The translations under genes and the position numbers were made by a program. Source: Acidobacteriota bacterium (lineage in GTDB: Bacteria; Acidobacteriota; Blastocatellia; Pyrinomonadales; Pyrinomonadaceae). Taken from it: 64,000 nt of DNA. The stretch spans positions 48,405 to 112,404 of the forward strand of contig JAKOVX010000060.1 of the NCBI GenBank assembly GCA_029781855.1. The letters are read 5' to 3'. The notes beneath the pieces are model-generated. The model ran no database searches. It had not been told where the DNA came from and saw only the letters and a list, made by a program, of their open reading frames with translations. Positions 1 to 64,000 of this stretch are shown here, piece after piece (the first letter of the stretch is position 1; every line of letters starts with the position of its first letter).

Positions 1-2
1 GC

Positions 3-143
3 AACGTATATAACATCCTGACCGGTACTCTGCTGCCTGAAATGAGCGGCCAGGTGCTGTCGCGGATGGCCAGCGGCGAGGGTATCAGTCGCGTTCACGT
101 TTCGGTCGGCGACGGCGAGAATTTTGTGTATGAAATAAACTAA
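3..143 (+). CDS. 3' end of an unidentified CDS entering from upstream of the window (ends ...GDGENFVYEIN)
   Basis: Open frame from the window edge to TAA at 141-143. The next ATG is 2 nt later, suggesting the same operon. No recognisable motif in 46 aa. Confidence 0.3.
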   Translation, partial: NVYNILTGTLLPEMSGQVLSRMASGEGISRVHVSVGDGENFVYEIN

Positions 144-145
144 CG

Positions 146-742
146 ATGTCTATTAATGTGATCGTGCACGACACCCGGCTCGAAGGCCGGACGCCGGTTT
201 CCGGTTCGGGAACGGTGACGTTTGAAGTTGACGACTCCACGCCTTTGAGTGACTTCTTCGATCGGGTGGTTGGATTGTCAGACGCTCACGGGGGGATCGA
301 CCGGCTGATGATAATGGCCCATGGTGTCTATGTGGTCGACGAAGACACAAGTGGCATCATGTTGTGCCACGAGTTTATTTGCCACCGGACCGTTCATGAG
401 TTCAGTCGATTGAGAGACAAGGTAGCCCGGATCGTACTTTTTGTGTGTCATGCTGCTGAAACGGCGATGACAGCGCACGGGGACGGGGACGAACTCTGTC
501 GCCAGATCGCTCTACTGGCGCAGGCTGAGGTAACTGCGGCACGAGAAGATCAGGCATACACCACTTTTCAGTCGTGCTCACTCTTCAATTGTGAGGAGTC
601 GGCCATTGAGTTCGGTGAATGGGAAGGCCCGGTTGTCGTTTACGGTCCGGACGGGAATATCATCTACGAATTCCGAAATCCAAGTGCCTGGCGGGACGCG
701 GCCGGGGTCCTGCACGATCCGCGAATCGAAGCACGCCCCTAA
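146..742 (+). CDS. Hypothetical protein, DUF4347-like layout with a possible His/Cys dyad
   Basis: 198-aa ORF directly upstream of vgrG. The pattern DRLMIMAHG ... RIVLFVCHAAE ... LLAQAEVTAA matches my memory of the DUF4347 layout (strand-HG, strand-C, LA..GA.V.A). No search was run. Confidence 0.55.
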   Translation: MSINVIVHDTRLEGRTPVSGSGTVTFEVDDSTPLSDFFDRVVGLSDAHGGIDRLMIMAHGVYVVDEDTSGIMLCHEFICHRTVHEFSRLRDKVARIVLFVCHAAETAMTAHGDGDELCRQIALLAQAEVTAAREDQAYTTFQSCSLFNCEESAIEFGEWEGPVVVYGPDGNIIYEFRNPSAWRDAAGVLHDPRIEARP

Positions 743-813
743 GGTTCGCAAAAATCGTGCTTTTTCTACGTCTTCAGGTACAGGCGATTGTTGATACGCC
801 GACGAATTGAAAT

Positions 814-2952
814 ATGCCTACGACTCAAGACAGAAGATTATTAAAAGTAGCGACGCCGCTGGAATACGATTTCTTACTCATCAAGCGAATTCGTTCTCGC
901 GAGGGTCTATCTCAACTTTTTAGCTTCGATCTTGACCTGCTGCATGCCGAAGAGGCTATCAATCGGGATGCTACCTTCATAGATCCACAGCAGATCCTTG
1001 GAAAGCCGATGGTCGTATCCGTTTCTCAGACTGACGGATCGACGAGACATTTTCATGGGATATGCGTCGATTTTTCGCAGGGTAACCGGAATACACGATT
1101 TTCCAAGTATCGTGCGACCCTCGTCCCTCGGGTTTGGCTTTTAACCCAGATATCACAGAGTCGAATTTTTCAAAACAAGTCGGTTCCCGATATCCTGACC
1201 GAGGTGCTCGAGGGTTTCGAGTTCAGCATTGAGGTTCAGGGGACATTTGAACCGCGAAATTACTGCATTCAATATCGCGAGACCGACTGGAACTTCGCTT
1301 CCCGTTTGATGGAAGAAGAAGGGATCTACTATTATTTCGAGCACACAGAAGATTCCCACAAGCTTATTATTGCCAATACTGATCAGTCGCATCGGCCATG
1401 TCCGTCGAAGTCTGAGGTTCCGTTTATCATGGACTGGTCCCCGAACGAGGACTGGGTCTCACGGATCCTTACGTGGCAAAACGCAAATAAGGTCCGAAGT
1501 GGCAAATTCAGTCTTCGCGACCACAATTTTCAGCTTCCGACCAACTACCTCGAAGCCGAGCAGGTCAGCCGATTCGATATCGGCGGAAACAAGCAGCTTG
1601 AGATATACGATTTCCCTGGTGGCTACTCGAAGCGTTTTGATGGCATTGATTCCGGCGGCGGAGAACAGACCTCTAATCTGCAAAAGGTCTTCGAAGATCG
1701 TCAACGCACTACGAACATTCGTCAGCAGGAGATCGACGTCGCGTACAAGACGAGTTACGGGACAACAGACTGCTGCTCATTCACAGCCGGTTACCGGTTT
1801 ACGATGACGAATCATCCGCGTGGCGACAACAACGGCAGCTATGTGTTGATGAACGTTGGGACCGAGGCGGTACAGTCGCCGGCGTACATTTCAGACGACA
1901 ATGTCTCTAATCCGTATATAGTGAATTTCGCCGTTATTCCCCAGGGGCAAGGCCAGGCACCGTTCCGTCCGCTGCGCCAAACGCCAAAACCGGTGATTCA
2001 TGGCGTGCAGTCGGCCGTTGTCGTCGGCCCCGCCGGCGAGGAGATCTTCACCGACAAGTACGGCCGCGTCAAAGTTCAGTTTCGTTGGGACCGGGAAGGA
2101 AAGTTAGATTCCAATTCTTCCTGTTGGATGCGTGTCGTGCAGACGTGGGCGGGGAACAAATGGGGAACGATGTTCATACCTCGCATAGGTATGGAAGTGA
2201 TCGTCGATTTTCTGGAAGGCGACCCCGATCAGCCGATCATCACCGGTTGCGTCTACAATCCGGACACGATGCCGCCATACACATTGCCGGACGAAAAGAC
2301 CAAATCTACGATCAAGTCTAATTCCAGCAAGGGCGGCGGCGGATTTAACGAATTTCGATTTGAGGATAAAAAGGGATCGGAGCAGATCTTTATCCATGCT
2401 GAAAAGGATCAGGACATTCGTGTAAAGAATGACTGCAAGGAGATCGTCAATCATGACCGCCATCTGATCATCGAGAACGATCAGTATGAAAAGGTCAAAA
2501 AGGACAAACACATGCAGGTCGGCGGCGACCATAATGAGAAGGTCGGCGGGACGATGTCGCTCAACGTCGGCAGCAACCTTCAGGAAAAGGTCTCTCAAAA
2601 TTATGCCCTCGATTCCGGCATGGAGGTCCACATCAAGGCGGGCATGAAGGCGGTCATCGAAGCCGGCGTGCAACTGACACTCAAGGTCGGCGGGAACTTC
2701 GTCGACATCAGTCCGGCAGGGGTCACTATCAAGGGCACGATGGTCCTGATCAATAGCGGTGGAGCCGCCGGATCGGGTTCGGGATCGAATCCAGAAGCGC
2801 CGAAAGATCCGAAAGAAGCTGATAAGGCTGAGCCCGGTCAAAAGACGGCGAAACCACCGACACCGCCGCCCGCACCGGTAAAGTCGCTTGGCCCGATGGC
2901 AGCACTTATGAAAGGTGCGGCGCAATCAGGTGCTCCTTTCTGCGATATATGA
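814..2952 (+). CDS. vgrG: Type VI secretion system spike protein VgrG (TssI)
   Basis: 712 aa with canonical gp27/gp5 signatures: YGRVKVQFRWDREG, SCWMRVVQTWAGNKWG, PRIGMEVIVDFLEGDPDQPIITGCVYN. It has a beta-helix repeat region and a Pro/Lys-rich C-terminal tail ending GAPFCDI. Confidence 0.93.
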   Translation: MPTTQDRRLLKVATPLEYDFLLIKRIRSREGLSQLFSFDLDLLHAEEAINRDATFIDPQQILGKPMVVSVSQTDGSTRHFHGICVDFSQGNRNTRFSKYRATLVPRVWLLTQISQSRIFQNKSVPDILTEVLEGFEFSIEVQGTFEPRNYCIQYRETDWNFASRLMEEEGIYYYFEHTEDSHKLIIANTDQSHRPCPSKSEVPFIMDWSPNEDWVSRILTWQNANKVRSGKFSLRDHNFQLPTNYLEAEQVSRFDIGGNKQLEIYDFPGGYSKRFDGIDSGGGEQTSNLQKVFEDRQRTTNIRQQEIDVAYKTSYGTTDCCSFTAGYRFTMTNHPRGDNNGSYVLMNVGTEAVQSPAYISDDNVSNPYIVNFAVIPQGQGQAPFRPLRQTPKPVIHGVQSAVVVGPAGEEIFTDKYGRVKVQFRWDREGKLDSNSSCWMRVVQTWAGNKWGTMFIPRIGMEVIVDFLEGDPDQPIITGCVYNPDTMPPYTLPDEKTKSTIKSNSSKGGGGFNEFRFEDKKGSEQIFIHAEKDQDIRVKNDCKEIVNHDRHLIIENDQYEKVKKDKHMQVGGDHNEKVGGTMSLNVGSNLQEKVSQNYALDSGMEVHIKAGMKAVIEAGVQLTLKVGGNFVDISPAGVTIKGTMVLINSGGAAGSGSGSNPEAPKDPKEADKAEPGQKTAKPPTPPPAPVKSLGPMAALMKGAAQSGAPFCDI

Positions 2953-2990
2953 CCGTCATAAGAGATTGACCCGGGTGGTCATTTCGATAA

Positions 2991-3509
2991 TTGAACATGA
3001 ACAGTGCAGATTTTCAGCAGCAATTATTTACCGGGCGGACTCACGTCTACGCGGTACTCGATGGAGCATCGATCGATGGCCTTCGCACCCGCATGCATGA
3101 AATGCGGCCCCCGAACTATTGTCTTTTTCCCGGCGAACTCGAACCTGACGTTGCGGAAACTGCACCTTATCTTGTCGGACTCATCGCCGGAACTCCGTTC
3201 ACCGATTGGGTTCTGAAGGAACATTTTGGAAAGCACTGGGGTATATTTGCTCAATCTCGCCAGTCCATCACTGAAATGCGAAAACACTTCCGGGCTCTTG
3301 TTAAGGTTCATACTGAGTCCGGGAAATCGTTGATATTTCGGTACTATGATCCGCGGGTGTTCCGTCGGTTCCTGCCTACGTGCAATGCCGGCGAGCTTGC
3401 GACTTTTTTCGGAAATGTCGACGTGTTTTTCGTTGAGACCGCGGACGGAAACGGAATGTCAGCTTTCAAACTTGAACATAAGAATTTGAAAGAAACACCA
3501 CTGAATTAG
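2991..3509 (+). CDS. DUF4123 domain protein (T6SS effector adaptor/chaperone, Tap/TEC-like)
   Basis: 172 aa with the hallmarks VYAVLDGASIDG and FRYYDPRVFRRFL. It lies immediately after vgrG. The start is TTG 2991 or ATG 2997. Confidence 0.8.
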   Translation: MNMNSADFQQQLFTGRTHVYAVLDGASIDGLRTRMHEMRPPNYCLFPGELEPDVAETAPYLVGLIAGTPFTDWVLKEHFGKHWGIFAQSRQSITEMRKHFRALVKVHTESGKSLIFRYYDPRVFRRFLPTCNAGELATFFGNVDVFFVETADGNGMSAFKLEHKNLKETPLN

Positions 3510-3521
3510 GAGATTTTTATT

Positions 3522-4025
3522 ATGCCGACAGGACCAGCGGCCAGAGCAAACATAGATACGACTGCCCATGGCCTGCCACCGGTCTTGACGCCGGGACCGG
3601 GCAGCCCGACTGTAATAATTGGATTCATGATGGCCTGGCGGGGAATGCCGCTTGCCGCAGTCGCTGCGTTACAGGCTGCCAAGACGGCCGCAGACACCGC
3701 CATTCAAACCGCGGTTGCAGCAACCGCTGCGGCTGCCGGCACACCTGGCGCACCGGCGGCACTTGCCGCCGAGCAGGCGGTTAAGGGTGCGGCTCTGGCA
3801 TCTATGTCTAGTGCGATCACAGGGGCATCCGGTGGTGCAGACATTCATATGTGCGCCGTTCCCTCGCCGGTGCCACCGCACGGGCCGGGCGTCGACATCA
3901 CAGGTTCGGCAACTGTCTCGATCAATATGCTGCCGGCAGGCCGAATGGGGGACACAATATTGGAAGCGATCGGTCCGCCCAACACAATAACGAAAGGCGA
4001 ACCGACTGTGATTATCGGCGGGTAA
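3522..4025 (+). CDS. PAAR-domain spike-sharpening protein with a long Ala-rich internal insert
   Basis: AGGAG lies upstream of the ATG. PAAR-type motifs are present: N-terminal PAAR, MAWRG, DIHMCAVPSPVPPHG, LPAGRMGD and C-terminal PTVIIGG. An insert of about 65 aa, mostly Ala/Thr/Gly, interrupts them. Confidence 0.8.
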   Translation: MPTGPAARANIDTTAHGLPPVLTPGPGSPTVIIGFMMAWRGMPLAAVAALQAAKTAADTAIQTAVAATAAAAGTPGAPAALAAEQAVKGAALASMSSAITGASGGADIHMCAVPSPVPPHGPGVDITGSATVSINMLPAGRMGDTILEAIGPPNTITKGEPTVIIGG

Positions 4026-4047
4026 TGGCCAGAAGGAGAACATCAGA

Positions 4048-4452
4048 GTGCTAGTCATCAGGCAGGAACAAATGAACGCCCTCATCAAAGGCAGCGAAGA
4101 TGAATGGGTCGAATTTCTAGTCTCCAATGTAAAAAAAGAAGATCCTGAGTTGGGGACCAAGTACCAGGACGACGAACTAAAAAGAATGGTGCGCGTCGCC
4201 ATCGAGAAGGCCGACAGCTACGGTTTTGTCAATGCCGACGACCAGTCCGCGTTCGTGTCCATCATGTTCGAGGTAGCACCGAACTTTGACGATCAACCGG
4301 AGATAAAGGCTGTGCTTGAAGAGGAGCAATTGCCGATTTCCTATCGTCTCGATAAGCTTTGGTCAGACGCTATTCCGGATGAAGTATGGGAAAAGGCGCG
4401 TGAAGAATACAAAGAAGAGGCTTGGAAGGGCGACCGTGAAAACGCCGCTTAG
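4048..4452 (+). CDS. Hypothetical acidic protein of a recurrent uncharacterised family seen near PAAR/toxin genes
   Basis: 134 aa with a GTG start and AAGGAG 9 nt upstream. The pattern ML.IR.EQM.A ... YGF ... MFEVAPNFDDQP resembles an unnamed family I recall from T6SS/eCIS-type loci. No TM segment or signal peptide. Confidence 0.6.
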   Translation: MLVIRQEQMNALIKGSEDEWVEFLVSNVKKEDPELGTKYQDDELKRMVRVAIEKADSYGFVNADDQSAFVSIMFEVAPNFDDQPEIKAVLEEEQLPISYRLDKLWSDAIPDEVWEKAREEYKEEAWKGDRENAA

Positions 4453-4466
4453 ATCATCGAGTAAGT

Positions 4467-5087
4467 ATGGCAAATGCCAGACAACGAGCAAAGAAGAGAG
4501 CAGCGAAAGCCGCCGCCGCGGCGCAGGCTAAAGCTGTCGCTCCATGTCCGCAGCCCACACCTGAAGAGATCGAGGCGGCACGCGTAGAAGCGGAATACAA
4601 CAAGATCTCACAGAATGGACACGCCGTTCAGCGGCACGGCGAAGCGATAACCCAACAGCAGCTGACCGATCGCGCGGTCAAAGGCCATGACCCCGTTACT
4701 GGTACAACGGACGACGCTTACAACAAGTATCCGAATGGAACACCTCGTCCGCATATGGCATCAAAGGACGCGACGAAATTTACTTCAAAGGCGGCGATGG
4801 TAAAGGCGGAAGAGGCTGTCCGCAGCAGCCAAAATTACAAAGACGAGTTAAAGAAGGCGAAAGACGACGGAAAGACAATGTTCGCGGTAAAAGGAACTAA
4901 ACTTGAAGACGCTCTCGGCGCTGATTACAAATCAAAGGTTGCCGGTGTCACCCGGCAAGGCTCCAAGAATAATCCAACGGGCAGTGCACCGACGGACTTC
5001 ACAGATGGAACTATTCGAGCCGTTTACAAGAAAGACGCGAGCGGGAATTGGAATCTGCATACGATGTTCCCCGAACCGAAGCCCTAA
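4467..5087 (+). CDS. Putative T6SS cargo toxin, possibly a bacterial RNase A-like (CdiA-CT RNase A type) nuclease
   Basis: 206 aa with a Lys/Ala-rich N-terminus. The GHAVQRHGEAITQQQLTDRA motif and the C-terminal HTMFP resemble the GH..RH ... T.Y pattern of bacterial RNase A-like toxins. The gene position (after vgrG-adaptor-PAAR, before a small acidic ORF) supports an effector role. Confidence 0.55.
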   Translation: MANARQRAKKRAAKAAAAAQAKAVAPCPQPTPEEIEAARVEAEYNKISQNGHAVQRHGEAITQQQLTDRAVKGHDPVTGTTDDAYNKYPNGTPRPHMASKDATKFTSKAAMVKAEEAVRSSQNYKDELKKAKDDGKTMFAVKGTKLEDALGADYKSKVAGVTRQGSKNNPTGSAPTDFTDGTIRAVYKKDASGNWNLHTMFPEPKP

Positions 5088-5095
5088 ATAAGTTT

Positions 5096-5386
5096 ATGGA
5101 AAAGAAGAGCATTTTGAAAGACGTACTGGAAACCTATTTCTGCCAGGGAGTGGAAATGTCATACGACGAACTGAACCAATTCCTAAAGAACGAGTCGTTT
5201 CCGGATCGGGCACGTACCTTCAAACGCGAGTTGGCTGACGCAATAATTAACCACAAGATCACGCCGGAAGATTTTCAGGATCTGACCGCCGTTGACCAGG
5301 ATTCACAGGAAGACGTGGATAAATTCCTGACTACCGAAATATGGGATCCTCTTTATGATAACGAGCCGGTGCGAATGATCTACTGA
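5096..5386 (+). CDS. Putative cognate immunity protein
   Basis: 96-aa acidic ORF starting 8 nt after the toxin stop. The ORF-track start at 5048 overlaps the toxin, so ATG 5096 is preferred. No signal peptide. The call rests on position. Confidence 0.5.
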   Translation: MEKKSILKDVLETYFCQGVEMSYDELNQFLKNESFPDRARTFKRELADAIINHKITPEDFQDLTAVDQDSQEDVDKFLTTEIWDPLYDNEPVRMIY

Positions 5387-5440
5387 TCCGTGTCCGCCGC
5401 TGATCGGCATACGAAGTTTTTTATACTCACGTAACGCCGA

Positions 5441-6847
5441 TCACGGATGCGTCATTTCCTCCGGTTTGACCAGTTCGTCAAACTCCTCGCCTTTCAATAT
5501 ACCGAGCACCATCGCTGCCTCACGGAGCGACATTTTGTTCTTGTGCGCGTATTTGGCGATCTTTGCAGCATTGTCGTAACCGACGTGTTGATTCAGGGCC
5601 GTCACGAGCATCAACGAGTCGTTGAGATAGTGATCGATCTTTTCGCGATTGAGCTCAATTCCGTCGATGCAATAATCGACGAATCCGTGACAAGCGTCGT
5701 GGATCAGCCGGACCGAATGCAGGAAATTGTGGATCATCACCGGCTTGAAGACGTTCAGCTCGAAATTTCCCTGCGATCCGGCAAAACCGATCGCCGCGTC
5801 GTTGCCAAAAACCTGCACCGCGACCATTGTCATCGCCTCTGACTGGGTCGGATTGACCTTTCCGGGCATTATCGAACTTCCGGGTTCGTTCTCCGGCAGC
5901 GAGATCTCGCCGATACCGCATCGCGGCCCTGATGCCAGCCAGCGGATATCATTCGCGATCTTCATAAGGCTGCCCGCAAGCGTCTTCAATGCTCCTGATG
6001 CAAAAACGACCTCGTCATGTGCCGATAGTGCGGCAAACTTGTCGGGATGTGACTTGAACGGCAGGCCGGTAATTTCGGCGATCTTGTCCGCGGCACGCTG
6101 TGCGAATTCCGGATGTGCGTTTAGCCCGGTTCCGACCGCGGTTCCGCCGATCGCCAGATCAAGCAATCCCGGCAGAACAAGCCGCAGCCTCTCGATATCG
6201 CGTTCAACAAGGCTCGCCCAGCCGCCGAATTCCTGCCCGACCGTCATTGGCGTCGCATCCTGAAGGTGGGTCCGACCGATCTTTACAACATCGGCGAATT
6301 CCTTTGCCTTGGCGTCGATCGCGTCATGGACCTTTTGGACCTCAGGGATCAACGCAGTGAGGCGTTCGGCAGCCGCAATGTACATCGCGGTCGGAAACGT
6401 GTCGTTCGACGACTGAGATTTATTGACGTCATCGTTCGGATGGATCGGCGACTTCGAGCCCATCACGCCGTCGACCATCTCGATCGCTCGGTTCGAGATG
6501 ACCTCGTTCGCATTCATGTTGGTCTGTGTACCCGAGCCCGTCTGCCAAACTCGCAACGGGAAATGGGCGTCGAGCTTGCCTTCGATCACCTCGTCAGCGG
6601 CTTTCACGATCAGGTCTTTTTTGTTCTCAGGCAATTTCCCGAGGTCGTAATTGACGATCGCCGCGGCCTTCTTCAGGATTCCCAACGCGCGGATCACCTC
6701 ACGCGGCATCACATCAAATCCGATGTTGAAATGCTTCAGCGAACGCTGCGTTTGCGCTCCCCAATAGGCTGTCACCGGCACTTCGATCTCGCCCATCGAA
6801 TCCGTTTCGATTCTTGTGTTCATTGATTTTTCTGTTGCTTCCGCCAT
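5441..6847 (-). CDS. fumC: Class II fumarate hydratase
   Basis: [20 protein letters not shown] signature and fumarase-length alignment. Start trimmed to MAEATEK (ATG complement of 6845-6847, AAGG upstream). The longer ORF start at 6991 would overlap the upstream gene. Confidence 0.93.
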
Positions 6848-6866
6848 TTTACCTTGTTTCGATCGA

Positions 6867-8069
6867 TCAGATCGAACCCGTGTCCTCCAAACACCGTTTG
6901 ATCCTCTCCATAGTGTGCTCAATATCATTATCGAGCCCGACCGAGAATCGCACCAATCCGTCGCTGAGGCCCATCTTAACTCTTTCTTCAACCGGAATTT
7001 CGGATGACGTGCTGTGGCCCGGCGAACTGAACAGAGTCTTGAAATATCCGAGACTGACAGCCAGGTATCCGACCTTTTCCTGCTGCATCCGCGTCATCAG
7101 TTGGTTGGCACGTTCGAGGCTTCCGACATCGATGGCGATCATTCCCCCGTATCCATAACCGGGATTCATGAGGCTTTTCAGCAGCTCGTGCTGCGGATGA
7201 TCAGGCAGGCCGGGATAATACACCTTTAACCCAAGTTCCCGAAAATTCTCGGCTAGGAACAGGGCGTTTGAGCTGTGCTGACGCATCCTGAGATGGAGCG
7301 AATGCAGATTCTTAAGTATACTTGCGGCCCGCGTGCTGTCGAGCACGGCGCCAAACAACATCGAGGCACCCGAATTAATATCCGTCAACTGATGAATGAA
7401 ATCGTCCGACGCACACACAGCTCCAGCCACGCAGTCACTGGTGCCGTTAATATATTTTGTCAGGCTGTGAACAACGATATCGGCGCCGAGCCGGATCGGC
7501 GACAGGATCATCGGGCTGAATGTATTATCGACGATCAGCTTGATCCCGTATTCCTCAGCAATTGATGCGAGTGCCGGGATGTCAGAAACCTCCAGGAGCG
7601 GATTTGTGACTGACTCGCAATATATAGCTCGCGTTTTGTCGTTGATCAGTGAGCGGACCAGGTCGAGGTTACCCAGATCGACAAAGTGTGTCTCGATCCC
7701 TAGTCGTGGCAGGAAATTCTTGAACAATGCGTATGTCCCACCATATATTGTCCGCGATGAGATCACCTCATCGCCGCTGTTGCATATCTGGATGATCGTC
7801 GAGCTGATGGCCGCCATCCCCGAGGCTTTGGATTGGGCGGCCTCGCTGTCCTCCATACGAGCAAGGGCGTCGGATAGGAATTTGTTCGTTGGATTCCAGT
7901 GTCTGGAATAGAGAAAACAACCCTCGATCTCGTGCTCGAAGAGTTCCTCCATCCTGTCCGGGCTCATGAACGTAAAGGTAGATGAATCGGTGATCGACGG
8001 ATTCACATCACCAAATTCGCCAAATACTAAAAAGTCCTGTATCGCATTGCTGGGATCAAAGTTCGTCAT
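6867..8069 (-). CDS. Cys/Met-metabolism PLP enzyme, methionine gamma-lyase-like
   Basis: [34 protein letters not shown] and the [14 protein letters not shown]-lysine motif. It closely resembles the plant-type methionine gamma-lyase pattern as I recall it. Start trimmed to MTNFDPS. Confidence 0.85.
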
Positions 8070-8214
8070 TTTGTTCGTCTTTCGAACGCCGGGACCCGAC
8101 GTCACATGCCCCGCGCATTCACGTGTTAAAGCCCAATCTGGGCAAAATAACCAGTTGCAGCAATAGCCACAGGCCAATTGCCACTACAAATATCAGTATG
8201 TCATTCATAAAATC

Positions 8215-9102
8215 CTAAGGCCGTCGTCCCCGTCCGGGGCCGTTGCCCATGCGTCCTTCGCTGCAGCGGGTAAATGCGGGCAGATGATTGTCTCGTGAAG
8301 CGCTCTGCAAAAGAGTAAACACTTCTTTGATATCCGCTTCCTTTACGAATCCGAGAAACCCATCATAAAGCGCGATGTTTTCCTTTTCTGCCGCAACGCC
8401 CGTTGCGCAAGCCTCAGTTAGCGAGTCAGGCACTGAGATCTTGCTCGAATCGAATTCATTCTTGGGCACGTTCACACCATACTTGGCGAACAGCGGCAAC
8501 AGATATGATTCGTGACGCTGCTCCGCCCCGACAATGTTCGAGAACGGTCGGGCGTCGGGGAATTTCTTGAGAACTGCCTCGTACGTAGCCTGCGCCCTCC
8601 GCTCGTCCTCAAGTGCCGAGAGCAGGGCTTTTTCGGTTTTCTCGTCAAGCTTTCCGGATGACCTAGGGGCCGTTGAAGACGCGTCTGCCATCGGCAATCC
8701 AGCAGCTTTCCAGGCGACGGTGCCGCCGGTTACGTTCAGAACATTGTTGAAACCAGCGTCCTTAAGGATCACAGCCGCCTTTCTCGAACGGTTGCCGGTT
8801 TGGCAGATCAAATAAACAGGCTCGTTCTTTTCAAGCCGATCGAGGCTCGAGCCGATCGTATCTAGCGGTATATTCACCGCGCGGTCGGCATGGCCTGCCG
8901 AATATTCCTCCGGTGTCCGGACATCGATAAATTGAGAGTAAGCCTTGGAAACGGCAGCTTCTGCATCAGCCGGCGAAACTTCCTTGATCTCCGTAGCCAC
9001 GTTCGGAACACCCGAATCCGTCGTTGAAATCGCCGCCCTTTGGCAGCCGCTGAATAACATCAATATCGTCGTCAGTATTACTAATAATTTCATGACCTTC
9101 AC
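8215..9102 (-). CDS. Lipoprotein with a rhodanese domain fused to a DUF2202 (ferritin-like) domain
   Basis: Lipobox LFSGC. Rhodanese active-site loop CQTGNRSRKAA. The C-terminal ALEDERRAQATYEAVLKKF...NIVGAEQRHESYL matches the DUF2202 pattern. Confidence 0.75.
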   Translation of the reverse strand: MKVMKLLVILTTILMLFSGCQRAAISTTDSGVPNVATEIKEVSPADAEAAVSKAYSQFIDVRTPEEYSAGHADRAVNIPLDTIGSSLDRLEKNEPVYLICQTGNRSRKAAVILKDAGFNNVLNVTGGTVAWKAAGLPMADASSTAPRSSGKLDEKTEKALLSALEDERRAQATYEAVLKKFPDARPFSNIVGAEQRHESYLLPLFAKYGVNVPKNEFDSSKISVPDSLTEACATGVAAEKENIALYDGFLGFVKEADIKEVFTLLQSASRDNHLPAFTRCSEGRMGNGPGRGRRP

Positions 9103-9111
9103 CTTAACAAA

Positions 9112-10509
9112 TCAGGCACAGGCAGCCGCCGCGGCCTCCGTTTCAAGGCCGGCGTCGATCCATGCGGTCGTTCCACCTGAGACGTTGTAAACCTTTTTAA
9201 AGCCCGCATTTTCCAGGATGCTGGCACCGAGACTCGACCTGTAACCGGTCTGGCAAATGATATAGGTCGGCACCGAAGGGTCGAGCTTCTCAAATTCGAA
9301 CGGGAGTTTGTCGAGCGGTATATTGGACGTACGAACAGCGTGTCCGGCATTGTACTCCGCGACCCGGCGGACATCGACGAACTGAATTTCTGTCCCGGTC
9401 TTGACCAATTCGTTGACTTCTTCCACCGGCACCTGTTCGATCACATTCAATTCGCCGCTATAGTCACCGATCAGGATATAACCGACTGCCGAGTCGTGCC
9501 CGACGCGGGCAAGCCGCATGAATGCCTCTTCAATTTCAGTAAGTGAACCGGCGACGATCGCGATCCGCGTCCCGATCGGGATCATCGTGCCCGACCACGA
9601 AGCAAACTGCCCGCCGAGCCAAATATTGACCGAGTTCGGAACGTGGCCCGCCCCGAAGTCCGTATTGACCCGAACATCGACAACAACGCCGTCGAATTCA
9701 GCGATCTCCTCGGTCGTCATCTTCCGAGGTTTAGCAAGTTCCTCAAGCGCCGGCGAACCCGCCAGGTTCTTTGCCGCACTTTTCGGAAAGTACATTGGTA
9801 CTTCCGGCTGGTCCGCCGCCACGATCTTTACGAATTCCTCTTTCGACATCGGCTGCAGGGCGTAATTAAATTGCCGCTGGTTGCCCAATGTCGACCACGT
9901 CTCTTTCGAAAGCGATTTTCCGCAGAGCGAACCTGCACCGTGTGCCGGATAAACCTCGGTCTCGTCCGGCAGCGGCAGGATCTTGTCGTGGATCGAATCG
10001 TAGAGCATTTCGCCCATCTGCTCCGCCGTAAAACCTTTCGAGCCGATCAGATCGGGCCGGCCGACATCTCCGATAAACAGCGTATCGCCGGTGAACATCT
10101 TTAACGGAGAGCGGACACTCTTGTCCGCATCGCCGCTCGCGGCGAGATCTTCCGCAAGGATGGTAATGCCCTCCGGCGTGTGGCCGGGCGTCTCGAGAAA
10201 TCGAAGTTTTATCGCCCCGACATTCAGTTCATCGCCATCCTTGACCTTCAGCGTTGGAAACTGGGTATTCGCCCTCTGCCCGTAAATTATCTGAGCTCCA
10301 GTCTTTGATGCCAGCTCAAGGTGGCCGCTTACAAAATCCGCGTGCGAGTGAGTTTCGATCACATACTTGATCTTCTGCCCGTTCGCCTCGGCCTCGTCTA
10401 TGTAATGCTGGATATCCCGCTGCGGGTCGATGATCGCCGCCTCGTCGCCGGATCCGAGATAATACGAAGCGTGGGACAAACACCCAAGATAAAATTGTTT
10501 GAAGTTCAT
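9112..10509 (-). CDS. MBL-fold persulfide dioxygenase fused to rhodanese domains
   Basis: The ETHSHADFVSGH metallo-beta-lactamase motif is followed by two rhodanese-like domains, with a terminal CQTGYRSS active-site loop. Confidence 0.85.
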   Translation of the reverse strand: MNFKQFYLGCLSHASYYLGSGDEAAIIDPQRDIQHYIDEAEANGQKIKYVIETHSHADFVSGHLELASKTGAQIIYGQRANTQFPTLKVKDGDELNVGAIKLRFLETPGHTPEGITILAEDLAASGDADKSVRSPLKMFTGDTLFIGDVGRPDLIGSKGFTAEQMGEMLYDSIHDKILPLPDETEVYPAHGAGSLCGKSLSKETWSTLGNQRQFNYALQPMSKEEFVKIVAADQPEVPMYFPKSAAKNLAGSPALEELAKPRKMTTEEIAEFDGVVVDVRVNTDFGAGHVPNSVNIWLGGQFASWSGTMIPIGTRIAIVAGSLTEIEEAFMRLARVGHDSAVGYILIGDYSGELNVIEQVPVEEVNELVKTGTEIQFVDVRRVAEYNAGHAVRTSNIPLDKLPFEFEKLDPSVPTYIICQTGYRSSLGASILENAGFKKVYNVSGGTTAWIDAGLETEAAAAACA

Positions 10510-10783
10510 GTTCTTATTTCTCCAGTATATGCGTACATTTTACCAATTCCGGAGAAATGCTGCGTGCTTTTTCACAAAGTCGGCACACCGCGCCCCACAA
10601 AATGACGTTCACCAACATCAAACGCAATCAATGTGCCGTTGAAGGAAAGAAATTTGACCAGGTTGGTATGAGTAGGAAGTTGGTAAATAAACCTGCCGGT
10701 TTAGGGGCGGGCTCCTTAGCTGATCGGTCGTCATGAAATTTACCGCCGGGTGATCAGCGATCCTTTAAAATTAGACAAGAACC

Positions 10784-11077
10784 TTACTGCCGCTGATTAT
10801 CCTTTTCCCAATAAATATGTTGGTCAAACTCTTTGTTCCATTTATACTGAGCGTCCTCATTGTTAACGAGCATTCCCGAATCGACACATGCCTCCAAAAT
10901 TGAGAACAATGCTCTGTTTGCGCCACCATTCACCAAGCAAGCCGCCTTGACCGAAAGCCACGTTTCTTGTGACGTATCGAACTTCATTATCCCGAGCAGA
11001 CATCCAACGTAGTAATGTGCAATTTCCGGTTCGACCCAGTTTTCAAATAGTTTTCTGATATCAAGATCATTGTTCAT
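10784..11077 (-). CDS. Hypothetical protein (orphan, low-GC)
   Basis: 97-aa ORF with no motif recognised. Local GC is about 37-40% by hand count of 60-nt lines. Confidence 0.45.
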   Translation of the reverse strand: MNNDLDIRKLFENWVEPEIAHYYVGCLLGIMKFDTSQETWLSVKAACLVNGGANRALFSILEACVDSGMLVNNEDAQYKWNKEFDQHIYWEKDNQRQ

Positions 11078-11263
11078 AGAGTTATTTTTTGAGTTCTCAG
11101 TTTCCCGAGTTATTCAATGGAAACCGGGAACATAATAACGTGGGCCTGACGCATGACCATTTTTACCAGCATCCCTACCCAATCTTCCAGTATTTCCTGA
11201 TAATTTCGTCCGACGCATTCCTGACCTAGATCTGCTTACTCTCGCCGTTAATTTTGGAATCTG

Positions 11264-11830
11264 TCATCGAATCTCAATTTCCGCGATCGCGTTTACAATA
11301 TTTCCCTTTGCTTTCAAGATATCAAGCAGCTCTTGGCCGTAAAGTTTGCGAAAATCCGGAATGCGAGCCACCCACAAATGCCTAAGCGAAATTTTCCATC
11401 GCCCTTTCTCTAGTCGCCAATCTTGGGTCGACTTTGGCGGAATCCGTAAGACCCACTCAATCTTTCGTCCGGGTTTTATAGTCAAAAACATAGGGTAAAA
11501 TGCCCCGGGGCTTGTCGCTCCCCACCCCTTGCCAGCTTTAGGAAATTCGTTATAGAAAGGGACATAGCTAATCGTTATCTCGCCATTGTTTTGCTCATAA
11601 AAGATCGGACTTTGGCTCCAATTGGCTAAGTAAATAACGGAATACGACTTATTTTCGATACAGATGGTCAAGTCTGTAGATTCACCATATGTTACAAGAT
11701 TTGAACTCGGTGTTATGCTTAATCTCACTTCTGGCACTGCTCCACTTCTAGGACGCTCTTGCCCGAAAGTCATCGGGTGATCCGAAGCCAGAATCAACAA
11801 AAAAAGAACTAATAAATATCGAATTCTCAT
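11264..11830 (-). CDS. Hypothetical secreted protein (orphan, low-GC)
   Basis: 188-aa ORF with an N-terminal hydrophobic signal-like segment MRIRYLLVLFLLILAS. No motif recognised. Confidence 0.5.
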   Translation of the reverse strand: MRIRYLLVLFLLILASDHPMTFGQERPRSGAVPEVRLSITPSSNLVTYGESTDLTICIENKSYSVIYLANWSQSPIFYEQNNGEITISYVPFYNEFPKAGKGWGATSPGAFYPMFLTIKPGRKIEWVLRIPPKSTQDWRLEKGRWKISLRHLWVARIPDFRKLYGQELLDILKAKGNIVNAIAEIEIR

Positions 11831-12084
11831 ATGCTTAACTTACCCATAATTGAGCTTCTATAGGAATCGGGGTCGGATCGGCGATATTACGATTCTCAAA
11901 CTGCACGCGATTTGTACGCTTTCATCACTTGGATGCTGGCATTCGACAAAGCGGCGGCTACGAGGGAAGGGGAGAACGAAGCCATTTCCCAAATCTTATC
12001 CCCGAATAACCCGATTGTCACGAAAAATCATATTTCAAACCGTTGCACCAGCCCGCACGTAAGTAAGGGCGGTACACTCAACGC

Positions 12085-12236
12085 GATATCCCGCCGTCCC
12101 GCACTCTCGCACTCTCACCGTCCCGCACTCTCTCTTTCCCTTTGCGCTCTTTGCGTCCTCAACTTCGCGGCCTTTGCGGTAAAAAAGATCGTTAACCGCA
12201 AAGTTCGCTAAGGAAACCCGCAAAGACCGCAAAGTC
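12085..12236. repeat. Short-period tract (CGCACTCT-type) followed by a long imperfect CTTTGCG/CGCAAAG hairpin
   Basis: The left arm cctttgcgctctttgcg...cctttgcgg pairs with the right arm ccgcaaag...cgcaaagaccgcaaag. Same family as 37921-37993 and 38072-38137. Confidence 0.7.
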
Positions 12237-12401
12237 CGCCCCACAACGCTCACAAAGGCGATGTTGCATACATAGGACATTGTGCGACCTACAACAATAT
12301 GCTAGGATAAAATTGACCATCCCGGCAGATCTATCGGCTAGGCGATCTTTGAAAAGCTGAGAGGTGTGAGCCCTATTGACGGAATAAAAGACGTCAATAT
12401 C

Positions 12402-12440
12402 CTTCTTACTTCTGGCTTCCGACTTCTTGCTTCTGGCTCC
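12402..12440. repeat. Heptamer tandem tract (CTTCNNN x5)
   Basis: Reads cttctta cttctgg cttccga cttcttg cttctgg with a 7-nt period. A related tract lies at 12596-12640. Confidence 0.7.
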
Positions 12441-12441
12441 A

Positions 12442-12556
12442 CCGTGCCACTTTATCGAGAGCAAAACGGAAGTGGCACGATATTCGAGCCCAACTATTGC
12501 AAACACGGAGGTTAACCCGTGCCACTTTGTACGTGAAGTGGAACGATTTTGAGCAC
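12442..12556. repeat. Structured element, unit 1 (word GTGGCACG)
   Basis: CGTGCCAC at 12443-12450, GTGGCACG at 12472-12479, CGTGCCAC at 12518-12525 and GTGGAACG at 12538-12545. A 36-nt conserved spacer contains CAACTATTGCAAACA and GGTTAACC. Confidence 0.7.
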
Positions 12557-12647
12557 TGATCGCAGGTCAAGGACGCCGTTCGACGACGCATCCGAAGCTC
12601 AGCTTCTTGCATCTGGCCACTGACCACTGACTACCGCCTTCCGCCGA

Positions 12648-12765
12648 CCGTCTCATTTTCCTCGACCGCGCGCACGAAGTGAGACGATTTTGGGGCTCAA
12701 CTATTGTAAACAGATGGGTTAACCCGTCTCACATTGGCGCGAGATTGAGACGATTTGAGACGACT
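12648..12765. repeat. Structured element, unit 2 (word GTGAGACG)
   Basis: CGTCTCA at 12649-12655, GTGAGACG at 12679-12686, CGTCTCAC at 12725-12732, and TTGAGACG at 12745-12752 and 12755-12762. The 36-nt spacer has identical spacing to unit 1 and carries CAACTATTGTAAACA and GGTTAACC. Confidence 0.7.
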
Positions 12766-12772
12766 ATTTTGG

Positions 12773-13483
12773 TCATCGCCGGTATTCAACGACGAATCGC
12801 GGCGGCTCATCCTCGTCACCGGGCATTTCGGTAAAATTGAGTTCCGTTAGCCCATTTTCGCCAAAACGCGAGAGATCGCGTCGCGAAAGCGGCCACGGCA
12901 GTTCGTCCGGGTCGACGTCGTCTTCCCTTCCGCGTGTGACGACCACGAGTCTGCCATTCTCGGCAACAAACCCGGCCACGGCGTCGATCACCTGCGGCCG
13001 CATTGCGAGCGGCAGCGGTTGGATCGTGTAGACCTCGAGCACGAGATCGAAACCGGTCTTGTCAGTACCACCTGCGGTAGCGGGTGGGCCAGTCTTCGCC
13101 AGCCAGGCCGCAGGCGGTTCGAAAAGGTTGCAGGTCTCAAAAACGATGTCCGTATCCGCGTGGAGACGTTTTGCCCACGCGATCGCCGACGGCGAGATAT
13201 CAAAGGCCGTTACCTTGAACCCGAGATCGTGCAAGTAACGGGCATCATCACCAAGACCGCAGCCCACGACCAACGCAGAGCGTCCGTTACCTTTCAGACC
13301 ATGGGCCTCGGCCCATGCGCGAAAATATTTGTTCGGTTCGAGGTCGGCCCACGGGATGAGTTCGTTGTTTCCATTGGATTCTTTGTACAGGGCCTCAAAC
13401 CAGCCAAACACATCGCCGCGGGCCGCAAAGTCAGCTTGAATTTCCCGTGTCCTTGCTCGGGGATCGAATTCTGATTGTTCCAT
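12773..13483 (-). CDS. Class I SAM-dependent methyltransferase
   Basis: Motif I LVVGCGLGDDARYL, followed by FDISPSAI and a FDLVLEVYT-type post-I region. Confidence 0.8.
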   Translation of the reverse strand: MEQSEFDPRARTREIQADFAARGDVFGWFEALYKESNGNNELIPWADLEPNKYFRAWAEAHGLKGNGRSALVVGCGLGDDARYLHDLGFKVTAFDISPSAIAWAKRLHADTDIVFETCNLFEPPAAWLAKTGPPATAGGTDKTGFDLVLEVYTIQPLPLAMRPQVIDAVAGFVAENGRLVVVTRGREDDVDPDELPWPLSRRDLSRFGENGLTELNFTEMPGDEDEPPRFVVEYRR

Positions 13484-13722
13484 AGAGTTAATTTAGACCT
13501 TGACCACAATATGATCCAATTCCTCAAATTATACACCTCAACGAACGGCGGCCCGAAGTTGTCGAACGCTCCATCGCAAACCGAAGCGACCCGAAGGCCA
13601 CGATCAAAACAGTTAAGATCGGTCGCCCGCCAAATCCTGATCGAGTCACTAGCCTGCTATCCGGGAAACTCCTATAATGGTTGTATACGTTTATTTGAAT
13701 ACAAATTAAGAGGACAAATACA

Positions 13723-15132
13723 TTGGCAGAACAATTTGACGTAACTATCATTGGCTCAGGACCCGGCGGATATGTCGCAGCGGTCCGTGCCGGACAACTC
13801 GGACTAAAAGTAGCAATTATTGAAAAAGAGAAAGACGCCAGACTCGGCGGAACCTGCGGGCTCCGTGGCTGTATACCGACAAAAGCGTTGCTAAATGCTG
13901 CACATCTTTATGACAAAGCCGGACACTTTGAAAATTTTGGCCTGAAGGTCAAAGAACTGAGCTACGACTGGACCGGCGTCCAAAAATATAAATCCGACGT
14001 GGTCGCCAAGAACTCGGCAGGCGTGACCTACTTGATGAAAAAGAATAAGGTCACCGTATTTAACGGTTTTGGCAAGATCGTCGGTAATGGCAAGGTCGAG
14101 GTCGCTCTCGCAGATGGCAAGAAAGAAACCATCGAGACCAAGAATATCATTATCGCTACGGGTTCGGTCGTCCGGCCGATACCGGGATTTGAGGTTGATG
14201 GCAAACAGGTCGTGAATTCCGATCAGATCCTCGAGCTGACCAGCGTGCCCAAATCGATGATCGTCATGGGCTCGGGTGCGGTCGGTGTTGAGTTCGCGAG
14301 CGTCTATCACCGCTTCGGCTGCGAAACAACCATTGTCGAACTTCTCGACAGGATCGTCCCGATCGAAGACGCCGATATATCGAAGGAACTTGCACGTGCT
14401 TTCAAGAAGCAAGGAATTCGCTGTGAGACCGGTATCAAGCTCGACAAGCTGGAAAAGAACAAAAAAGGCGTCAAGGTTTCCGGTAAAAATGCCAAAGGCG
14501 AGGATGTGACCTTCGAGGCTGAAATGCTGCTCGTGGCTGTCGGCCGCATGCCTTATCTCGAAAAACTCGGCCTCGAAAACACCAAGGTCGTTGTCAATCC
14601 ACGCGGCACTATCAAGGTCAATGAATATTGCGAAACCGGCGAGCCAAACGTTTATGCTATCGGCGATGTCATCGACACCGCGTGGCTCGCTCACCTCGCA
14701 TCGAAAGAAGGGATTCTCGTGGTAGAAAAGATCGCCGGCAAAAAGGTCGAACCGATCAAGCACAATCTGGTGCCGAACTGCACATACTGCGATCCTGAGG
14801 TTGCCAGCGTTGGTCTGACCGAGGCGAAGGCAAAGGAAGCAGGTTACGACGTCAAGATCGGAAAATTCCCATTCTCAGCCTCAGGCAAAGCACGGATCCT
14901 CGGGGAAACCGATGGTTTCGTCAAGATCGTGGCCGAGACGAAATACGACGAGGTTCTCGGGGTCCACATCATCGGCCCGCACGCGACCGAACTGTTGGCA
15001 GAAGCCTGCGTTGGTATGGCCCTAGAAACAACCGCCGACGAACTAGGCCGAATCATGCACGCCCACCCGACCGTTTCCGAGGCAGTAATGGAAGCTGCTG
15101 AAGGTGTTCATGATCTGACGATTCATATGTAA
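13723..15132 (+). CDS. lpdA: Dihydrolipoyl dehydrogenase (E3)
   Basis: GSGPGGY FAD motif, the GGTCGLRGCIPTKALL redox disulfide motif and the C-terminal HAHPTVSE. TTG start with AAGAGGA upstream. Confidence 0.93.
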   Translation: MAEQFDVTIIGSGPGGYVAAVRAGQLGLKVAIIEKEKDARLGGTCGLRGCIPTKALLNAAHLYDKAGHFENFGLKVKELSYDWTGVQKYKSDVVAKNSAGVTYLMKKNKVTVFNGFGKIVGNGKVEVALADGKKETIETKNIIIATGSVVRPIPGFEVDGKQVVNSDQILELTSVPKSMIVMGSGAVGVEFASVYHRFGCETTIVELLDRIVPIEDADISKELARAFKKQGIRCETGIKLDKLEKNKKGVKVSGKNAKGEDVTFEAEMLLVAVGRMPYLEKLGLENTKVVVNPRGTIKVNEYCETGEPNVYAIGDVIDTAWLAHLASKEGILVVEKIAGKKVEPIKHNLVPNCTYCDPEVASVGLTEAKAKEAGYDVKIGKFPFSASGKARILGETDGFVKIVAETKYDEVLGVHIIGPHATELLAEACVGMALETTADELGRIMHAHPTVSEAVMEAAEGVHDLTIHM

Positions 15133-15138
15133 AAAGGG

Positions 15139-16344
15139 ATGTCAGGACGCTGGATCTTATTGTTCGTATTTTTTGCAAGTTCGATGCCCCTCGTTTCGAA
15201 TGTCGAGGTATTTGCGCAGGAGCATTTCTTCGAGTTCAGAGGCCGTGTCGTCGACACTGCCGGGAAACCCGTAGGCGGTGCGACGGTACACGTAAGACCG
15301 AGTTGGGGCGACGGTGATCTGGTCGAGATTGGAGCGGCAGATTCAGACGGCCGATTCGTGATCAATAAGGGACCGATGCGAGAGATTCCACCCTATTGGG
15401 ATTTGTTTGCAGTGGATGAAACATCGCTCCTGGCGAACACAGGCGGTCTCTTCATGCTCGGTGAAGTCTTGTGGAAGGAAAATCATCCAGAATTTTCCGG
15501 AAAGCGAATCCGGCCGAATCGAGCGGTTGTAGATTTAGGCGATGTGAAGCTCCAGTATCGACTTTTCCCGGTGCTTCTTACCGTGCATGACTCGAGCGGC
15601 AGACCATTGATTTCGCGGGGGAAAACTCGGCATGGTGGTTTCGACCCATGGTGGATCCTGCGGGACATCAAAGGCAATATTCTTCGAGAAGGAGAATCGG
15701 GGTTTGATAGCTTCCGCTACGACAAATCGGGAGTGATGGAGGGTCTTCCCGCCGGGACCTGGCAAATCGAAGTCTGGGACGCCGAGGGCTTCAGCATTTC
15801 AGCTACTAAGTCCGTTACCGTAGGCGAAACCTTAGAGCCGCAGACCATTGCCTTTGAGTTAGCTCCCCTACAACTTCGATTCAATGGTATTCACCGCTAT
15901 CCAATAACCGGAAGACAGGCTGCACGGAGAGAATTAGCCAAGCAAGGATACAGATTTGACCAACAAACTTTCAAGCGTGTAGTTAGCAACGGGAACGATC
16001 GAATCGCGGAACAATTCGTTAAGGCAGGCATGAACCCCAACTCTTCCGATGGCACTGGCCGATTCCTAACTGACTCGGCGACGACGCATCCTCGCCTGTT
16101 GAAGATTCTCCTGGAGGCGGGAGCTGATCCCAACCGGAAGGTAATCTACGGTCTGACGCCGTTAGCAGCTATGATCGGAAATTCGAACATTCAGTCCCTT
16201 CGGATGCTTCTTGATGCCGGCGCAGATCCGTCTATTAGGGATGAGCGAGGTAAGAACGCGTTCGACTATGCGGAGGACGATGAGGAACTGCTGAAGCTGC
16301 TCGAGAGCTACCAAAGTCAGAACGCGAGGAAGAAACCACACTAA
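15139..16344 (+). CDS. Secreted protein with a CarboxypepD_reg-like domain and C-terminal ankyrin repeats
   Basis: Signal-like N-terminus. FRGRVVDTAGKPVGGATV...DSDGRFVI motif. Ankyrin-like repeats are present at the C-terminus (LLEAGADPN, LTPLAAMIGNSNIQSLRMLLDAGADPS). Confidence 0.7.
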   Translation: MSGRWILLFVFFASSMPLVSNVEVFAQEHFFEFRGRVVDTAGKPVGGATVHVRPSWGDGDLVEIGAADSDGRFVINKGPMREIPPYWDLFAVDETSLLANTGGLFMLGEVLWKENHPEFSGKRIRPNRAVVDLGDVKLQYRLFPVLLTVHDSSGRPLISRGKTRHGGFDPWWILRDIKGNILREGESGFDSFRYDKSGVMEGLPAGTWQIEVWDAEGFSISATKSVTVGETLEPQTIAFELAPLQLRFNGIHRYPITGRQAARRELAKQGYRFDQQTFKRVVSNGNDRIAEQFVKAGMNPNSSDGTGRFLTDSATTHPRLLKILLEAGADPNRKVIYGLTPLAAMIGNSNIQSLRMLLDAGADPSIRDERGKNAFDYAEDDEELLKLLESYQSQNARKKPH

Positions 16345-17579
16345 TGCCGGCGTCAAACACTTCATACCCGAGAACAAAGATCAAGATCCTTTTGCTCGAA
16401 AATATCTCCGACTCGGCTGTCGAGGAATTGCAGCACGGTGGTTATCAGGAGATCCGAAGACTGAACGGTGCCGTGAGCGAGGCCGAACTGGTCGACGCTG
16501 TAAAGGGCGTTCACCTATTGGGTATTCGCTCAAAGACCCAGATCACAAAACCCGTGCTCGAAGCAGCGGACAAGCTGCTTGCCGTCGGATGTTTCTGCAT
16601 CGGCACGAATCAGGTTGACCTGCGCTCAGCTACTGAAAATGGGATCGCGGTCTTCAATGCTCCGCATGCGAATACTAGGTCGGTGGCCGAACTTGTCATC
16701 GGGCTTTGTGTGATGCTGATCCGCAAGATCTCGGACAAGAACGCAGCCGCGCATCGCGGCGAATGGCTTAAGGAAGCGAAAGGAAGTTTTGAGCTTCGCG
16801 GCAAGACGCTTGGGATAGTTGGCTACGGCAACATCGGTTCGCAAGTCTCGACGATGGCGGAGGCGATGGGAATGCAGGTCATTTACTATGACATTGCGAC
16901 CAAACTGCCGCTCGGCAACGCGAAACCGATGCGGAGTCTCAGCGAGCTGCTTCAGGCATCGGATATAGTGACGCTGCACGTTCCATCGGACGCGACTACG
17001 CGTAACATGATCAACGCCCAAACGCTCGCAGATCTCAAAAACGGCAGCATTTTGCTCAATTACAGCCGCGGCGATGTCGTCGACCTGGAAGCTCTTAGAA
17101 ATTCGATCGATTCGGGCAAGCTGTCCGGTGCGGCCGTTGATGTTTTTCCACACGAACCCGAAAAGAACGGCGATGCATTTTCGTCGGTGCTTCAGGGCTT
17201 GCCCAACGTCATCCTGACGCCGCATATTGGCGGTTCGACCGAGGAAGCTCAGGCAAATATTGGCCTCGACGTAACGGCCAAGCTGATCAAGTATCTCGAA
17301 CTGGGCACCAGCGAAGGCTCACATACGGTTCCGCCCGTCAGCCTTCCGCCCCAAGAGGACACTCACCGGATTCTGCATATTCATCGCAATATTCCGGGCG
17401 TCCTCGGCGAAATAAACTCCAGGCTGTCAAAACGCGGGATCAATATAACAGGGCAGTATCTGAAAACCAACGAGCAAATAGGTTACGTAATTCTTGATGT
17501 CGACAGTAATATTTCGAACGAGGCGTTTGAGATCCTCAAGGACGTCGACGGAACAGTGAAAACAAGGCTCGTTTATTGA
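16344..17579 (+). CDS. serA: D-3-phosphoglycerate dehydrogenase (long, ACT-domain type)
   Basis: 411 aa with a 2-hydroxyacid dehydrogenase NAD motif (GIVGYGNIGSQV) and an ACT-like C-terminus. The ATG overlaps the preceding stop (TAATG). Confidence 0.9.
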   Translation: MPASNTSYPRTKIKILLLENISDSAVEELQHGGYQEIRRLNGAVSEAELVDAVKGVHLLGIRSKTQITKPVLEAADKLLAVGCFCIGTNQVDLRSATENGIAVFNAPHANTRSVAELVIGLCVMLIRKISDKNAAAHRGEWLKEAKGSFELRGKTLGIVGYGNIGSQVSTMAEAMGMQVIYYDIATKLPLGNAKPMRSLSELLQASDIVTLHVPSDATTRNMINAQTLADLKNGSILLNYSRGDVVDLEALRNSIDSGKLSGAAVDVFPHEPEKNGDAFSSVLQGLPNVILTPHIGGSTEEAQANIGLDVTAKLIKYLELGTSEGSHTVPPVSLPPQEDTHRILHIHRNIPGVLGEINSRLSKRGINITGQYLKTNEQIGYVILDVDSNISNEAFEILKDVDGTVKTRLVY

Positions 17580-17595
17580 GTTTGACGATCGGGTC

Positions 17596-18630
17596 ATGGC
17601 AATGAAAGCACACTGGATACTTATGGCTGTTTTTTTCCTGGCGGCAACCGTCAGCGGCCAATGGATCAAGCAAACGGTCAACACCACCGCGAGCTTTCGC
17701 GGCTTATCAGTCGTCAGCGAAAAGATCATCTGGGCAAGCGGCACAGGTGGTACCGTAATACGGACGATAGACGGCGGTAAGTCATGGAATGTGATCACAG
17801 TGCCCGGTGCCGAGAAGCTTGATTTCCGCGACATCGAGGCGTTCGACGCAAATACCGCGTACATTTTGAGTATCGGCAACGGAGATTCGTCGCGGATCTA
17901 TAAAACCATCGACGGCGGCAAGACCTGGAAACTACAATTTAAGAACACGAACGAAAAGGCGTTTTTCGACGCGATCGCATGTTTGAACAGAGATAGCTGC
18001 ATCGCCATGAGCGATCCTGTCGATCGTCAGTTCGTTCTGGTCTCCACAGCGAGTGGCGGTGCCAAATGGGAAACCGAACGCAGAAGGATGCCCGATACTA
18101 AGGATGGTGAAGCCGCCTTTGCGGCGAGTGGAACCTGTTTAGCAGTTCAGTTGATGCGTGACCTTCCAAACTTTCGTATGTACTTGGTTTCGGGCGGCAA
18201 CGATGCACGAGTCTTTCGTGGAGTTTCTACGCTCGAAGCTGGCCTTTTATGGCAGGTCTTTGATACGCCAATGTCGAGGGGCACGTCGGGTAGCGGCATT
18301 TTTTCAATCGCGATGGCGGATGCAAAGAACGGTGTCATCGTCGGCGGAAACTATGAGAAGCCAAACGAAGCCATAGACAATCTTGCGTTCACAACCGACG
18401 GCGGTAAAACGTGGGAACTCGGAACGGGCTTGACTGGCTATCGGTCCGGCGTAACCTACATTGACAAGAATACAATCGTCGCGGTGGGAACTAACGGTTC
18501 TGACATTAGCCGCGACGGCGGCAAGACTTGGAAAATCCTCGGTAAAGAAGATCTGAATGCGGTCCAGGCCAAGGGTAAGAAAGCTGTTTGGGCAGTTGGG
18601 CCGAAAGGCGGTGTCTACAAAATGAAGTAA
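17596..18630 (+). CDS. BNR/Asp-box repeat beta-propeller protein (Ycf48-like)
   Basis: Signal peptide and repeated S/T-x-D-G-G-K-[ST]-W boxes: TIDGGKSWN, TIDGGKTWK, TTDGGKTWE, SRDGGKTWK. Confidence 0.75.
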   Translation: MAMKAHWILMAVFFLAATVSGQWIKQTVNTTASFRGLSVVSEKIIWASGTGGTVIRTIDGGKSWNVITVPGAEKLDFRDIEAFDANTAYILSIGNGDSSRIYKTIDGGKTWKLQFKNTNEKAFFDAIACLNRDSCIAMSDPVDRQFVLVSTASGGAKWETERRRMPDTKDGEAAFAASGTCLAVQLMRDLPNFRMYLVSGGNDARVFRGVSTLEAGLLWQVFDTPMSRGTSGSGIFSIAMADAKNGVIVGGNYEKPNEAIDNLAFTTDGGKTWELGTGLTGYRSGVTYIDKNTIVAVGTNGSDISRDGGKTWKILGKEDLNAVQAKGKKAVWAVGPKGGVYKMK

Positions 18631-18632
18631 CC

Positions 18633-19067
18633 ATGCAGAGCTTTACGAGTATTCCATTTAAGGCCGAGAGCGGACTATCGCAGGTTAACGGCGTTGCGAA
18701 ATTTTCGAGCGCCGGGATCGTGATGGAATTCGAATCCAAGCTTTTCGGGTTGATCTCAAACGGAGTTCGGGACGCAAGGCTCGCTACCGACGAAATTTAC
18801 GATATCAAATTCAAGAAAGGACTCTTCAAACTAGGTGCGAAGATCCAGATCCGGACCAAATCAATCGCAAAACTAAGTGAATTGCCAAATAAAGATGGCA
18901 AGGTCACGCTGAAGATAGAAAGAGCCGATTTTGAGCGAGCGAGTGAGGCGGTGTCAAAATTACAGAAAGATATGGCTCAAACCGCCGCCGATCTCCCGCC
19001 CCTACATACTCCGATCAGTGTCTTATTTGACGAAAGTGAGGACGAAACAAAGGAATTGACCGAATAG
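18633..19067 (+). CDS. Hypothetical protein
   Basis: 144-aa ORF from ATG 18633, just after the preceding stop. No motif recognised. A terminator hairpin follows it. Confidence 0.5.
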   Translation: MQSFTSIPFKAESGLSQVNGVAKFSSAGIVMEFESKLFGLISNGVRDARLATDEIYDIKFKKGLFKLGAKIQIRTKSIAKLSELPNKDGKVTLKIERADFERASEAVSKLQKDMAQTAADLPPLHTPISVLFDESEDETKELTE

Positions 19068-19097
19068 TGCGAAAATAACGATTTGCAAATGAGGAAA

Positions 19098-19134
19098 CGG
19101 CCCATTCGATCACTCGGATGGGCCGCTAGTTTTT
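19098..19134. terminator. Bidirectional intrinsic terminator hairpin between convergent genes
   Basis: 8-bp stem CGGCCCAT / ATGGGCCG, followed by TAGTTTTT on the + strand and a T-rich run on the - strand. Confidence 0.6.
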
Positions 19135-19139
19135 GGGGT

Positions 19140-21320
19140 TCACATCGCCATTCGAGGATCCTGTTTTGGCTTGATCTCGTATTCTTTAGGAGGCTCGCCA
19201 CCCATTAGATTTTTCACGAAATAGTCCCAGCGTCGCCGCATCATATAAAGACTTGCGGCTCCGTAGCCGTGTCTGGCGTTCGGGATCATGATCAGGTCGA
19301 AATCCTTGTTCGCCTTGATCAGTGCATCAACCACCAGCAAAGTGTTGTTCGGCGGTACGTTGTCGTCCATCGTTCCGTGGGCAAGCAAGAGATGTCCTTT
19401 CAGGTTCTGGGCGTAATTCTGGTTAGCCTGCTTTTCATAGTTATCTCCAGAGAGAAGTCCGATGTAGCGTTCTCCCCAGTCATCCTCGTAGTTCCGGTTG
19501 TCGTGATTTCCCGACTCGGAGATGCCAACTTTAAAGAAATCAGGGTATCTAAACATCGCCGCGGCGGTCGCGAAACCACCACCAGAGTGACCCCAAATAC
19601 CAACACGGTTTATGTCAATGTAAGGATATTTGGCAGCGAGCTGCTTGATCGCCGCGATCTGGTCTTCGAGGGTGTTGTCCGCCATATTGCCATAGCATGA
19701 ATCGTGGAATGCTTTGGAACGGAGCGGATTGCACATGCCGTCAACGACCATTACGACGAAACCCAGTTCCGCTAAAGCCTGATGGTCGTTTCGACTCGGA
19801 GCAAATGAACGGCTGCCGACACCGCCGCCCTGCGGCCCCGGATAAATGTAGTCGATGATCGGATATTTCTTAGACGGATCCACGTTGGTCGGAGTAAACA
19901 TCAATCCATAAAGGTCGGTCTCGCCATCGCGAGCCTTAACGACGATCGGTGTTGGCGGTTTCCAGCCAGTGGCCGCAAGACGTGAGACGTCCGCCTTCTC
20001 GAGATTAGCAACGAGTTTTCCTTTTGAATCACGCAGGACTGAGACAGCCGGAGTATTCGGAGTCGAGTAGTTGTCGACAAAGTACTTGCCGTCCGGAGAC
20101 CATGTAACATCATGATTGGCATTTTCCGGTGTCAGGAGCGTTAGGTTCTTTCCGTCAAAGCCGACACTATACGTATGACTAAAATATGGGTCGTTTCCCT
20201 TCTCGCGGCCTCCGGCCTCGAAATAGATCGTTCGGTTCTTTTCATCGACATCTGAAACGCGCCAGACAGCCCAATTGCCCGAAGTGATCTGGTTCTTGAG
20301 TTTGCCGGTCGTCAGGTCGTAAAGGTAAAGATGTCCCCAACCGTCTCGCTCAGTGAACCAGATGAATTCATTCGTTGCCGGCAGATAGCGCCAGTTGACC
20401 GTTCCCTGGCCTGACTCAAACTGCGTCGGGCTGATCTCCTCATAAACGTCGCGGACCTTACCGGTGGCAGCATCGGCAACACGTAAATTTTCTTTTTTAT
20501 GATCACGAGACGTGGAGACAAATGCGAGACTCGTGCCGTCAGTGTTCCAGTAAACATCATCCCAACTGCCGTCGCATGAAATGTCGTCGCACTGGGTCGA
20601 ACGGTGCGGGTCCGGCGGCATCTGAAGCCGGATCACCTTAGGAGAGTCAACTTCTATTATTACGCGAGAGATCATCGCAATGTTCGGGTCGCCGGGAAGC
20701 GCGGATTTCCATTGACTCAGTTTCGGTGCACCAACGTTGGTCGAAACCAAATAGGTATCGCTGACATTTCGTTCGTCCTGTTGAAAAGTAGCGATCTTCT
20801 TCGAGTCTGGCGACCATACCAGGATCGCCCGATCACTCTTCTTCCAGCCCGCGTTATCAGTCGCGTAACCGAAGTTCTTGATGCCGTCAGTTGTTAACTG
20901 GGTTTCCTTTCCGCTTGCGACATCTCGTACCCAGAGATTGAAATCCTTGATGAAAGCCGCCTTAGTTCCGTCGGGCGAGGTTATAGCATTTCCGCCGCCG
21001 CCGAAGCGCCCGCCGCCGCTGAATGCTGGAGCCGTAATTCCCAGATCTGCGAGCTTCGCCGCAAACTTTCGAGAGCCATCCGCCGGGTTGATCACGACAT
21101 ACTCACTTCCAGTTGGCGTCAAAACCCGGTACCAAAACCTGCCGTCCGCTAGAAACGTGGGCCGGACACTGGCCCGATCGACCAGCGGAGCCGTGTTAAA
21201 GCTGAGCATTTTCTCAGCTCGAGCGTAGTCGGCGGCAGTAAGCACCGGTCCCTGAGCAAAAACGCCAGAGACGGACGACACAAAGAACAACGCGATCAAG
21301 GAAATAGATATTCTTTTCAT
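19140..21320 (-). CDS. Dipeptidyl-peptidase IV family serine peptidase (S9B)
   Basis: Signal peptide, a DPP-IV-type N-terminal propeller region, a GIWGHSGGGF nucleophile elbow and a C-terminal D...H catalytic region. Confidence 0.88.
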   Translation of the reverse strand: MKRISISLIALFFVSSVSGVFAQGPVLTAADYARAEKMLSFNTAPLVDRASVRPTFLADGRFWYRVLTPTGSEYVVINPADGSRKFAAKLADLGITAPAFSGGGRFGGGGNAITSPDGTKAAFIKDFNLWVRDVASGKETQLTTDGIKNFGYATDNAGWKKSDRAILVWSPDSKKIATFQQDERNVSDTYLVSTNVGAPKLSQWKSALPGDPNIAMISRVIIEVDSPKVIRLQMPPDPHRSTQCDDISCDGSWDDVYWNTDGTSLAFVSTSRDHKKENLRVADAATGKVRDVYEEISPTQFESGQGTVNWRYLPATNEFIWFTERDGWGHLYLYDLTTGKLKNQITSGNWAVWRVSDVDEKNRTIYFEAGGREKGNDPYFSHTYSVGFDGKNLTLLTPENANHDVTWSPDGKYFVDNYSTPNTPAVSVLRDSKGKLVANLEKADVSRLAATGWKPPTPIVVKARDGETDLYGLMFTPTNVDPSKKYPIIDYIYPGPQGGGVGSRSFAPSRNDHQALAELGFVVMVVDGMCNPLRSKAFHDSCYGNMADNTLEDQIAAIKQLAAKYPYIDINRVGIWGHSGGGFATAAAMFRYPDFFKVGISESGNHDNRNYEDDWGERYIGLLSGDNYEKQANQNYAQNLKGHLLLAHGTMDDNVPPNNTLLVVDALIKANKDFDLIMIPNARHGYGAASLYMMRRRWDYFVKNLMGGEPPKEYEIKPKQDPRMAM

Positions 21321-21473
21321 TTGGATTAGTTAGAACCTCTACGGTCTTGGAAATAGAGCATTTACGTGTTGATTTGTTACTAATACCCATTTTACAGCAT
21401 TAAGTTTCGCAAATGTATTCTCAAATCGGCCGATTTGAAACATTTTCCGAAATTTCTATACTTGGATTCTAAG

Positions 21474-21914
21474 ATGAAAGCCCGAACAAACGATCTTGGC
21501 CGTCTCATTACTGTTCACGGTATGTCCCCTGCGTACAAGCAGCAGGCGGTATTTATAATTGTCCTTTCGTTTCTGTTCTTTTTATCGACGATGCTTGCGT
21601 TTTATATGTTGGGCAGCTTTTTGTATTTCCTGCTTGCTTCCGGATTTCTGGTTGTTTATCTGGTCTCGCTGATCTCGTTTCTAACACAGCGACGATACGC
21701 AGTCAGAACGTATGAGAACGGTATGGAATATCGCGCTTTTTTTTCTCGATGGGAGGACATCGGCACAGTTAAATGGAAGGCAGATCGACGTTCGCGGAAT
21801 CTAGTAATCGAAACCGATGACGGTCCGAGCGTCTCAATTCCTTCGTCGATCGACAATATTGAGCACCTAGCGAAGATCATTGCTAAGAGTACGAATAAAA
21901 AGGTCCTACCCTAG
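21474..21914 (+). CDS. Hypothetical membrane protein (two TM segments plus a small cytoplasmic domain)
   Basis: ORF with two long hydrophobic segments. ATG 21474 is preferred over TTG 21435. Confidence 0.5.
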   Translation: MKARTNDLGRLITVHGMSPAYKQQAVFIIVLSFLFFLSTMLAFYMLGSFLYFLLASGFLVVYLVSLISFLTQRRYAVRTYENGMEYRAFFSRWEDIGTVKWKADRRSRNLVIETDDGPSVSIPSSIDNIEHLAKIIAKSTNKKVLP

Positions 21915-22047
21915 CCACGATCCACACCAAAAACGAGCGTAGGCCCGATAGGGCAGTTGTCGCACGCCTTTTTCTTAGCAGGCATTTTCTTGTATCCTAT
22001 CTTATTAGGGATTTGCCGAAAGGCTTGGATCTGACAACGGAGAAATT

Positions 22048-23817
22048 ATGAGCGTAGAAGTCGTGATGCCCCAGATGGGCGAATCGATAACCGAAGGTAC
22101 CGTTTCTAAATGGCTTAAGAAAGTTGGCGAACACGTCGACAAAGATGAAGCCGTGCTGGAGATCTCGACCGATAAAGTCGATGCGGAAGTCCCGAGTCCG
22201 GGTGCCGGCGTTCTGCTGGAGGTGCGTCATCAGGAGGGTGAAACTGTAGAAGTTGGAACGGTTTTGGCTGTGATAGGAGTTGAGGGCGAGGTTCCTGCAG
22301 CCAGTAAAAATTCTCAGGCCGGTTCACCCGCAGAGCATGCTACGACATCGCCGATCGAAGAATCGGAACCTGCGGTGTTTGAGACACCTGAAGTTCAGAC
22401 TCAAACCACGACATCTGGAACTGTCACACCACAATCGCAAACTGAGTCGTCGGCTGGTGCCTCCGAGATCGTCATGCCACAAATGGGCGAATCCATAACT
22501 GAGGGTACAGTCTCGAAATGGCTCAAGGCGGTCGGTGATACTATCGAAAAAGACGAGGCGTTGCTCGAAATATCAACGGACAAGGTCGATGCCGAGGTGC
22601 CTTCTCCAACGTCGGGAACGCTGCTGGAAATAAAGGTAAACGAGGGTGAAACAGTTGAGGTCGGGGCTCTCCTCGCAGTCGTCGGAGCATCAGGTAGTTC
22701 GGTCAGCCCACCGAACGCGGTAACGGAATCTAAGAAAGATGTAGTCTTGCCATCGATTGAGAACCCGGTTCTACCTGTTGCTACCGGACCGGCTCCCCAA
22801 CTACGAGCCGTGGCGGCCGCCGCATCGTCAAACGGCGGGACTGGAAGTCCGACCGCCGAGGACCTGCGACGGACAAAATCAAGTCCGCTTGTTCGCAATA
22901 TTGCCCGCGAACACGGGATCGATATAACGCGGATCCCCGGATCAGGCCTGAGTGGCCGCGTCACAAAAAATGATATTTTGTCGTTCATAGAAACGGGGGC
23001 GGCACTTCGCCCACAAGATCTCTTGCTGAAACGGCCGCAGCCGACGGTGACTACCGGTTCCGCTATGCCTCCAGCTAAGGCAGAGCCCCGTGTGCCTCAG
23101 ACATTTACTTCGATGGAAGATCGGGTTGAAAAAATGTCGGTAATGCGGAAGAAAATCTCCGAGCACATGACGATGTCGAAACAGATATCGGCCCACGTGA
23201 CTAGCGTTTATGAGATCGACATGACAAACGTAGCGAAATTCAGAAATGCCAATCAGGCTGAGTTTCAGGCTCGCTTTGGCACGAAGCTGACCTACATGCC
23301 GTTTATCTTCCAGGCGGTCACCAATGCGATTCGGGAATATCGAATCGTAAATTCCCAAGTCGATGGCGATCAGATCATTTATAAAGGCGACATTAATCTT
23401 GGCATGGCGGTCGCCCTGGATTGGGGGCTGATCGTTCCAGTGATCAGGAACGCCGATACGCTGACGCTTTCGGAATTGGCGATAACCGCGAATGATCTTG
23501 CCGATCGCGCACGAACGAAACGGCTAAAACCGGACGAAGTCCAGGGCGGCACCTTTACGATCACAAATCCCGGCGTTTTCGGCGGACTATTCGGAACTCC
23601 GATCATTAATCAGCCGCAGGTTGCCATCCTTTGTGTTGGCACTATCGAAAAACGACCCAAGGTGCTGACGTCGCCTGACGGAGATGATTATATAGCGATC
23701 CGGCAAATGGCATATTTTGCTTTGACGTATGACCATCGGATAGTCGACGGCGCCGACGCCGAGCGATTTTTAGCATATATGAAGGAATTTCTCGAGGCCG
23801 GAAACTTCACGATTTAG
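22048..23817 (+). CDS. 2-oxoacid dehydrogenase E2 (dihydrolipoamide acyltransferase) with two lipoyl domains
   Basis: Two copies of the MPQMGESITEGTVSKWLK...LEISTDKVDAEVPSP lipoyl domain. An E3-binding domain (SPLVRNIAREHGIDI) is present. The catalytic domain carries YDHRIVDGA. Confidence 0.9.
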   Translation: MSVEVVMPQMGESITEGTVSKWLKKVGEHVDKDEAVLEISTDKVDAEVPSPGAGVLLEVRHQEGETVEVGTVLAVIGVEGEVPAASKNSQAGSPAEHATTSPIEESEPAVFETPEVQTQTTTSGTVTPQSQTESSAGASEIVMPQMGESITEGTVSKWLKAVGDTIEKDEALLEISTDKVDAEVPSPTSGTLLEIKVNEGETVEVGALLAVVGASGSSVSPPNAVTESKKDVVLPSIENPVLPVATGPAPQLRAVAAAASSNGGTGSPTAEDLRRTKSSPLVRNIAREHGIDITRIPGSGLSGRVTKNDILSFIETGAALRPQDLLLKRPQPTVTTGSAMPPAKAEPRVPQTFTSMEDRVEKMSVMRKKISEHMTMSKQISAHVTSVYEIDMTNVAKFRNANQAEFQARFGTKLTYMPFIFQAVTNAIREYRIVNSQVDGDQIIYKGDINLGMAVALDWGLIVPVIRNADTLTLSELAITANDLADRARTKRLKPDEVQGGTFTITNPGVFGGLFGTPIINQPQVAILCVGTIEKRPKVLTSPDGDDYIAIRQMAYFALTYDHRIVDGADAERFLAYMKEFLEAGNFTI

Positions 23818-24147
23818 TAACATCCTTATTATTCGGGTGTTTAGGTCGCGAAAAAACGCTGGAAAGTCGCGTTGCCGATAGGTTATTATTAAGAAGTTAG
23901 ATTTATTTAGCAATTAGGTTCCACAGGGACAGGTAATTTTGATTTTCGGCCGATCACGGTTATTTGTACTAAATACTCTTTTGGGGGGACTCTTTCCTAT
24001 ACAGGTGGTTTGTGCTCGTAGGTTTGGATGAGTGCCAAAATGAGCTTCACAAGAAATTCTCAACATTGTCCGACAACTCATCGCGGAGTTTGTGCGTCAA
24101 ACGTGCCGACTCCTTCTTCAAAAGTGATTTCAATTCGGGGGAAAATT

Positions 24148-25116
24148 ATGGTTAAGAAAATTTCAATACTTGCTCTGCTTTTTTCGTTTGGAGTTGTTGG
24201 AGCCCTTGCACAGGGTGCACAACTTCGCACATTGGCCGCGGGCCAAAAATATAAGATCAAAGGCGTGATCGTCTCGAAGGAGAACGATTCGACCTACGTT
24301 GTTCGTGATATGGTCGGTGTCGACACCAAGATCGTCGTGGCACCTAACGCCAGCATCAAGAACAATAGTTTCTGGGGCGGCGACAAGTATCCGGTAACGT
24401 CTCTTGTTCGCGGGCTGAATCTCGAGGTCGAAGGCATCGGTGACAGCACCGGCAGTCTGTCGGTAAACAAGGTTCGATTTGATAAGAACAACTTGTTGAC
24501 GGCTCAGTCGATCGATTCCCGGGTTACGCCAGCCGAGGAAAGACTGACGGCAGCTGAGCAAAATGCCCAGCGTGTTTCCGGACAGATCGATGAACTGATG
24601 GCGATCTCGAACGCAGCGAAGGGCGGTGCAAAGGCCGCTCAGGACACAGCTGATGCAGCCGTCGCAGGCGTTAACGCTACCAACAAGCGTATCTCGGATC
24701 TGGATGACTATGTGGTTCAGTCTACGGCTACAGTAAACTTCAAGGTTGGCAGTGCAGTGTTGTCGCCAGAAGCAAAGGCTTCGCTCGATGAGATCGCAAC
24801 GGCATCGACTTCGCTGAAAGGCTACACGATCGAAGTCACTGGCTTTGCGTCATCTGATGGCAATGCCAAAATGAATAAGATCCTTAGCGAACGCCGTGCT
24901 CAGGCCGTCAAAGACTACCTGATCGAGGTTCACAATATTCCGCTTCGCCGGATAGGGACGTCGTATGGTTTTGGCGAACTGCAGGCTGTTGCTGACAATT
25001 CGACCAGGGAAGGACGTGAACAGAACCGACGCGTCGAGATCAAATTACTCGTCAGCCGAGGTATCAATCAGAACGTCGAAGTTAAGTCTCAGGCCAAAGA
25101 TCCGAACGAACAGTAG
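24148..25116 (+). CDS. OmpA-family protein (periplasmic peptidoglycan-binding C-terminal domain)
   Basis: Signal peptide MVKKISILALLFSFGVVGALAQ with a GGGGG-rich RBS upstream. C-terminal OmpA motif GFASSDG...LSERRAQAVKDYL...NRRVEI. Start trimmed from 24028. Confidence 0.85.
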   Translation: MVKKISILALLFSFGVVGALAQGAQLRTLAAGQKYKIKGVIVSKENDSTYVVRDMVGVDTKIVVAPNASIKNNSFWGGDKYPVTSLVRGLNLEVEGIGDSTGSLSVNKVRFDKNNLLTAQSIDSRVTPAEERLTAAEQNAQRVSGQIDELMAISNAAKGGAKAAQDTADAAVAGVNATNKRISDLDDYVVQSTATVNFKVGSAVLSPEAKASLDEIATASTSLKGYTIEVTGFASSDGNAKMNKILSERRAQAVKDYLIEVHNIPLRRIGTSYGFGELQAVADNSTREGREQNRRVEIKLLVSRGINQNVEVKSQAKDPNEQ

Positions 25117-25140
25117 ATCTTTTTCGCAACTAGGGCGAGT

Positions 25141-25185
25141 CGCAGAGGCCGATCATTCAGCCTCTGCGGCCGCCCCTTTTCTTTC
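25141..25185 (+). terminator. Intrinsic terminator after the OmpA-family gene
   Basis: 9-bp stem CGCAGAGGC / GCCTCTGCG with a 10-nt loop, followed by CCCTTTTCTTTC. Confidence 0.6.
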
Positions 25186-25197
25186 GATCCTCCAAAA

Positions 25198-26301
25198 ATG
25201 AACAAAGCAATACCCGGAAAGTTGGCAATTCTTTTCTTTTCACTTTGTGTTTTTTCACTCCAGCAATTCGCGCAGACACCTACGCCTTCACCGAAGGTCG
25301 ACGATGACATTATCAAAGTCGAGTCGCGTCTGGTTGTCGTACCCGTCTCTGTTACCGATTCGGACGGACAGCCGGTTGTTGGGCTCAAGGCCTCCGATTT
25401 CAGGATCGCCGAGGAAAACAAGCCCCAGACGATAGAAAATCTTGGTACCGCGGACGTTGTGCCTCTGGAGATAGCTTTGCTTTTTGATATATCAGCAAGC
25501 ACGGATGCGATGTTCAAGTTCGAACAGGAGACCGCCGCGAAATTCCTGAAAGAGGTAATGCGGCCTATTGATCGAGCGACCGTGTTTACGATCGGGCAGC
25601 GAGGCGTCCTGGTACAGCCGCGAGACTCGTCGGAAAAAACGGCTGCCAGCATCAGAACGATCTCGCCAACCAAGGAACAGACGGCCTTTTACGATTCGGT
25701 CCGATTAGCTGCGGATTACCTTAACAAGAACGCTCCGCAAGGTACTCGGCGGGTCATAGTTATCATTTCAGACGGAGAAGACACGGCTAGCGAGGGCATT
25801 GTGAGGGCGATCTGGAATGCCGAGCGGAATATCTCGGACAGCGTACAGGGCCAGGAGCTTAGGGCCTTACGCGTCAAAGCCCGTGACTCTGCCAAAGTCG
25901 TCGAACAGAATAAGGTCGTCAAATCGCTCCAGAACGCCGACACCGTGTTCTATTCGATCAATCCTGCCGGGAGTTCGTATTTGCTGAACACGATAAGTGT
26001 GTTTGGTCAGCAGAACATGCAGAAATTTGCGGATGAAACAGGCGGTACAGCGTTTCTGCCTAAATTCCTGCCGGTCGACACGACAGATCCATACCAAAAC
26101 GAGAACGGAATGAAAAAGAATCAGGCAATGCTGGAGCTGATCTTTCGCCAATTGGCGAGCGAACTACGGTCGCAGTACCTGATCCAATATTATTCCGAGA
26201 CCGACTTCCCTCTGGGCCGATTCGTGAAACTTGAAGTCAAACTGCAGGGACATCCCGGCTCAAAGGTTCGTGCCCGCGACGGATACTTCGTTAAAAACTA
26301 G
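25198..26301 (+). CDS. VWA domain protein of the acidobacterial VWFA-related type
   Basis: The N-terminal VESRLVVVPVSVTDSDGQPVVGLKASDFRIAEENKPQTI block is typical of the TIGR03436-type family. A VWA-like LLFDISAST motif follows it. Confidence 0.85.
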   Translation: MNKAIPGKLAILFFSLCVFSLQQFAQTPTPSPKVDDDIIKVESRLVVVPVSVTDSDGQPVVGLKASDFRIAEENKPQTIENLGTADVVPLEIALLFDISASTDAMFKFEQETAAKFLKEVMRPIDRATVFTIGQRGVLVQPRDSSEKTAASIRTISPTKEQTAFYDSVRLAADYLNKNAPQGTRRVIVIISDGEDTASEGIVRAIWNAERNISDSVQGQELRALRVKARDSAKVVEQNKVVKSLQNADTVFYSINPAGSSYLLNTISVFGQQNMQKFADETGGTAFLPKFLPVDTTDPYQNENGMKKNQAMLELIFRQLASELRSQYLIQYYSETDFPLGRFVKLEVKLQGHPGSKVRARDGYFVKN

Positions 26302-26843
26302 CCGTCGATCCCTTTCGGTGGCATCGCGATCTTGCCCATTATTTCCTTTTCGTGGTTGTTTGACCTCGGAGTTGGGCTTGGTTTAGGTTTTGGCGTCGGG
26401 CTAGGGACCGCCACAGCTCCCATAAGTGGTTCATATTTAGGGGTCGGCGTCGCGAATGGCATCGGAATGCGGAGATCGCCGATCACTGCCTTCTGCCTTG
26501 AGAAGAACGAGGCGAACAACATACCGGTAAATAGGGCCATTATCATCGAAAACGCGGCGGTAACGAACACCGCGGTTCGCTGCTTGACCCGAGCCCATCC
26601 GACCGGGCAATCCTCGGTAATGACAGTACCGTCCGCTCTCTGAAAGAACCGTACACAGAGCCTGCCTTCGGCATTCTGGATCAAACTCTCGGCTTCGTCA
26701 CGGGACATACCCGATAGGTTGTAAACGTTCAGTTTGCAATCACCGCAAAAGCGTTTTCGGTTGTCGCCGTACATCTCGTTCCAATCTGCCTTACAAGGGC
26801 TGGCGATCTTGATATTGTTCAGCGGATTCTCAAATTTCGACAT
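26298..26843 (-). CDS. Cys-rich (zinc-ribbon-like) membrane-anchored hypothetical protein
   Basis: N-terminal SPCKADWNEM...RFCGDCKLNVYNLS pattern, one TM segment and a Pro-rich tail. Confidence 0.6.
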   Translation of the reverse strand: MSKFENPLNNIKIASPCKADWNEMYGDNRKRFCGDCKLNVYNLSGMSRDEAESLIQNAEGRLCVRFFQRADGTVITEDCPVGWARVKQRTAVFVTAAFSMIMALFTGMLFASFFSRQKAVIGDLRIPMPFATPTPKYEPLMGAVAVPSPTPKPKPSPTPRSNNHEKEIMGKIAMPPKGIDG

Positions 26844-26921
26844 AATAGCTCCGTTCTATAAATTTCCAGCAAGCTGCTGTTATTTGATTGAACGAAGTCA
26901 ACTGACTTACTTGCAGGAAAA

Positions 26922-28586
26922 TTACGCTTCGAGTTTTCGTCGATATTTGTGGGTGATCGGCCGGCGGCGGCCGACGCCGATCGCATTTTTCGAGATGATG
27001 AGAGTCGGCGGCAGTTGCTGGCGTTTGAATTCGTTTGCCGGTGACTCAACCTTGTTGAGGACGCTGTAGACGAGTTCGGCGTCGTTGCCGGCGGCGATGA
27101 TCTCGGCCGGCGAGGCTTTTTGTTCGAAATACATCTCCAGGATCGGATCCATCAGTTCGTACGGAGGCAGGCTATCCTGGTCGAACTGGTTTGGAGCAAG
27201 TTCGGCGGACGGGGCTTTGTCGATGATCTTCTCAGGAATGATCTCACGTCCGGCATTTTTGTTGATCTGTCGGGCGATCTCCCAAACCTCCGTCTTAAGT
27301 ACGTCACCAAGGACCGCGAGGCCGCCATTGGTATCGCCGTAGAGTGTGCAGTAGCCGACGGCGAGTTCGCTCTTGTTCCCGGTCGAAAGCAGCAGCCGGC
27401 CCTCCGCGTTTGATATTGCCATTAGAATGACGCCGCGAATACGTGACTGCATATTCTCCGCCGCGAGGCTCTCACCGCCTTTGGTCGGCGAATTGAGGTC
27501 CATCTGATCGAGCAAAACCTCAAATGTGTCAGAAATAGGCTCGATGCGGCCCTGACAGCCAAGATTTAGAATCAATTCCTCGGAATCCTCTATGCTGCCC
27601 TCGGACGAGAACGGCGAAGGCATCATTACACAAAGAAGGTTCTCCGGACCTATTGCTTCCGCGGCAAGGGCGGCGACAAGTGTCGAGTCGATACCGCCTG
27701 ACAGGCCGAGTACCGCCGTTCTGAATCCATTTTTTCGCGCGTAATCGCGAATGCCAAGGACCAAAGCCCGCCGGATCGATTCGATCTCGTTTCCGGTGAT
27801 GCCACGGGCGTCGGGCTTTCGGACGTCGAGTTCGACGGTCTCAACAAATTCTTCGAACGCTGTCGCTTGCAGGATAATATCGCCTTCCTCGTCCGCTATC
27901 AGGCTCGCACCGTCAAAGATAATGCCGTCATTCCCGCCGACTAGATTTACGAAGACGATCGGCCGCTTTTCCCGTCTTGCCCGGTGGGCGACCATATCGC
28001 AGCGAAGCTTGATCTTGCCCTTGTTGTAGGGCGAGGCGTTGACCGAAACGATGATATCCGCACCCAACGCGATCACCTCATCGGTTGGGTCACCGTCGTA
28101 GAGGCGTTCTTTCCAAAACGTCTTATCGTTCCAGAAATCCTCGCAAACTACCACTCCGAGCCGCACGCCATTAATGTCGAATATTCGCCGATGATCGGAC
28201 GGTTCGAAATATCTCGGGTCGTCGAAAACATCGTATTCCGGGAGCAGGGTTTTGTCGGCAAAACCAACGAGCTTACCGTCGTGTATCACCGCAGCCGAGT
28301 TAAACAACCGTCGGCCATCCTTGTCCTCCGTTGGCCTGATCGTACCGACGATAGCAGTGATGCCGATCGTTGTGGGTATGATCGCCTGCAGCGGGTCGAG
28401 AGCGTGTTCGATGATGTCGGAGTCCTGAAACCAATCCTGCGACGTGTATCCGTGCGTGACGACCTCAGGGAAAACTACGAGGTCGGAACCGTCGGACCGC
28501 GCTTTTTCGATCGCGGAAATGATCTTTGCGACATTGCCAGCGATATCGCCGTTCGTGGTGTTGATCTGAGCGATGGTGACTTTCAT
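26922..28586 (-). CDS. nadE: Glutamine-dependent NAD+ synthetase
   Basis: N-terminal nitrilase/CN-hydrolase domain (MKVTIAQINTTNGD, VCEDFW) and a C-terminal NAD synthetase domain with the LGLSGGIDS P-loop. Confidence 0.92.
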   Translation of the reverse strand: MKVTIAQINTTNGDIAGNVAKIISAIEKARSDGSDLVVFPEVVTHGYTSQDWFQDSDIIEHALDPLQAIIPTTIGITAIVGTIRPTEDKDGRRLFNSAAVIHDGKLVGFADKTLLPEYDVFDDPRYFEPSDHRRIFDINGVRLGVVVCEDFWNDKTFWKERLYDGDPTDEVIALGADIIVSVNASPYNKGKIKLRCDMVAHRARREKRPIVFVNLVGGNDGIIFDGASLIADEEGDIILQATAFEEFVETVELDVRKPDARGITGNEIESIRRALVLGIRDYARKNGFRTAVLGLSGGIDSTLVAALAAEAIGPENLLCVMMPSPFSSEGSIEDSEELILNLGCQGRIEPISDTFEVLLDQMDLNSPTKGGESLAAENMQSRIRGVILMAISNAEGRLLLSTGNKSELAVGYCTLYGDTNGGLAVLGDVLKTEVWEIARQINKNAGREIIPEKIIDKAPSAELAPNQFDQDSLPPYELMDPILEMYFEQKASPAEIIAAGNDAELVYSVLNKVESPANEFKRQQLPPTLIISKNAIGVGRRRPITHKYRRKLEA

Positions 28587-28610
28587 TCGGAGATCTGCCC
28601 GGACGGGCCG

Positions 28611-29411
28611 TTATTCGTGTCTGGTCTCGCTCTTCTTGACCATCGTCAGGCGGTTACCGCGATCGTTGTAGGCGACCTCATCCATAATATTGTAGATGAA
28701 TAGAACGCCTCGGCCGGATGCTTTGAACAGATTCTGCGGGTCGAGCGGATCGGGAATATTGTTGACGTCAAACCCTTCGCCTTCGTCCTCGATGGTGAAT
28801 CGTGCCTCGTGCTTAGAGACCTCGGCGGCGATCCGTACGAGTTTTCTGGCGTCAAACTTATTACCGTGTTTCACGGCGTTGACGAATGCCTCATCAAGCG
28901 CGACAAACAGATTAGATTGTTCCGGTTTTATGACGCCAAGCTTTTCGACGCGTTTCATCAGGTAATCGAGTACGATGCTCATTAACGATATCGCCGACGG
29001 CAGTTCGAATTCGATATTCTCATGTAGCTGCTGAACGGCGTCCGGGCGGTCGACGAACCTAATCTTGTGATCAAGGATCGTCGCGATCAGCGATTTGAGC
29101 TCATCCTCGTCGAATTCGTCCCGGCGAAAATTGGCCGCGCACAGCTTGAAAGCCTTGACCTTCTCATCCGGGTCGAATACGGGCATATTCGGCAAACAAG
29201 TTGCACTGTCTCCGTTCATGCTGGCGACCGGACCAGTACTTTCGACGTCGAGATCGGTGATCACGATGTCGAATGATTCCAAATCGTTCCTTGACAGGGC
29301 CTTTACGCGATCCGAGATTATCGTGACCTCGTGCCCGACGTGCGAGAGCACTTCATCGAGAGCGGTCGCGAGGTCGTCGTGATCGTCAATGATGAGGATT
29401 CGTCGCTGCAT
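28611..29411 (-). CDS. Response-regulator receiver domain fused to an RsbW-like HATPase (anti-sigma-factor kinase type) domain
   Basis: REC motifs ILIIDDHDD and IVITDLDV. The C-terminal EAFVNAVKHGN ... DEGEGF ... GRGVLFI is typical of HATPase_c_2. Confidence 0.8.
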   Translation of the reverse strand: MQRRILIIDDHDDLATALDEVLSHVGHEVTIISDRVKALSRNDLESFDIVITDLDVESTGPVASMNGDSATCLPNMPVFDPDEKVKAFKLCAANFRRDEFDEDELKSLIATILDHKIRFVDRPDAVQQLHENIEFELPSAISLMSIVLDYLMKRVEKLGVIKPEQSNLFVALDEAFVNAVKHGNKFDARKLVRIAAEVSKHEARFTIEDEGEGFDVNNIPDPLDPQNLFKASGRGVLFIYNIMDEVAYNDRGNRLTMVKKSETRHE

Positions 29412-29513
29412 ACGCGTGCTTTAGGAGCCAATTTGGATTACGACAGGAAATTTGATGTTGTTGCAAATAATAACCTAAGTTCACTAAGAAATTCTAACCG
29501 GATCGCATCAAAA

Positions 29514-30473
29514 TCAGCTCCCGGGGACTTCCACAGTATCGTGTGTTAAGAAGCTCGCGGTCAAAAGTACAAAACTCACCCAGATCGCGTCTGCCAGGAA
29601 CAAGTGCCCGAGCTGCATCACGATCGGGCCATGGGTGAGGAGTGTGACCGCGCCAAATATAACCTGTCCGATGATGAGGATCGAGAGAGTTCCGGACCAC
29701 CAGGCGGCATTCGACTTAGCGTCGACCTTCGAACGCAGCCACCCGGCTAAAAAGAACAAATACACACCGGTGAACACCGAGAGGATCGGATGACTCAGCC
29801 GTAGCCGCAGAATCACGTTCGAGGAAGCCGAAAAGTCCCTGGCGATGCCCTCGGCGATCGTTGTCGACGGGAAGAGCATATTGCTCAACGCCGCCAACGT
29901 TCCGCTCATACCGACAGTCAACAAAAGCAAGAAGCCTAGAGCGATCAGCAGCAAGATCTTGGTGTCGGGCCACCTAACGATGCGGCGTTCGCCGCTAGCG
30001 AGCCACGCGGTAAGGGTTAGGCAGACAAGCAGAACGAACGTATTAATGAGGTGGCCCATCGCCCAGAATGGACGAACATCCGTTACTGCTACGGCCGTGT
30101 TGCCGGTCAGGACGAGGCCCGCTCCGACCGCCGCCTCCGTAATAACAAAGAAGAGCGAAGCGATCGCCGCGTACATTACCAGGCGGCGCTTTCGACTGCG
30201 GCTGCGATACCAGATGACGACCGCCAATATGACCAGGACGAGCATTACAAGTCCGTCGATCGCCGTCGTCATGCGGTGCGAATATTCGATAACGGTCTTG
30301 AATTGCGGTGCCGACGGGATCAGCTCGCCGTTGCATGTCAGCCAATGCTCGCCGCAGCCATCACCGGATTTGGAGGCCCGCAGGAACACGCCCCAGATAA
30401 TGACCAGCACGTTGAAACCGAGAGCGAACCACGCGAACTTCGCAAACCGGTCGAGTTTTGCTTCTTGTCCCAT
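29514..30473 (-). CDS. ctaA: Heme A synthase (COX15/CtaA family)
   Basis: Multi-TM protein with GDGCGEHWLTCNG and conserved His residues in TM helices. Start trimmed to MGQEAKL. The upstream 75 codons of the ORF are Arg-rich with no support. Confidence 0.8.
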   Translation of the reverse strand: MGQEAKLDRFAKFAWFALGFNVLVIIWGVFLRASKSGDGCGEHWLTCNGELIPSAPQFKTVIEYSHRMTTAIDGLVMLVLVILAVVIWYRSRSRKRRLVMYAAIASLFFVITEAAVGAGLVLTGNTAVAVTDVRPFWAMGHLINTFVLLVCLTLTAWLASGERRIVRWPDTKILLLIALGFLLLLTVGMSGTLAALSNMLFPSTTIAEGIARDFSASSNVILRLRLSHPILSVFTGVYLFFLAGWLRSKVDAKSNAAWWSGTLSILIIGQVIFGAVTLLTHGPIVMQLGHLFLADAIWVSFVLLTASFLTHDTVEVPGS

Positions 30474-30508
30474 TTTGCTTAGAATAGCACTTTCGAAACG
30501 CTTAAAAA

Positions 30509-31429
30509 ATGAGGCTCTTATCAGCCATCCTAATTTGGATATTGATCGCGACGGTACGGTCTTTTGCCGCCTCGCCCTACATCGTTGTGCTCGGTATCGC
30601 TCAGGACGCCGGCATCCCGCAAATGGGTTGCGAAACGCCATTTTGTAAGCTCGCCCGAAAGAACCCGGCACTCCAGCAAACTGTCGTGTCGATCGCACTG
30701 GTCGACCCGGACACTAAGAGCCGATGGATCTTTGACGCGACGCCCGACCTGCCGGAACAATTTGATCTTCTCAAACAGACCACCGGCGACTATACGAACC
30801 GTCTCGACGGCATCTTCCTGACTCACGCCCATATCGGCCACTACACCGGATTGATGTATCTAGGCCGCGAATCGATGAACGCCGACGGCGTTCCGGTTTA
30901 TGCAATGCCCCGTATGAAGCAGATGCTCGAGACTAACGCTCCGTGGTCGCAGTTGGTTTCACTCAATAATATTGCTCTCACGCCGCTTGTCGACAAGACG
31001 GCGGTCAGGCTGAATGAACGCCTTTCGGTCGAGCCCTTCCTCGTTCCGCATCGGGATGAGTTCTCCGAAACTGTCGGATATCGAATCGTTTCGAGATCAA
31101 AGACACTCATTTACATACCGGACATCGATAAGTGGTCAAAGTGGTCTACTTCCCTCGTTGACGTGATCCGTTCGTCTGACTACCTTTTGATCGACGGCAC
31201 GTTCTACGCGGATGGAGAGATCGCACGGCCGATGGGCGAGGTGCCGCATCCATTCGTGACCGAGACCATGAAACTTCTGCGGGACTTGCCGCGAACGCAG
31301 AGGTCAAAGGTCTGGTTCATCCATTTCAATCACAGTAATCCGCTGGTTCAGCGTAATAAGAAGAGGATCGCTGAGGTGACGTCGCGTGGGTTTCATATCA
31401 GCCAACGCGGGATGAGGTTGCCGCTTTGA
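30509..31429 (+). CDS. Secreted MBL-fold metallo-hydrolase (PqqB-like)
   Basis: Signal peptide. VVLGIAQDAGIPQMGC and LTHAHIGHYTGL metallo-beta-lactamase motifs. Confidence 0.75.
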   Translation: MRLLSAILIWILIATVRSFAASPYIVVLGIAQDAGIPQMGCETPFCKLARKNPALQQTVVSIALVDPDTKSRWIFDATPDLPEQFDLLKQTTGDYTNRLDGIFLTHAHIGHYTGLMYLGRESMNADGVPVYAMPRMKQMLETNAPWSQLVSLNNIALTPLVDKTAVRLNERLSVEPFLVPHRDEFSETVGYRIVSRSKTLIYIPDIDKWSKWSTSLVDVIRSSDYLLIDGTFYADGEIARPMGEVPHPFVTETMKLLRDLPRTQRSKVWFIHFNHSNPLVQRNKKRIAEVTSRGFHISQRGMRLPL

Positions 31430-32172
31430 GCCGGCGGGAGCGGATCGATAAGCTCCTCGTCGACCGGGGACTTGCCGAGTCCCGGACCCGTGCTCAGGCC
31501 CTGGTGATGGCCGGCGTGGTGCTCGCCAACGAAAAACGTATCGACAAATCATCGGATCTCATCGACCCGACGGCCGAGATCAGGATCAAGGGTGAATCTG
31601 CCGAAACAAAATACGTCGGCCGCGGCGGCCTGAAGCTGGAAAAGGCACTTGACGAATTTCATATTCGTCCGGACGAATATATCTGCCTTGATGTCGGCTC
31701 TTCGACAGGCGGATTTACCGATTGTCTGCTGCAGCACGGAGCGACCCATGTCACGGCGGTCGATGTTGGCACCAATCAACTCGTTTGGAGTCTGCGGAGC
31801 GATCCGCGAGTCGACGTTCGCGAAAATGTGAACGCCCGCGAAATCAAACCAGCTGATTTCTCCGAACCTTTCGATCTTGTGGTAATGGATGTCTCATTCA
31901 TCTCGGTTACTAAGATACTGCCGGCGATCGTTCCTTTGCTGAAAGCAACCGGACGGATCGTCGTGCTCATCAAACCGCAATTCGAGGTCGGACGCGGTGA
32001 GGTTGGCAAAGGCGGTATTGTCAAAGACCCTGAGAAGCACGATCGCGTGGTCCGCGAGGTAAATGATTTCGCTGAGACCTGCGGCCTGATCGCCGCGGCG
32101 ACCATCGAATCGCCTATCCTCGGAGCCGAAGGAAACAAGGAATTTCTTGCTCTGTATGAACGAAAACACTGA
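31426..32172 (+). CDS. tlyA: TlyA-family rRNA 2'-O-methyltransferase
   Basis: S4 domain RIDKLLVDRGLAESRTRAQALV followed by an FtsJ-like domain with DVGSSTGGFTDCLLQHGA. TTG start overlaps the preceding stop by 4 nt. Confidence 0.88.
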   Translation: MSRRERIDKLLVDRGLAESRTRAQALVMAGVVLANEKRIDKSSDLIDPTAEIRIKGESAETKYVGRGGLKLEKALDEFHIRPDEYICLDVGSSTGGFTDCLLQHGATHVTAVDVGTNQLVWSLRSDPRVDVRENVNAREIKPADFSEPFDLVVMDVSFISVTKILPAIVPLLKATGRIVVLIKPQFEVGRGEVGKGGIVKDPEKHDRVVREVNDFAETCGLIAAATIESPILGAEGNKEFLALYERKH

Positions 32173-32338
32173 AAGCCCGGTCGAATTTGCCGAGCAGTCG
32201 CAAACTCACGTCGAGGGCCTTGATTTCTACTTTGAAGACGGCCTGATGGTGCTGACACGCCGATATTTGCTGAATCGCGGAACCTGCTGCGGCAACGGAT
32301 GCCGTCATTGCCCGTACGACGACTCGGCCCTAAAGTAG
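32156..32338 (+). CDS. Small Cys-rich protein (DUF5522-like)
   Basis: 60 aa ending in the RGTCCGNGCRHCPY motif. It overlaps the tlyA 3' end by 17 nt and converges on the arsR-family gene with a 9-nt overlap. Confidence 0.6.
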   Translation: MNENTESPVEFAEQSQTHVEGLDFYFEDGLMVLTRRYLLNRGTCCGNGCRHCPYDDSALK

Positions 32339-32716
32339 GAATATCTCGATCTCCTGCGGCACGTATTCGTCCGCGAACGGCTCCTGCATATCGGGAAATC
32401 CGCGGGCGGCTGAGGATTCCGGCGATTGCGACCCAAGTGAACGCAGCGTTTCAGCAAGAACGTGGCTCGCGGCCGGATCGGTCGGCATCTCGATCGTGTA
32501 GTAGATCCACTTGCCGTCGCGGCGTGTCGATACCAATCCGGCGTTCCGAAGATAGGCGAGGTGACGCGAGATCTTCGGCTGGCTGACGCCCAGCGAATCG
32601 GCTAAATAACCGACCGAAACCTCGCCGCCGCTCATCAGCCCGAGCAGGCTGAGACGTGTCTTGTCCGAAAGTGCGAGAAAGAGTTGTTCTAGGTTATTCA
32701 GGGTATCGTCGTTCAT
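32330..32716 (-). CDS. ArsR/SmtB-family transcriptional regulator
   Basis: LSDKTRLSLLGLM...VGYLADSLGVSQPKISRHLAYLRNAGLV winged-HTH signature. Confidence 0.85.
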   Translation of the reverse strand: MNDDTLNNLEQLFLALSDKTRLSLLGLMSGGEVSVGYLADSLGVSQPKISRHLAYLRNAGLVSTRRDGKWIYYTIEMPTDPAASHVLAETLRSLGSQSPESSAARGFPDMQEPFADEYVPQEIEIFLL

Positions 32717-32738
32717 AGATCTTTTGTGCGGGCCGTCA

Positions 32739-32762
32739 ACATATTACGTTAACCGTATATGT
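32739..32762. promoter_or_regulatory. Candidate operator palindrome in the divergent arsR-family/glpK intergenic region
   Basis: ACATATtacgTTAAccgtATATGT has perfect 6-bp outer arms. It lies 23 nt upstream of the regulator start and 30 nt upstream of glpK. Confidence 0.3.
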
Positions 32763-32791
32763 AATGCAATCGTCCGGAAAAATCATCGCGT

Positions 32792-34279
32792 ATGAAACAC
32801 ATCCTTGCATTCGATCAGGGTACAACGAGCAGCCGCTCGATCATATTCGACCAGTCCGGCAACCCGGTCTCGACCGGCCAGGCCGAGTTCACCCAAGTCT
32901 ATCCACAAAGCGGCTGGGTCGAGCACGACCCGGAAGAGATCTGGCGTTCTCAGACGGCGACGGCCTTCGAGGCTCTCGATAAGGCCGGTTTGACCGCCGC
33001 TGACGTCGCCGCCGTCGGCATCACTAATCAACGCGAGACCACGGTTATCTGGGACCTGAGATCCGGAGTACCGATCTACAATGCGATCGTCTGGCAGGAC
33101 CGACGCACGTCTTCGATCTGTGACGCTGTTCGGGCGGAACACGCCGATCTTATTCGCCGTAAGACCGGTCTCGAGGTCGATGCCTATTTCTCCGCAAGCA
33201 AGATCAAGTGGCTGCTCGATAACGTTCCCGGGGCTCGTGTCAGGGCCGAGAACGGCGAGCTTGCGTTCGGCACGATAGACACCTGGCTCGTCTGGAAGCT
33301 GACCGCGGGCAATCTTCATATCACAGATGTCTCGAACGCATCGCGGACGATGCTCTTTGACATTAACCGGCTCGAATGGGATGACGAGCTCCTTGCGATC
33401 TTCGGCGTGCCGAGGGCGATCCTGCCGGAAGTGCGTTCGTCTTCGGAGATCTACGGCGAGATCGAGACGCCCGTCGAACTTAGAGGCGTGCCGATCGCGG
33501 GCATCGCAGGCGACCAGCAGGCTGCGCTATTCGGGCAAGCTTGTTTCGCCAAGGGTGCGACCAAGAACACGTACGGCACCGGCTGTTTCATGCTGCAAAA
33601 TGTCGGCACCTCGCCGGTCGAGTCGAAACACCGGATGCTGTCGACCGTCGGCTGGCGGATCGGCGGCGTCACCGAATACGCCCTCGAGGGCAGCGTATTT
33701 ATCGGAGGTGCCGTCATTCAGTGGCTTCGCGACAGTCTAGGCATTATCAAACATTCGTCGGACGTCGAGGCGTTGGCCGAGTCGGTGCCGGATAACGGCG
33801 GCGTTTATTTCGTGCCTGCGTTTGCGGGCCTCGGCACGCCGTACTGGGATCAGGATGCCCGCGGAATGATCACCGGGCTGACCCGCGGAACGGGTGCCGC
33901 ACACATTGCCCGGGCGGCGGTCGAATCGATCGCTTTTCAGACCGCCGACCTGTTGGCAGCGATGAACGCCGACTCGGGTGTGAGCCTGTCGGAACTGCGT
34001 GTCGACGGCGGAGCAACGGCGAATTCCGCTCTGCTTCAGTTCCAGGCGGACATCCTTCAAATACCTGTCGTCCGGTCGAAGACGGCGGAGACAACAGCAC
34101 TTGGGGCGGCGTATCTCGCAGGTCTGGCGTCGGGATTTTGGTTGTCAAAGAGCGATCTCGTTAAGCACTGGCAGGCCGGCGGGCGGTTCGAACCGCAGAT
34201 GCCGCCTGCTAAGGCTGTCGAACTGATACAACGGTGGCACGAGACAATATCACGTACGTTGCATCACTCTGTCAAATAA
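32792..34279 (+). CDS. glpK: Glycerol kinase
   Basis: [18 protein letters not shown] and the FGGY-kinase signature regions across 495 aa. Confidence 0.95.
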
Positions 34280-34280
34280 T

Positions 34281-34302
34281 GGGAGCCTCGGTTGAGGCTC
34301 CC
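34281..34302. terminator. Hairpin between convergent glpK and the AAA+ gene
   Basis: Perfect 9-bp stem GGGAGCCTC / GAGGCTCCC with loop GGTT. The flanking T-runs are weak. Confidence 0.45.
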
Positions 34303-34322
34303 AGCCCGGGAAAGAGGCAAAC

Positions 34323-35534
34323 TTAAACTTCGTTATTCTCGCCCTTCGTTTTGCTCATTTGCGGTGCCGCCGCGGCCGAAGGCAACGGGAGGGCAACGCC
34401 GTCCGCACTAACGAGCGGTGCCTCGTCATCAGGCTTTTCGTCGTTCGTATCGGAAACGATCAGCTTGCCGGACTGCTTCATGAAATAGAGAACAGACGTC
34501 TCCGCGTCGAAATCAACCAACACGAAATCACCGGTCTGGACCTGCTCGGTAGCAACGAGGTTCGAGAGCGGATAGACCAGGAACCTCTCGATCGAGCGTT
34601 TCAGGTGGCGAGCACCGTATTTAAGGTCGATACCCTCGCTAAGCAAGTATTCCTTGGCCTCGGTCGTGCATTCGAAGACGAATTTGGTTCCCGCCGACTC
34701 GGTGATGCGATCCTGAACGGCACGCAGCTCGATGTCGAGGATCTGCCGCAGGTGATGTTCCTTGAGGCTTCGGAAAACGACGACCTTGTCGATGCGGTTC
34801 ATAAATTCTGGTGAGAATTTACGTTTCGCGGCCTCGAGTGCGGTGCGGTAGATCTTGGTGTCGATCTCGTTGTCGGCCTTGACCTGATCGGTCTTGGTCG
34901 GTGCGAAACCGATCCCGCCCGAGATCATATCGGACATCTCGCGGGCACCGAGATTGGAGGTCATAATGACGACCGTCCGCGAAAAATCGACGCGGCGGTT
35001 GTCGCCAAGCGTCAATGTCGCCTTGTCCAAAATGCCGAGCAGAAGCTGCCAGAGCGAATCGGATGCCTTTTCGATCTCGTCGAAGAGGACAAAGGTCAAT
35101 TTCGTGTCGTCGGTATGCGCTTTATCGAGATTTTCCTGCGTCAGCATCGGCGAGGTCTCGCGATGGCCGAGGTATCCCGGAGGCGAGCCGATCAGCTTAG
35201 CGATCTCGTGCGAATGCTGGAACTCGGCACAGTCGATCTTGACGACGGTGTGCGGTTCATTGAACAAAACTTCGGATGCGGCCTCGACGACGCGGGTCTT
35301 ACCCGAACCGGTCGGCCCTAGGAACAGCATCGTTCCGATCGGACGGGTCGGGTTGTTCATGCCGGCGAGATAGATCTGGAAGAGGCCGCTCATACGGCGA
35401 ACGGCGCGTTCCTGACCGACGATCTGGGCGGAGAGCTTGTCTTCAAACTCGGCCGCACGCGGACTCTTTCGATCCGGATCTAGCAAAACCCCTTTTTCAA
35501 TTCGTCCTTTTTTCTTTGCCGTTTCCTCTTTCAT
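34323..35534 (-). CDS. Stand-alone Clp/Hsp100 D2-type AAA+ ATPase (single AAA module plus D2-small domain)
   Basis: Walker A LGPTGSGKT, FDEIEKA Walker B, GSPPGYLGH and the SPEFMNRIDKVVVF sensor/D2-small region. No N-domain, D1 or middle domain. ATG 35534 with GGGAG upstream. Confidence 0.8.
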   Translation of the reverse strand: MKEETAKKKGRIEKGVLLDPDRKSPRAAEFEDKLSAQIVGQERAVRRMSGLFQIYLAGMNNPTRPIGTMLFLGPTGSGKTRVVEAASEVLFNEPHTVVKIDCAEFQHSHEIAKLIGSPPGYLGHRETSPMLTQENLDKAHTDDTKLTFVLFDEIEKASDSLWQLLLGILDKATLTLGDNRRVDFSRTVVIMTSNLGAREMSDMISGGIGFAPTKTDQVKADNEIDTKIYRTALEAAKRKFSPEFMNRIDKVVVFRSLKEHHLRQILDIELRAVQDRITESAGTKFVFECTTEAKEYLLSEGIDLKYGARHLKRSIERFLVYPLSNLVATEQVQTGDFVLVDFDAETSVLYFMKQSGKLIVSDTNDEKPDDEAPLVSADGVALPLPSAAAAPQMSKTKGENNEV

Positions 35535-35835
35535 TTTCTTATCTCCCAGACGGAACACTTGGGTTTCCGTTTACCCCAGAGACGGTCTGCTTGGCCCATA
35601 TTTGCCGGCTAGTCGATGCGGCAAATCCGTCGTAATACTGATGATTTCAAAAGATTGTACGTTGGCTGGACTTTTAGACACTGGGAGGGCTAGTCCAGAG
35701 GAACCGCGACAGGTATGAATGCCCACCGCACCCTTACAATTAACATAGAATTCCGCCTGCATGCAAGAAAAAATGCCCAAAATCAGCAATAAACGGTCAA
35801 AAAAATGGAAAATCGCCGCATTACGACTATCGCCC

Positions 35836-36348
35836 TCAGCGATGAGTGATCGTTAGCCAACCGCTCAACGACCCGGAAGCGCCTTTCGGATTATAGTTCG
35901 GCAAGCTCGCTCTCGGAACCTCTACGACGTCGTACCACGGGTCGAGAAACAGGAGCGTGTGATCAGCCCAGATCTCTTTCAAGAGCGTAAAATGCCCGCC
36001 GCCATTCGGCCATGAAATATGGGCGATGATCTTGGTCCGCTCGCCAATGTAATACCACGCGTAATCGAATATCTTCGACGGCCCGACGCCCGTTGACGCA
36101 TATGTCGGTACGCCCTCGGCGTTCAGGACATAGGCCAGGTTGCCGGCTCCGGTCCCGCCGGTGGCGGTAAATTTCCCCGGATAATTCTGCGAGAGTTGTC
36201 GGGCTCGTGCCTCAGGGTCGACCATGCAGGCGAGTTTGTAAAAACTCTCGGCCATCGCGACGCAGGCCGGCCCGCACGATTGGGTCATCTCCTGATGCAG
36301 CAAATAGTGAGAATTCCCCTTGCTGTCCATTGCAAATTTGGCTGACAT
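35836..36348 (-). CDS. Cytoplasmic papain-fold cysteine peptidase (C39-like)
   Basis: Q-x5-CGPACVAMA motif, a later GGGHFTLL (His) and DPWYD. AAGGAG RBS. No signal peptide. Confidence 0.55.
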   Translation of the reverse strand: MSAKFAMDSKGNSHYLLHQEMTQSCGPACVAMAESFYKLACMVDPEARARQLSQNYPGKFTATGGTGAGNLAYVLNAEGVPTYASTGVGPSKIFDYAWYYIGERTKIIAHISWPNGGGHFTLLKEIWADHTLLFLDPWYDVVEVPRASLPNYNPKGASGSLSGWLTITHR

Positions 36349-36460
36349 AACTATTCTCCTTAATGATCAAAATTCGACAGCCTCATCGCCGCGACCGCCT
36401 TAATTGGGAGACTACATTTCAAACGAATTTTTGCCTAGTTTTCCCCTTCGGCGAACAAGA

Positions 36461-37774
<1,314 letters not shown>

Positions 37775-37807
37775 TATTTTCCTCCGGTAAAGCTAATAAA
37801 AGAATAC

Positions 37808-37831
37808 GTGAAAAAGTGAAAAAGTGAAAAA
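37808..37831. repeat. Octamer tandem repeat GTGAAAAA x3
   Basis: Read directly from the sequence. Followed by a 7-nt-period tract tcattta acactca tcattta ccacttt at about 37886-37915. Confidence 0.7.
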
Positions 37832-37920
37832 GGGGCAAAAGTGAGCGTTGAGCGCCGAACATTCGCCATTTGTTATTTAACAGTCATCATTTAACACTCA
37901 TCATTTACCACTTTTCTCCA

Positions 37921-37993
37921 GCTTTCCTTTGCTCCTTTGCGGCTTGGGGGGGGAAATGATCTCCCGCAAAGACGCTAAGACGCAAAGGAAAGC
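37921..37993. repeat. Long imperfect hairpin of the CTTTGCG/CGCAAAG family (copy 2)
   Basis: gctttcctttgctcctttgcgg ... ccgcaaagacgctaagacgcaaaggaaagc. Confidence 0.75.
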
Positions 37994-38071
37994 GTTATTT
38001 AGTCAAAATGAGGCGTGAGCGGATCGAGGCGGCGAGGGCTTAGGGAGCATTTGTCATTTACCGCATTCTTC

Positions 38072-38137
38072 TTCCCTTTGCTGCTTTGCGGCTTGGCGGG
38101 AAAGATCTCCCCCGCAAAGACGCTAAGACGCGAAGGC
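38072..38137. repeat. Long imperfect hairpin of the CTTTGCG/CGCAAAG family (copy 3, tandem to copy 2)
   Basis: ttccctttgctgctttgcgg ... ccgcaaagacgctaagacgcgaagg. The preceding tcatttacc motif is also shared with copy 2. Confidence 0.75.
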
Positions 38138-38264
38138 GAAACTTGACCGGGGAACGTTCAACTTTGATTATTTACGATCATTTTTCGATTGCTATCGGTT
38201 TTTAGATAATTTTTATCAGTGATCAAAATTTGTGGTACAACTTTGATCATGAAGGTCACAAACC

Positions 38265-38810
38265 ATGGTTTCGACGAATGTTGTGTTTAGACAATTACCA
38301 AAGATAGGACTCGCAATCTTTATGCTTACGGTGATCGTCTGCGGGCAGGCGGCTGAGAGCGACGAGATCGAACGGTGGCAGGCGGATGATGCCTGGGAGC
38401 GGTTCGCGATACTCGAAGATGGCTTTGTCGAAGTCGATACGACCACCGTCGTCTGGGGCAAGACCGGCGAAGACACGATCGGGCGGGTCTTTTTCCGGAC
38501 GACCTACCAGAACGAAATGCGTCTGCTCGGTGATCCACCGCTCAGATACCATCAGTCGGTCGTAACCCTCGAACTGAATTGCACGCAACGACATTGGCGA
38601 ACGCTGCTGACTGAGTTTCTCGATAAGAACGGCAAAATTATCAAGACCCAGGCACCCGCGAAACCGGACCTGTGGTACGGCTCGATGGGCGTCGTGGGCC
38701 GTAAACATGTGGCGGCGGGCTGCTCCGTCATCGAAAAGGCCCGCGGCATCGAAAAGAAAACCGATACAACCCCGCCGAATCCTGCGAGACTCAGAAAGCA
38801 GCCGAATTGA
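38265..38810 (+). CDS. Hypothetical secreted protein
   Basis: 181 aa with a signal/TM-like LAIFMLTVIVCGQA and sensible composition. The overlapping minus-strand ORF is Arg-rich junk. Confidence 0.6.
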   Translation: MVSTNVVFRQLPKIGLAIFMLTVIVCGQAAESDEIERWQADDAWERFAILEDGFVEVDTTTVVWGKTGEDTIGRVFFRTTYQNEMRLLGDPPLRYHQSVVTLELNCTQRHWRTLLTEFLDKNGKIIKTQAPAKPDLWYGSMGVVGRKHVAAGCSVIEKARGIEKKTDTTPPNPARLRKQPN

Positions 38811-38828
38811 CACAAACGAAAACCGTTG

Positions 38829-39221
38829 TCACGAGGCGGTCAGGCGGACTCGGATCCAAGCAGCGAGGGATTGCTCGGTCATTTTCCCGGCTGCGAGGTC
38901 CATAATTGCGAAATATTTTTCTTCGGGTTGGGCGGCGATATCGCGGCCGTTGAGGATGAGAAAGGTTCGCATCGCGACGAGGCCGGTGCGTTTGTTGCCA
39001 TCGAGAAAAGGGTGGTTCTTTACGATGCCAAAGGCGTACGCGGCGGCAAGCGTGGCGATGTCGGCATCTTCAGAATAAGCGGCTTGATTTTGGGCTTTGG
39101 CGAGAGCGGATTCGAGCAGGCCGAGGTCGCGGATGCCATCCTCACCGCCGTGCTCGGCGATCTGGAGACGATGGATCGCAAGCACCGCCCGCAAAGAGAG
39201 CCATCGAATCTCGGCTGTCAT
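38829..39221 (-). CDS. doc: Doc (death-on-curing) Fic-family toxin
   Basis: HPFLDGNKRTG Fic/Doc motif in a 130-aa protein. It overlaps the upstream antitoxin gene by 4 nt. Confidence 0.9.
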   Translation of the reverse strand: MTAEIRWLSLRAVLAIHRLQIAEHGGEDGIRDLGLLESALAKAQNQAAYSEDADIATLAAAYAFGIVKNHPFLDGNKRTGLVAMRTFLILNGRDIAAQPEEKYFAIMDLAAGKMTEQSLAAWIRVRLTAS

Positions 39222-39445
39222 TCGGCCAGCTTACGCAATACGTCGCGGTCCTCGCGCATCACTCGCTGCGCGATCTCGATCTGAGCAGCAAAATCGGGGT
39301 CATACGGCGTCAGCTCGATACCGTTCGGCGTCTCAAGAGCGTAAAGCGTGTCGCCCTTGCCGACGCGGAGAGTCTCAAGAAGCTCCTTCGGCAAAACAAC
39401 TCCGGCTGAGTTCCCCACCGTTGTGATTTTAAGGGTCGTCGTCAT
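39218..39445 (-). CDS. AbrB/MazE/SpoVT-type antitoxin (Phd functional analogue)
   Basis: LKITTVGNSAGVVLPKELLETL swapped-hairpin motif. Start trimmed to MTTTLK. Confidence 0.8.
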   Translation of the reverse strand: MTTTLKITTVGNSAGVVLPKELLETLRVGKGDTLYALETPNGIELTPYDPDFAAQIEIAQRVMREDRDVLRKLAE

Positions 39446-39477
39446 ACCTGCATTATAACAAATGTTATAACAGTGAA

Positions 39478-41175
39478 TCAAGAACAATAAACGCGAAAGT
39501 CGATCTCGGCGAAGATGTTGTCGCGGGATTCGATCTCGTGGAGGAGGTCGAGTTGGTCGGGTGAGAGAACCACCCCGTCAGCGGAAGCCGCTGCCACCCC
39601 TCCTTCGTAAGGAGGGGAGCCTGAGCCAAGCATCTCCGCGAGGAGGTTGAAGCGCTGGATGTGGGATTGGAAGCGGTTGGACGAGTATTCGACCGTGGTG
39701 CCCTGATAGATCTGGAACGCCCAGTCGGAGGATTGGGCGAGGAGGAGTTCGCGGGCCATCTGGTTGAGGATACGCGACGCGGGGAGAACCACCCCGTCAT
39801 CCGCAGCGGATGCCACCCCTCCTTCGTAAGGAGGGGAGCTTTTGAAACGGTTCGCAAGCTCGGTCATGCGGCGTTCGGCGTCGTGCTGGTACGGGTACAT
39901 CCACGAGTTGCCCTCGTTGAGCCAGACCTTGTAATAGCCGTTCTCGCCCCACGACGAGGCGGTCGGCTGCTGGATCTGGATGGGCAGGCGCGAGTCAAGA
40001 AAATCGCCGGGCGTGATGCATTCGATCTGGTCCTGGTCGAAGTGTATCTTCTTAAAGAAAAAATCGATGAACTGCGGCCCCTCAAACCACCAGTGGCCGT
40101 AAAGCTCTGCGTCGTAAGGAGATACGACGAGCGGCGGGTGCCCGCCGAAGGTCTCGCGCAGCTTATGTGCCTGCTGGATGCGCTCGCCGATAAAGTGCAT
40201 TGCGTTCTCGGCGGCCTTTTCGCGGGCGGCGTTGGGGTCGTATGGCGCCTTGTGCTGCTGCGGCACGTCGCGGCCGGTGATGCGGTGGTATTTCAGCCCG
40301 AGGTGACGGCGGCTGCCGTCGGCGTGCAGGTGCGGCCGGAGATAATCGAGGGGGGCATCCCACCCGATATCGCGGTAAAATTCGCGGTAATTTACGTCAC
40401 CGGGATAACCGCTCTCTGCCGACCACACCTGCTGGCTGGTATCGACGTCGCGGGCAAAGACGGCAGTGCCGTTGGGGCAAACGACCGGCGCATGAACGCC
40501 GAACCGGGGCCGCGGATCGCCGTAAAGTATGGCGTGGGTGTCGGAGATGAAATACTCGATGCCGGCGTCTTCAAGCAGCGATTCGACGCCGGGCTCGTAC
40601 GCGCATTCCGCAAGCCAGATGCCGCGGGGCTGGCGGTGGAAATGCTTTTTATAGTTGGCGACGGCGATCTGCACCTGTGCCCGGCGTGCCTCGTGCGTCG
40701 AGATGAGCGGCATAAAGCCGTGGGTCGCGCAGCAGGTGATGATCTCGATGACGCCCTCGTCCTGCAGCTCGCGGAAGGCGTTGATCAGGTTGCGGCCGTA
40801 GCGGTCATTCCACAGGCCGAGCGACGCCGAGAGGTTGTCGACGTACATTTTCGCGACGCCGTGAAACTCCATCGCCTCGCGCGATGTGCGGTCGAGCTCT
40901 TTGCGTGCGAGTTCGAGGAGGTTCTCAAGATGGCGCGTGTAGCGTTCCTGCAGGAGTGGGTCGGCGAGCATCTCGCAGAGCGGCGGCGAGATGTTCATCG
41001 CGAGCCGCGGCTTCATCCCGGCCTCGTGCAGGGACTGGAAAATGAAAATGAGCGGAAGATAGACCTCCGTGATCGCCTCGTACAGCCAATCTTCCTCTAA
41101 AAACTCAGGATACTCGGGGTGACGCACGAAAGGCAGGTGCGCATGGAGGATGAGACTGAAATAACCGAGGGGCAT
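39478..41175 (-). CDS. GH57-family 1,4-alpha-glucan branching enzyme
   Basis: N-terminal LILHAHLPFVRHPE, WLAECAYEPG and the GH57 catalytic region. The C-terminal DUF1957-like helical domain carries two repeat-encoded inserts. Confidence 0.9.
   Translation of the reverse strand: MPLGYFSLILHAHLPFVRHPEYPEFLEEDWLYEAITEVYLPLIFIFQSLHEAGMKPRLAMNISPPLCEMLADPLLQERYTRHLENLLELARKELDRTSREAMEFHGVAKMYVDNLSASLGLWNDRYGRNLINAFRELQDEGVIEIITCCATHGFMPLISTHEARRAQVQIAVANYKKHFHRQPRGIWLAECAYEPGVESLLEDAGIEYFISDTHAILYGDPRPRFGVHAPVVCPNGTAVFARDVDTSQQVWSAESGYPGDVNYREFYRDIGWDAPLDYLRPHLHADGSRRHLGLKYHRITGRDVPQQHKAPYDPNAAREKAAENAMHFIGERIQQAHKLRETFGGHPPLVVSPYDAELYGHWWFEGPQFIDFFFKKIHFDQDQIECITPGDFLDSRLPIQIQQPTASSWGENGYYKVWLNEGNSWMYPYQHDAERRMTELANRFKSSPPYEGGVASAADDGVVLPASRILNQMARELLLAQSSDWAFQIYQGTTVEYSSNRFQSHIQRFNLLAEMLGSGSPPYEGGVAAASADGVVLSPDQLDLLHEIESRDNIFAEIDFRVYCS
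39565..39620 (-). repeat. 56-nt double-hairpin element inside the GH57 CDS (copy A, encodes GSPPYEGGVAAASADGVVLS)
   Basis: Hairpin CAGCGG-aag-CCGCTG at 39579-39593 and hairpin CCCCTCCTT-cgt-AAGGAGGGG at 39597-39617. Confidence 0.8.
39784..39839 (-). repeat. 56-nt double-hairpin element inside the GH57 CDS (copy B, encodes SSPPYEGGVASAADDGVVLP)
   Basis: Hairpin CATCCG-cag-CGGATG at 39798-39812 (stem differs from copy A but stays complementary). Identical CCCCTCCTT-cgt-AAGGAGGGG at 39816-39836. Offset from copy A is 219 nt (73 codons). Confidence 0.8.
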
Positions 41176-41180
41176 ACGTG

Positions 41181-41249
41181 TCAGTGGCCAGTGGCCGGTG
41201 GCCAGTGGCCGGAAAAAGCCAAACCATGCGGCTGACCACCGACCACTGA
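41181..41249. repeat. Intercistronic hairpin built from GGCCAGT/GGCCGGT heptamers
   Basis: tcagtggccagtggccggtggccagtggccgg ... ggctgaccaccgaccactga. The arms are imperfectly complementary. It lies between the DUF4912 stop and the GH57 start. Confidence 0.65.
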
Positions 41250-41259
41250 GAACCGAACA

Positions 41260-42645
41260 CTATCTGAGACTGTGCGAACTCACCGGATTGTATCGCGGTG
41301 AATATTTTGGCGCGAGCGTTTTCGGCGACAGGCCACGCGTTTTTAGCGTTTTCGGAAAATTGACGAGGCTCGCTCCGTAAACGGCGGGACCGTACTGCTC
41401 CTCGGTGAATTCCGCTTCGTCGATGTCGAAATATTCGGTCAGCGACGCCATTGCTTTCGCGGGCTCGAGCGCACCGGCATTTGCCTGCAGGATCTCGAAA
41501 AGGGCGGCCGAGATCTTGTGCTTGAGGCTCTCGAGCGGGACACCGGCGGCGAGGGCGAGCAGAGCGTAACGGATATCCTCTGCCGTGATCGCACTGAGGT
41601 CGATGCCCGAAGCTCCAAGAAAGCTCATGAACGCCGTGAACGAGAGGTCCTCGGCCGCGGCCTGGTCGTCGCCTGCCATCGCGACGTCGAACGCGTCACG
41701 CGAAAATCCGGCGACGTCGAGCACCTCGGCGAACTTGCTTGCCGATACTTTCCAATCGGCGTCGGTCGCGGCACGCGGGCTCGGCGAACGGCGCGGCGTT
41801 TCGACGGTATTCGAGTACAAAATGCGAAAATACGGGCGATTCGGGGCGTAAAATCCGATCTCGGCCTGATAGGCGCGGTCGGGTTCGACGTCGAACCAGT
41901 AATTGCCCTCGGCGTCGGTCTGGTGGATCTCTTCGCGGCCGGTGCGCTTGTCGATCAACTTGTGGACAAGCGTGTAGCTGCCGAGATCGTCGCCGAAAAC
42001 GCTGCGGAGACGGGCCCAGGGATTGTCCTTGACCGACCAGTAAAAATAGACACGCGTCGGCGTCTGCATCTGCAAACGTGCACGATTTTCACGCGGCAGC
42101 TCGGGCAAGGTCGGTTTGGCCAAAAGCTTGAACGCGGGCGATTTGCCGGCGAGCGGATCGGCGGCTTCGAGCTCGAGGACCGGCTCGCCGGGCCCGAGTT
42201 CGAGGATCTGATCTTCGTCAATGACGGCCTTGTTCGCCGTACGTTTTGCCGCGGGTTTTGCAGCCTTGGCCGTTTTCGCTGCGGGAGTCGCTTTGGCGGC
42301 TTTCGGCGCGGCCTTTTTCGGGGCGGCAACCTCGGCAGCGGGTTCGGCGGACGTTTCAGCCTTGGCGGCCTTCGCCGTTTTCGCGGCGGGCTTTTTGACC
42401 GGCGAGACGGCCTCGACCGTTTCGGCGAACGGGTCGAGGGCTATTTCCTTCGAACGGCGCACTGCTTTCTTGGCCGGTGTGGCGTCAATGTCGGCTGCTT
42501 TCGGGGCAGCGGCGGCACGCTTTGCAACGGGCTTTTTCACCTCGGCCGGCTCGGCGACCTCAGCGAACGGCTCGACCGTTTTTGACTTCTGTCTCGCGGC
42601 AGTCTTCTTCGCAGCCGCACGTTTCGTATCTGTTTTCGTCTCCAT
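41260..42645 (-). CDS. DUF4912 domain protein with a Lys/Ala/Pro-rich N-terminal half
   Basis: The central RLQMQTPTRVYFYWSV...YWFDVEPDRAYQAEIGFY block fits the DUF4912 pattern, which commonly neighbours GH57 genes. Start at METKTD. Confidence 0.72.
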   Translation of the reverse strand: METKTDTKRAAAKKTAARQKSKTVEPFAEVAEPAEVKKPVAKRAAAAPKAADIDATPAKKAVRRSKEIALDPFAETVEAVSPVKKPAAKTAKAAKAETSAEPAAEVAAPKKAAPKAAKATPAAKTAKAAKPAAKRTANKAVIDEDQILELGPGEPVLELEAADPLAGKSPAFKLLAKPTLPELPRENRARLQMQTPTRVYFYWSVKDNPWARLRSVFGDDLGSYTLVHKLIDKRTGREEIHQTDAEGNYWFDVEPDRAYQAEIGFYAPNRPYFRILYSNTVETPRRSPSPRAATDADWKVSASKFAEVLDVAGFSRDAFDVAMAGDDQAAAEDLSFTAFMSFLGASGIDLSAITAEDIRYALLALAAGVPLESLKHKISAALFEILQANAGALEPAKAMASLTEYFDIDEAEFTEEQYGPAVYGASLVNFPKTLKTRGLSPKTLAPKYSPRYNPVSSHSLR

Positions 42646-42712
42646 AACACAAAAAAACCGCAATGTGAAAGTATGCGGTCTTTCGCGTCAAGTTACAAGT
42701 ATAAAGGCAAAT

Positions 42713-43561
42713 TTACGTCGCAGGTGCGCCGGAATTTGAGACGGAGCGGATCTTGACGTCGACCTTGAACGATTCGGTTTCGATGCGGCCGCGAACGGGG
42801 AGGTGGCGGGCGTCGTCGGTAAACCAGATGACGAGGCTTCCCTTTTGCTCGATGAGCCGGTCGTGTCCGAAGACGTTGGGCTCGACGCGCAAGGTCCACA
42901 CTTTGCCAACCGCGGTTTTCATTCTTTCACGGGAAACGACACGGACCGGGATATCGTAAACGAGCCCGGAATCACTGATCGGGACGTTGAATGTCGTGCC
43001 TACCTCGAGCGGCCGCAGCCGGACGGTGTAGATCGCCGAAACGATGTCGTTCATCGTGCCGGGCAGGTCCGAGGCGATGCGGCGCGGCGGGCGGTTGGGC
43101 TCTTTGGGGTCGGTCTCGGTAAAGGTTACGGTCTTGCCGGCGTAGTCAAATTCGGCGATGCTGTCGCGGACGCGGTCCTTCTGGACGTCGTGCTTGGTGG
43201 TCTTGATGATGCCGAGGCTGACCGGGTCCATGACCGACTCGTATTGCTGCAGGAAGCTGTAACGGAAGAGCTTGAGCAAGGTGCCTTTCGACTGTGCCTC
43301 GGTCTTGATGATGAGGTTCTCGTTCGCCGGGTCGCGGCTGAGCGTGAATGTCAGGTCAGCGACATTGATGCCGATGAACTTGGTCGCCTTAACGTCGTAA
43401 ACGAGCGTCTCGCCAACCGCGAAGGGCCGCACGGCGGCATTGACGGCAGCGGTCTTGACGACGCCGGTCGTCTGTTGGCCGATCGCGAACGCGGCAAAGG
43501 CCGTGATCAACACAGCCAAGATCTGAACTTTTGAAAAAATTCTAGACATAAAATTGGTCAA
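42713..43561 (-). CDS. DUF3108-like secreted protein
   Basis: Signal peptide. GETLVYDVKATKFIGINVADLTF-type N-terminal block and overall beta-rich composition. Family call is from memory. Confidence 0.6.
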   Translation of the reverse strand: MTNFMSRIFSKVQILAVLITAFAAFAIGQQTTGVVKTAAVNAAVRPFAVGETLVYDVKATKFIGINVADLTFTLSRDPANENLIIKTEAQSKGTLLKLFRYSFLQQYESVMDPVSLGIIKTTKHDVQKDRVRDSIAEFDYAGKTVTFTETDPKEPNRPPRRIASDLPGTMNDIVSAIYTVRLRPLEVGTTFNVPISDSGLVYDIPVRVVSRERMKTAVGKVWTLRVEPNVFGHDRLIEQKGSLVIWFTDDARHLPVRGRIETESFKVDVKIRSVSNSGAPAT

Positions 43562-43815
43562 TAACTTTCGGCGACACGGGCCGTCAGTCTAAGTAACACG
43601 CCGAACGCTGCGCAGCAGGAGCAATACCCTAAGTATAGCCGATAAACGAAAATTCCGTCCGTCTTTTTCTGACGTGCCATCCGACGAAAAAAACGCTGCA
43701 CATTTCACACAAATTGATCCAAATCCACTCAGAAATGGGCGCTGCAACTCACCGAGTTTGATTCGATAAATTCGAGAATAGATGCCCGCGAACCGGCCGG
43801 CAGGTGCCGCCTCCG

Positions 43816-44859
43816 TCACGCAGGAACCGCGGCGGCGAGGCGTTCGCGGACGGCGGCGAAGACGGTTTCGACGTCGATGTCCATGCAGATCCATTTGTCG
43901 CAGGTGCGGCGGTGGCAGTCGATGCGGCAGCCGATGTCGGTGCGTTCGACGCAGATGTCGCCGGGCGTGAGGCTGCCGTTTCGCCACCACTCGGTCGGGC
44001 CGAAAATGCCGACAATGGGTGCACCGGCGGCGATGGCGATGTGCGTCGGGCCGGTGTCGCCGCCAACGTAAACGGCGGCACGGCGGGCGAGTTCGTAAAA
44101 GCCCTTGAGCGACGGTTCTGTGAGAATCAGCTTGCCGGCACGGCTGGCGGCGGCAACGCGGGCGGCGAGTTCGCCCTCGGCCGGGCCGGTCGCGACAACG
44201 GATACCATTTCCGTCTCTTCGAAAATACGGTCGGCGAGCTGGCCGAACTTTTCGGCGTGCCAGAGCTTGGTGACCCAGCCGCCGCCGGGATTGAGGATCG
44301 CGAACCGCTCACCGGAGCGCTCGATGATCGCGTCCGCCTCGGCGGTGTGTTCGGGTGAGGTCGCGATCGGAAATTCGAGATGCGCGTCGTCGTATTCGAA
44401 CCCGAGGGCACCGCTCGCGAGACGCAGATTCTTGCGGATGACGTGCGTTTGCGGCGGAATTTTGACCGTGTCGGTCAGCAAAAAGCGGCCTGCGGGCTCA
44501 CGCAATGCCGAACGCGAAAAGCCCCAACGCCGTCTCGCACCCGAGACCTTGGCGATGACCGCCGATTTGATCAGGCCCTGCATATCGATCGCGATGTCGT
44601 ATTTTCGCTCGCGAACGGCACGTGCCTGACGCGAGACGTCGAGCAGGATGTCCTCGATCTTCTTGCCGCCGCGAAGCGAACGCGTGTCGATCTCGATCAG
44701 ATGATCGAACAACGGACAGCCGCGAATGATCTCCGCCGAACGCTCCTCGGCGACCCACGAGATCTCGGCCAACGGCAAATGCCGCCGGATCGCCGCCACC
44801 GCCGGCAGAGCATGCACCAGATCGCCGATCGCGCTGAGTTTTACAATGAGGATACGCAT
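43816..44859 (-). CDS. Glycosyltransferase family 9 (LPS heptosyltransferase)
   Basis: MRILIVKLSAIGDLVHALPA N-terminus and GGDTGPTHIAIAAGAPIVGIFGPT C-terminal motif. Confidence 0.85.
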   Translation of the reverse strand: MRILIVKLSAIGDLVHALPAVAAIRRHLPLAEISWVAEERSAEIIRGCPLFDHLIEIDTRSLRGGKKIEDILLDVSRQARAVRERKYDIAIDMQGLIKSAVIAKVSGARRRWGFSRSALREPAGRFLLTDTVKIPPQTHVIRKNLRLASGALGFEYDDAHLEFPIATSPEHTAEADAIIERSGERFAILNPGGGWVTKLWHAEKFGQLADRIFEETEMVSVVATGPAEGELAARVAAASRAGKLILTEPSLKGFYELARRAAVYVGGDTGPTHIAIAAGAPIVGIFGPTEWWRNGSLTPGDICVERTDIGCRIDCHRRTCDKWICMDIDVETVFAAVRERLAAAVPA

Positions 44860-44875
44860 TGATCGTGACTCTGAC

Positions 44876-45307
44876 CTAAGATTGTTCGTTTCGATACTCA
44901 GACTCGAATTCTAGCAGCGTGACGGTTCTGACCTTTGGAAAATCGATTTGTTTCAACGCCTGAAAATGACTGTCGTTCGAAAGGATAAAGTCGGCGTCCG
45001 ATGCTATAGCGCAGTCGATGAACTTGTTGTCGTCGGGGTCGACCGTCGATAAATTGAAATTGAAGTAGATCGGAGTCTGAATGGTCTGAGGATTTACGAT
45101 TATGAAACTTGTGACGTTTTCGGCTAACTCCGGACTGGCCTTTCTCGAGAGTATCTCGTGATATTCAGTTAGAATCTCGTTGGAAACACACATTCTCAGC
45201 CGCCCGTCGATAATGCGATCAAATATCCACCGGTACGGCGACAATCGTCCAATGATCGCGATAAGAATGTTGGTATCAAGAACGATCTTCAAAGCGGTTG
45301 TGCTCAT
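44876..45307 (-). CDS. PIN-domain toxin (TIGR00305-like)
   Basis: IVLDTNILIAII N-terminal acidic motif, a later DDNKFIDCAI and LSND. The start may be an internal TTG, because it overlaps the antitoxin 3' end. Confidence 0.8.
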   Translation of the reverse strand: MSTTALKIVLDTNILIAIIGRLSPYRWIFDRIIDGRLRMCVSNEILTEYHEILSRKASPELAENVTSFIIVNPQTIQTPIYFNFNLSTVDPDDNKFIDCAIASDADFILSNDSHFQALKQIDFPKVRTVTLLEFESEYRNEQS

Positions 45308-45497
45308 TTGCCCAGCGGGTCATGTCTTCGGGCGTCAGTTTTTGGTCGTCCCAAACGAGATCCATAGAGTTCGTTGCCTTTTCAGCAAAAAACCTCGCGA
45401 GCACTCCCTTGATCTCCTTCAATGTCTGTTCGGAAACGTTATTTCCGTAAAGCTGAAGAAGCTCCTTTTGCAGATTGCTTAGTCCAATATCCGGCAT
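45276..45497 (-). CDS. Putative antitoxin partner of the PIN toxin
   Basis: 73-aa ORF immediately upstream of and overlapping the PIN gene. No fold recognised. Confidence 0.5.
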   Translation of the reverse strand: MPDIGLSNLQKELLQLYGNNVSEQTLKEIKGVLARFFAEKATNSMDLVWDDQKLTPEDMTRWANEHNRFEDRS

Positions 45498-45799
45498 AGC
45501 CTTCGAAACCACCTTTCAACAAATATTACCACGAAATCCGTCGTGAGACCGACGAAACCGATCTTGCCCGGCGGCCCTACAAACCCGGCTTACGAAACTT
45601 TACTGTCAGCTTTGCAAACAGGTCGGCGGTTTGCGAAGTCAAAGCAAATGCGACGTTTAGTAGGTCTAGTTCCCGGCCGGTGGCGTTTTCGTGGGGGAGC
45701 GGATATTGGAACAGCGGAGTCTCTATGCGTACATACTTAGAAGAGTTGGAGATCGCAAGCTGAATTCTTATGACCGCGAGCAGAAGTTATCTGTCGATC

Positions 45800-47734
45800 T
45801 CATTCCGACTGAAATCCAACTCGGCGGAGTAGATCCTGATATCGCGGATCCGAGCGTAATGAGTCAAATTCGGGCGAGACCTTTAGCCAGACCATTCCGG
45901 AATAACGTGCATTTAGGGCTGCTTCCAGTATCTCAAACGCCTTGTCGTTCTCGCCAAGCTTTGATAGTGCTTGCGCCCTGATATTGAATGGGACCGCCGG
46001 CTCTTTGCCGAAGTCGGCTAACGCTCGCCAATAGCCGGCCTCACCCGAAGATCTGAGCCCTTCCCTAAGACGATCGACCATTTGTCTGTTTAGGGCATTT
46101 ATCCGGACGTCACGCGAACCGATCCGAATATCAACGGCGTTGTGCTTTTCCCATTGATCGATGGCGTCAGGATACATTCCCTTTGCCTTATATACAGCGT
46201 CGAGAAAGTCATATGTGTGAAGGAAGTCGGGATCCAATTTATTAGCAATATTCAGAAGTTCGAGAGCCTTATCGTAATCGCGTGCGTAATAGTACGTAAA
46301 TGCCTTATCGGCGCGAATAGCGGGAGACAACGGGTCCAGCGAGATCGCCCGGTCGTATTCGCTGATGCTCTCATCAAAGCGTCCCTGCATCGCAAGGAGT
46401 TCGGCTAACCAGTGATGGGCCGTGGCATCGTTCGGGTTTAGTTCGACCGCTCGGCGGTAGTCGCTTTCGGCCCCTTTCAGGTCCCAGTTGTAGTAGCATT
46501 TGCTGATACCGATAGCTGCGTATGCTTCCCCGAGACTGTCATCGATCTCAAGGGCTCTTTGGATGGCTCCGCGCGACATCGATATCCGTTCACTATCGCT
46601 GATGCCAAGATCTGACGATGCGGCAAGAGAATAGGCCTTTGCCAACCCAACGTATGCCCCGGCAAATGTCGGGTCTTTATCGATCGCTTGCTTGAAGTAT
46701 CCGATGGACTTGAGAAACTCAGAGTTGGACCGTTTGCTCCAGGAATAACGGGCCTTCAGATATAATTCGTATGCTTCGGGGCTATTGGTGGGTCTTTTTG
46801 CGAACGGACCCTGGTCTGGCCCGCCCGCTCTTGGGGTTATTTTACTGGCAATAGCCTCGGATATCTCCTGTTGAACCGTTACCAGGTCGTCGGCACGCCG
46901 TTTGAACTGCTGACGCCAAACCGGCGAATTACTGCCCACGTCAAACATTTCGGCATTTATGACCACAAAGTCGCCGTCAACGTCGATCTGTCCGCTAACG
47001 ACGGCCCGGACATTCAAACGGCGGCCCGCCTCGACGAGGTTTGCCGACTTGTTCTTATACTGAAAAGCCGAGTTGTGGTCGATAACGCGAAGCTGAGATA
47101 GCCGCGAAAGATCGATGATTATTCCGTCGGTAAGCCCGTCGGCGAGATATTCATTTTCGGTCGCATTTATTGCGAAAGGCAGTACAGCGATCGAATCGAT
47201 CTTTGATACCGCGTTTGAAGTTGCGGAAGGTGAACTGGACAGCCATTGCCTCCTAGCCGCTAAACCGGCGATCGTTAGGGCCACCACGACGAAAGCCGCC
47301 ACGATCGCTGCGGAAAGCCGCCGGTTGGGAAAAGCAGTTCGAGATCCTGTGGCCCTCGCGGGCGGTATCTCCGACCGGTCCGGCTGGCTGGCCGACTCGA
47401 CGGGCGCAATAAAGCGGTAACCTCTCCTCGGAAGGTTTTCGATAAACCGTGCGTTTTTGGGGTCGTCGTTCAAGACACGTCTGAGAGCCGTGATCGTGAC
47501 CGTCAGATTGTTGTCTTCAACAAAGCTGCCGCCCCAGACCCGTTCGAAAAATTCGTGTTTGGGGACGATGTCTCCGCGTCGTTCGATCAGAAGGCACAAT
47601 ACCTGAAACATCTTTCGGTTGATATTCAGTCGTTCGCCATCACGCCGAAGCGTCTCTTCACCCAGGTCGACCTCGAATTCGCCGAAACGGTAAGATCGTG
47701 GGGTCAATGGATATTGAGCTCGTTGGGACACCAT
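45800..47734 (-). CDS. Membrane-anchored CadC/OmpR-type winged-helix regulator with TPR repeats
   Basis: YRFGEFEVDL...LTVTITALRRVL...RRGYRFI DNA-binding domain, one TM segment, then multiple TPR-like repeats. Start trimmed to MVSQRAQ. Confidence 0.8.
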   Translation of the reverse strand: MVSQRAQYPLTPRSYRFGEFEVDLGEETLRRDGERLNINRKMFQVLCLLIERRGDIVPKHEFFERVWGGSFVEDNNLTVTITALRRVLNDDPKNARFIENLPRRGYRFIAPVESASQPDRSEIPPARATGSRTAFPNRRLSAAIVAAFVVVALTIAGLAARRQWLSSSPSATSNAVSKIDSIAVLPFAINATENEYLADGLTDGIIIDLSRLSQLRVIDHNSAFQYKNKSANLVEAGRRLNVRAVVSGQIDVDGDFVVINAEMFDVGSNSPVWRQQFKRRADDLVTVQQEISEAIASKITPRAGGPDQGPFAKRPTNSPEAYELYLKARYSWSKRSNSEFLKSIGYFKQAIDKDPTFAGAYVGLAKAYSLAASSDLGISDSERISMSRGAIQRALEIDDSLGEAYAAIGISKCYYNWDLKGAESDYRRAVELNPNDATAHHWLAELLAMQGRFDESISEYDRAISLDPLSPAIRADKAFTYYYARDYDKALELLNIANKLDPDFLHTYDFLDAVYKAKGMYPDAIDQWEKHNAVDIRIGSRDVRINALNRQMVDRLREGLRSSGEAGYWRALADFGKEPAVPFNIRAQALSKLGENDKAFEILEAALNARYSGMVWLKVSPEFDSLRSDPRYQDLLRRVGFQSE

Positions 47735-47882
47735 TTGGCTAGATAGTTTACATCTCGCACCAAAATTTAGCCACAATTTAGCAGCTTTTTTAATTACTTT
47801 TTGACAAGAGAAACTTATTCTCTCCGGATACCAATACCAATATTTGGCTGGTCAGATAACCGTCAACTGGAGAGGATAGAAA

Positions 47883-50800
47883 ATGAAAGATATCTTGGGT
47901 TTGTGCCGCATGCGGCGCCGTTCCGTTCATGCGTACCTTTTGTTGGTCGTGATTTGCGTGCTCGCTTTCCTGAACTCGACCGCAGACGCTCAATTGACGC
48001 TCAACACGTCATTTAATGCGGGCGTGACTGACGGTAATTCGATCGCTGTGGTCACGGCTGTTCAAACTGACGGCAAGATTCTTGTCGGCGGAAATTTTGC
48101 GTTTGCGAATGGAACTGAGAAATTCGGCTTGGTACGGCTCAATTCCGACGGCTCGCTCGATAACACTTTCAATGTCGGCGGCCTTGGACCGAACGGCATC
48201 GTTTATGAGATCAAGGTGCTTGGCGACGGCAAGATCATCATCGGCGGCGGATTCGGCACTTATAACGGGACCACCATACAGGGGCTGGCACGCCTGAATT
48301 CGAATGGAACGCTTGATACGACGTTCAACGTCGGCGGAGTCGGTGTTCAGGGCGGCGTGCAGGGAATATCGATCCAGGCAGACGGCAAATATATATTGAC
48401 CGGCGGATTATCAGCGTACAACGGCACGGCAAAATTTTCGGTGATCAGAGTCAACACGGACGGCACGCTCGACACCACATTTACTTCGCCATTTACGAAC
48501 CAGGTGTTTGTTGAGCAATCCGGCCTGCAGTCAGACGGTAAGATCATTATCGGCGGTCAATTTGCGACGGGTGCGTACAACAATTTGGCCCGGCTCACCA
48601 CGACCGGCGCACTTGACACTACTTTTAACGCAGGTAGTGCGGGTTCCAACGGTCCGATATTTCAAACACAAGTTCTCGCTGACAACAAGATCCTATTGGG
48701 CGGCCCTTACAACATGATAAACGGAACGGCTCGGCCCGGTTTGGCACGCCTTAACGCAGACGGGACGGTCGACGCGACCTTCACGCCATTGCCAACTGAT
48801 TTCTACAGTCCGGAATATGTGGCGGTAAAGCCAAACGGTCAATATGTATACGCCGGGGACTTTTCCAACAATGCCGGGAATTATCCGATAGCGCTGATCA
48901 ACCCGGATGGTTCACTCGACGGTACGTTTGGCAGGCCGGAAGCCGACAACATCGGTTATCAAGTGACACTCCAGACTGACGGGAAGATCCTGCTGGCCGG
49001 GTATTTTAACAACGTCGAGGTATTGGGCGGGCTGACGCACCGCAATCTGGTCAGGCTAAACGCAAACGGATCGGTCGATAGTACATTCGTCAGTCCGTTC
49101 AGCTCATTTGGCGGTATCGGCCCCGGAGCAATGCTGCAGCAGCCGGACGGCAAATTTGTCGTTGCGGGCAACTTCAACTCCGCAAACGGCGTGACGCACC
49201 GCAATATTGCACGATTCAATGCCGACGGCACGATAGACGCAACGTTCGACTCCGGATATGGCATCTTTGGGAATGGTAATGTTCGAATAGATGCTCTTGC
49301 TGTGCAAACGGATGGAAAGATCCTGATGGGCGGTACTTTTTCAACATATAACCTGAACGATGCTCGAAGCCTTGTCAGGCTGAATACGAACGGCACCCAG
49401 GACACGACATTCAACCCGATCGGAATTTCCGCCGGAGTCCCAGCCGTAAACGATCTATTGGTATTGCCAGACAACAAAATATTAGTAGGCGGCTCGGGCC
49501 TTGACATCGGCATTCAGGCCCTCGTGCGCCTAAACTCGAACGGAACAGGCGATCCGACATTCGCGGCCGGAAACAGCAATGGCCCCGTGCAGCGGATACT
49601 ACGTCAGTCTGATGGCAAATTGATCGTTTTCGGTAGTTTTACGTCTTATCTGGGCGGTACACGAAACCGGATCGTTCGACTTAACGCGGACGGCACGCTT
49701 GATGGAACATTTAACCCTGGAACCGGCGCAAACAACCAGATCCTCTCCGCCGAGTTTCAGCCGGACGGAAAGATCGTGATCGGAGGGGTTTTTACGAGTT
49801 ACAACGGAACGACCCGAAACCGGATCGCCCGGCTGAACTCCGACGGTTCGCTCGACACGACATTCAACCCGGTCTCCGGAGCAAACCAAACTGTCACGTC
49901 GATCGTCGTGCTGGCGGATGGCAAATTCGTCATTGGCGGCAACTTTTCGACTTACGACGGCACAACCCGCATGAGACTCGCCAAGTTAAATGCGGACGGT
50001 ACGCTCGACACCTCCGCCGACTCGGGTATTGAGAACAATTTCCGATTCGGCACCCGGAGGCTCCTGCGTACGGCGGACGGCCAGGTGCTCCTCGGCGGGA
50101 CGTTCGTGAATTACGGCGGTGTGCCGCGAAATAGTCTGGCAAAGCTCAAAGTTACGCGAAGCTCAGCGGTGTTGGATTTTGACGGCGACGGCAAGACGGA
50201 CCTGTCGATCTTCCGTCCGAACGGGGCGACGGGTTCTGAGTGGTGGTATTTGAAGTCTTCGAACGGCGGGAATTTTGCGACGCAGTTCGGGTCGCCGACG
50301 GATAAGTTGGTGGCGGCGGATTACACGGGTGACGGCAAGGCTGATATTGCGTTCTTCAGGCCGAGCACCGGGTTCTGGTACATCTTGAGGAGCGAAGACT
50401 CTTCGTTCTACGCGTTCCCGTTTGGAGCGAATGGCGACATTCCGGCTCCTGCGGACTTTGACGGTGACGGCAAGGCGGATGCTGCCGTTTTCAGGCCTTC
50501 GACGGCGACCTGGTTCATCCAGAACTCCGGCGGCGGGACGACCATCCAGGCGTTCGGAGCGGCGGGTGATGTTCCGGTGGTGGGTGACTACGACGGCGAC
50601 GGCAAGGCCGACATTGCGATCTTTCGCCCGAACGGCACGACAGGCTCCGAATGGTGGATCCTCAGAAGCACTGCCGGATTGATCGCGACGCAATTCGGGA
50701 CGCCGACCGACAAGACAGTTCCCGGTGACTACACCGGAGACGGCAAGGCCGATGTCGCGATCTGGCGGCCGTCCAACGGGCAATGGTACATCCTCCGGAG

Positions 50801-51008
50801 CGAGGACCTCTCGTTCTACGCGTTCCCATTCGGAGCGAACGGCGACATTCCCGTTCCCGGCGACTACGACGGCGACGGCAAGACCGACGCCGCGGTATTC
50901 CGCCCGTCAAGCTCAACCTGGTTCGCCCAGGGCTCGACCTCCGGCACCATCATCCAGCAATTCGGTGCAGCAGGCGACGTGCCTGTGCCGAGTGAGTTTG
51001 TCAGATAG
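47883..51008 (+). CDS. Large secreted protein: about 13-14 delta-60-type repeats fused to a C-terminal FG-GAP/VCBS repeat module
   Basis: Signal peptide. Repeated RLN.DG.LD.TFN motif about every 55-60 aa. The C-terminal 277 aa consist of DYDGDGKAD..FRP-type repeats. Confidence 0.8.
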   Translation: MKDILGLCRMRRRSVHAYLLLVVICVLAFLNSTADAQLTLNTSFNAGVTDGNSIAVVTAVQTDGKILVGGNFAFANGTEKFGLVRLNSDGSLDNTFNVGGLGPNGIVYEIKVLGDGKIIIGGGFGTYNGTTIQGLARLNSNGTLDTTFNVGGVGVQGGVQGISIQADGKYILTGGLSAYNGTAKFSVIRVNTDGTLDTTFTSPFTNQVFVEQSGLQSDGKIIIGGQFATGAYNNLARLTTTGALDTTFNAGSAGSNGPIFQTQVLADNKILLGGPYNMINGTARPGLARLNADGTVDATFTPLPTDFYSPEYVAVKPNGQYVYAGDFSNNAGNYPIALINPDGSLDGTFGRPEADNIGYQVTLQTDGKILLAGYFNNVEVLGGLTHRNLVRLNANGSVDSTFVSPFSSFGGIGPGAMLQQPDGKFVVAGNFNSANGVTHRNIARFNADGTIDATFDSGYGIFGNGNVRIDALAVQTDGKILMGGTFSTYNLNDARSLVRLNTNGTQDTTFNPIGISAGVPAVNDLLVLPDNKILVGGSGLDIGIQALVRLNSNGTGDPTFAAGNSNGPVQRILRQSDGKLIVFGSFTSYLGGTRNRIVRLNADGTLDGTFNPGTGANNQILSAEFQPDGKIVIGGVFTSYNGTTRNRIARLNSDGSLDTTFNPVSGANQTVTSIVVLADGKFVIGGNFSTYDGTTRMRLAKLNADGTLDTSADSGIENNFRFGTRRLLRTADGQVLLGGTFVNYGGVPRNSLAKLKVTRSSAVLDFDGDGKTDLSIFRPNGATGSEWWYLKSSNGGNFATQFGSPTDKLVAADYTGDGKADIAFFRPSTGFWYILRSEDSSFYAFPFGANGDIPAPADFDGDGKADAAVFRPSTATWFIQNSGGGTTIQAFGAAGDVPVVGDYDGDGKADIAIFRPNGTTGSEWWILRSTAGLIATQFGTPTDKTVPGDYTGDGKADVAIWRPSNGQWYILRSEDLSFYAFPFGANGDIPVPGDYDGDGKTDAAVFRPSSSTWFAQGSTSGTIIQQFGAAGDVPVPSEFVR
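50175..51008 (+). repeat. 834-bp direct repeat, copy 1 (FG-GAP module)
   Basis: Collinear with 61218-62051 without indels. About 9 aa differences in 277, with many synonymous differences. Confidence 0.85.
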
Positions 51009-51048
51009 CAGCAGCCGGTGGCCGGTGGTCAGAAGGAAGACGTAAAAG

Positions 51049-51084
51049 AAAGGCCCGCGGGAGGCGATCCGGCGGTCCTTTTTT
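51049..51084 (+). terminator. Probable intrinsic terminator after the delta-60/FG-GAP gene
   Basis: AAAGGCCCGC ... GCGGTCCTTTTTT imperfect stem followed by a T-run. A heptamer tract ccggtgg ccggtgg tcag precedes it. Confidence 0.45.
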
Positions 51085-51122
51085 ATGTTCGGGCGGCGGC
51101 GCGAGCTTTGATCGGCCCGTGG

Positions 51123-53516
51123 TCAGAATCTGGCGACGATGCCGATGCGGACGCCACGCGGGCGGCCGGAAGAGATGTTGGTGTTGCTGTCGGCGTTGAC
51201 GAAATAGCGGACGTTCGTCAGATTTTCGATGTTCGCCTGCAGGCGCCAATGCTCGCTGAGCGTGTAGAAAATTGCCGCGTCCGCCTCGGTGTAGCCGGGC
51301 AGCACGACCGTATTGTCGAACGCGACAAACGAATCCGAGCGGTAAACGACGCCGAGGCCGGCACTCAGTTTTCCGGTGACAGCGTACTTATTCCAGAGCG
51401 AAAATGTGTTGTGCGGGACCTGTCCGACCTGCCGGCCGGCGGCGGCCGACGCGGTCGCGGACGTGATCCGTGCATTTTGCCATGCGTAGCCGCCGGACAT
51501 CGTCCATTTCGGAGTGATGCTGCCGACGATGCCGAGTTCGAAGCCGTCGGACCGCTGGCTGCCGGTTTGGACGATGCGTGTCGGGTCGTTGGGGTCGGTC
51601 GCCCGCGTGTTCGTCCGGTCGAGGCGATAGACTGCCGCCGTCAGGAACAGGCCGCGGCGGACGTCCCACTTGGCGCCGACCTCGTAATTGGTGAATTTCT
51701 CGGGCTTGACCTGCTGCGTGACCGTGGTCAGCGACGAAAACTGGTCGCCTGAGCCGGGCAGGAACGAGACGCTGTAGCTCGCGTAAAGCGAGACAGCCGT
51801 TACGGGTTTGACGACGACGCCGAATCGCGGGTTTGCGACGCGGTCAATGCGCCGGATCGCTTCGCCGGTGCGGTTATTGAAATAATTGAGGTCGAAATAG
51901 TCAAATCGGACGCCCGCGATGACCTGCAGATACCGCGAGATCGCGATCTGGTCCTGAACGTAAGCCGCCCCGAGGTTGAGCCGAAGTCGATTGTCGGCGT
52001 CGGTCGCGCTCTGGCGGAAGACGACCGGGACGCTGGTCTGCGGCGCGTCGAACGGCACCTGAATGGTCGTCGAGGTATTGTTGAAGTAGCCCGTGTTGCG
52101 GAAGTTTCGCGTCAGTTGGCGGCCAAATTCCGTCCCGAATGCCAATGTGTGCGTGACGCTGCCGGTCGTGAGCGTGTAATTCACATCCGTCTGGTTGAAA
52201 AGGTTGCGGCGGCGGGTCGAGTTGTTGTACGCCGAGAGCGTAACGAGCGTTGCGTCGGCGTTCGCTTCGCGTGGAACGTAGTTCTGGTAGCCGCGGTCAT
52301 AGTCGCCGTAATTGAGCCGATTTCGCAGGATCAACCGCCCGAAAACGCGTTCGAATGAAAGAGAGACAATATTGACGTCGGCGTGCACCTTGCTGTTCGC
52401 GGGATCACCGTAGAACGTCGAGATCGGCACATCAGCCGGACGTCCCCGGAACGAAGTTATGCCGCGGTCGGCCGTGCGGCGGTCGCGGAGGAATTCGTAC
52501 GAGAATGTAAGACGCGTGTTGTCGTCGGGCAAAAATGTGAACGTCGGGTTGATGCCTACCCGCTCGAGGCCGACGAACGAGCGGAAACTGCCGGAATCTT
52601 CGTAAACGCCGTTTACGCGTGCCGCAAAACGACGGCCGAACGGCTGGTCGAGATCGCCGGTGAAGCGGCGGTTGCGATACGATCCGAGCTGTGCGGTGAA
52701 AGAGCGGATGGGCGACATTCCGGCCTCTTTTGTAACGCGATTGATCACGCCGCCTCCGCCGCCGCGGCCAAATGCGAGGGCGTTTGGCCCCTTGACCGCC
52801 TCGACGCTCGATAGATTGTAAAGATCTCGGTAATACTGGACATCGTCGCGGACACCGTCGCGAAAAAAGTCGGCATTCGAGCGGTTGCTGCGAATGATCA
52901 CCTCGTCGCGGTTATTCTCGCCCTGGTGCGACGAGACGCCGGGCACGTAGCGAACGACGTCCGAAATGCTCGCAAGCATCTGGTCGCGGATCTGATCGGC
53001 TTTGATCACCGACACAGATTGCGGGACGTCGCGGAGCTCCGCGAACGTTTTGGTCGCCGACTGGACAGATTCTACGAGGTATTCGCCATCGCCGTTCACC
53101 GTCACCTCGGCCGACGCCGCGGCGGGCTGCAGGACCAGATCAGCGAGATCGCGATCGATGCCGGTGTCGATGCTTTTGCGGAGTTCGCCAAATCCGTTCG
53201 CCGTTACGACGATCTCGTATTTTCCCGGCGGCACATCAAGTGCAAATCGCCCTCCCGCGTCCGTAACCGTGCGAAACCTGGCCGACGGCGAGACCGCCTC
53301 GACCAACGCCCCTGGAATGGCCGCACCCGCGGCGTCGACCACGATCCCCTTGAGATCCGTAAGCGATACCGAACGGCCGAACGCAGCCGACGCAAAGACA
53401 ACCGCCGCGAGCAGCACGACGACCGACCGGGCGGCGAAGGTCCGTACGCCCTTTCCGGCATTGAGGAAGCGGACGACAGTAACGTAGGCATCAAATTTAT
53501 ATAAAGATCTTTTCAT
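51123..53516 (-). CDS. TonB-dependent (siderophore-type) outer-membrane receptor with an N-terminal CarboxypepD_reg domain
   Basis: N-terminal GIVVDAAGAAIPGALV...DAGGRF, plug domain (DVPQSVSVI) and beta-barrel ending in terminal ...GIVARF. Confidence 0.88.
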   Translation of the reverse strand: MKRSLYKFDAYVTVVRFLNAGKGVRTFAARSVVVLLAAVVFASAAFGRSVSLTDLKGIVVDAAGAAIPGALVEAVSPSARFRTVTDAGGRFALDVPPGKYEIVVTANGFGELRKSIDTGIDRDLADLVLQPAAASAEVTVNGDGEYLVESVQSATKTFAELRDVPQSVSVIKADQIRDQMLASISDVVRYVPGVSSHQGENNRDEVIIRSNRSNADFFRDGVRDDVQYYRDLYNLSSVEAVKGPNALAFGRGGGGGVINRVTKEAGMSPIRSFTAQLGSYRNRRFTGDLDQPFGRRFAARVNGVYEDSGSFRSFVGLERVGINPTFTFLPDDNTRLTFSYEFLRDRRTADRGITSFRGRPADVPISTFYGDPANSKVHADVNIVSLSFERVFGRLILRNRLNYGDYDRGYQNYVPREANADATLVTLSAYNNSTRRRNLFNQTDVNYTLTTGSVTHTLAFGTEFGRQLTRNFRNTGYFNNTSTTIQVPFDAPQTSVPVVFRQSATDADNRLRLNLGAAYVQDQIAISRYLQVIAGVRFDYFDLNYFNNRTGEAIRRIDRVANPRFGVVVKPVTAVSLYASYSVSFLPGSGDQFSSLTTVTQQVKPEKFTNYEVGAKWDVRRGLFLTAAVYRLDRTNTRATDPNDPTRIVQTGSQRSDGFELGIVGSITPKWTMSGGYAWQNARITSATASAAAGRQVGQVPHNTFSLWNKYAVTGKLSAGLGVVYRSDSFVAFDNTVVLPGYTEADAAIFYTLSEHWRLQANIENLTNVRYFVNADSNTNISSGRPRGVRIGIVARF

Positions 53517-53619
53517 AATTGTGGTTACCGGTCGCGGACGGCCGCGAAACGTTCGGTCCTACCTTCTAAAAGTTGTCTTTGATCAAATTGCCCGGAAAGC
53601 AGGGCCGTCGATTTCCTTA

Positions 53620-53670
53620 TTGAAAACGACTTTCATTTTCAATTTATTGAACAACGCGTTGATTTGTCAA
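53620..53670 (-). promoter_or_regulatory. Predicted sigma70-type promoter with an abutting Fur-like palindromic operator for the TonB receptor gene
   Basis: On the minus strand: TTGACA (53670-53665), 17-nt spacer, ATAAAT (53647-53642). Directly after comes TTGAAAA-N9-TTTTCAA (53642-53620), with GAAAAT/GAAAGT hexamers resembling Fur-box units. Confidence 0.4.
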
Positions 53671-53697
53671 GCGTTGGGGATGAAAATATGGTCGGTT

Positions 53698-53737
53698 AGC
53701 AGTAAGCCGTAAGCAGTGAGCCGTGAGCGGTAAGCAG
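53698..53737. repeat. Heptamer tandem tract AGCNGTR x5-6
   Basis: Reads agcagta agccgta agcagtg agccgtg agcggta agcag directly from the sequence. Confidence 0.7.
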
Positions 53738-53860
53738 AAAGAAATAAGATAGAGAAATGCTCGCGGGAAGCGATCTGGCGGGCCCTTTTGGTTTGGGCGA
53801 ACCTGCGTAACTGCCGTATTGGCGCCACGACGGCGTCGCCGTGAACATTCACTCCGGGCG

Positions 53861-53886
53861 CAAGAAAACGGGCCCGGAGGCCCGTT
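53861..53886 (-). terminator. Intrinsic terminator after membrane protein gene 53914-54663
   Basis: Minus strand AACGGGCC-tccg-GGCCCGTT followed by TTCTTG. Confidence 0.6.
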
Positions 53887-53913
53887 GAGGTGGATGGGAG
53901 GCTTTGAGACTGT

Positions 53914-54663
53914 TTAGCTGAGGACCCAGTTCGCGAACTGTTCCCAGGCGGCGGTCTTCGAGAGCATTATCCGGATCGGGCCGGAAAGGATCATCAGCGA
54001 CATTCCGGCGGCGAATGCCTTGTTAAGCTTGCCGTTCCGGTACGTGTCGGCGATGACGAGGGCGATGCCGATGAGGCTCGGGACGCCGAAGAAATACCAC
54101 GCGCCGAGTGCCGGAATGAACGGGAACGGCAAACGGGCGATCGACGGGCCGATGAAATTGACGACGGATACGAGCACGAGCCGTTTATGGCTGGCGGCGT
54201 CCTTTCGCAGCAGGATTATCGAGGCGAAAAGGATCGCGAACGTGATCATGTCGCCGATGGGCACGATGAAAAACTCGTGTGCCGTGTAGCCCGGGAACGC
54301 CGCGCCGCGTATCGCAGCGGCGTAGCCGGTCATCGTGCCGACGACGATCATCGCGACCGCGAGAATGATGCTCAGCATACCGAGCTTCATATGGAGCCTG
54401 ATATTTTTGGCCGAGATCAGGTACGCCTGGACGCAGAAAAGCGCGATCCAGCTGGACATCAACAGAGCGTGAACGTGAACGAGCATGCTCGGCAGCGGCG
54501 GAGTGTTAAAGAGGGGCTTGAAGTAGTATGTAGGTGCATATCCGATGACCGTGATCAAAGGAAAAAGAACTGCAACTGTAAGAAAAAAGCGGTGTTCGAA
54601 GGCACTCCGCGCGTGCCGTGCCATGGTAGCGTCAACTCCTGGTGTTGCGAAATTTGTCGCCAT
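53914..54663 (-). CDS. Polytopic membrane protein of unknown function (paralogue 1)
   Basis: About 6-7 TM segments with shared motifs LVHVHALLMSSW and RLHMKLG. GGAGGA RBS before ATG 54663. Paralogous to 54847-55581. Confidence 0.65.
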   Translation of the reverse strand: MATNFATPGVDATMARHARSAFEHRFFLTVAVLFPLITVIGYAPTYYFKPLFNTPPLPSMLVHVHALLMSSWIALFCVQAYLISAKNIRLHMKLGMLSIILAVAMIVVGTMTGYAAAIRGAAFPGYTAHEFFIVPIGDMITFAILFASIILLRKDAASHKRLVLVSVVNFIGPSIARLPFPFIPALGAWYFFGVPSLIGIALVIADTYRNGKLNKAFAAGMSLMILSGPIRIMLSKTAAWEQFANWVLS

Positions 54664-54794
54664 ATCGTCCTCCAAAGTGGTCCCTCGTCCGAGGGTTTTC
54701 GGCGTCCGCCAGATCGTATCCGAGCGGCCCTACGAGAGGTAAGGCGAGAGGAAACGGAAAAAGGTATCAGGCGAAAAAGAAATTTTTTCCGGGC

Positions 54795-54822
54795 AAAGAA
54801 AAACGGGCCCGAGAGCCCGTTC
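54795..54822 (-). terminator. Intrinsic terminator after membrane protein gene 54847-55581
   Basis: Minus strand AACGGGC-tctcgg-GCCCGTT followed by TTTCTTTG. Confidence 0.6.
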
Positions 54823-54846
54823 GTTTTCGAATTTAGAGGACCGATA

Positions 54847-55581
54847 TTATGCCGCCCAGCTCGTGACCCAAGTAGCGAAGCCCATCCACGCATCGGTGCC
54901 GGAGAGCATCAGCCGAAGCGGATAAGACAGTGCCAGTGCGATCGAACCAAAGAGGAGAAAGCGGTTCAGTTTACCGGTCTGCCACGTGTCGTAAGCGATG
55001 ACCGCGATCATGATCACGACAGGAACCCCAAAGAAAAACAGCGGCCCGAACGCTTGTAGTGAAGGCAGCGGCACACGTGCGATCGCCGGCGGCAGGAAGT
55101 TGATCGCCGTCAGCAGCATCAGGCGTTTATGATTAGCCAACTGCTTTCGGTAATAAATGGCCAGGCCAAAGAATGCCGCGAAAAACAGCAAGTCCACGAA
55201 AGGAACAACGAAAAACGCCTGCGACGGTATGTCGGGCGGAGCCGAGGGTGAACCGAATTTCGCCGCATGGGCCGCCGTAAAAAACCCGACGATCAATATC
55301 AGCACTGCGAGTGCGATACCGAGCAGCCCGAGCTTCATATGCACTTTCGCCCGTTTGGTTCGGATCAGGAAAACCTGCGTAATAAATAGACCGACCCACG
55401 CCGACATCAGCAGGCCGTGAATGTGAACGAGCGTCGTCGGGAGGGCCGGCGTACCCGTAAATTGCTTGAAATAATAAGTCCGGCCAAAGCCGATAATGAT
55501 GATCAGCGGAAAAATGATCGCAGCCGCCAAATACAACCTCCGGTCGGCCGTCCGCCAGTCAAAAGGAACTGCACTTGCCAT
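54847..55581 (-). CDS. Polytopic membrane protein of unknown function (paralogue 2)
   Basis: Same architecture and motifs (LVHIHGLLMSAW, KVHMKLG) as the downstream paralogue. GGAGAG RBS. Confidence 0.65.
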   Translation of the reverse strand: MASAVPFDWRTADRRLYLAAAIIFPLIIIIGFGRTYYFKQFTGTPALPTTLVHIHGLLMSAWVGLFITQVFLIRTKRAKVHMKLGLLGIALAVLILIVGFFTAAHAAKFGSPSAPPDIPSQAFFVVPFVDLLFFAAFFGLAIYYRKQLANHKRLMLLTAINFLPPAIARVPLPSLQAFGPLFFFGVPVVIMIAVIAYDTWQTGKLNRFLLFGSIALALSYPLRLMLSGTDAWMGFATWVTSWAA

Positions 55582-55796
55582 AATAATGACTCTCCAACAA
55601 AAGTAATAAGTAAGGCTTTCAGCGGCGGAGTATTACACCAAAAATCGAAAAGTCAAAATCGTCCGAGCCGCTTTTTTCAAAAAACGACGGACGTGTCAGA
55701 AAGTTCGCGATTTTTTTGAGATGGATCGAGTGCCTACGGTGATTAACCGGGCGCAGCTTTACACGTGAGCGGGAGAGACCTAGTTCGGGCCGGAGA

Positions 55797-56255
55797 TCAC
55801 GCCGGCGAGCGGACGATCAGGACCGAGCAGTGGGCGTGGTGGACGACGGCGTCTGACACGGAACCCATGAAATTGCGTTCCCAGAAACCTGAGCCGTGCG
55901 AGCCGAGCACGATCATGTCGGCTTTCCACTCGTCGGCCAATTCGACGATCACGCGGTATGCACGGCCGCTCTCGACCGAGGTGGAAACGGTGAACTTCAT
56001 GTCCGGGAATTTGGCACGGAGCAGGTCGAGGGCCTCGGTCACGGCGTCCTCTGCGATCTTGCGGGACGCATTCTCCGCCTCGATATAATATTGTGTCGTC
56101 GCCCCGAACGGATCACCCGTTACGGGCCGAAGCGTTTCATATACCGAGATCACCTTGATCTCCGTGTCCGGCGAATTTGCCACAAATCCGGCAACGTTCT
56201 CGATCGCCGCCCGGCTAAATGCCGATCCGTCTGTCGCTACTAGTATTTTCATCAT
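55797..56255 (-). CDS. Universal stress protein (UspA family)
   Basis: MKILVATDGS ... VLGSHGSG ... GSVSDAVVHHAHCSVLIV motifs. AAGGAGGA RBS before ATG 56255. Confidence 0.85.
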   Translation of the reverse strand: MMKILVATDGSAFSRAAIENVAGFVANSPDTEIKVISVYETLRPVTGDPFGATTQYYIEAENASRKIAEDAVTEALDLLRAKFPDMKFTVSTSVESGRAYRVIVELADEWKADMIVLGSHGSGFWERNFMGSVSDAVVHHAHCSVLIVRSPA

Positions 56256-56714
56256 CTTCCTCCTTATAAAAGCACGTCTGTTTAACCAATGTTGACGCAA
56301 TATCCGTGCCTTTCCGTGGAGATCCGCCGCAACCGCATTTCATTGGCAATGGGTACAAAACGATGAATTTGGACCGTGAGCGTACTCCGCACACTGCGGG
56401 AGAATACGCGATCCAGAGGTGCGAATAAACGAGTTCCCCTCCGGCATGAATTCGAGCTTCCAAGTGATTCAGAGGCCGAAGCCATCAAGAAATTGGTGTG
56501 ATCGATGAAAAAGAAGAGCCGTCGAAATCGACGGAAATACGAGCGGCTGTAAAGGGAAAACGCCCGATAAAAAGTATGCCTGGTGGCGAAGTAAAAAATC
56601 GATTGACATTTTCAAAAACAGGTCTATTTTTAGGGAATGACTCAAAACTAGAATTGGCGCGGTTGCGGCCGCGTCGGGGATCAGGAACTCCCACCATTTT
56701 CTCAGGAGGTACCT

Positions 56715-59120
56715 ATGAGAGTGAGGTTGAGTTTTACATTTCCGGCGATATTTTTGCTTTTCTTTTTCTCTACTTTTGCAGTTTATTCACAGACAACCGA
56801 GTTCAATTATCAGGGCAATCTGAAGGACGGAGCTAACGCGGCGAACGGAAATTATGATTTCGAGTTCGCGTTGTTCGATGCGTTGACGGCAGGCACGCAA
56901 TTAGGTGCGACGCTCTCGCGGCCGGGTGTGGCGGTCGCGGGCGGGACGTTCGCGGTCAAGCTCGATTTCGGCAGCCAGTTCCCGGGAGCGAACCGCTTCC
57001 TCGAGATCCACGTCCGGACAGCGGGCGGCGGTTCATTTACGGTGCTCTCGCCGCGACAGCCGGTCAGCAACTCGCCGTATTCGGTGAAAGCCCTGAACGC
57101 CGATGCCGCAACAACCGCGGGCAGCGCCCTAAACGCTACTACCGCGACCACGGCGACGACGGCGACCAACGCCACCCAACTTGGGGGCGTTGCCGCAAGC
57201 CAGTACGTGCTGACGACCGATCCGCGAATGAGCGATGCTCGGACGCCGTTGTCAGGCAGTACGAGTTATATTCAAAATACGACGAACGCTCAGGCGAACA
57301 GCAATTTCAACATCAGCGGCGTTGGCACGGTCGGCAGCCTGCTGACGGCGAACACCGTTAATTCGGACACGCAGTATCTGCTCAATAGTTACCGGATACT
57401 TGGCAACGCCGGTACGCAAAACCTCTTTGCGGGTCAGCTCGCGGGCGTGCTCAACACCGGTGCCCAAAATTCGTTTTTCGGATCGAACGCCGCCTCGGCT
57501 AACGTAGCCGGAAGTTCGAATTCGGTCTTCGGCGCGGTCGCCGGTCTGTTCAATACGAGCGGCTCGAGCAACTCGTTCTTCGGTGCCGGCGTGGGCAACA
57601 CGAATACGACGGGCAGCAATGATTCTTTGTTCGGGGCTGGAGCAGACGTCGGCTCGGCCGCATTGAACTACGCGACGGCGATCGGCTCCGGTGCTGTAGC
57701 CACCGCAAGCAACCAGATCATGCTCGGACGGGCGAACGGGTTCGACACCGTGCAGATCCCCGGAGCCCTCAATGCCGGTACGCTCAACGCCGCGACGCAA
57801 TTCAATATCAGCGGCAACCGCGTCTTGAGCATTTCCAGCAGCGATCTATTCGTCGGTATCGGGACCGGCAGTGCGAATACGACCGGGCTCGCGAACTCAT
57901 TCTTCGGCTCGGCTGCCGGTGTGTCAAACACTTCGGGCGGAGCCAACTCATTCTTTGGGAATTTGGCGGGTAACGCGAACACGACGGGCAATAACAACTC
58001 ATTTTTCGGCCGTGGAGCGGGTGCCTCGAACACTGTGGGACTCACCAATTCTTTCTTTGGCGACCTTGCAGGTAACGCAAACACGACTGGCGGGAGCAAC
58101 TCGTTCTTCGGCCAAAGCGCAGGATCGCTTAACACGACTGGCGGCAACAACTCGTTCTTTGGCCAGGCAGCAGGTTTCTCGAACGCGACCGGTAGCAACA
58201 ACGCGGCTCTCGGTTCAGGTGCCGATCTCGGCGCCGCCGGTTTGAACTACGCGACGGCGATCGGCTCCGGAGCCGTAGCCACCGCAAGCAACCAGATCAT
58301 GCTCGGGCGGGCGAACGGTTCGGATACCGTACAGGTGCCTGGCAATCTCAACGCCGCCATCGTTAATGCCGCCACCCAGTTCAACCTCGGCGGCGTCCGA
58401 GCGTTTAGTATCGAAGGAACATCAAATGTGTTTGTTGGTGGCGACACGGGAACGGCTCTAGGTGGTGGACATGGCAACACGTTCGTGGGCACATCTGCCG
58501 GCAACACGAATAACGGAGGCATTTCAAATTCATTCGTCGGCGTAGGTGCCGGTGGCGTTAACAGTATCGGTTCCTGGAATACATTCTTCGGGGCACAGGC
58601 CGGTGTATCAAATACAACAGGCAGCAACAATACCGCTCTCGGTGAATTTTCGGGGCCCGCAACCGGCAATCTTTCAAATACGACCGCTGTTGGTGCTGGT
58701 GCCAGCGTGACGACGAGCAATTCGGTGGTGCTCGGCAATAACGCCAATGTCGGGATCGGCACGACCGCACCGGCGTTCAAGCTGCAGGTCGTCGATGCGT
58801 CGAATACGGGATTGCGGGTGCAGACGAACACGGCGGGCGGGACGGTCGGATCGTTCGGGGCGAACGGGGCGTTCAATGTTGACGCGTCCGGCGTCGCGGG
58901 CGGCAGGTTCACGGTGCTCGAGAACGGCAACACGGGCATCGGCACCAATGCACCGACGAATGCGAAATTGCAGGTCAACGGCCGGATCCGCGTCGTCAGC
59001 GGCGATGTTTTCATAACGAATCCGAACACGTTGATCATCACGTCGCCGAACGGTGCGTGCTGGGGCATCACTGTCAATAATTCGGGTGCGCTGTCGACAT
59101 TTTCGACCGCTTGTCCGTAA
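56715..59120 (+). CDS. Secreted repeat protein: tail-fibre-like N-terminal module plus long NSFFG/NTTG (YadA-head-like) repeat region
   Basis: Signal peptide and AGGAGG RBS. The N-terminal approx. 100 aa are homologous to the next gene. There are more than 15 repeats of the type [GS]xNSFFGxxAGxxNTTG. Confidence 0.7.
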   Translation: MRVRLSFTFPAIFLLFFFSTFAVYSQTTEFNYQGNLKDGANAANGNYDFEFALFDALTAGTQLGATLSRPGVAVAGGTFAVKLDFGSQFPGANRFLEIHVRTAGGGSFTVLSPRQPVSNSPYSVKALNADAATTAGSALNATTATTATTATNATQLGGVAASQYVLTTDPRMSDARTPLSGSTSYIQNTTNAQANSNFNISGVGTVGSLLTANTVNSDTQYLLNSYRILGNAGTQNLFAGQLAGVLNTGAQNSFFGSNAASANVAGSSNSVFGAVAGLFNTSGSSNSFFGAGVGNTNTTGSNDSLFGAGADVGSAALNYATAIGSGAVATASNQIMLGRANGFDTVQIPGALNAGTLNAATQFNISGNRVLSISSSDLFVGIGTGSANTTGLANSFFGSAAGVSNTSGGANSFFGNLAGNANTTGNNNSFFGRGAGASNTVGLTNSFFGDLAGNANTTGGSNSFFGQSAGSLNTTGGNNSFFGQAAGFSNATGSNNAALGSGADLGAAGLNYATAIGSGAVATASNQIMLGRANGSDTVQVPGNLNAAIVNAATQFNLGGVRAFSIEGTSNVFVGGDTGTALGGGHGNTFVGTSAGNTNNGGISNSFVGVGAGGVNSIGSWNTFFGAQAGVSNTTGSNNTALGEFSGPATGNLSNTTAVGAGASVTTSNSVVLGNNANVGIGTTAPAFKLQVVDASNTGLRVQTNTAGGTVGSFGANGAFNVDASGVAGGRFTVLENGNTGIGTNAPTNAKLQVNGRIRVVSGDVFITNPNTLIITSPNGACWGITVNNSGALSTFSTACP

Positions 59121-59147
59121 GGGTGGCCGCCAAAAAGGAGAATTGAT

Positions 59148-60785
59148 ATGAAAAAGCAAGGAAGTTTGTTTTTGTTCCTGATCCTGATCTTGGCCGGAAT
59201 GCTGCCCGCTCTCGGCCAAACAACCGTCTATACTTACACCGGCAATCTGGTCGAAAGCGGCAACTCTGCCAACGGCAGCTACGACATGCAATTCAGCCTA
59301 TACGACGCGCTGTCGGGCGGGACCCAGGTTGGCTCGACCATCTCGAAGGCCGGTGTGAACGTCTCAGCTGGAGTTTTTTCGGTGCCGCTCGATTTCGGAG
59401 CGGCTTCCTTTCCGGGCGCAGCACGGTTTCTCGAGGTGGCGGTCCGCCATGCGGGCGGAAACACCTACACCACGTTGTCGCCCAGGTCACAGATCACAAC
59501 GGCACCGTATTCGATCCGGGCACTGACTGTCACCGGCCCGGTCACCGGATCGGACCCGATGGCAACTTTGTCGGTGTCGAACGCTATTCCCGGCATCACG
59601 AATCCGTCGCCGATCAATCTCCCGCCTGCGGCATTGCGAGCGGAGGCGACCTCGACCAGCGACTCGAACACAGGTTTGATCGGCATCGCCGACGGAACGA
59701 CCGGCATCGGCGTCATAGGGATCTCGAACGGTATCGCACCGGTCGGCGGCGGAGCAAACGCGGCCGGGGTCATCGGTATCGCTTCGGCGACTAGCGGCAA
59801 ATCGTTCGGCGTTTCCGGCCAGGTCGGCAGCCCTGATGGCATCGCGGTCCACGCGGACGGGTCGAACAGCGCAAAGCTTTTTGTCGGCTCGAATGACCAG
59901 ACGGGGGATGTTTTCACAGTTACCAACCTAGGCACCGTGTTCGGCCGAGCGTTCTATAACCAGGACCAGTCGTTCGGTGCGAACCAGAATGGCGCTTTTC
60001 GTGCAAAATCGATAAATATCGGCCCGCCGGCCGGAAACGCCGACACCTTCGTCGTGCAGGCAGACGGGACGGTGAATTCGGGCAGCCTGTTCGCCACCGG
60101 CAATTTGGGTGCAACGGGCACCGTCAGCGGCCTGGACATGTCGCTCACAGGAACGGCGACCGTGTTCCAACTGAACTCACAGGGGGTCAGCGTCACGGGG
60201 CCGATCAGTGCCACCGGCAACACACAGACGGGCTCGCTCTCGGTAACAAACAATTCCTCGTTCGGCGGCCCGATCACTGCCTCGGGCAACATCCAGGCGG
60301 CGACATTGAGCGTTCAGGGCACATCGACGTTTCACGATATCGTGACCAACTTCAACGCGCAGGTGCACGACCTGAACATCGTTACACTGCAGGGCGGCGG
60401 CTCACTCAGCATTTGCATGAATGGCACCGCGGTCGCGCAGTGCAGTTCGAGCCTGAGGTACAAGACCAATGTCGGGTCATTCAACGCCGGACTCGGGCTG
60501 GTACGGCAGCTTCGGCCGATCTCTTTCGACTGGAAACAGAGCGGAATGCATGACCTGGGCCTCGGCGCAGAGGACGTCGCAAAGGTCGAACCTTTGCTGG
60601 TGACTTATAACAAGGACGGCCAGGTCGAGGGCGTCAAGTACGACCGGATCGCCGTTGTGCTCGTCAACGCCGTCAAAGAACAGCAGGCGCAGATCGAGAA
60701 GCAACAGGCAATCATTACCAAAGAGGCGACATTGATCGAGCAACTCGAACAGAGGCTCGAAAAGCTTGAAAACAGACGTCATTGA
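59148..60785 (+). CDS. Tail-fibre domain protein with a C-terminal S74-type intramolecular chaperone domain
   Basis: Signal peptide and AAGGAG RBS. It shares the N-terminal module with the previous gene. C-terminal SSLRYKTNV...ISFDWK...LGLGAEDVAKVEPLLV...VKYDRI plus a coiled coil matches the Peptidase_S74 auto-cleaving chaperone pattern. Confidence 0.75.
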   Translation: MKKQGSLFLFLILILAGMLPALGQTTVYTYTGNLVESGNSANGSYDMQFSLYDALSGGTQVGSTISKAGVNVSAGVFSVPLDFGAASFPGAARFLEVAVRHAGGNTYTTLSPRSQITTAPYSIRALTVTGPVTGSDPMATLSVSNAIPGITNPSPINLPPAALRAEATSTSDSNTGLIGIADGTTGIGVIGISNGIAPVGGGANAAGVIGIASATSGKSFGVSGQVGSPDGIAVHADGSNSAKLFVGSNDQTGDVFTVTNLGTVFGRAFYNQDQSFGANQNGAFRAKSINIGPPAGNADTFVVQADGTVNSGSLFATGNLGATGTVSGLDMSLTGTATVFQLNSQGVSVTGPISATGNTQTGSLSVTNNSSFGGPITASGNIQAATLSVQGTSTFHDIVTNFNAQVHDLNIVTLQGGGSLSICMNGTAVAQCSSSLRYKTNVGSFNAGLGLVRQLRPISFDWKQSGMHDLGLGAEDVAKVEPLLVTYNKDGQVEGVKYDRIAVVLVNAVKEQQAQIEKQQAIITKEATLIEQLEQRLEKLENRRH

Positions 60786-60947
60786 GGAAGTTCGCAAGGG
60801 GTGGCCGAGGCCGACGGTTTGAAAGGGTTGGTCGCGACGTCGAACGACGGAGATCGGTAATTGAAATTTGTTCTTTCATTTTTTTGATATTTGGTACATA
60901 TTGTGTCTATCCAAGGAGACTTTTGGGACGCACGCACGGAGGTTCGC

Positions 60948-62051
60948 ATGATACGAGAGGCATTTCGAATATTGTCGGCAGCGGCTGTCGTTGTTGTTGC
61001 TTTTGGTGGGGCAGCGGCCCAGTCAGGCGGTACGTTTACGATCACTAAATCGGTGATCGCGGGCGGCGGCGGGCGGACTACGGGCGGGACATACACGGTC
61101 GATTCGACGATCGGCGAATCGGTCGCCGGGACGACGTCGAATGGTGGCACGTTCAGCCTGACGAGCGGCTTCTGGGGAGGCGGAACGACAACGAACGCGG
61201 TCCGTAGAACCTTCCTCGATTTCGACGGCGACGGCAAGACGGACCTGTCGATCTTCCGGCCGAACGGAGCGACTGGTTCGGAGTGGTGGTATCTGAAGTC
61301 TTCGAACGGCGGGAATTTTGCGACTCAGTTCGGGTCGCCGACTGATAAGCTTGTGGCGGCCGATTATACCGGTGACGGAAAGGCGGACATCGCTTTCTGG
61401 CGGCCGTCGACCGGCGAATGGTTCATTCTGCGAAGCGAGGACTCGTCGTTCTATGCGTTCCCGTTCGGCGGGAGCGGCGACATTCCGGCTCCGGCCGACT
61501 TTGACGGCGACGGCAAGGCGGATGCTGCCGTTTTCCGGCCTTCGACGGCAACCTGGTTCATCCAGAACTCGGGCGGCGGGACGACCATACAGGCGTTCGG
61601 AGCGGCGGGTGACGTTCCGGTCGTGGGAGACTACGACGGCGATGGTAAGGCCGACATTGCGATCTTCCGTCCGAACGGTGCGACCGGTTCCGAATGGTGG
61701 ATCCTCAGAAGCACTGCCGGTCTGATCGCGACGCAGTTCGGGACACCGACCGACAAGACGGTTCCCGGTGACTACACGGGCGACGGCAAGACTGACATCG
61801 CGATCTGGCGGCCTTCTAACGGGCAGTGGTACATCCTCAGGAGCGAAGACCTCTCGTTCTACGCGTTCCCGTTCGGAGCGAATGGCGACATTCCTGTTCC
61901 CGGCGACTACGACGGTGACGGCAAGGCAGACGCCGCGGTCTTCCGCCCGTCAAGCTCGACCTGGTTCGCCCAGGGATCGACCTCCGGCACCATCATCCAG
62001 CAATTCGGTGCCGCCGGAGACGTGCCCGTGCCGAGTGAGTTTGTGCGATAG
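60948..62051 (+). CDS. Secreted FG-GAP/VCBS repeat protein (C-terminal 277 aa nearly identical to the end of 47883-51008)
   Basis: GGAGG RBS and signal peptide, then a Gly/Thr-rich approx. 60-aa region followed by the FG-GAP module. Start trimmed to MIREAF. Confidence 0.75.
   Translation: MIREAFRILSAAAVVVVAFGGAAAQSGGTFTITKSVIAGGGGRTTGGTYTVDSTIGESVAGTTSNGGTFSLTSGFWGGGTTTNAVRRTFLDFDGDGKTDLSIFRPNGATGSEWWYLKSSNGGNFATQFGSPTDKLVAADYTGDGKADIAFWRPSTGEWFILRSEDSSFYAFPFGGSGDIPAPADFDGDGKADAAVFRPSTATWFIQNSGGGTTIQAFGAAGDVPVVGDYDGDGKADIAIFRPNGATGSEWWILRSTAGLIATQFGTPTDKTVPGDYTGDGKTDIAIWRPSNGQWYILRSEDLSFYAFPFGANGDIPVPGDYDGDGKADAAVFRPSSSTWFAQGSTSGTIIQQFGAAGDVPVPSEFVR
61218..62051 (+). repeat. 834-bp direct repeat, copy 2 (FG-GAP module)
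   Basis: See copy 1 at 50175-51008. Similarity begins at the first DFDGDGK codon and ends at the stop codon. Confidence 0.85.
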
Positions 62052-62507
62052 AAGCGACTCTTAGCGGTTAACCGAAGTTCCAAGAAAAGTGGTTACTGAT
62101 GGCGAAATTTTGCTGTCCGACGATCTGAGATCTGAATTATGTGTTCGCCATTGATCAACCTAAGGCTTCCCTATATATGACCCAGCGGAGATCCTTCGAA
62201 AGGTTCGTACCGATTCCCGGTCCGATTAATGAAGCACGGTCAACGGTAGTTGCTGTCGAATTCGAGTTGGCCTCTTCAAGATCGGGCTATTGCTTCAGCA
62301 TTAATTTGTTGAAATCGAGAGGCCTTTCGATTCGCAAAAATAGTATATTGCCCTAAAACACCGATGATCCGGACTATCCGGAACCGCCGTCTCCAGCAAC
62401 CGAATTCGACAAATTAGCCAGTACTTCGTTCCGCGTGATCTACGAAAATATCACGACGTCCGCTCAACGGCCGTCCTGCGAATCGATACAATTTCCGGAG
62501 CTTTTGA

Positions 62508-64000
62508 TCACTCGAATCTGAGCAGGACAGCATCAAAGGAATTTGCCTGTCGGATACAGGCCGATCGGGTTCCGTCAGACGACCAGGAGCAAGCGAATAC
62601 TTTTTCGTCCTTGAAATCGGTGACTTGTCGCGGTGCCGTTCCGTCGAACCGGGCCATCCAAACATTTTGTGAGCCGTCTTTGCCGGAGTTGTAATAGAGA
62701 GACTTGCCGTCGCGCGACCACCTCATCCAGGTTTCAGGCTTGAAAGCCAAGGCTGTATCCGCTGTCGCCGCTCCGGCGATCGGGCGGACCCAAGTGTGCT
62801 CGGTACCGCTCGACCGGTCGAGCGTCAAAAAGGCTATCCGAGACGCGTCGGGCGATAGGTCCCATACCTGAGTCGGAGGGTCGATAACAAGCTCTGCTTC
62901 CCCGCCGCCGGCAGATACCCGGCGAACCCGGCTAACTCCGGCCTCTGAGGTGCCAAAATAAACCCATCGGCCGTCGTTTGAGAAACGCGGGTTGAAGATC
63001 CCGTTTGGAAACTCGGTGAGCTGCCTGAGATCCGAGCCGTCGGCGTTCATTCGCCACAGCTGCCGCTTTCCGCTTCGCCGCGAAACGAAAACGATGGTAG
63101 TTCCGTCCGGCGAGACGGACGGCTGCGTATTATCGTCGCTGCCGTAGGTTAGCTGGACGCGATCGCTGCCGTCGGGCCTCATTCGCCAAATATTGTAGTT
63201 GTCATAACTGCTGTTTTCGTCCTGGTCGAAAACGATATAGTCATTCCCGATCCAAGAGACAGATTCGTAATGAGTTTCGTTACCGAATGTAAGCTGCGTC
63301 GGAGTACTTGCCTTACCATCGGTGATCTCCCAGATCTGCCGATTCGAATTTGTTTGGGGAAGGACCATCATACGGGCATCGGCCGTCATGCTGAAGCCGA
63401 CATAGCTATTCAGGTCGTTGGTGATACGACGCCTTGCACCGTCCGGATATGAAACCGAGTAGATCTGCGGCTGGCGGGTCCCCTCATCCACCGCGTTCAC
63501 GATAAGTCCGCTCTTGTCGGGCAGCCATTTGGCGCCGAAAACAGGCGTGTCCGAAACGTCGCCAAGGATCCGTTCTGTCCCTCCGGCTGCCGGGATCTCA
63601 GCGAGGTACCACTGATCGTGATCATTTCCGTGCCGCCGGAAGGCATACATCAGGCTTCCACCGTCCGGGGACCAATCAAGTGAATAGTATCCGGAATCAC
63701 CGTCGCACGAGATGATCTCACGTTCGTTGGAGCCGTCTGCATCTGCGACAACGATCGAAGCCACGCCTTTTTCGCGGTCGATACGGACAAAGGCAAGTCG
63801 ACGGCCATCAGGCGAGATCGCCAGTCCTCCGTTTGCATGTGTTACGAGTGGACGCGGCGTGCCGCCCAGGAGCGGGATCCGGTAGATCTTACCAAAATCA
63901 GAACCGCCTTCCCGGGCGATGTAATACAGGAAAGAACTATCGTGCGAAAAGGCAAAGGCCCAGTAAACGACATCACGGCTCGGCGGCCTAAGATCGACCA
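62508..64000 (-). CDS. PD40/TolB-like beta-propeller repeat protein, 5' end outside the window
   Basis: Repeated SPDG/WS.DG...F motifs. I translated upstream of the ORF-track start (63764) by hand and the frame stays open to the window edge (…ISPDGRRLAFVRIDREKG…), so the gene is partial. Confidence 0.8.
   Translation of the reverse strand, partial: VDLRPPSRDVVYWAFAFSHDSSFLYYIAREGGSDFGKIYRIPLLGGTPRPLVTHANGGLAISPDGRRLAFVRIDREKGVASIVVADADGSNEREIISCDGDSGYYSLDWSPDGGSLMYAFRRHGNDHDQWYLAEIPAAGGTERILGDVSDTPVFGAKWLPDKSGLIVNAVDEGTRQPQIYSVSYPDGARRRITNDLNSYVGFSMTADARMMVLPQTNSNRQIWEITDGKASTPTQLTFGNETHYESVSWIGNDYIVFDQDENSSYDNYNIWRMRPDGSDRVQLTYGSDDNTQPSVSPDGTTIVFVSRRSGKRQLWRMNADGSDLRQLTEFPNGIFNPRFSNDGRWVYFGTSEAGVSRVRRVSAGGGEAELVIDPPTQVWDLSPDASRIAFLTLDRSSGTEHTWVRPIAGAATADTALAFKPETWMRWSRDGKSLYYNSGKDGSQNVWMARFDGTAPRQVTDFKDEKVFACSWSSDGTRSACIRQANSFDAVLLRFE

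Follow-up and report, generated by a model that had tools for sequence, protein, structure and literature searches.

The window analysed here is a 64,000-nucleotide stretch from an Acidobacteriota bacterium of the family Pyrinomonadaceae. It contains two tandem repeat units, at 12443-12552 and 12649-12762, each made up of two 10-bp hairpins (CGTNNCACTT...AAGTGNNACG) with a 38-nt linker between them. An earlier note on this DNA had described two such units on a shared scaffold, and both were recovered by reading the sequence and by repeat finding. Unit 2 ends 10 nt short of the stop codon of a convergent minus-strand methyltransferase gene (12773-13483), where the note had placed its beginning.

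In unit 1, hairpin A (12443-12479, plus strand) pairs the arms CGTGCCACTT (12443-12452) and AAGTGGCACG (12470-12479) across a 17-nt loop. It coincides with inverted repeat I14, its arms are 100% complementary by repeat finding, and it belongs to helix 1 of the family consensus. The 38-nt linker (12480-12517, plus strand) starts with ATATT, carries CAACTATTGCAAACA and ends in GGTTAACC. Hairpin C (12518-12551, plus strand) comprises CGTGCCACTT (12518-12527), an 8-nt loop, AAGTGGAACG (12536-12545) and ATTTTG, with one G-A mismatch in the stem because the fourth word of this unit is GTGGAACG and not GTGGCACG. The suggestion that every word copy within a unit carries the same change is thus not strictly correct. 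At L011, a locus in a relative with 86% identity in the methyltransferase, the 5' arm of the counterpart hairpin is CGTTCCACTT and the pair is restored.

Hairpin A of unit 2 (12649-12686, plus strand; inverted repeat I19) is formed by CGTCTCATTT (12649-12658), a loop and AAGTGAGACG (12677-12686), and includes one G-U pair. The linker (12687-12724, plus strand) is again 38 nt long and contains ATTTTGGGG, CAACTATTGTAAACA and GGGTTAACC. Hairpin C (12725-12772, plus strand; inverted repeats I16 and I20) consists of CGTCTCAC (12725-12732), a loop and TGAGACG (12746-12752), followed by an extra direct copy of TGAGACG at 12756-12762, which is kept in L011, and by TATTTTGG. The 61-nt cores of the two units (12469-12529 and 12676-12736) are 77% identical, and both contain CAACTATTG(C/T)AAACA and GGTTAACC, the conserved spacer blocks already reported for this locus. 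The spacer is equal in length in both units, as had been stated; it measures 38 nt from word to word, the earlier figure of 36 nt being counted from the trailing AT. Seven inverted 8-mers less than 60 nt apart were seen against 0.25 expected, a count reached in 1 of 1000 dinucleotide shuffles.

Upstream of unit 1 lies a candidate plus-strand promoter (12264-12308), which can be read either as TTGCAT (12264-12269), 13 nt, TGC and then GACCTA, or as TTGTGC (12280-12285), 17 nt and TAGGAT (12303-12308). The window and L011 differ little in this region, which aligns with a TTGACA/TTGACT hexamer and a TGn extended -10-like element at L020, L021 and L029. None of the promoters proposed for the window, L029, L020 and L021 was called by a sigma-70 scan. 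Inside the linker and hairpin A, hexamers picked out by eye on either strand were rejected as sigma-70 promoters because they have no credible -10, and the one promoter that the scan called there, on the minus strand of unit 2, lacks conservation.

Downstream of the candidate promoter, a small imperfect hairpin read in the sequence (12322-12337, plus strand) directly precedes a boxA-like motif, GATCTTTGAAAA (12344-12355, plus strand), and so occupies the position of boxB in an rRNA leader; the motif is a candidate NusB/NusE site. Clearer equivalents of the hairpin are found at L018 (GGCCGG...CCGGCC), L019 (CCGG...CCGG) and L021 (ACTGG...CCAGT). Five loci (the window, L018, L020, L021 and L029) each contain a single match to GATC[AT]TTGAAA, which shares the strand of the units, precedes the first of them by 70-130 nt in every case and follows a small hairpin and a TTGACA-type hexamer; by our own estimate about 0.02 occurrences would be expected by chance in the roughly 192 kb concerned. 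L011 has GTTCTTTGATAA at the aligned position and L019 also has a variant there, so that the motif lies upstream of all seven multi-unit clusters. The boxA-like leader is absent from the single units at L023, L027 and L028.

Antitermination leaders of the boxB-boxA type, as in rRNA operons, also precede CRISPR arrays and suhB. The arrangement found here resembles them in that the motif lies a few tens of nucleotides past a TTGACA-type hexamer, follows a small hairpin and heads a long untranslated repeat region. The 12-nt GATCTTTGAAAA/GTTCTTTGATAA motif itself resembles the gamma-proteobacterial boxA consensus GYTCTTTAANA (PMC5725501), with 9 of 11 positions matching in the window and 10 of 11 in L011 (GTTCTTTGATA), the consensus being that of another phylum. 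The motif departs from this consensus at one or two positions, and neither rRNA nor a CRISPR array lies downstream.

Between the boxA-like motif and unit 1 are two C/U-rich, G-poor direct repeats, CTTCTTRCTTCTGGCT (12402-12438, plus strand; direct-repeat family D4), a third copy of which precedes unit 2 (12603-12618). L011 does not conserve these repeats. The candidate promoter is directly preceded by a long imperfect palindrome built of CTTTGCG/CGCAAAG words (12136-12239; inverted repeats I1, I2, I4 and I5), which is near-identical in L011 and has further copies at 37925-38140 of the window. It is a member of a separate dispersed family and probably lies outside the putative RNA. A similar palindrome stands ahead of the promoter at L029.

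Distribution and architecture of the family

A pattern scan of 185,579 species genomes for the architecture of the element returned eight loci in six Blastocatellia genomes (Pyrinomonadaceae and Chloracidobacterium), three of the loci being in one genome. At L011 both units are kept, in the same order and with the same words, while loops and flanks have diverged. The window repeats are real copies of an undescribed family of noncoding elements that is conserved in the class Blastocatellia. The element was not found in viral contigs, plasmids or phages. The exact core AACTATTGNAAACAN{3,5}GGTTAAC had no match in genome contigs, and its eight matches in metagenome contigs were chance matches to unrelated sequence without the word architecture; as far as these scans go, the exact core is specific to the window's genus.

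The words had been thought specific to each unit, whereas across genera they form a small recurring set that always reads GTGNNAC, mostly of the GGAAC or GAGAC type. Every multi-unit cluster has both a GGAAC-type and a GAGAC-type unit. Clusters consist of only two or three modules, with hairpin loops that differ in sequence and in length (8-22 nt); the span from word 2 to word 3 is 54-55 nt in 17 of 17 units and the linker is 38-39 nt. Between the orthologous units L018a and L019a, GGGAC is replaced by GAGAC in every copy and in both orientations. A T-run follows word 2 (ACGATTTT) in most units, on the plus strand only. The architecture has departures: the two hairpins of one unit have different words in L011_U1, L020a and L021a; word 2 is retained without its word 1 partner in L020b, L021b and L023; and direct arrays of words without a complementary partner, phased at 10-12 nt, occur at L018 (three AAAGTGGGACA), L019 (two GTGGAACGAAA) and L027 (four CGTCTCA).

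The multi-unit clusters have a codirectional or divergent gene upstream and a convergent gene downstream. Followed along the strand of the T-runs and boxA-like leader, the clusters of the window, L011, L019, L020 and L029 all lead into a convergent gene, and at three independent loci 4-11 nt separate the stop codon of that gene from the last word. The single units at L027 and L028 are just downstream of codirectional genes, the former after the gene for an AAA_25 and HTH protein of a mobile element and the latter some 50 bp ahead of a canonical metK promoter. The earlier note had proposed looking for proteins consistently encoded beside the copies; the neighbour genes differ at every locus, and no flanking protein family is common to them. 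Defence-system models applied to the neighbouring ORFs gave only a generic methyltransferase-domain match. In relatives where the methyltransferase locus is more diverged (73-75% identity; L012-L017 and a JGI contig) the element is absent, and the MBL-rhodanese gene follows the methyltransferase directly or after another ORF.

Pairing, covariation and strand

RNAalifold predicted exactly the two hairpins, with both-sided changes at the NN positions only: these two pairs, in the central stem, co-vary, and the other eight are invariant across two orders. The hairpin cells (words 1:2 and 3:4) are 95% paired, compared with 34-45% in slid controls, and none of 500 shuffles reached the observed covariation, although with only about 7-9 independent loci such covariation tests are confounded by relatedness. 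Partner words agree at NN in 24 of the 27 hairpins even though five word types coexist, one mismatch being a G-U pair.

The pairing of word 2 with word 3 is 94.5% satisfied, again above all 500 shuffles and again in this small set of related sequences. Since its four or five words match, a module can also fold as one long nested hairpin with the linker as loop, and in constrained folds this nested form (1:4 and 2:3) lies 1-8 kcal/mol from the two-hairpin form and is the minimum-free-energy fold for unit 2. The units that retain word 2 without word 1 suggest that the 2:3 pairing may matter, and the units with mixed words indicate that it is not universally kept. Neither a conserved fold nor a pseudoknot was found in the 38-nt linker, which also lacks ligand-pocket-like conservation.

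Scored with the covariance model of the family, the plus strand reaches about 100 bits and the minus strand about 30. The base pairs themselves do not tell which strand is transcribed, six G-U pairs against four A-C pairs on the plus strand being no clear excess. Small ORFs in the region were rejected: some of the indels that separate the window from L011 have lengths not divisible by three, and the leader cannot be aligned, so the region is non-coding. An exact-protein look-up of a 188-aa ORF and a spurious 104-aa ORF over the units found nothing on record.

Comparison with known element classes

The units had not been recognised as a known riboswitch, CRISPR repeat, attC site or IS end, and the comparisons made here agree. 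Against Rfam 15, including riboswitches, Acido-1, Acido-Lenti-1 and known sRNAs, the best scores within 11500-13500 were 12-19 bits, compared with gathering scores of 50-98, and at the gathering threshold 131 kb of member loci gave two tRNAs only, away from the units. A CRISPR array does not fit because the loops differ, only two or three modules are present, the linkers carry shared motifs and no cas-like genes were seen among the cluster-flanking ORFs. An integron attC site would have R''/L''...L'/R' boxes (RYYYAAC ... GTTRRRY) that bound gene cassettes; here the arms are CGTNNCACTT/AAGTGNNACG, GTTAACC does not conform to GTTRRRY and sits within the linker, and there are no cassette ORFs. 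A MITE or IS end was rejected on the within-genome copies in Ga0077534, which are 74-76% identical over just 85-185 nt and so represent old copies and not recent transposition, and on the lack of any evident flanking duplication at the window and L011 borders.

The intrinsic terminator scan called none of the four window hairpins and none in L020, L021 or L029, their loops being too long and T-runs too short; such a terminator has a G+C-rich stem, a loop of 3-8 nt and at least five T directly after it. The window stems are 50% G+C, with loops of 8-17 nt and the tail ATTTTG, and the hairpins could still have weak terminator or pause activity. Comparison of the words by eye with sigma-54 and ECF promoters, LexA (Cheo) boxes, DnaA boxes and parS half-sites showed partial resemblance, with misfits in spacing or at key positions. 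The 64-kb window has one cluster; outside that cluster the counts of the words are at chance level, and uptake-sequence-like over-representation was rejected on this basis.

Proposed function and rival readings

We tentatively propose, at a probability of roughly 0.4, that the element is transcribed on its own, from the plus strand, as an untranslated RNA that has a Nus/boxA leader and bistable double-hairpin modules recognised by a trans-acting factor. Transcription would start at the TTGACA/extended -10-like promoter near 12264-12308, and the nascent RNA would expose the small hairpin and boxA-like sequence at 12344-12355. This sequence may recruit antitermination factors of the NusB/NusE type, much as happens at rRNA operons and CRISPR arrays, and RNA polymerase would then be able to pass the untranslated C/U-rich leader and the internal stretches of hairpin plus U. 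A module is about 115 nt long and has two 10-bp hairpins (5'-CGUNNCACUU ... AAGUGNNACG-3') and a 38-39 nt linker that starts U-rich and ends in UUAACC. The invariant stem sequence and fixed linker length suggest recognition by a trans-encoded factor, an RNA-binding protein or nuclease, which would bind, titrate or process the modules; a GGAAC-type and a GAGAC-type module would both be required. Where a convergent gene has its stop codon next to the last hairpin, that hairpin probably doubles as a shared 3' end. The strand and ends of the transcript are likewise predictions. Such an RNA would resemble CsrB/RsmX-Z-type sponges and tandem sRNAs in having several paralogous loci per genome, short conserved motifs in hairpin modules, variable connectors and a stand-alone gene with a putative terminator-like hairpin at its end. 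It would differ from them in that the conserved motif is in the stem and not the loop, and in that no GGA-type CsrA motif is common to the word types.

The words might instead form an array of 10-11 bp double-stranded DNA sites (AAGTGRRACGR) for one or two sequence-specific proteins, such as a winged-helix response regulator, an AbrB/MraZ-like or a ribbon-helix-helix protein, with the hairpin potential as a by-product. The layout would be one of helical-period direct repeats and inverted pairs, with one convergent pair 38 bp apart around an A/T-rich segment. We consider this somewhat unlikely, though several observations favour it. Direct same-word arrays without a partner, in either orientation and with 10-12 bp periods (three words at L018a, two to three at L019, two in unit 2 of the window and L011, four at L027), fit a protein that binds double-stranded DNA better than they fit an RNA, and invariant stems with variable single-stranded parts, the reverse of most small RNAs, fit an RNA poorly. 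Words also stay invariant across two orders while the intervening sequence drifts, the 54-55 bp spacing of words 2 and 3 is fixed, each local array keeps one word type whatever the pairing partner, and the positions of the L028 unit near the metK promoter and the L027 unit after the AAA_25 and HTH gene would suit regulatory sites. Published MraZ operators repeat a GTG(G/T) box every 10 bp (PMC12957436), and the GTGG core and 11-bp period of the AAAGTGGGACA (three copies) and GTGGAACGAAA (two copies) arrays recall these and PhoB/OmpR-type arrays, in resemblance only: these arrays are not upstream of mraZ or any common gene, and most words are inverted pairs at variable spacing. An MraZ-type operator would have three or four boxes ahead of mraZ and the dcw cluster; it was rejected since no mraZ is present among the Pfam-scanned ORFs by the cluster or by the other repeat region of the window, many words read GTGA and the period of the arrays is 10-12 bp. 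Against DNA sites in general stand multi-unit clusters without a downstream promoter to regulate, inverted-pair spacings of 8 to 22 bp that are unusual for dimeric DNA binders, the agreement of NN partners despite five word types, and the lack of a candidate binding protein encoded beside the clusters; the conserved same-strand boxA-like leader is left unexplained by them. It is equally left unexplained if the units are REP/BIME-like extragenic palindromes, structural or selfish, or mRNA 3' stabilisers, terminators or insulators, and not a dedicated RNA gene, which we judge unlikely. The BIME plan is a hairpin, a fixed-length linker and a second hairpin, often in tandem. The units follow this plan, and like the BIME/RIP elements of enterobacteria they are extragenic and lie at 3' ends or between convergent genes, as seen in the three last hairpins 4-11 nt from a convergent stop codon and the L027 and L028 units just past codirectional genes. 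The empty methyltransferase/MBL-rhodanese site of other relatives suggests insertion, the window genome has another dispersed palindrome family (CTTTGCG/CGCAAAG), and the L027 linker carries a perfect IHF-type consensus, TATCAATCGGTTA. That consensus is missing from the other linkers, however, and copy number argues against REP/BIME: 1-3 strict-pattern matches per genome, where BIMEs number in the hundreds, with words at chance level elsewhere. Diverged within-genome copies whose words are shared across orders are the reverse of REP families, and the two hairpins share one orientation instead of alternating.

The mutually exclusive hairpins had been read earlier as an attenuator or switch. The pairings are possible and co-vary, whereas the gene to be controlled is lacking downstream, and we therefore regard as highly unlikely a cis-acting attenuator or riboswitch in which competing 1:2, 2:3 and 3:4 pairings set a terminator and a ligand or protein acts on the 38-nt segment. 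The four-segment layout, the 2:3 pairing above all shuffles, the near-isoenergetic nested fold and the plus-strand T-runs after the hairpins do recall trp-type leaders. Unlike those leaders, the element has no leader peptide, occurs as tandem modules and has invariant, not freely drifting, stems. At the window, L011, L019, L020 and L029 it is not in the 5' leader of a co-oriented gene, and with a convergent gene next there is nothing downstream to regulate; the neighbour genes change from locus to locus, three units with mixed-word hairpins break the 2:3 pairing, and neither an Rfam match nor ligand-pocket-like conservation of the linker supports such a role. Chance or recent local duplication without function has a negligible probability. 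The 77% likeness of the window units over 61 nt is what a tandem duplication would give; retention of both units with the same words in L011, where loops and flanks have diverged, and the same architecture in two Blastocatellia orders refute it, and inverted repeats are strongly enriched and covariation exceeds all shuffles.

A more specific form of the Nus/boxA-led RNA proposed here, and a quite unlikely one, is that scaffolded small RNAs of a new class derive from the clusters as their precursors. Modules of the Nus/boxA-dependent transcript would fold as nested hairpins, the invariant CGUNNCAC/GUGNNACG stem would be read by a trans-encoded protein or nuclease that processes or loads them, the 38-nt variable segment would serve as guide or decoy, and the GGAAC and GAGAC modules would serve two partners. 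Such a system would combine array, leader and processing independently of cas, and would be Blastocatellia-specific.

Acidobacteria are among the most abundant soil bacteria, yet their regulatory RNAs and noncoding DNA signals are almost entirely undescribed. The strict rules followed by the element across two orders (two co-varying pairs, a set linker length, the pairing of GGAAC with GAGAC units and an rRNA-like leader) imply a conserved trans-acting partner. If the element is an RNA, it would join rRNA and CRISPR arrays as a third class of untranslated transcripts that depend on Nus/boxA, and would offer a handle on a new hairpin-specific RNA-binding protein or nuclease. If it is an array of DNA sites, the recognition code of an undescribed global DNA-binding protein would have been defined. 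On either reading, covariance model R1 can be used to annotate such loci.

Architecture of the units in the window

Reading of window positions 12100-13100, together with a repeat finder, bore out the two tandem units proposed in the earlier note. Hairpin A of unit 1 is formed by the perfectly complementary arms CGTGCCACTT (12443-12452) and AAGTGGCACG (12470-12479); a 38-nt linker (12480-12517) leads to hairpin C, with arms CGTGCCACTT (12518-12527) and AAGTGGAACG (12536-12545), with ATTTTG after the second arm. Unit 2 has the same plan, with hairpins at 12649-12686 and 12725-12752, words CGTCTCA(T/C) and GTGAGACG, and one extra word copy, TGAGACG (12756-12762). The 61-nt cores of the units are 77% identical. 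Seven inverted 8-mers no more than 60 nt apart were observed against 0.25 expected, a count attained in 1 of 1000 dinucleotide shuffles. Some details of the earlier note needed correction: word 4 of unit 1, said to match, is actually GTGGAACG and leaves its hairpin mismatched; the 8-nt words are separated by 38 nt, not 36 nt; and the methyltransferase gene on the minus strand (12773-13483) has its stop codon 10 nt from the end of unit 2, not from its start. C/U-rich, G-poor direct repeats (CTTCTTRCTTCTGGCT) lie ahead of each unit, at 12402-12438 and 12603-12618, and are not conserved in L011, a relative that keeps both units. Because their composition is rut-like, they could be candidate Rho loading sites, which a boxA leader would have to override.

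Conservation and distribution

The Pyrinomonadaceae placement of the window is given by its methyltransferase. Unit 2 is identical in L010, whose methyltransferase is 98% identical, while L011 (86% identical) has both units in the same order. The L011 units carry the window's words (GTGAGACG; GTGGCACG and GTGGAACG) with different loops, and the unit 1 hairpin that is mismatched in the window is perfectly paired there (CGTTCCACTT/AAGTGGAACG). Window and L011 are near-identical from an upstream palindrome through the putative promoter region; no alignment is possible in the leader between a boxA-like motif and unit 1; and within the units the stems and linker core are kept while the loops drift. 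In L009 and L010, independent Logan assemblies of near-identical strains, the contig stops within unit 2 or at its border: L009 at window position 12727, within the hairpin C word, and L010 at 12645, the 5' boundary of hairpin A, at which the window is 49 nt longer than L011. Indels between strains, or assembly difficulties at the inverted repeats, could account for these breaks.

Relatives with a 73-75% identical methyltransferase lack the whole noncoding block, and in these the MBL-rhodanese gene follows the methyltransferase directly or one ORF later. In the window the block is flanked by this MBL-fold rhodanese/SAM-dependent methyltransferase pair (9112-10509 and 12773-13483). The two genes are adjacent and co-oriented in L012, L017 and a JGI contig, all without the element, and their spacing is 19-51 nt in two relatives without it. 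Further rhodanese genes lie near the pair, which suggests a sulfur-related operon, one that the noncoding block splits in the window's lineage. A low-GC segment (39-45%) at 10650-11850 contains ORFs of 97 aa (10784-11077) and of 188 aa with a signal-peptide-like N-terminus (11264-11830), neither with a Pfam or PADLOC match. Its absence from the otherwise collinear L011 suggests that it was recently inserted between the palindrome and the MBL-rhodanese promoter.

A second dispersed palindrome family, of about 60-100 nt with CTTTGCG...CGCAAAG words, is found at 12136-12239, 37925-37990 and 38075-38140 of the window and upstream of the candidate cluster promoter in L029, another unit-bearing locus, each copy lying just upstream of promoter-like sequence. 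The copy beside the unit cluster is near-identical between window and L011, conserved above coding sequence (83%). In the intergenic DNA that precedes the minus-strand gene for myo-inositol-1-phosphate synthase (36461-37774), a run of three GTGAAAAA direct repeats with an 8-nt period, followed by GGCAAAAGTGAGCG (37811-37850), is reminiscent of AAAGTG-type word arrays next to some units.

A genus-specific core pattern had no genuine match in genome and metagenome contigs. The generalised pattern AAGTGNNACGAT-N28-36-AACCCGTNNCAC, scanned over 185,579 species (one genome each), returned 12 loci, four of them chance matches (one a tRNA). The other eight have the full architecture and belong to six MAGs, whose labels are Pyrinomonadaceae, Chloracidobacterium or Acidobacteria; the first two of these taxa fall in different orders of the class Blastocatellia. 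Three of the eight lie in one genome, Ga0077534, and copy numbers from this strict pattern are lower bounds. Nothing matched in viral contigs, plasmids or phages. A covariance model (R1) built on 11 units scored about 100 bits on the plus strand versus about 30 bits on the minus strand, and found no extra copies in the window or the other loci. Copies inside one genome are 74-76% identical over 85-185 nt and are therefore old paralogues without recent mobility. Duplication noise is excluded by the conservation in L011 and the same architecture in Blastocatellia loci. No Rfam 15 family matches the units, and no described family that combines these features was found.

Covariation and alternative folding

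Words 2 and 3 span 54-55 nt in all 17 units gathered. The linker begins with AT and a T-run, has a CGYAA-like motif around position 12 and ends in TTAACC immediately ahead of CGTNNCAC; no conserved fold was found in it. The stems follow 5'-CGTNNCACTT / AAGTGNNACG-3', in which 8 of 10 pairs are invariant and the two central pairs (NN) vary in both arms, the first being UA, CG or GC and the second CG or UA. Stem cells are 95% paired, against 34-45% in slid controls, and the observed covariation was reached by 0 of 500 shuffles, on only about 7-9 independent loci. The word set is small (GGAAC, GAGAC, GGCAC, GGGAC and GAAAC), and every multi-unit cluster has at least one GGAAC-type (or GGCAC-type) and at least one GAGAC-type unit. 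Between the orthologues L018a and L019a, GGGAC and GAGAC are exchanged in concert in all word copies, in both orientations.

The mutually exclusive pairings proposed in the earlier note stand in part. Pairing of words 2 and 3 is 94.5% complete, above all shuffles, so the whole word set of a unit co-varies; it is broken in three units (L011_U1, L020a and L021a), whose two hairpins differ in word type. Three hairpins, in turn, have an internal NN mismatch or G-U pair, and support for either scheme is equally good and equally flawed. In constrained folding, what truly competes with the two-hairpin state is one long hairpin in which both pairings are nested (1:4 + 2:3) and the linker forms the loop. 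The two states are near-isoenergetic, 1-8 kcal/mol apart, and for unit 2 of both window and L011 the nested one has the minimum free energy.

Leader, genomic context and interpretation

In each of the seven multi-unit clusters, the first unit is preceded at 70-130 nt by a conserved motif on its own strand. The motif reads GATC[AT]TTGAAA, with a single occurrence each, in the window (12344-12355), L018, L020, L021 and L029, with the variants GTTCTTTGATAA in L011 and GATTTTTGAACA in L019 at the aligned position. It resembles the published boxA consensus GYTCTTTAANA (PMC5725501), which is gamma-proteobacterial and so from another phylum. A small hairpin precedes the motif, and further upstream lies TTGACA, TTGACT or TTGCAT, then a TGn-type extended -10-like sequence. 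A simple sigma-70 scan did not call these candidate promoters and a terminator scan called 0 hairpins, so promoter and terminator functions are putative.

Flanks of different loci had no protein family in common; neighbours include cmk, nitrite-reductase-like, TonB-like, metK and methyltransferase genes, and a gene for AAA_25 and HTH domains in what is probably an integrated element. Downstream of the cluster, the window, L011, L019, L020 and L029 all have a convergent gene, and in three independent loci its stop codon is 4-11 nt from the last word. L028 (2218-2460) has a single GAGAC-type unit about 50 nt upstream of the metK (S-adenosylmethionine synthetase) promoter, a canonical TTGACA-17-TATCAT. 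In L027 (the stretch 1887-5080 in unit-oriented, reverse-complement coordinates), a single unit directly follows the gene for an AAA_25 ATPase that ends in a C-terminal HTH; a tRNA gene is close by, and on the basis of these genes the locus is probably an integrated mobile element. Four direct CGTCTCA copies, spaced 10-12 nt, follow the unit, and its linker has a perfect IHF-type consensus, TATCAATCGGTTA.

Such direct arrays, in which words lack a complementary partner and are phased at 10-12 bp (three in L018a, two to three in L019, four in L027), would suit an array of DNA-binding sites, loosely analogous to the published MraZ operators, as would the invariance of the words. This reading seems rather doubtful, as it leaves the leader and the variable spacing within inverted pairs unexplained and there is no promoter present to regulate. 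The layout and the position beside stop codons also fit REP/BIME-like palindromic modules at gene 3' ends, an unlikely identity given the low copy number, the chance frequency of the words elsewhere, the ancient divergence of copies and, again, the leader. A cis-acting attenuator or riboswitch is highly improbable, because no co-oriented gene follows the cluster in the window, L011, L019, L020 or L029 and the linker has no conserved fold.

We tentatively favour, at a probability of roughly 0.4, a stand-alone RNA that is untranslated, comes from the plus strand and consists of bistable double-hairpin modules behind a leader of the rRNA (Nus/boxA) type. The clusters would be transcribed from the plus strand, in a Nus-dependent manner through the boxA-like leader. 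Since the stem sequence is invariant and the linker length exact, recognition by a trans-encoded factor is proposed, which may bind, titrate or process the modules.

Follow-up and report, generated by a model that had tools for sequence, protein, structure and literature searches.

A dispersed palindromic repeat, probably a variant of the intrastrand triplex motif, lies in frame at two places in an acidobacterial GH57 enzyme gene

The 64-kb stretch of DNA analysed here (the window, by which we mean the whole stretch) contains an intact gene for a GH57 glycoside hydrolase with a C-terminal branching-enzyme domain, inside which two copies of a repeat (copies A and B) are read in the host frame (Table 1). 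The encoded protein matches PF03065 (E = 2.5e-43) and the solved structure PDB 2b5d (E = 1e-144), is 100% identical to orthologue P0001 and, over residues 431-563, aligns with PF09210, a profile of 101 positions, which leaves ~32 extra residues. Copy A encodes SPPYEGGVAAASADGVVL and copy B encodes SPPYEGGVASAADDGVVL. An earlier sequence-only reading had reported two in-frame copies in this gene, both translated as part of the enzyme and 219 nt (73 codons) apart; its positions are confirmed, but the conserved unit is ~60 nt (AGAGAACC...GGGGAGCTTT) rather than the 56 nt given there. Over those 56 nt the copies are 91% identical. Four of their five base differences fall in the stem of hairpin 1, where they make up two pairs, each fully compensated (CAGCGG/CCGCTG versus CATCCG/CGGATG), as that reading had seen; the fifth, in the hairpin-1 loop (AAG in copy A, CAG in copy B), had gone unmentioned. 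The ORF encoding PLLTKEGW (39465-39857), previously taken for antisense, actually shares the minus strand with the gene but is read in a different frame. In the window, two occurrences of the 21-mer core CCCCTCCTTCGTAAGGAGGGG were counted, compared with none in 100 shuffles, and a covariance model run with filters off across the 64 kb recovered only copies A and B (next best match, 13.9 bits).

Table 1. The GH57 gene and the components of its two repeat copies, in window coordinates.
Feature	Position	Strand	Remarks
GH57 glycoside hydrolase with C-terminal branching-enzyme domain (BE_C)	39478..41175	-	565 aa, intact ORF
Copy A (insertion site 2)	39564..39623	+	87.1 bits; encodes S520-L537
Copy A putative third-strand segment AACCACCCC (minus strand GGGGTGGTT)	39568..39576	+	mirrors hairpin-2 arm
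Copy A hairpin 1, CAGCGG-AAG-CCGCTG	39579..39593	+	CGTC before, CCA after; variable connector
Copy A hairpin 2, CCCCTCCTT-CGT-AAGGAGGGG	39597..39617	+	homopyrimidine and homopurine arms
Copy B (insertion site 1)	39783..39842	+	86.5 bits; encodes S447-L464
Copy B putative third-strand segment AACCACCCC	39787..39795	+	follows the mirror rule
Copy B hairpin 1, CATCCG-CAG-CGGATG	39798..39812	+	two compensated pairs relative to copy A
Copy B hairpin 2	39816..39836	+	identical to copy A hairpin 2

Both inserts are lineage-specific insertions in inter-helix loops of the C-terminal domain. Orthologues at 55-75% identity have short loops at these places (ANRF-EHPDEMQR-RVL at site 1, MLESGEVDHELL at site 2), the solved GH57 structures 2b5d and 5wu7 align with gaps at both sites, and in an AlphaFold2 model both inserts lie between helices, although confidence in the inserts themselves is low; orthologue alignment and structure prediction, two of the checks proposed earlier, agree with the earlier placement of the copies in variable linkers of the C-terminal helical domain. 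Copy B is limited to the closest orthologues (P0001, 2, 3, 21 and 22). Copy A is common to many orthologues, down to ~78% protein identity, and may therefore be old; an old copy that is still near-consensus needs either constraint in place or gene conversion, neither of which is supplied by a purely selfish model. The site-2 copies differ among orthologues only at the hairpin-2 loop (E to K or Q) and at compensated synonymous hairpin-1 pairs, and third-codon identity between the window and locus L200 is 17 of 17 at site 2 versus 65% in the rest of the gene.

Instead of descending intact from one old insertion, the copies could have arisen in each lineage by independent, recent insertion at a hot-spot. 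Such a history would fit the resemblance of the site-2 hairpin-1 differences to those among unrelated members of the repeat family, the insertion nested within the element of orthologue P0003, and the occupation of the same two loops by several other palindromic repeat families (other relatives carry quite different inserts there, 11 of 25 with stems rarer than 5% of shuffles). Against it, insert boundaries and flanking codons (AGC...TCN CCC GAN CAA CTC GA) are identical in all site-2 carriers, and decayed site-2 copies are present in L204 and L120, as expected of an inherited insert; we regard repeated insertion as somewhat unlikely. Neither a target-site duplication nor an exact insertion boundary could be defined at the GH57 sites in the orthologue comparison, because close relatives carry other inserts and insert-free orthologues are too diverged.

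The element belongs to a dispersed repeat family of Pyrinomonadaceae/Chloracidobacterium-type Acidobacteriota. Exact matches to the 21-mer core number at least 138 in the window and 119 fetched loci, and the search beyond this gene that had been suggested earlier found copies in both spacers and ORFs, with 72 copies of the core plus the AACCACNCC flank among the matches listed (window included), almost all in Acidobacteriota MAGs. A model search returned 87 matches in 421 kb, a copy density biased by the choice of the sampled loci for the core 21-mer. All six viral-contig matches belonged to the hairpin-bridged class with the AACCACNCC flank. Among the 68 of those 72 copies that were censused (spacer of at least 10 nt), ~34 lie inside ORFs of at least 200 aa, and coding copies are read in two modes only, as SPPYEGGVAAASADGVVL or, for the 18-nt-spacer form, as ENHPVGETPPPLLRKEGS. 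Residence in frame extends to many real genes: Pfam domains were present in 19 of the 20 host ORFs scanned, and the hosts include Mfd, ValS, aminopeptidase N, acyl-CoA synthetases, a P-type ATPase, PriA and asparaginase. Copies within genes take both orientations, and copies are found equally in spacers; head-to-head dimers had a 37-nt spacer in 6 of 12 cases. An exhaustive search with the peptide gave 21 cluster representatives of 1.84 billion, many of them short ORFs across tandem copies, so that the peptide search is no usable census of host families. Spacer copies of the family often terminate in AGCTTT or AGTTTT. The loci compared revealed neither a transposition event nor a target-site duplication or presence/absence polymorphism.

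Both strands of both copies are predicted to fold as the double hairpin. In ViennaRNA, whose model leaves triplexes out, DNA parameters gave -16 to -19.9 kcal/mol (z = -4.0 to -4.7), with none of 200 shuffles folding as well, and RNA parameters gave -25 to -32 kcal/mol (z = -1.6 to -2.9). Across the family, the pairing of hairpin 1 is kept while its sequence and length vary freely, which bears out the earlier view that the hairpin is conserved rather than its sequence: two-sided changes occur at four of the six pairs (28 cells, with a single G-U), the covariation score of 0.231 (0.043 in shuffles) was reached by none of 500 shuffles, and stems of 3-10 bp were found in all 68 spacers of the censused copies. 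The linker containing hairpin 1 measures 12-35 nt across the family and 20 nt (TGG-hairpin-GAC) in copies A and B. Covariation evidence comes from hairpin 1, hairpin 2 being fixed by the search pattern.

Although the two hairpins stand as first described, that description overlooked a further component: the 5' flank AACCACCCC mirrors the pyrimidine arm of hairpin 2. On the sense strand of the GH57 gene (the minus strand, which in copy A is the purine-rich and putatively triplex-competent one), the order is CCCCTCCTT, loop ACG, AAGGAGGGG, connector hairpin 1 and GGGGTGGTT, and GGGGTGGTT obeys the mirror rule against the purine arm AAGGAGGGG at nine of nine positions, both segments being read from sequence. 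Of 43 distinct pyrimidine arms, 20 are accompanied, across a 3-nt linker, by a flank that mirrors them perfectly, whereas 2,000 permutations gave a mean of 0.6 and a maximum of 4. Opposite an arm T, the flank base is T in 62 cases, A in 74, and G or C in 5. Two other structures were considered for these segments and rejected: a G-quadruplex, which the G-runs of some variants permit but which does not predict the mirror symmetry and the A/T-only degeneracy, and Watson-Crick pairing between the flank and a partner copy, since the flank is a mirror of its own stem and has no complementarity to the flank of the partner.

Together, these results suggest, with a probability that we put at roughly 0.7 for the two statements jointly, that copies A and B are members of a dispersed non-coding DNA repeat that spread at the DNA level, the peptide being a passenger, and that the element is a variant of the intrastrand triplex motif (BoxC/TMECO type) in which a stem-loop replaces the 3-nt second loop. 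By analogy with TMECO, for which alone triplex folding has been shown in vitro, by CD and NMR (PMC4666352), GGGGTGGTT may lie antiparallel on the purine arm as the third strand of a purine-motif triple helix, with G on G-C and T on A-T. Hairpin 1 would be the self-closing connector in place of the usual 3-nt second loop, and this replacement would explain why its sequence and length are free while its pairing is kept, giving a simple structural reason for the compensatory changes that needs no RNA function. Repeat copies would multiply as DNA, and those inside genes would persist only where ~20 extra codons are tolerated, no stop is read and the peptide is harmless, as could hold in the two inter-helix loops of the GH57 enzyme.

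An alternative that places selection on the transcript, with the inserts serving an mRNA or translation role in the GH57 gene (for example, ribosome pausing between helices or stabilisation of the message) and the RNA structure being what is conserved, draws on the strong predicted RNA hairpins and on the synonymous sites of the element, which are more conserved than the rest of the gene and whose changes are compensated. However, the RNA z-scores are modest, intragenic copies in both orientations and an equal presence in spacers are not what it would lead one to expect, 28 double changes with one G-U in hairpin 1 are unlike RNA helices, and the A-or-T degeneracy of the flank fits a DNA purine motif, not a pyrimidine RNA triplex. 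At permissive thresholds, Rfam searches gave chance-level matches only (E ≥ 0.6), with no family matched. Selection for such a role seems improbable. Neither copy was called in an intrinsic-terminator scan and, given the placement of the copies, the GH57 mRNA has no U-run 3' of the hairpins.

It is harder still to see the element as an ordinary REP or REPIN moved by a RAYT (Y1) transposase, its polypurine hairpin and mirror flank being structurally meaningless. The CGTC head and CCA tail of hairpin 1 do resemble those of CGTC-tagged REPs, and the head-to-head dimers would suit this origin; but no transposase is known for CGTC REPs (PMC3733652), copies do not flank the sole Y1_Tnp gene seen (L215, 2883-3293), the genes that the repeats bracket encode DUF559 proteins rather than RAYT, and many arm sequences unrelated to one another obey the mirror rule. 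Least credible, and as a protein-level feature already largely refuted, is a peptide module that was duplicated and selected for its function in the enzyme, with incidental DNA palindromy: SPPYEGGVAAASADGVVL is well conserved at site 2 in many GH57 orthologues, but the same DNA lies in spacers and unrelated proteins in two orientations and frames, the amino-acid changes coincide exactly with loop nucleotides, the stems being either invariant or compensated, the same loops of relatives hold quite different, often palindromic inserts, and the peptide is confined to those 21 cluster representatives.

The DUF559 genes offer a further lead. DUF559 endonuclease genes are flanked or bracketed by triplex-type motifs in five bacterial phyla, and such a motif adjoins E. 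coli ycjD; no DUF559 gene lies in the 64-kb window, and we found no paper linking DUF559 genes with such motifs. These associations make DUF559, a Vsr-like nuclease, a candidate partner enzyme of the repeats. More tentatively, and with rather more doubt than belief, intrastrand-triplex repeats (BoxC/TMECO together with the hairpin-bridged acidobacterial form) might constitute one ancient, structure-defined class of mobile or maintained DNA that has a DUF559 (YcjD-family, Vsr-like) nuclease as its dedicated partner, as RAYT is to REP, and that has colonised genes on a large scale in some lineages, the GH57 copies being among its products. How BoxC/TMECO and CGTC-type repeats are propagated or maintained is explicitly open (PMC4666352, PMC3733652), and the DUF559 bracketing and the ycjD motif make the question testable in E. 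coli.

Among known systems, REPtrons and REPINs share with the acidobacterial repeats a small nuclease-type gene bracketed by inverted copies, along with many solitary and doublet copies, but the bracketed gene here is DUF559 (Vsr-like PD-(D/E)XK fold), a candidate partner only, and not a Y1 transposase. The single unit has no terminal inverted repeats, and the head-to-head doublets with the 37-nt spacer could be MITE-like. CGTC-tagged REPs are alike in the CGTC before hairpin 1 and the CCA after it (39576-39579 and 39594-39596 in copy A), in their common head-to-head dimers and in having no known transposase (PMC3733652). They differ in that the last C of CGTC is paired in the acidobacterial element (with G39593 in copy A), in their stem of 8-9 bp starting with A-T pairs and loop of 4-5 nt (6 bp, range 3-10, and 3 nt here), and in that the acidobacterial hairpin is embedded as a linker in a larger unit; short-spacer members of our family have CGCC or CGGC in place of CGTC, and Acidobacteria are absent from the phyla given for CGTC repeats (PMC3733652).

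The Rickettsia palindromic element (RPE; Ogata et al. 2000), as covered by a review (PMC10969869), is likewise a palindromic family in which about half of the copies lie in frame within unrelated housekeeping genes; as here, the insertions occupy permissive protein positions, a gene sometimes has two, and the host proteins are retained. We treat RPE as an analogue only: RPE-1 measures ~100-150 nt (~60 nt here) and its host is obligately intracellular, whereas the acidobacterial lineage is free-living in soil; the mirror segment also sets the acidobacterial element apart. The sequence-only reading had named Rickettsia as the precedent, and the likeness stands, but in-frame palindromic repeats are documented well beyond that genus: in-frame REPs, including two per ORF, are reported from Opitutus, Thauera, Rickettsia and others, in hosts that include tRNA synthetases and repair proteins (Di Nocera et al. 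2013, PMC3733652). That palindromic repeats can colonise genes in frame is already known, and our results extend the phenomenon to free-living soil Acidobacteriota, where it looks frequent: several repeat families have occupied the same two GH57 loops.

A structural comparison can be made with the intrastrand triplex motifs of TM class II, of which TMECO is BoxC of E. coli (Hoyne et al. 2000; Holder et al. 2015, PMC4666352). TMECO likewise has a 9-nt pyrimidine arm, a 3-6-nt loop, a 9-nt purine arm and then a mirroring purine-type segment, follows the same mirror rule (G on G-C, A or T on A-T) and occurs as dispersed, highly conserved copies, often in inverted pairs. The minus strand of copies A and B carries arms of the class II form (CCCCTCCTT-ACG-AAGGAGGGG), and short-linker elements that we found in other phyla fit the published TMECO pattern exactly. 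The second loop, however, is 3 nt in TMECO (1-6 nt in the ITxF definition) and a self-paired hairpin of 12-35 nt in the acidobacterial family; with a 20-nt linker, the GH57 copies are a variant rather than canonical class II members, and one that the published finder would miss. Moreover, TMECO is an E. coli motif reported as always intergenic in K-12, whereas the copies in Acidobacteriota are often intragenic and translated. What is new here is an undescribed variant of a triple-helix-forming repeat in frame in an enzyme gene, a triplex-type repeat seen translated, which joins two separate literatures, those on intragenic REP/RPE-type palindromes and on intrastrand triplex motifs.

Judged from sequence comparison, the repeated segments in the GH57 gene are best explained as a structure-defined DNA repeat that inserted into two permissive loops of the enzyme, where it would be translated as a passenger. 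Both segments are present and read in frame where the sequence-only reading had placed them, within a 565-aa minus-strand ORF with GH57 and BE_C domains, of which they encode residues 447–464 and 520–537. The two copies had been described as identical save for the first stem; they differ at five bases, comprising the two compensated stem pairs of hairpin 1 that had been noted and, in addition, one base of the hairpin-1 loop. The window has two occurrences of the core 21-mer CCCCTCCTTCGTAAGGAGGGG and the shuffles have none; an unfiltered search of the 64 kb, using a covariance model derived from the family, returned these two copies only. Both strands are predicted to fold as the double hairpin; with DNA parameters none of 200 shuffles folded as well, and RNA-parameter folding was weaker (z = −1.6 to −2.9).

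Beyond the window, the element belongs to a dispersed family found in and outside ORFs, as a mobile repeat would be. A scan for the 21-mer, at one genome per species, gave at least 119 loci, and among the matches listed the copies form two classes: class 1, the window's element (AGAGAACCACCCC, GTC, a variable hairpin, GCCA, hairpin 2 and then AGCTTT), comes nearly always from Acidobacteriota MAGs (Pyrinomonadaceae, Chloracidobacterium and Blastocatellia), and class 2 (AACCTCCCC and 3 nt, followed directly by the same hairpin) comes from many other phyla. Across 421 kb of class-1 loci, the model search found 87 class-1 matches, with hairpin 2 varying in its loop and almost nowhere else. All six 21-mer matches on viral contigs (IMG/VR; L205–L210) were full class-1 elements, so the repeat is also present in predicted phages or prophages of these hosts; one such contig (L210) has at least four copies.

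Pairing rather than sequence is kept in hairpin 1, a proposal that covariation across the family and compensated changes among orthologues both sustained. Among the matches listed, all 68 spacers (12–35 nt) form a perfect stem of 3–10 bp, and across 25 distinct copies with a 20-nt spacer, four of the six pairs change on both sides (28 cells, one G-U), with a covariation score of 0.231 (0.043 in shuffles, with 0 of 500 reaching the observed value) that collapsed in slid controls. This near lack of wobble points to a constraint that would act on DNA rather than RNA, or to palindrome-templated correction. At insertion site 2, hairpin-1 substitutions between the window and two orthologues (L201 and L202) are compensated and all synonymous, the sole amino-acid replacements, E to K or Q, lie at loop nucleotides of hairpin 2, and third-codon identity between the window and orthologue L200 is 17/17 within the element versus 65% in the remainder of the gene; decayed copies occur in L204 and L120. 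The element is present at site 2 in many orthologues and at site 1 in the closest five only. A purely selfish model is weakest on the site-2 insert, which may be old and yet is intact, a state that calls for either in-place constraint or gene conversion; an mRNA-level or host-level role of the GH57 inserts thus keeps some plausibility.

That these are lineage-specific insertions was borne out by short loops in orthologues and by gaps at both places in solved GH57 structures. Close homologues (76–100% identity, some of them under the names Pyrinomonadaceae, Blastocatellia or Acidobacteria) are 539–590 aa long, with C-terminal length variation confined to the two element sites, and among 40 anchored orthologous metagenome loci, site 1 was short in 19 and site 2 in 26 (for example, ANRF-EHPDEMQR-RVL and MLESGEVDHELL). 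In an AlphaFold2 model of moderate confidence (mean pLDDT 66.6, low within both inserts), the inserts lie between helices 426–443 and 466–489 and between helices 494–517 and 539–551. Relatives carry different inserts in the same two loops: 11 of 25 expanded loops had perfect stems rarer than 5% of shuffles, several of 12–21 bp, from at least four other repeat types. The two loops are repeat-insertion hot spots.

Translation of the repeat extends to other proteins. About half of the 68 class-1 copies, among the matches listed, lie in ORFs of at least 200 aa; 19 of the 20 hosts scanned have Pfam domains, which in most span or flank the insert, and the host genes include Mfd, ValS, aminopeptidase N, three acyl-CoA synthetases, a P-type ATPase, an Orn/DAP decarboxylase, peptidase S58, asparaginase and PriA. 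Four of six frames of the 20-nt-spacer consensus are stop-free in our own translation, and the real genes among the 68 copies use two reading modes only: the window's frame (SPPYEGGVAAASADGVVL) and the opposite orientation in the 18-nt-spacer form (ENHPVGETPPPLLRKEGS). Peptides from both modes are rich in Gly, Pro, Ser, Ala and acidic residues, in keeping with survival of harmless insertions alone. Two or three copies are present in several hosts, frequently arranged as head-to-head doublets; a 37-nt spacer is fixed in 6 of 12 intragenic doublets (L037, L094, L104, L084 and L034). Tandem arrays of two or three copies are translated within single proteins (P0121, P0129, P0135 and P0140), one of which we take by eye to be pseudouridine synthase-like (three copies) and one ABC-F ATPase-like. 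Five acidobacterial hosts (L016, L045, L076, L083 and L092) also have a recurrent peptide PPASAGG[TKQ]/PPATAGGTD/PPAVVGGA, presumably another repeat family read in frame.

Features of the window and of related loci
Feature	Location	Details
Element copy A	window 39564–39623	insertion site 2
Element copy B	window 39783–39842	insertion site 1
Host gene	window 39478–41175 (−)	GH57 + BE_C
Marginal element-model match	window 8568–8631 (+)	13.9 bits, E ~0.03; chance or decayed copy possible
Imperfect palindrome pair	window 37921–37993, 38063–38136	CTTTGC...GGGGGGGAAATGATCTCCCGCAAAGACGCTAAGACGCAAAGG; families D19, I2; different repeat family, between inositol-1-phosphate synthase gene and next ORF
Fic/Doc toxin (PF02661) and MazE/AbrB-type antitoxin (PF04014)	window 38829–39487 (−)	immediately downstream of GH57 gene; antitoxin ORF as listed overlaps GH57 stop codon by 10 nt
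Paralogous stretches, 135–144-nt tandem coding repeat	window 50174–50906, 61217–61970	85% identical over 300 nt, ~11 kb apart; motif D-x-D-G-D-G-K-x-D ... F-R-P, which we take by eye to be FG-GAP/VCBS-like
Further repeat-rich ORF	window 57519–58642	
Other palindromic families in GH57 loops of relatives	L120–L145, sites 1 and 2 (window 39547–39640, 39770–39860)	
Other GH57-loop repeat		GTTCAAAGTTCAAAG...CTTTGAACTTTGAAC; peptide FKVQSS..TLNLEL
Other GH57-loop repeat		GTCCAAAGTCCAAAG...
Other GH57-loop repeat		GTAAGAGTGACG...CGTCACTCTTAC; peptide GFSRS..KGVTL
Other GH57-loop repeat		GAGAATTGAGAAT...
DUF559 unit	L108 6749–7338	
DUF559 units	L212–L219 around 4900–5660	
DUF559 unit	L026 5564–6025	
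DUF559 (ycjD)	L211, E. coli K-12 NC_000913.3 1351203–1351760	
DUF559 loci	L220–L227	

A third part of the element is its 5' flank AACCACCCC, which mirrors the pyrimidine arm CCCCTCCTT. Among hairpins with all-pyrimidine arms in the fetched loci (43 different arm sequences), 20 arm types have a perfect mirror flank after exactly 3 nt (mean 0.6 and maximum 4 in 2000 permutations), and the flank base opposite an arm T is T or A in 136 cases and G or C in 5. Read on the other strand as pyrimidine arm, loop, purine arm, 3 nt and mirror purine-type segment, this order follows the antiparallel purine-motif triplex rule.

Triplex-type repeats of this kind recur beside one small gene. An inverted element pair brackets it in L108 and L090, and its Pfam domain is DUF559 (YcjD family), which has a Vsr-like PD-(D/E)XK fold; a published classification groups DUF559 with Vsr and a group I intron homing endonuclease (PMC3424549). 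When every ORF in the loci was searched with a profile, DUF559 turned up, among the matches listed, in six 21-mer-selected loci (including an Elusimicrobia MAG and a Gammaproteobacteria MAG), always within 130 nt of an element; the other matches were loci fetched for their DUF559 gene. In eight such acidobacterial loci of 10 kb (at least two genomic neighbourhoods), class-1 matches all lie within ~260 nt of DUF559 and none were found elsewhere, and in E. coli K-12 a copy of the triplex motif TMECO (BoxC) lies ~165 nt downstream of ycjD, annotated as DUF559. When plasmid-collection loci were sampled by DUF559 first (Neisseria, Sinorhizobium, Azospirillum, Sphingomonas, Synechocystis, Deinococcus, Klebsiella and PCC 7002), seven of eight had triplex motifs within 200 nt of the gene, often inverted and on both sides, with 15 of 21 motifs in the 14% of sequence nearest to it (P = 5.5 × 10−9); the GH57-selected loci and the window (548 kb) yielded none. 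Motif sequences near DUF559 differ by taxon and all follow the mirror rule, and the gene is bracketed or adjoined by such repeats in Acidobacteriota, Alpha-, Beta- and Gammaproteobacteria, Cyanobacteria, Deinococcota and Elusimicrobia. These associations offer a testable lead, with DUF559 as a candidate enzyme behind this class of repeats; the literature searched held no link between DUF559 and BoxC or triplex motifs, although coverage was incomplete and an earlier description is possible. The spacers of the L104 and L101 doublets end in GCAAC(C)G, like the inside edge of the right-hand copy in DUF559 units (L212 and L108), which hints that doublets may be deletion derivatives of the unit.

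Together, these results support the sequence-only reading of a palindromic element lying in frame within the GH57 gene, and place it as a variant that joins two known kinds, the RPE-like intragenic palindrome and a predicted intrastrand triplex motif. Class II intrastrand triplex motifs are a published architecture. TMECO (CCCTCNCCC-N3-6-GGGNGAGGG-N3-GGGNGAGGG), with 3610 copies across 262 proteobacterial genomes, adopts a triplex fold in vitro, is reported to be always intergenic in E. coli K-12, and has no known function or link to mobile elements (PMC4666352). The window element differs from TMECO in having hairpin 1 in place of the 3-nt linker, with both arms and the mirror segment (9/9 positions) retained; hairpin 1 may be a self-closing connector, and if closing on itself is all it does, its freedom in sequence and length would follow. 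It further shares the CGTC head and CCA tail of CGTC-tagged REPs, a superfamily that includes RPE-4 and RPE-6 and for which no transposase is known (PMC3733652). REPs in frame, sometimes two per ORF, are on record in several phyla, with pseudouridine synthases as recurrent REP/RPE hosts (PMC3733652), and the general phenomenon is therefore not new. The arrangement of DUF559 with its flanking repeats resembles a REP–RAYT unit.
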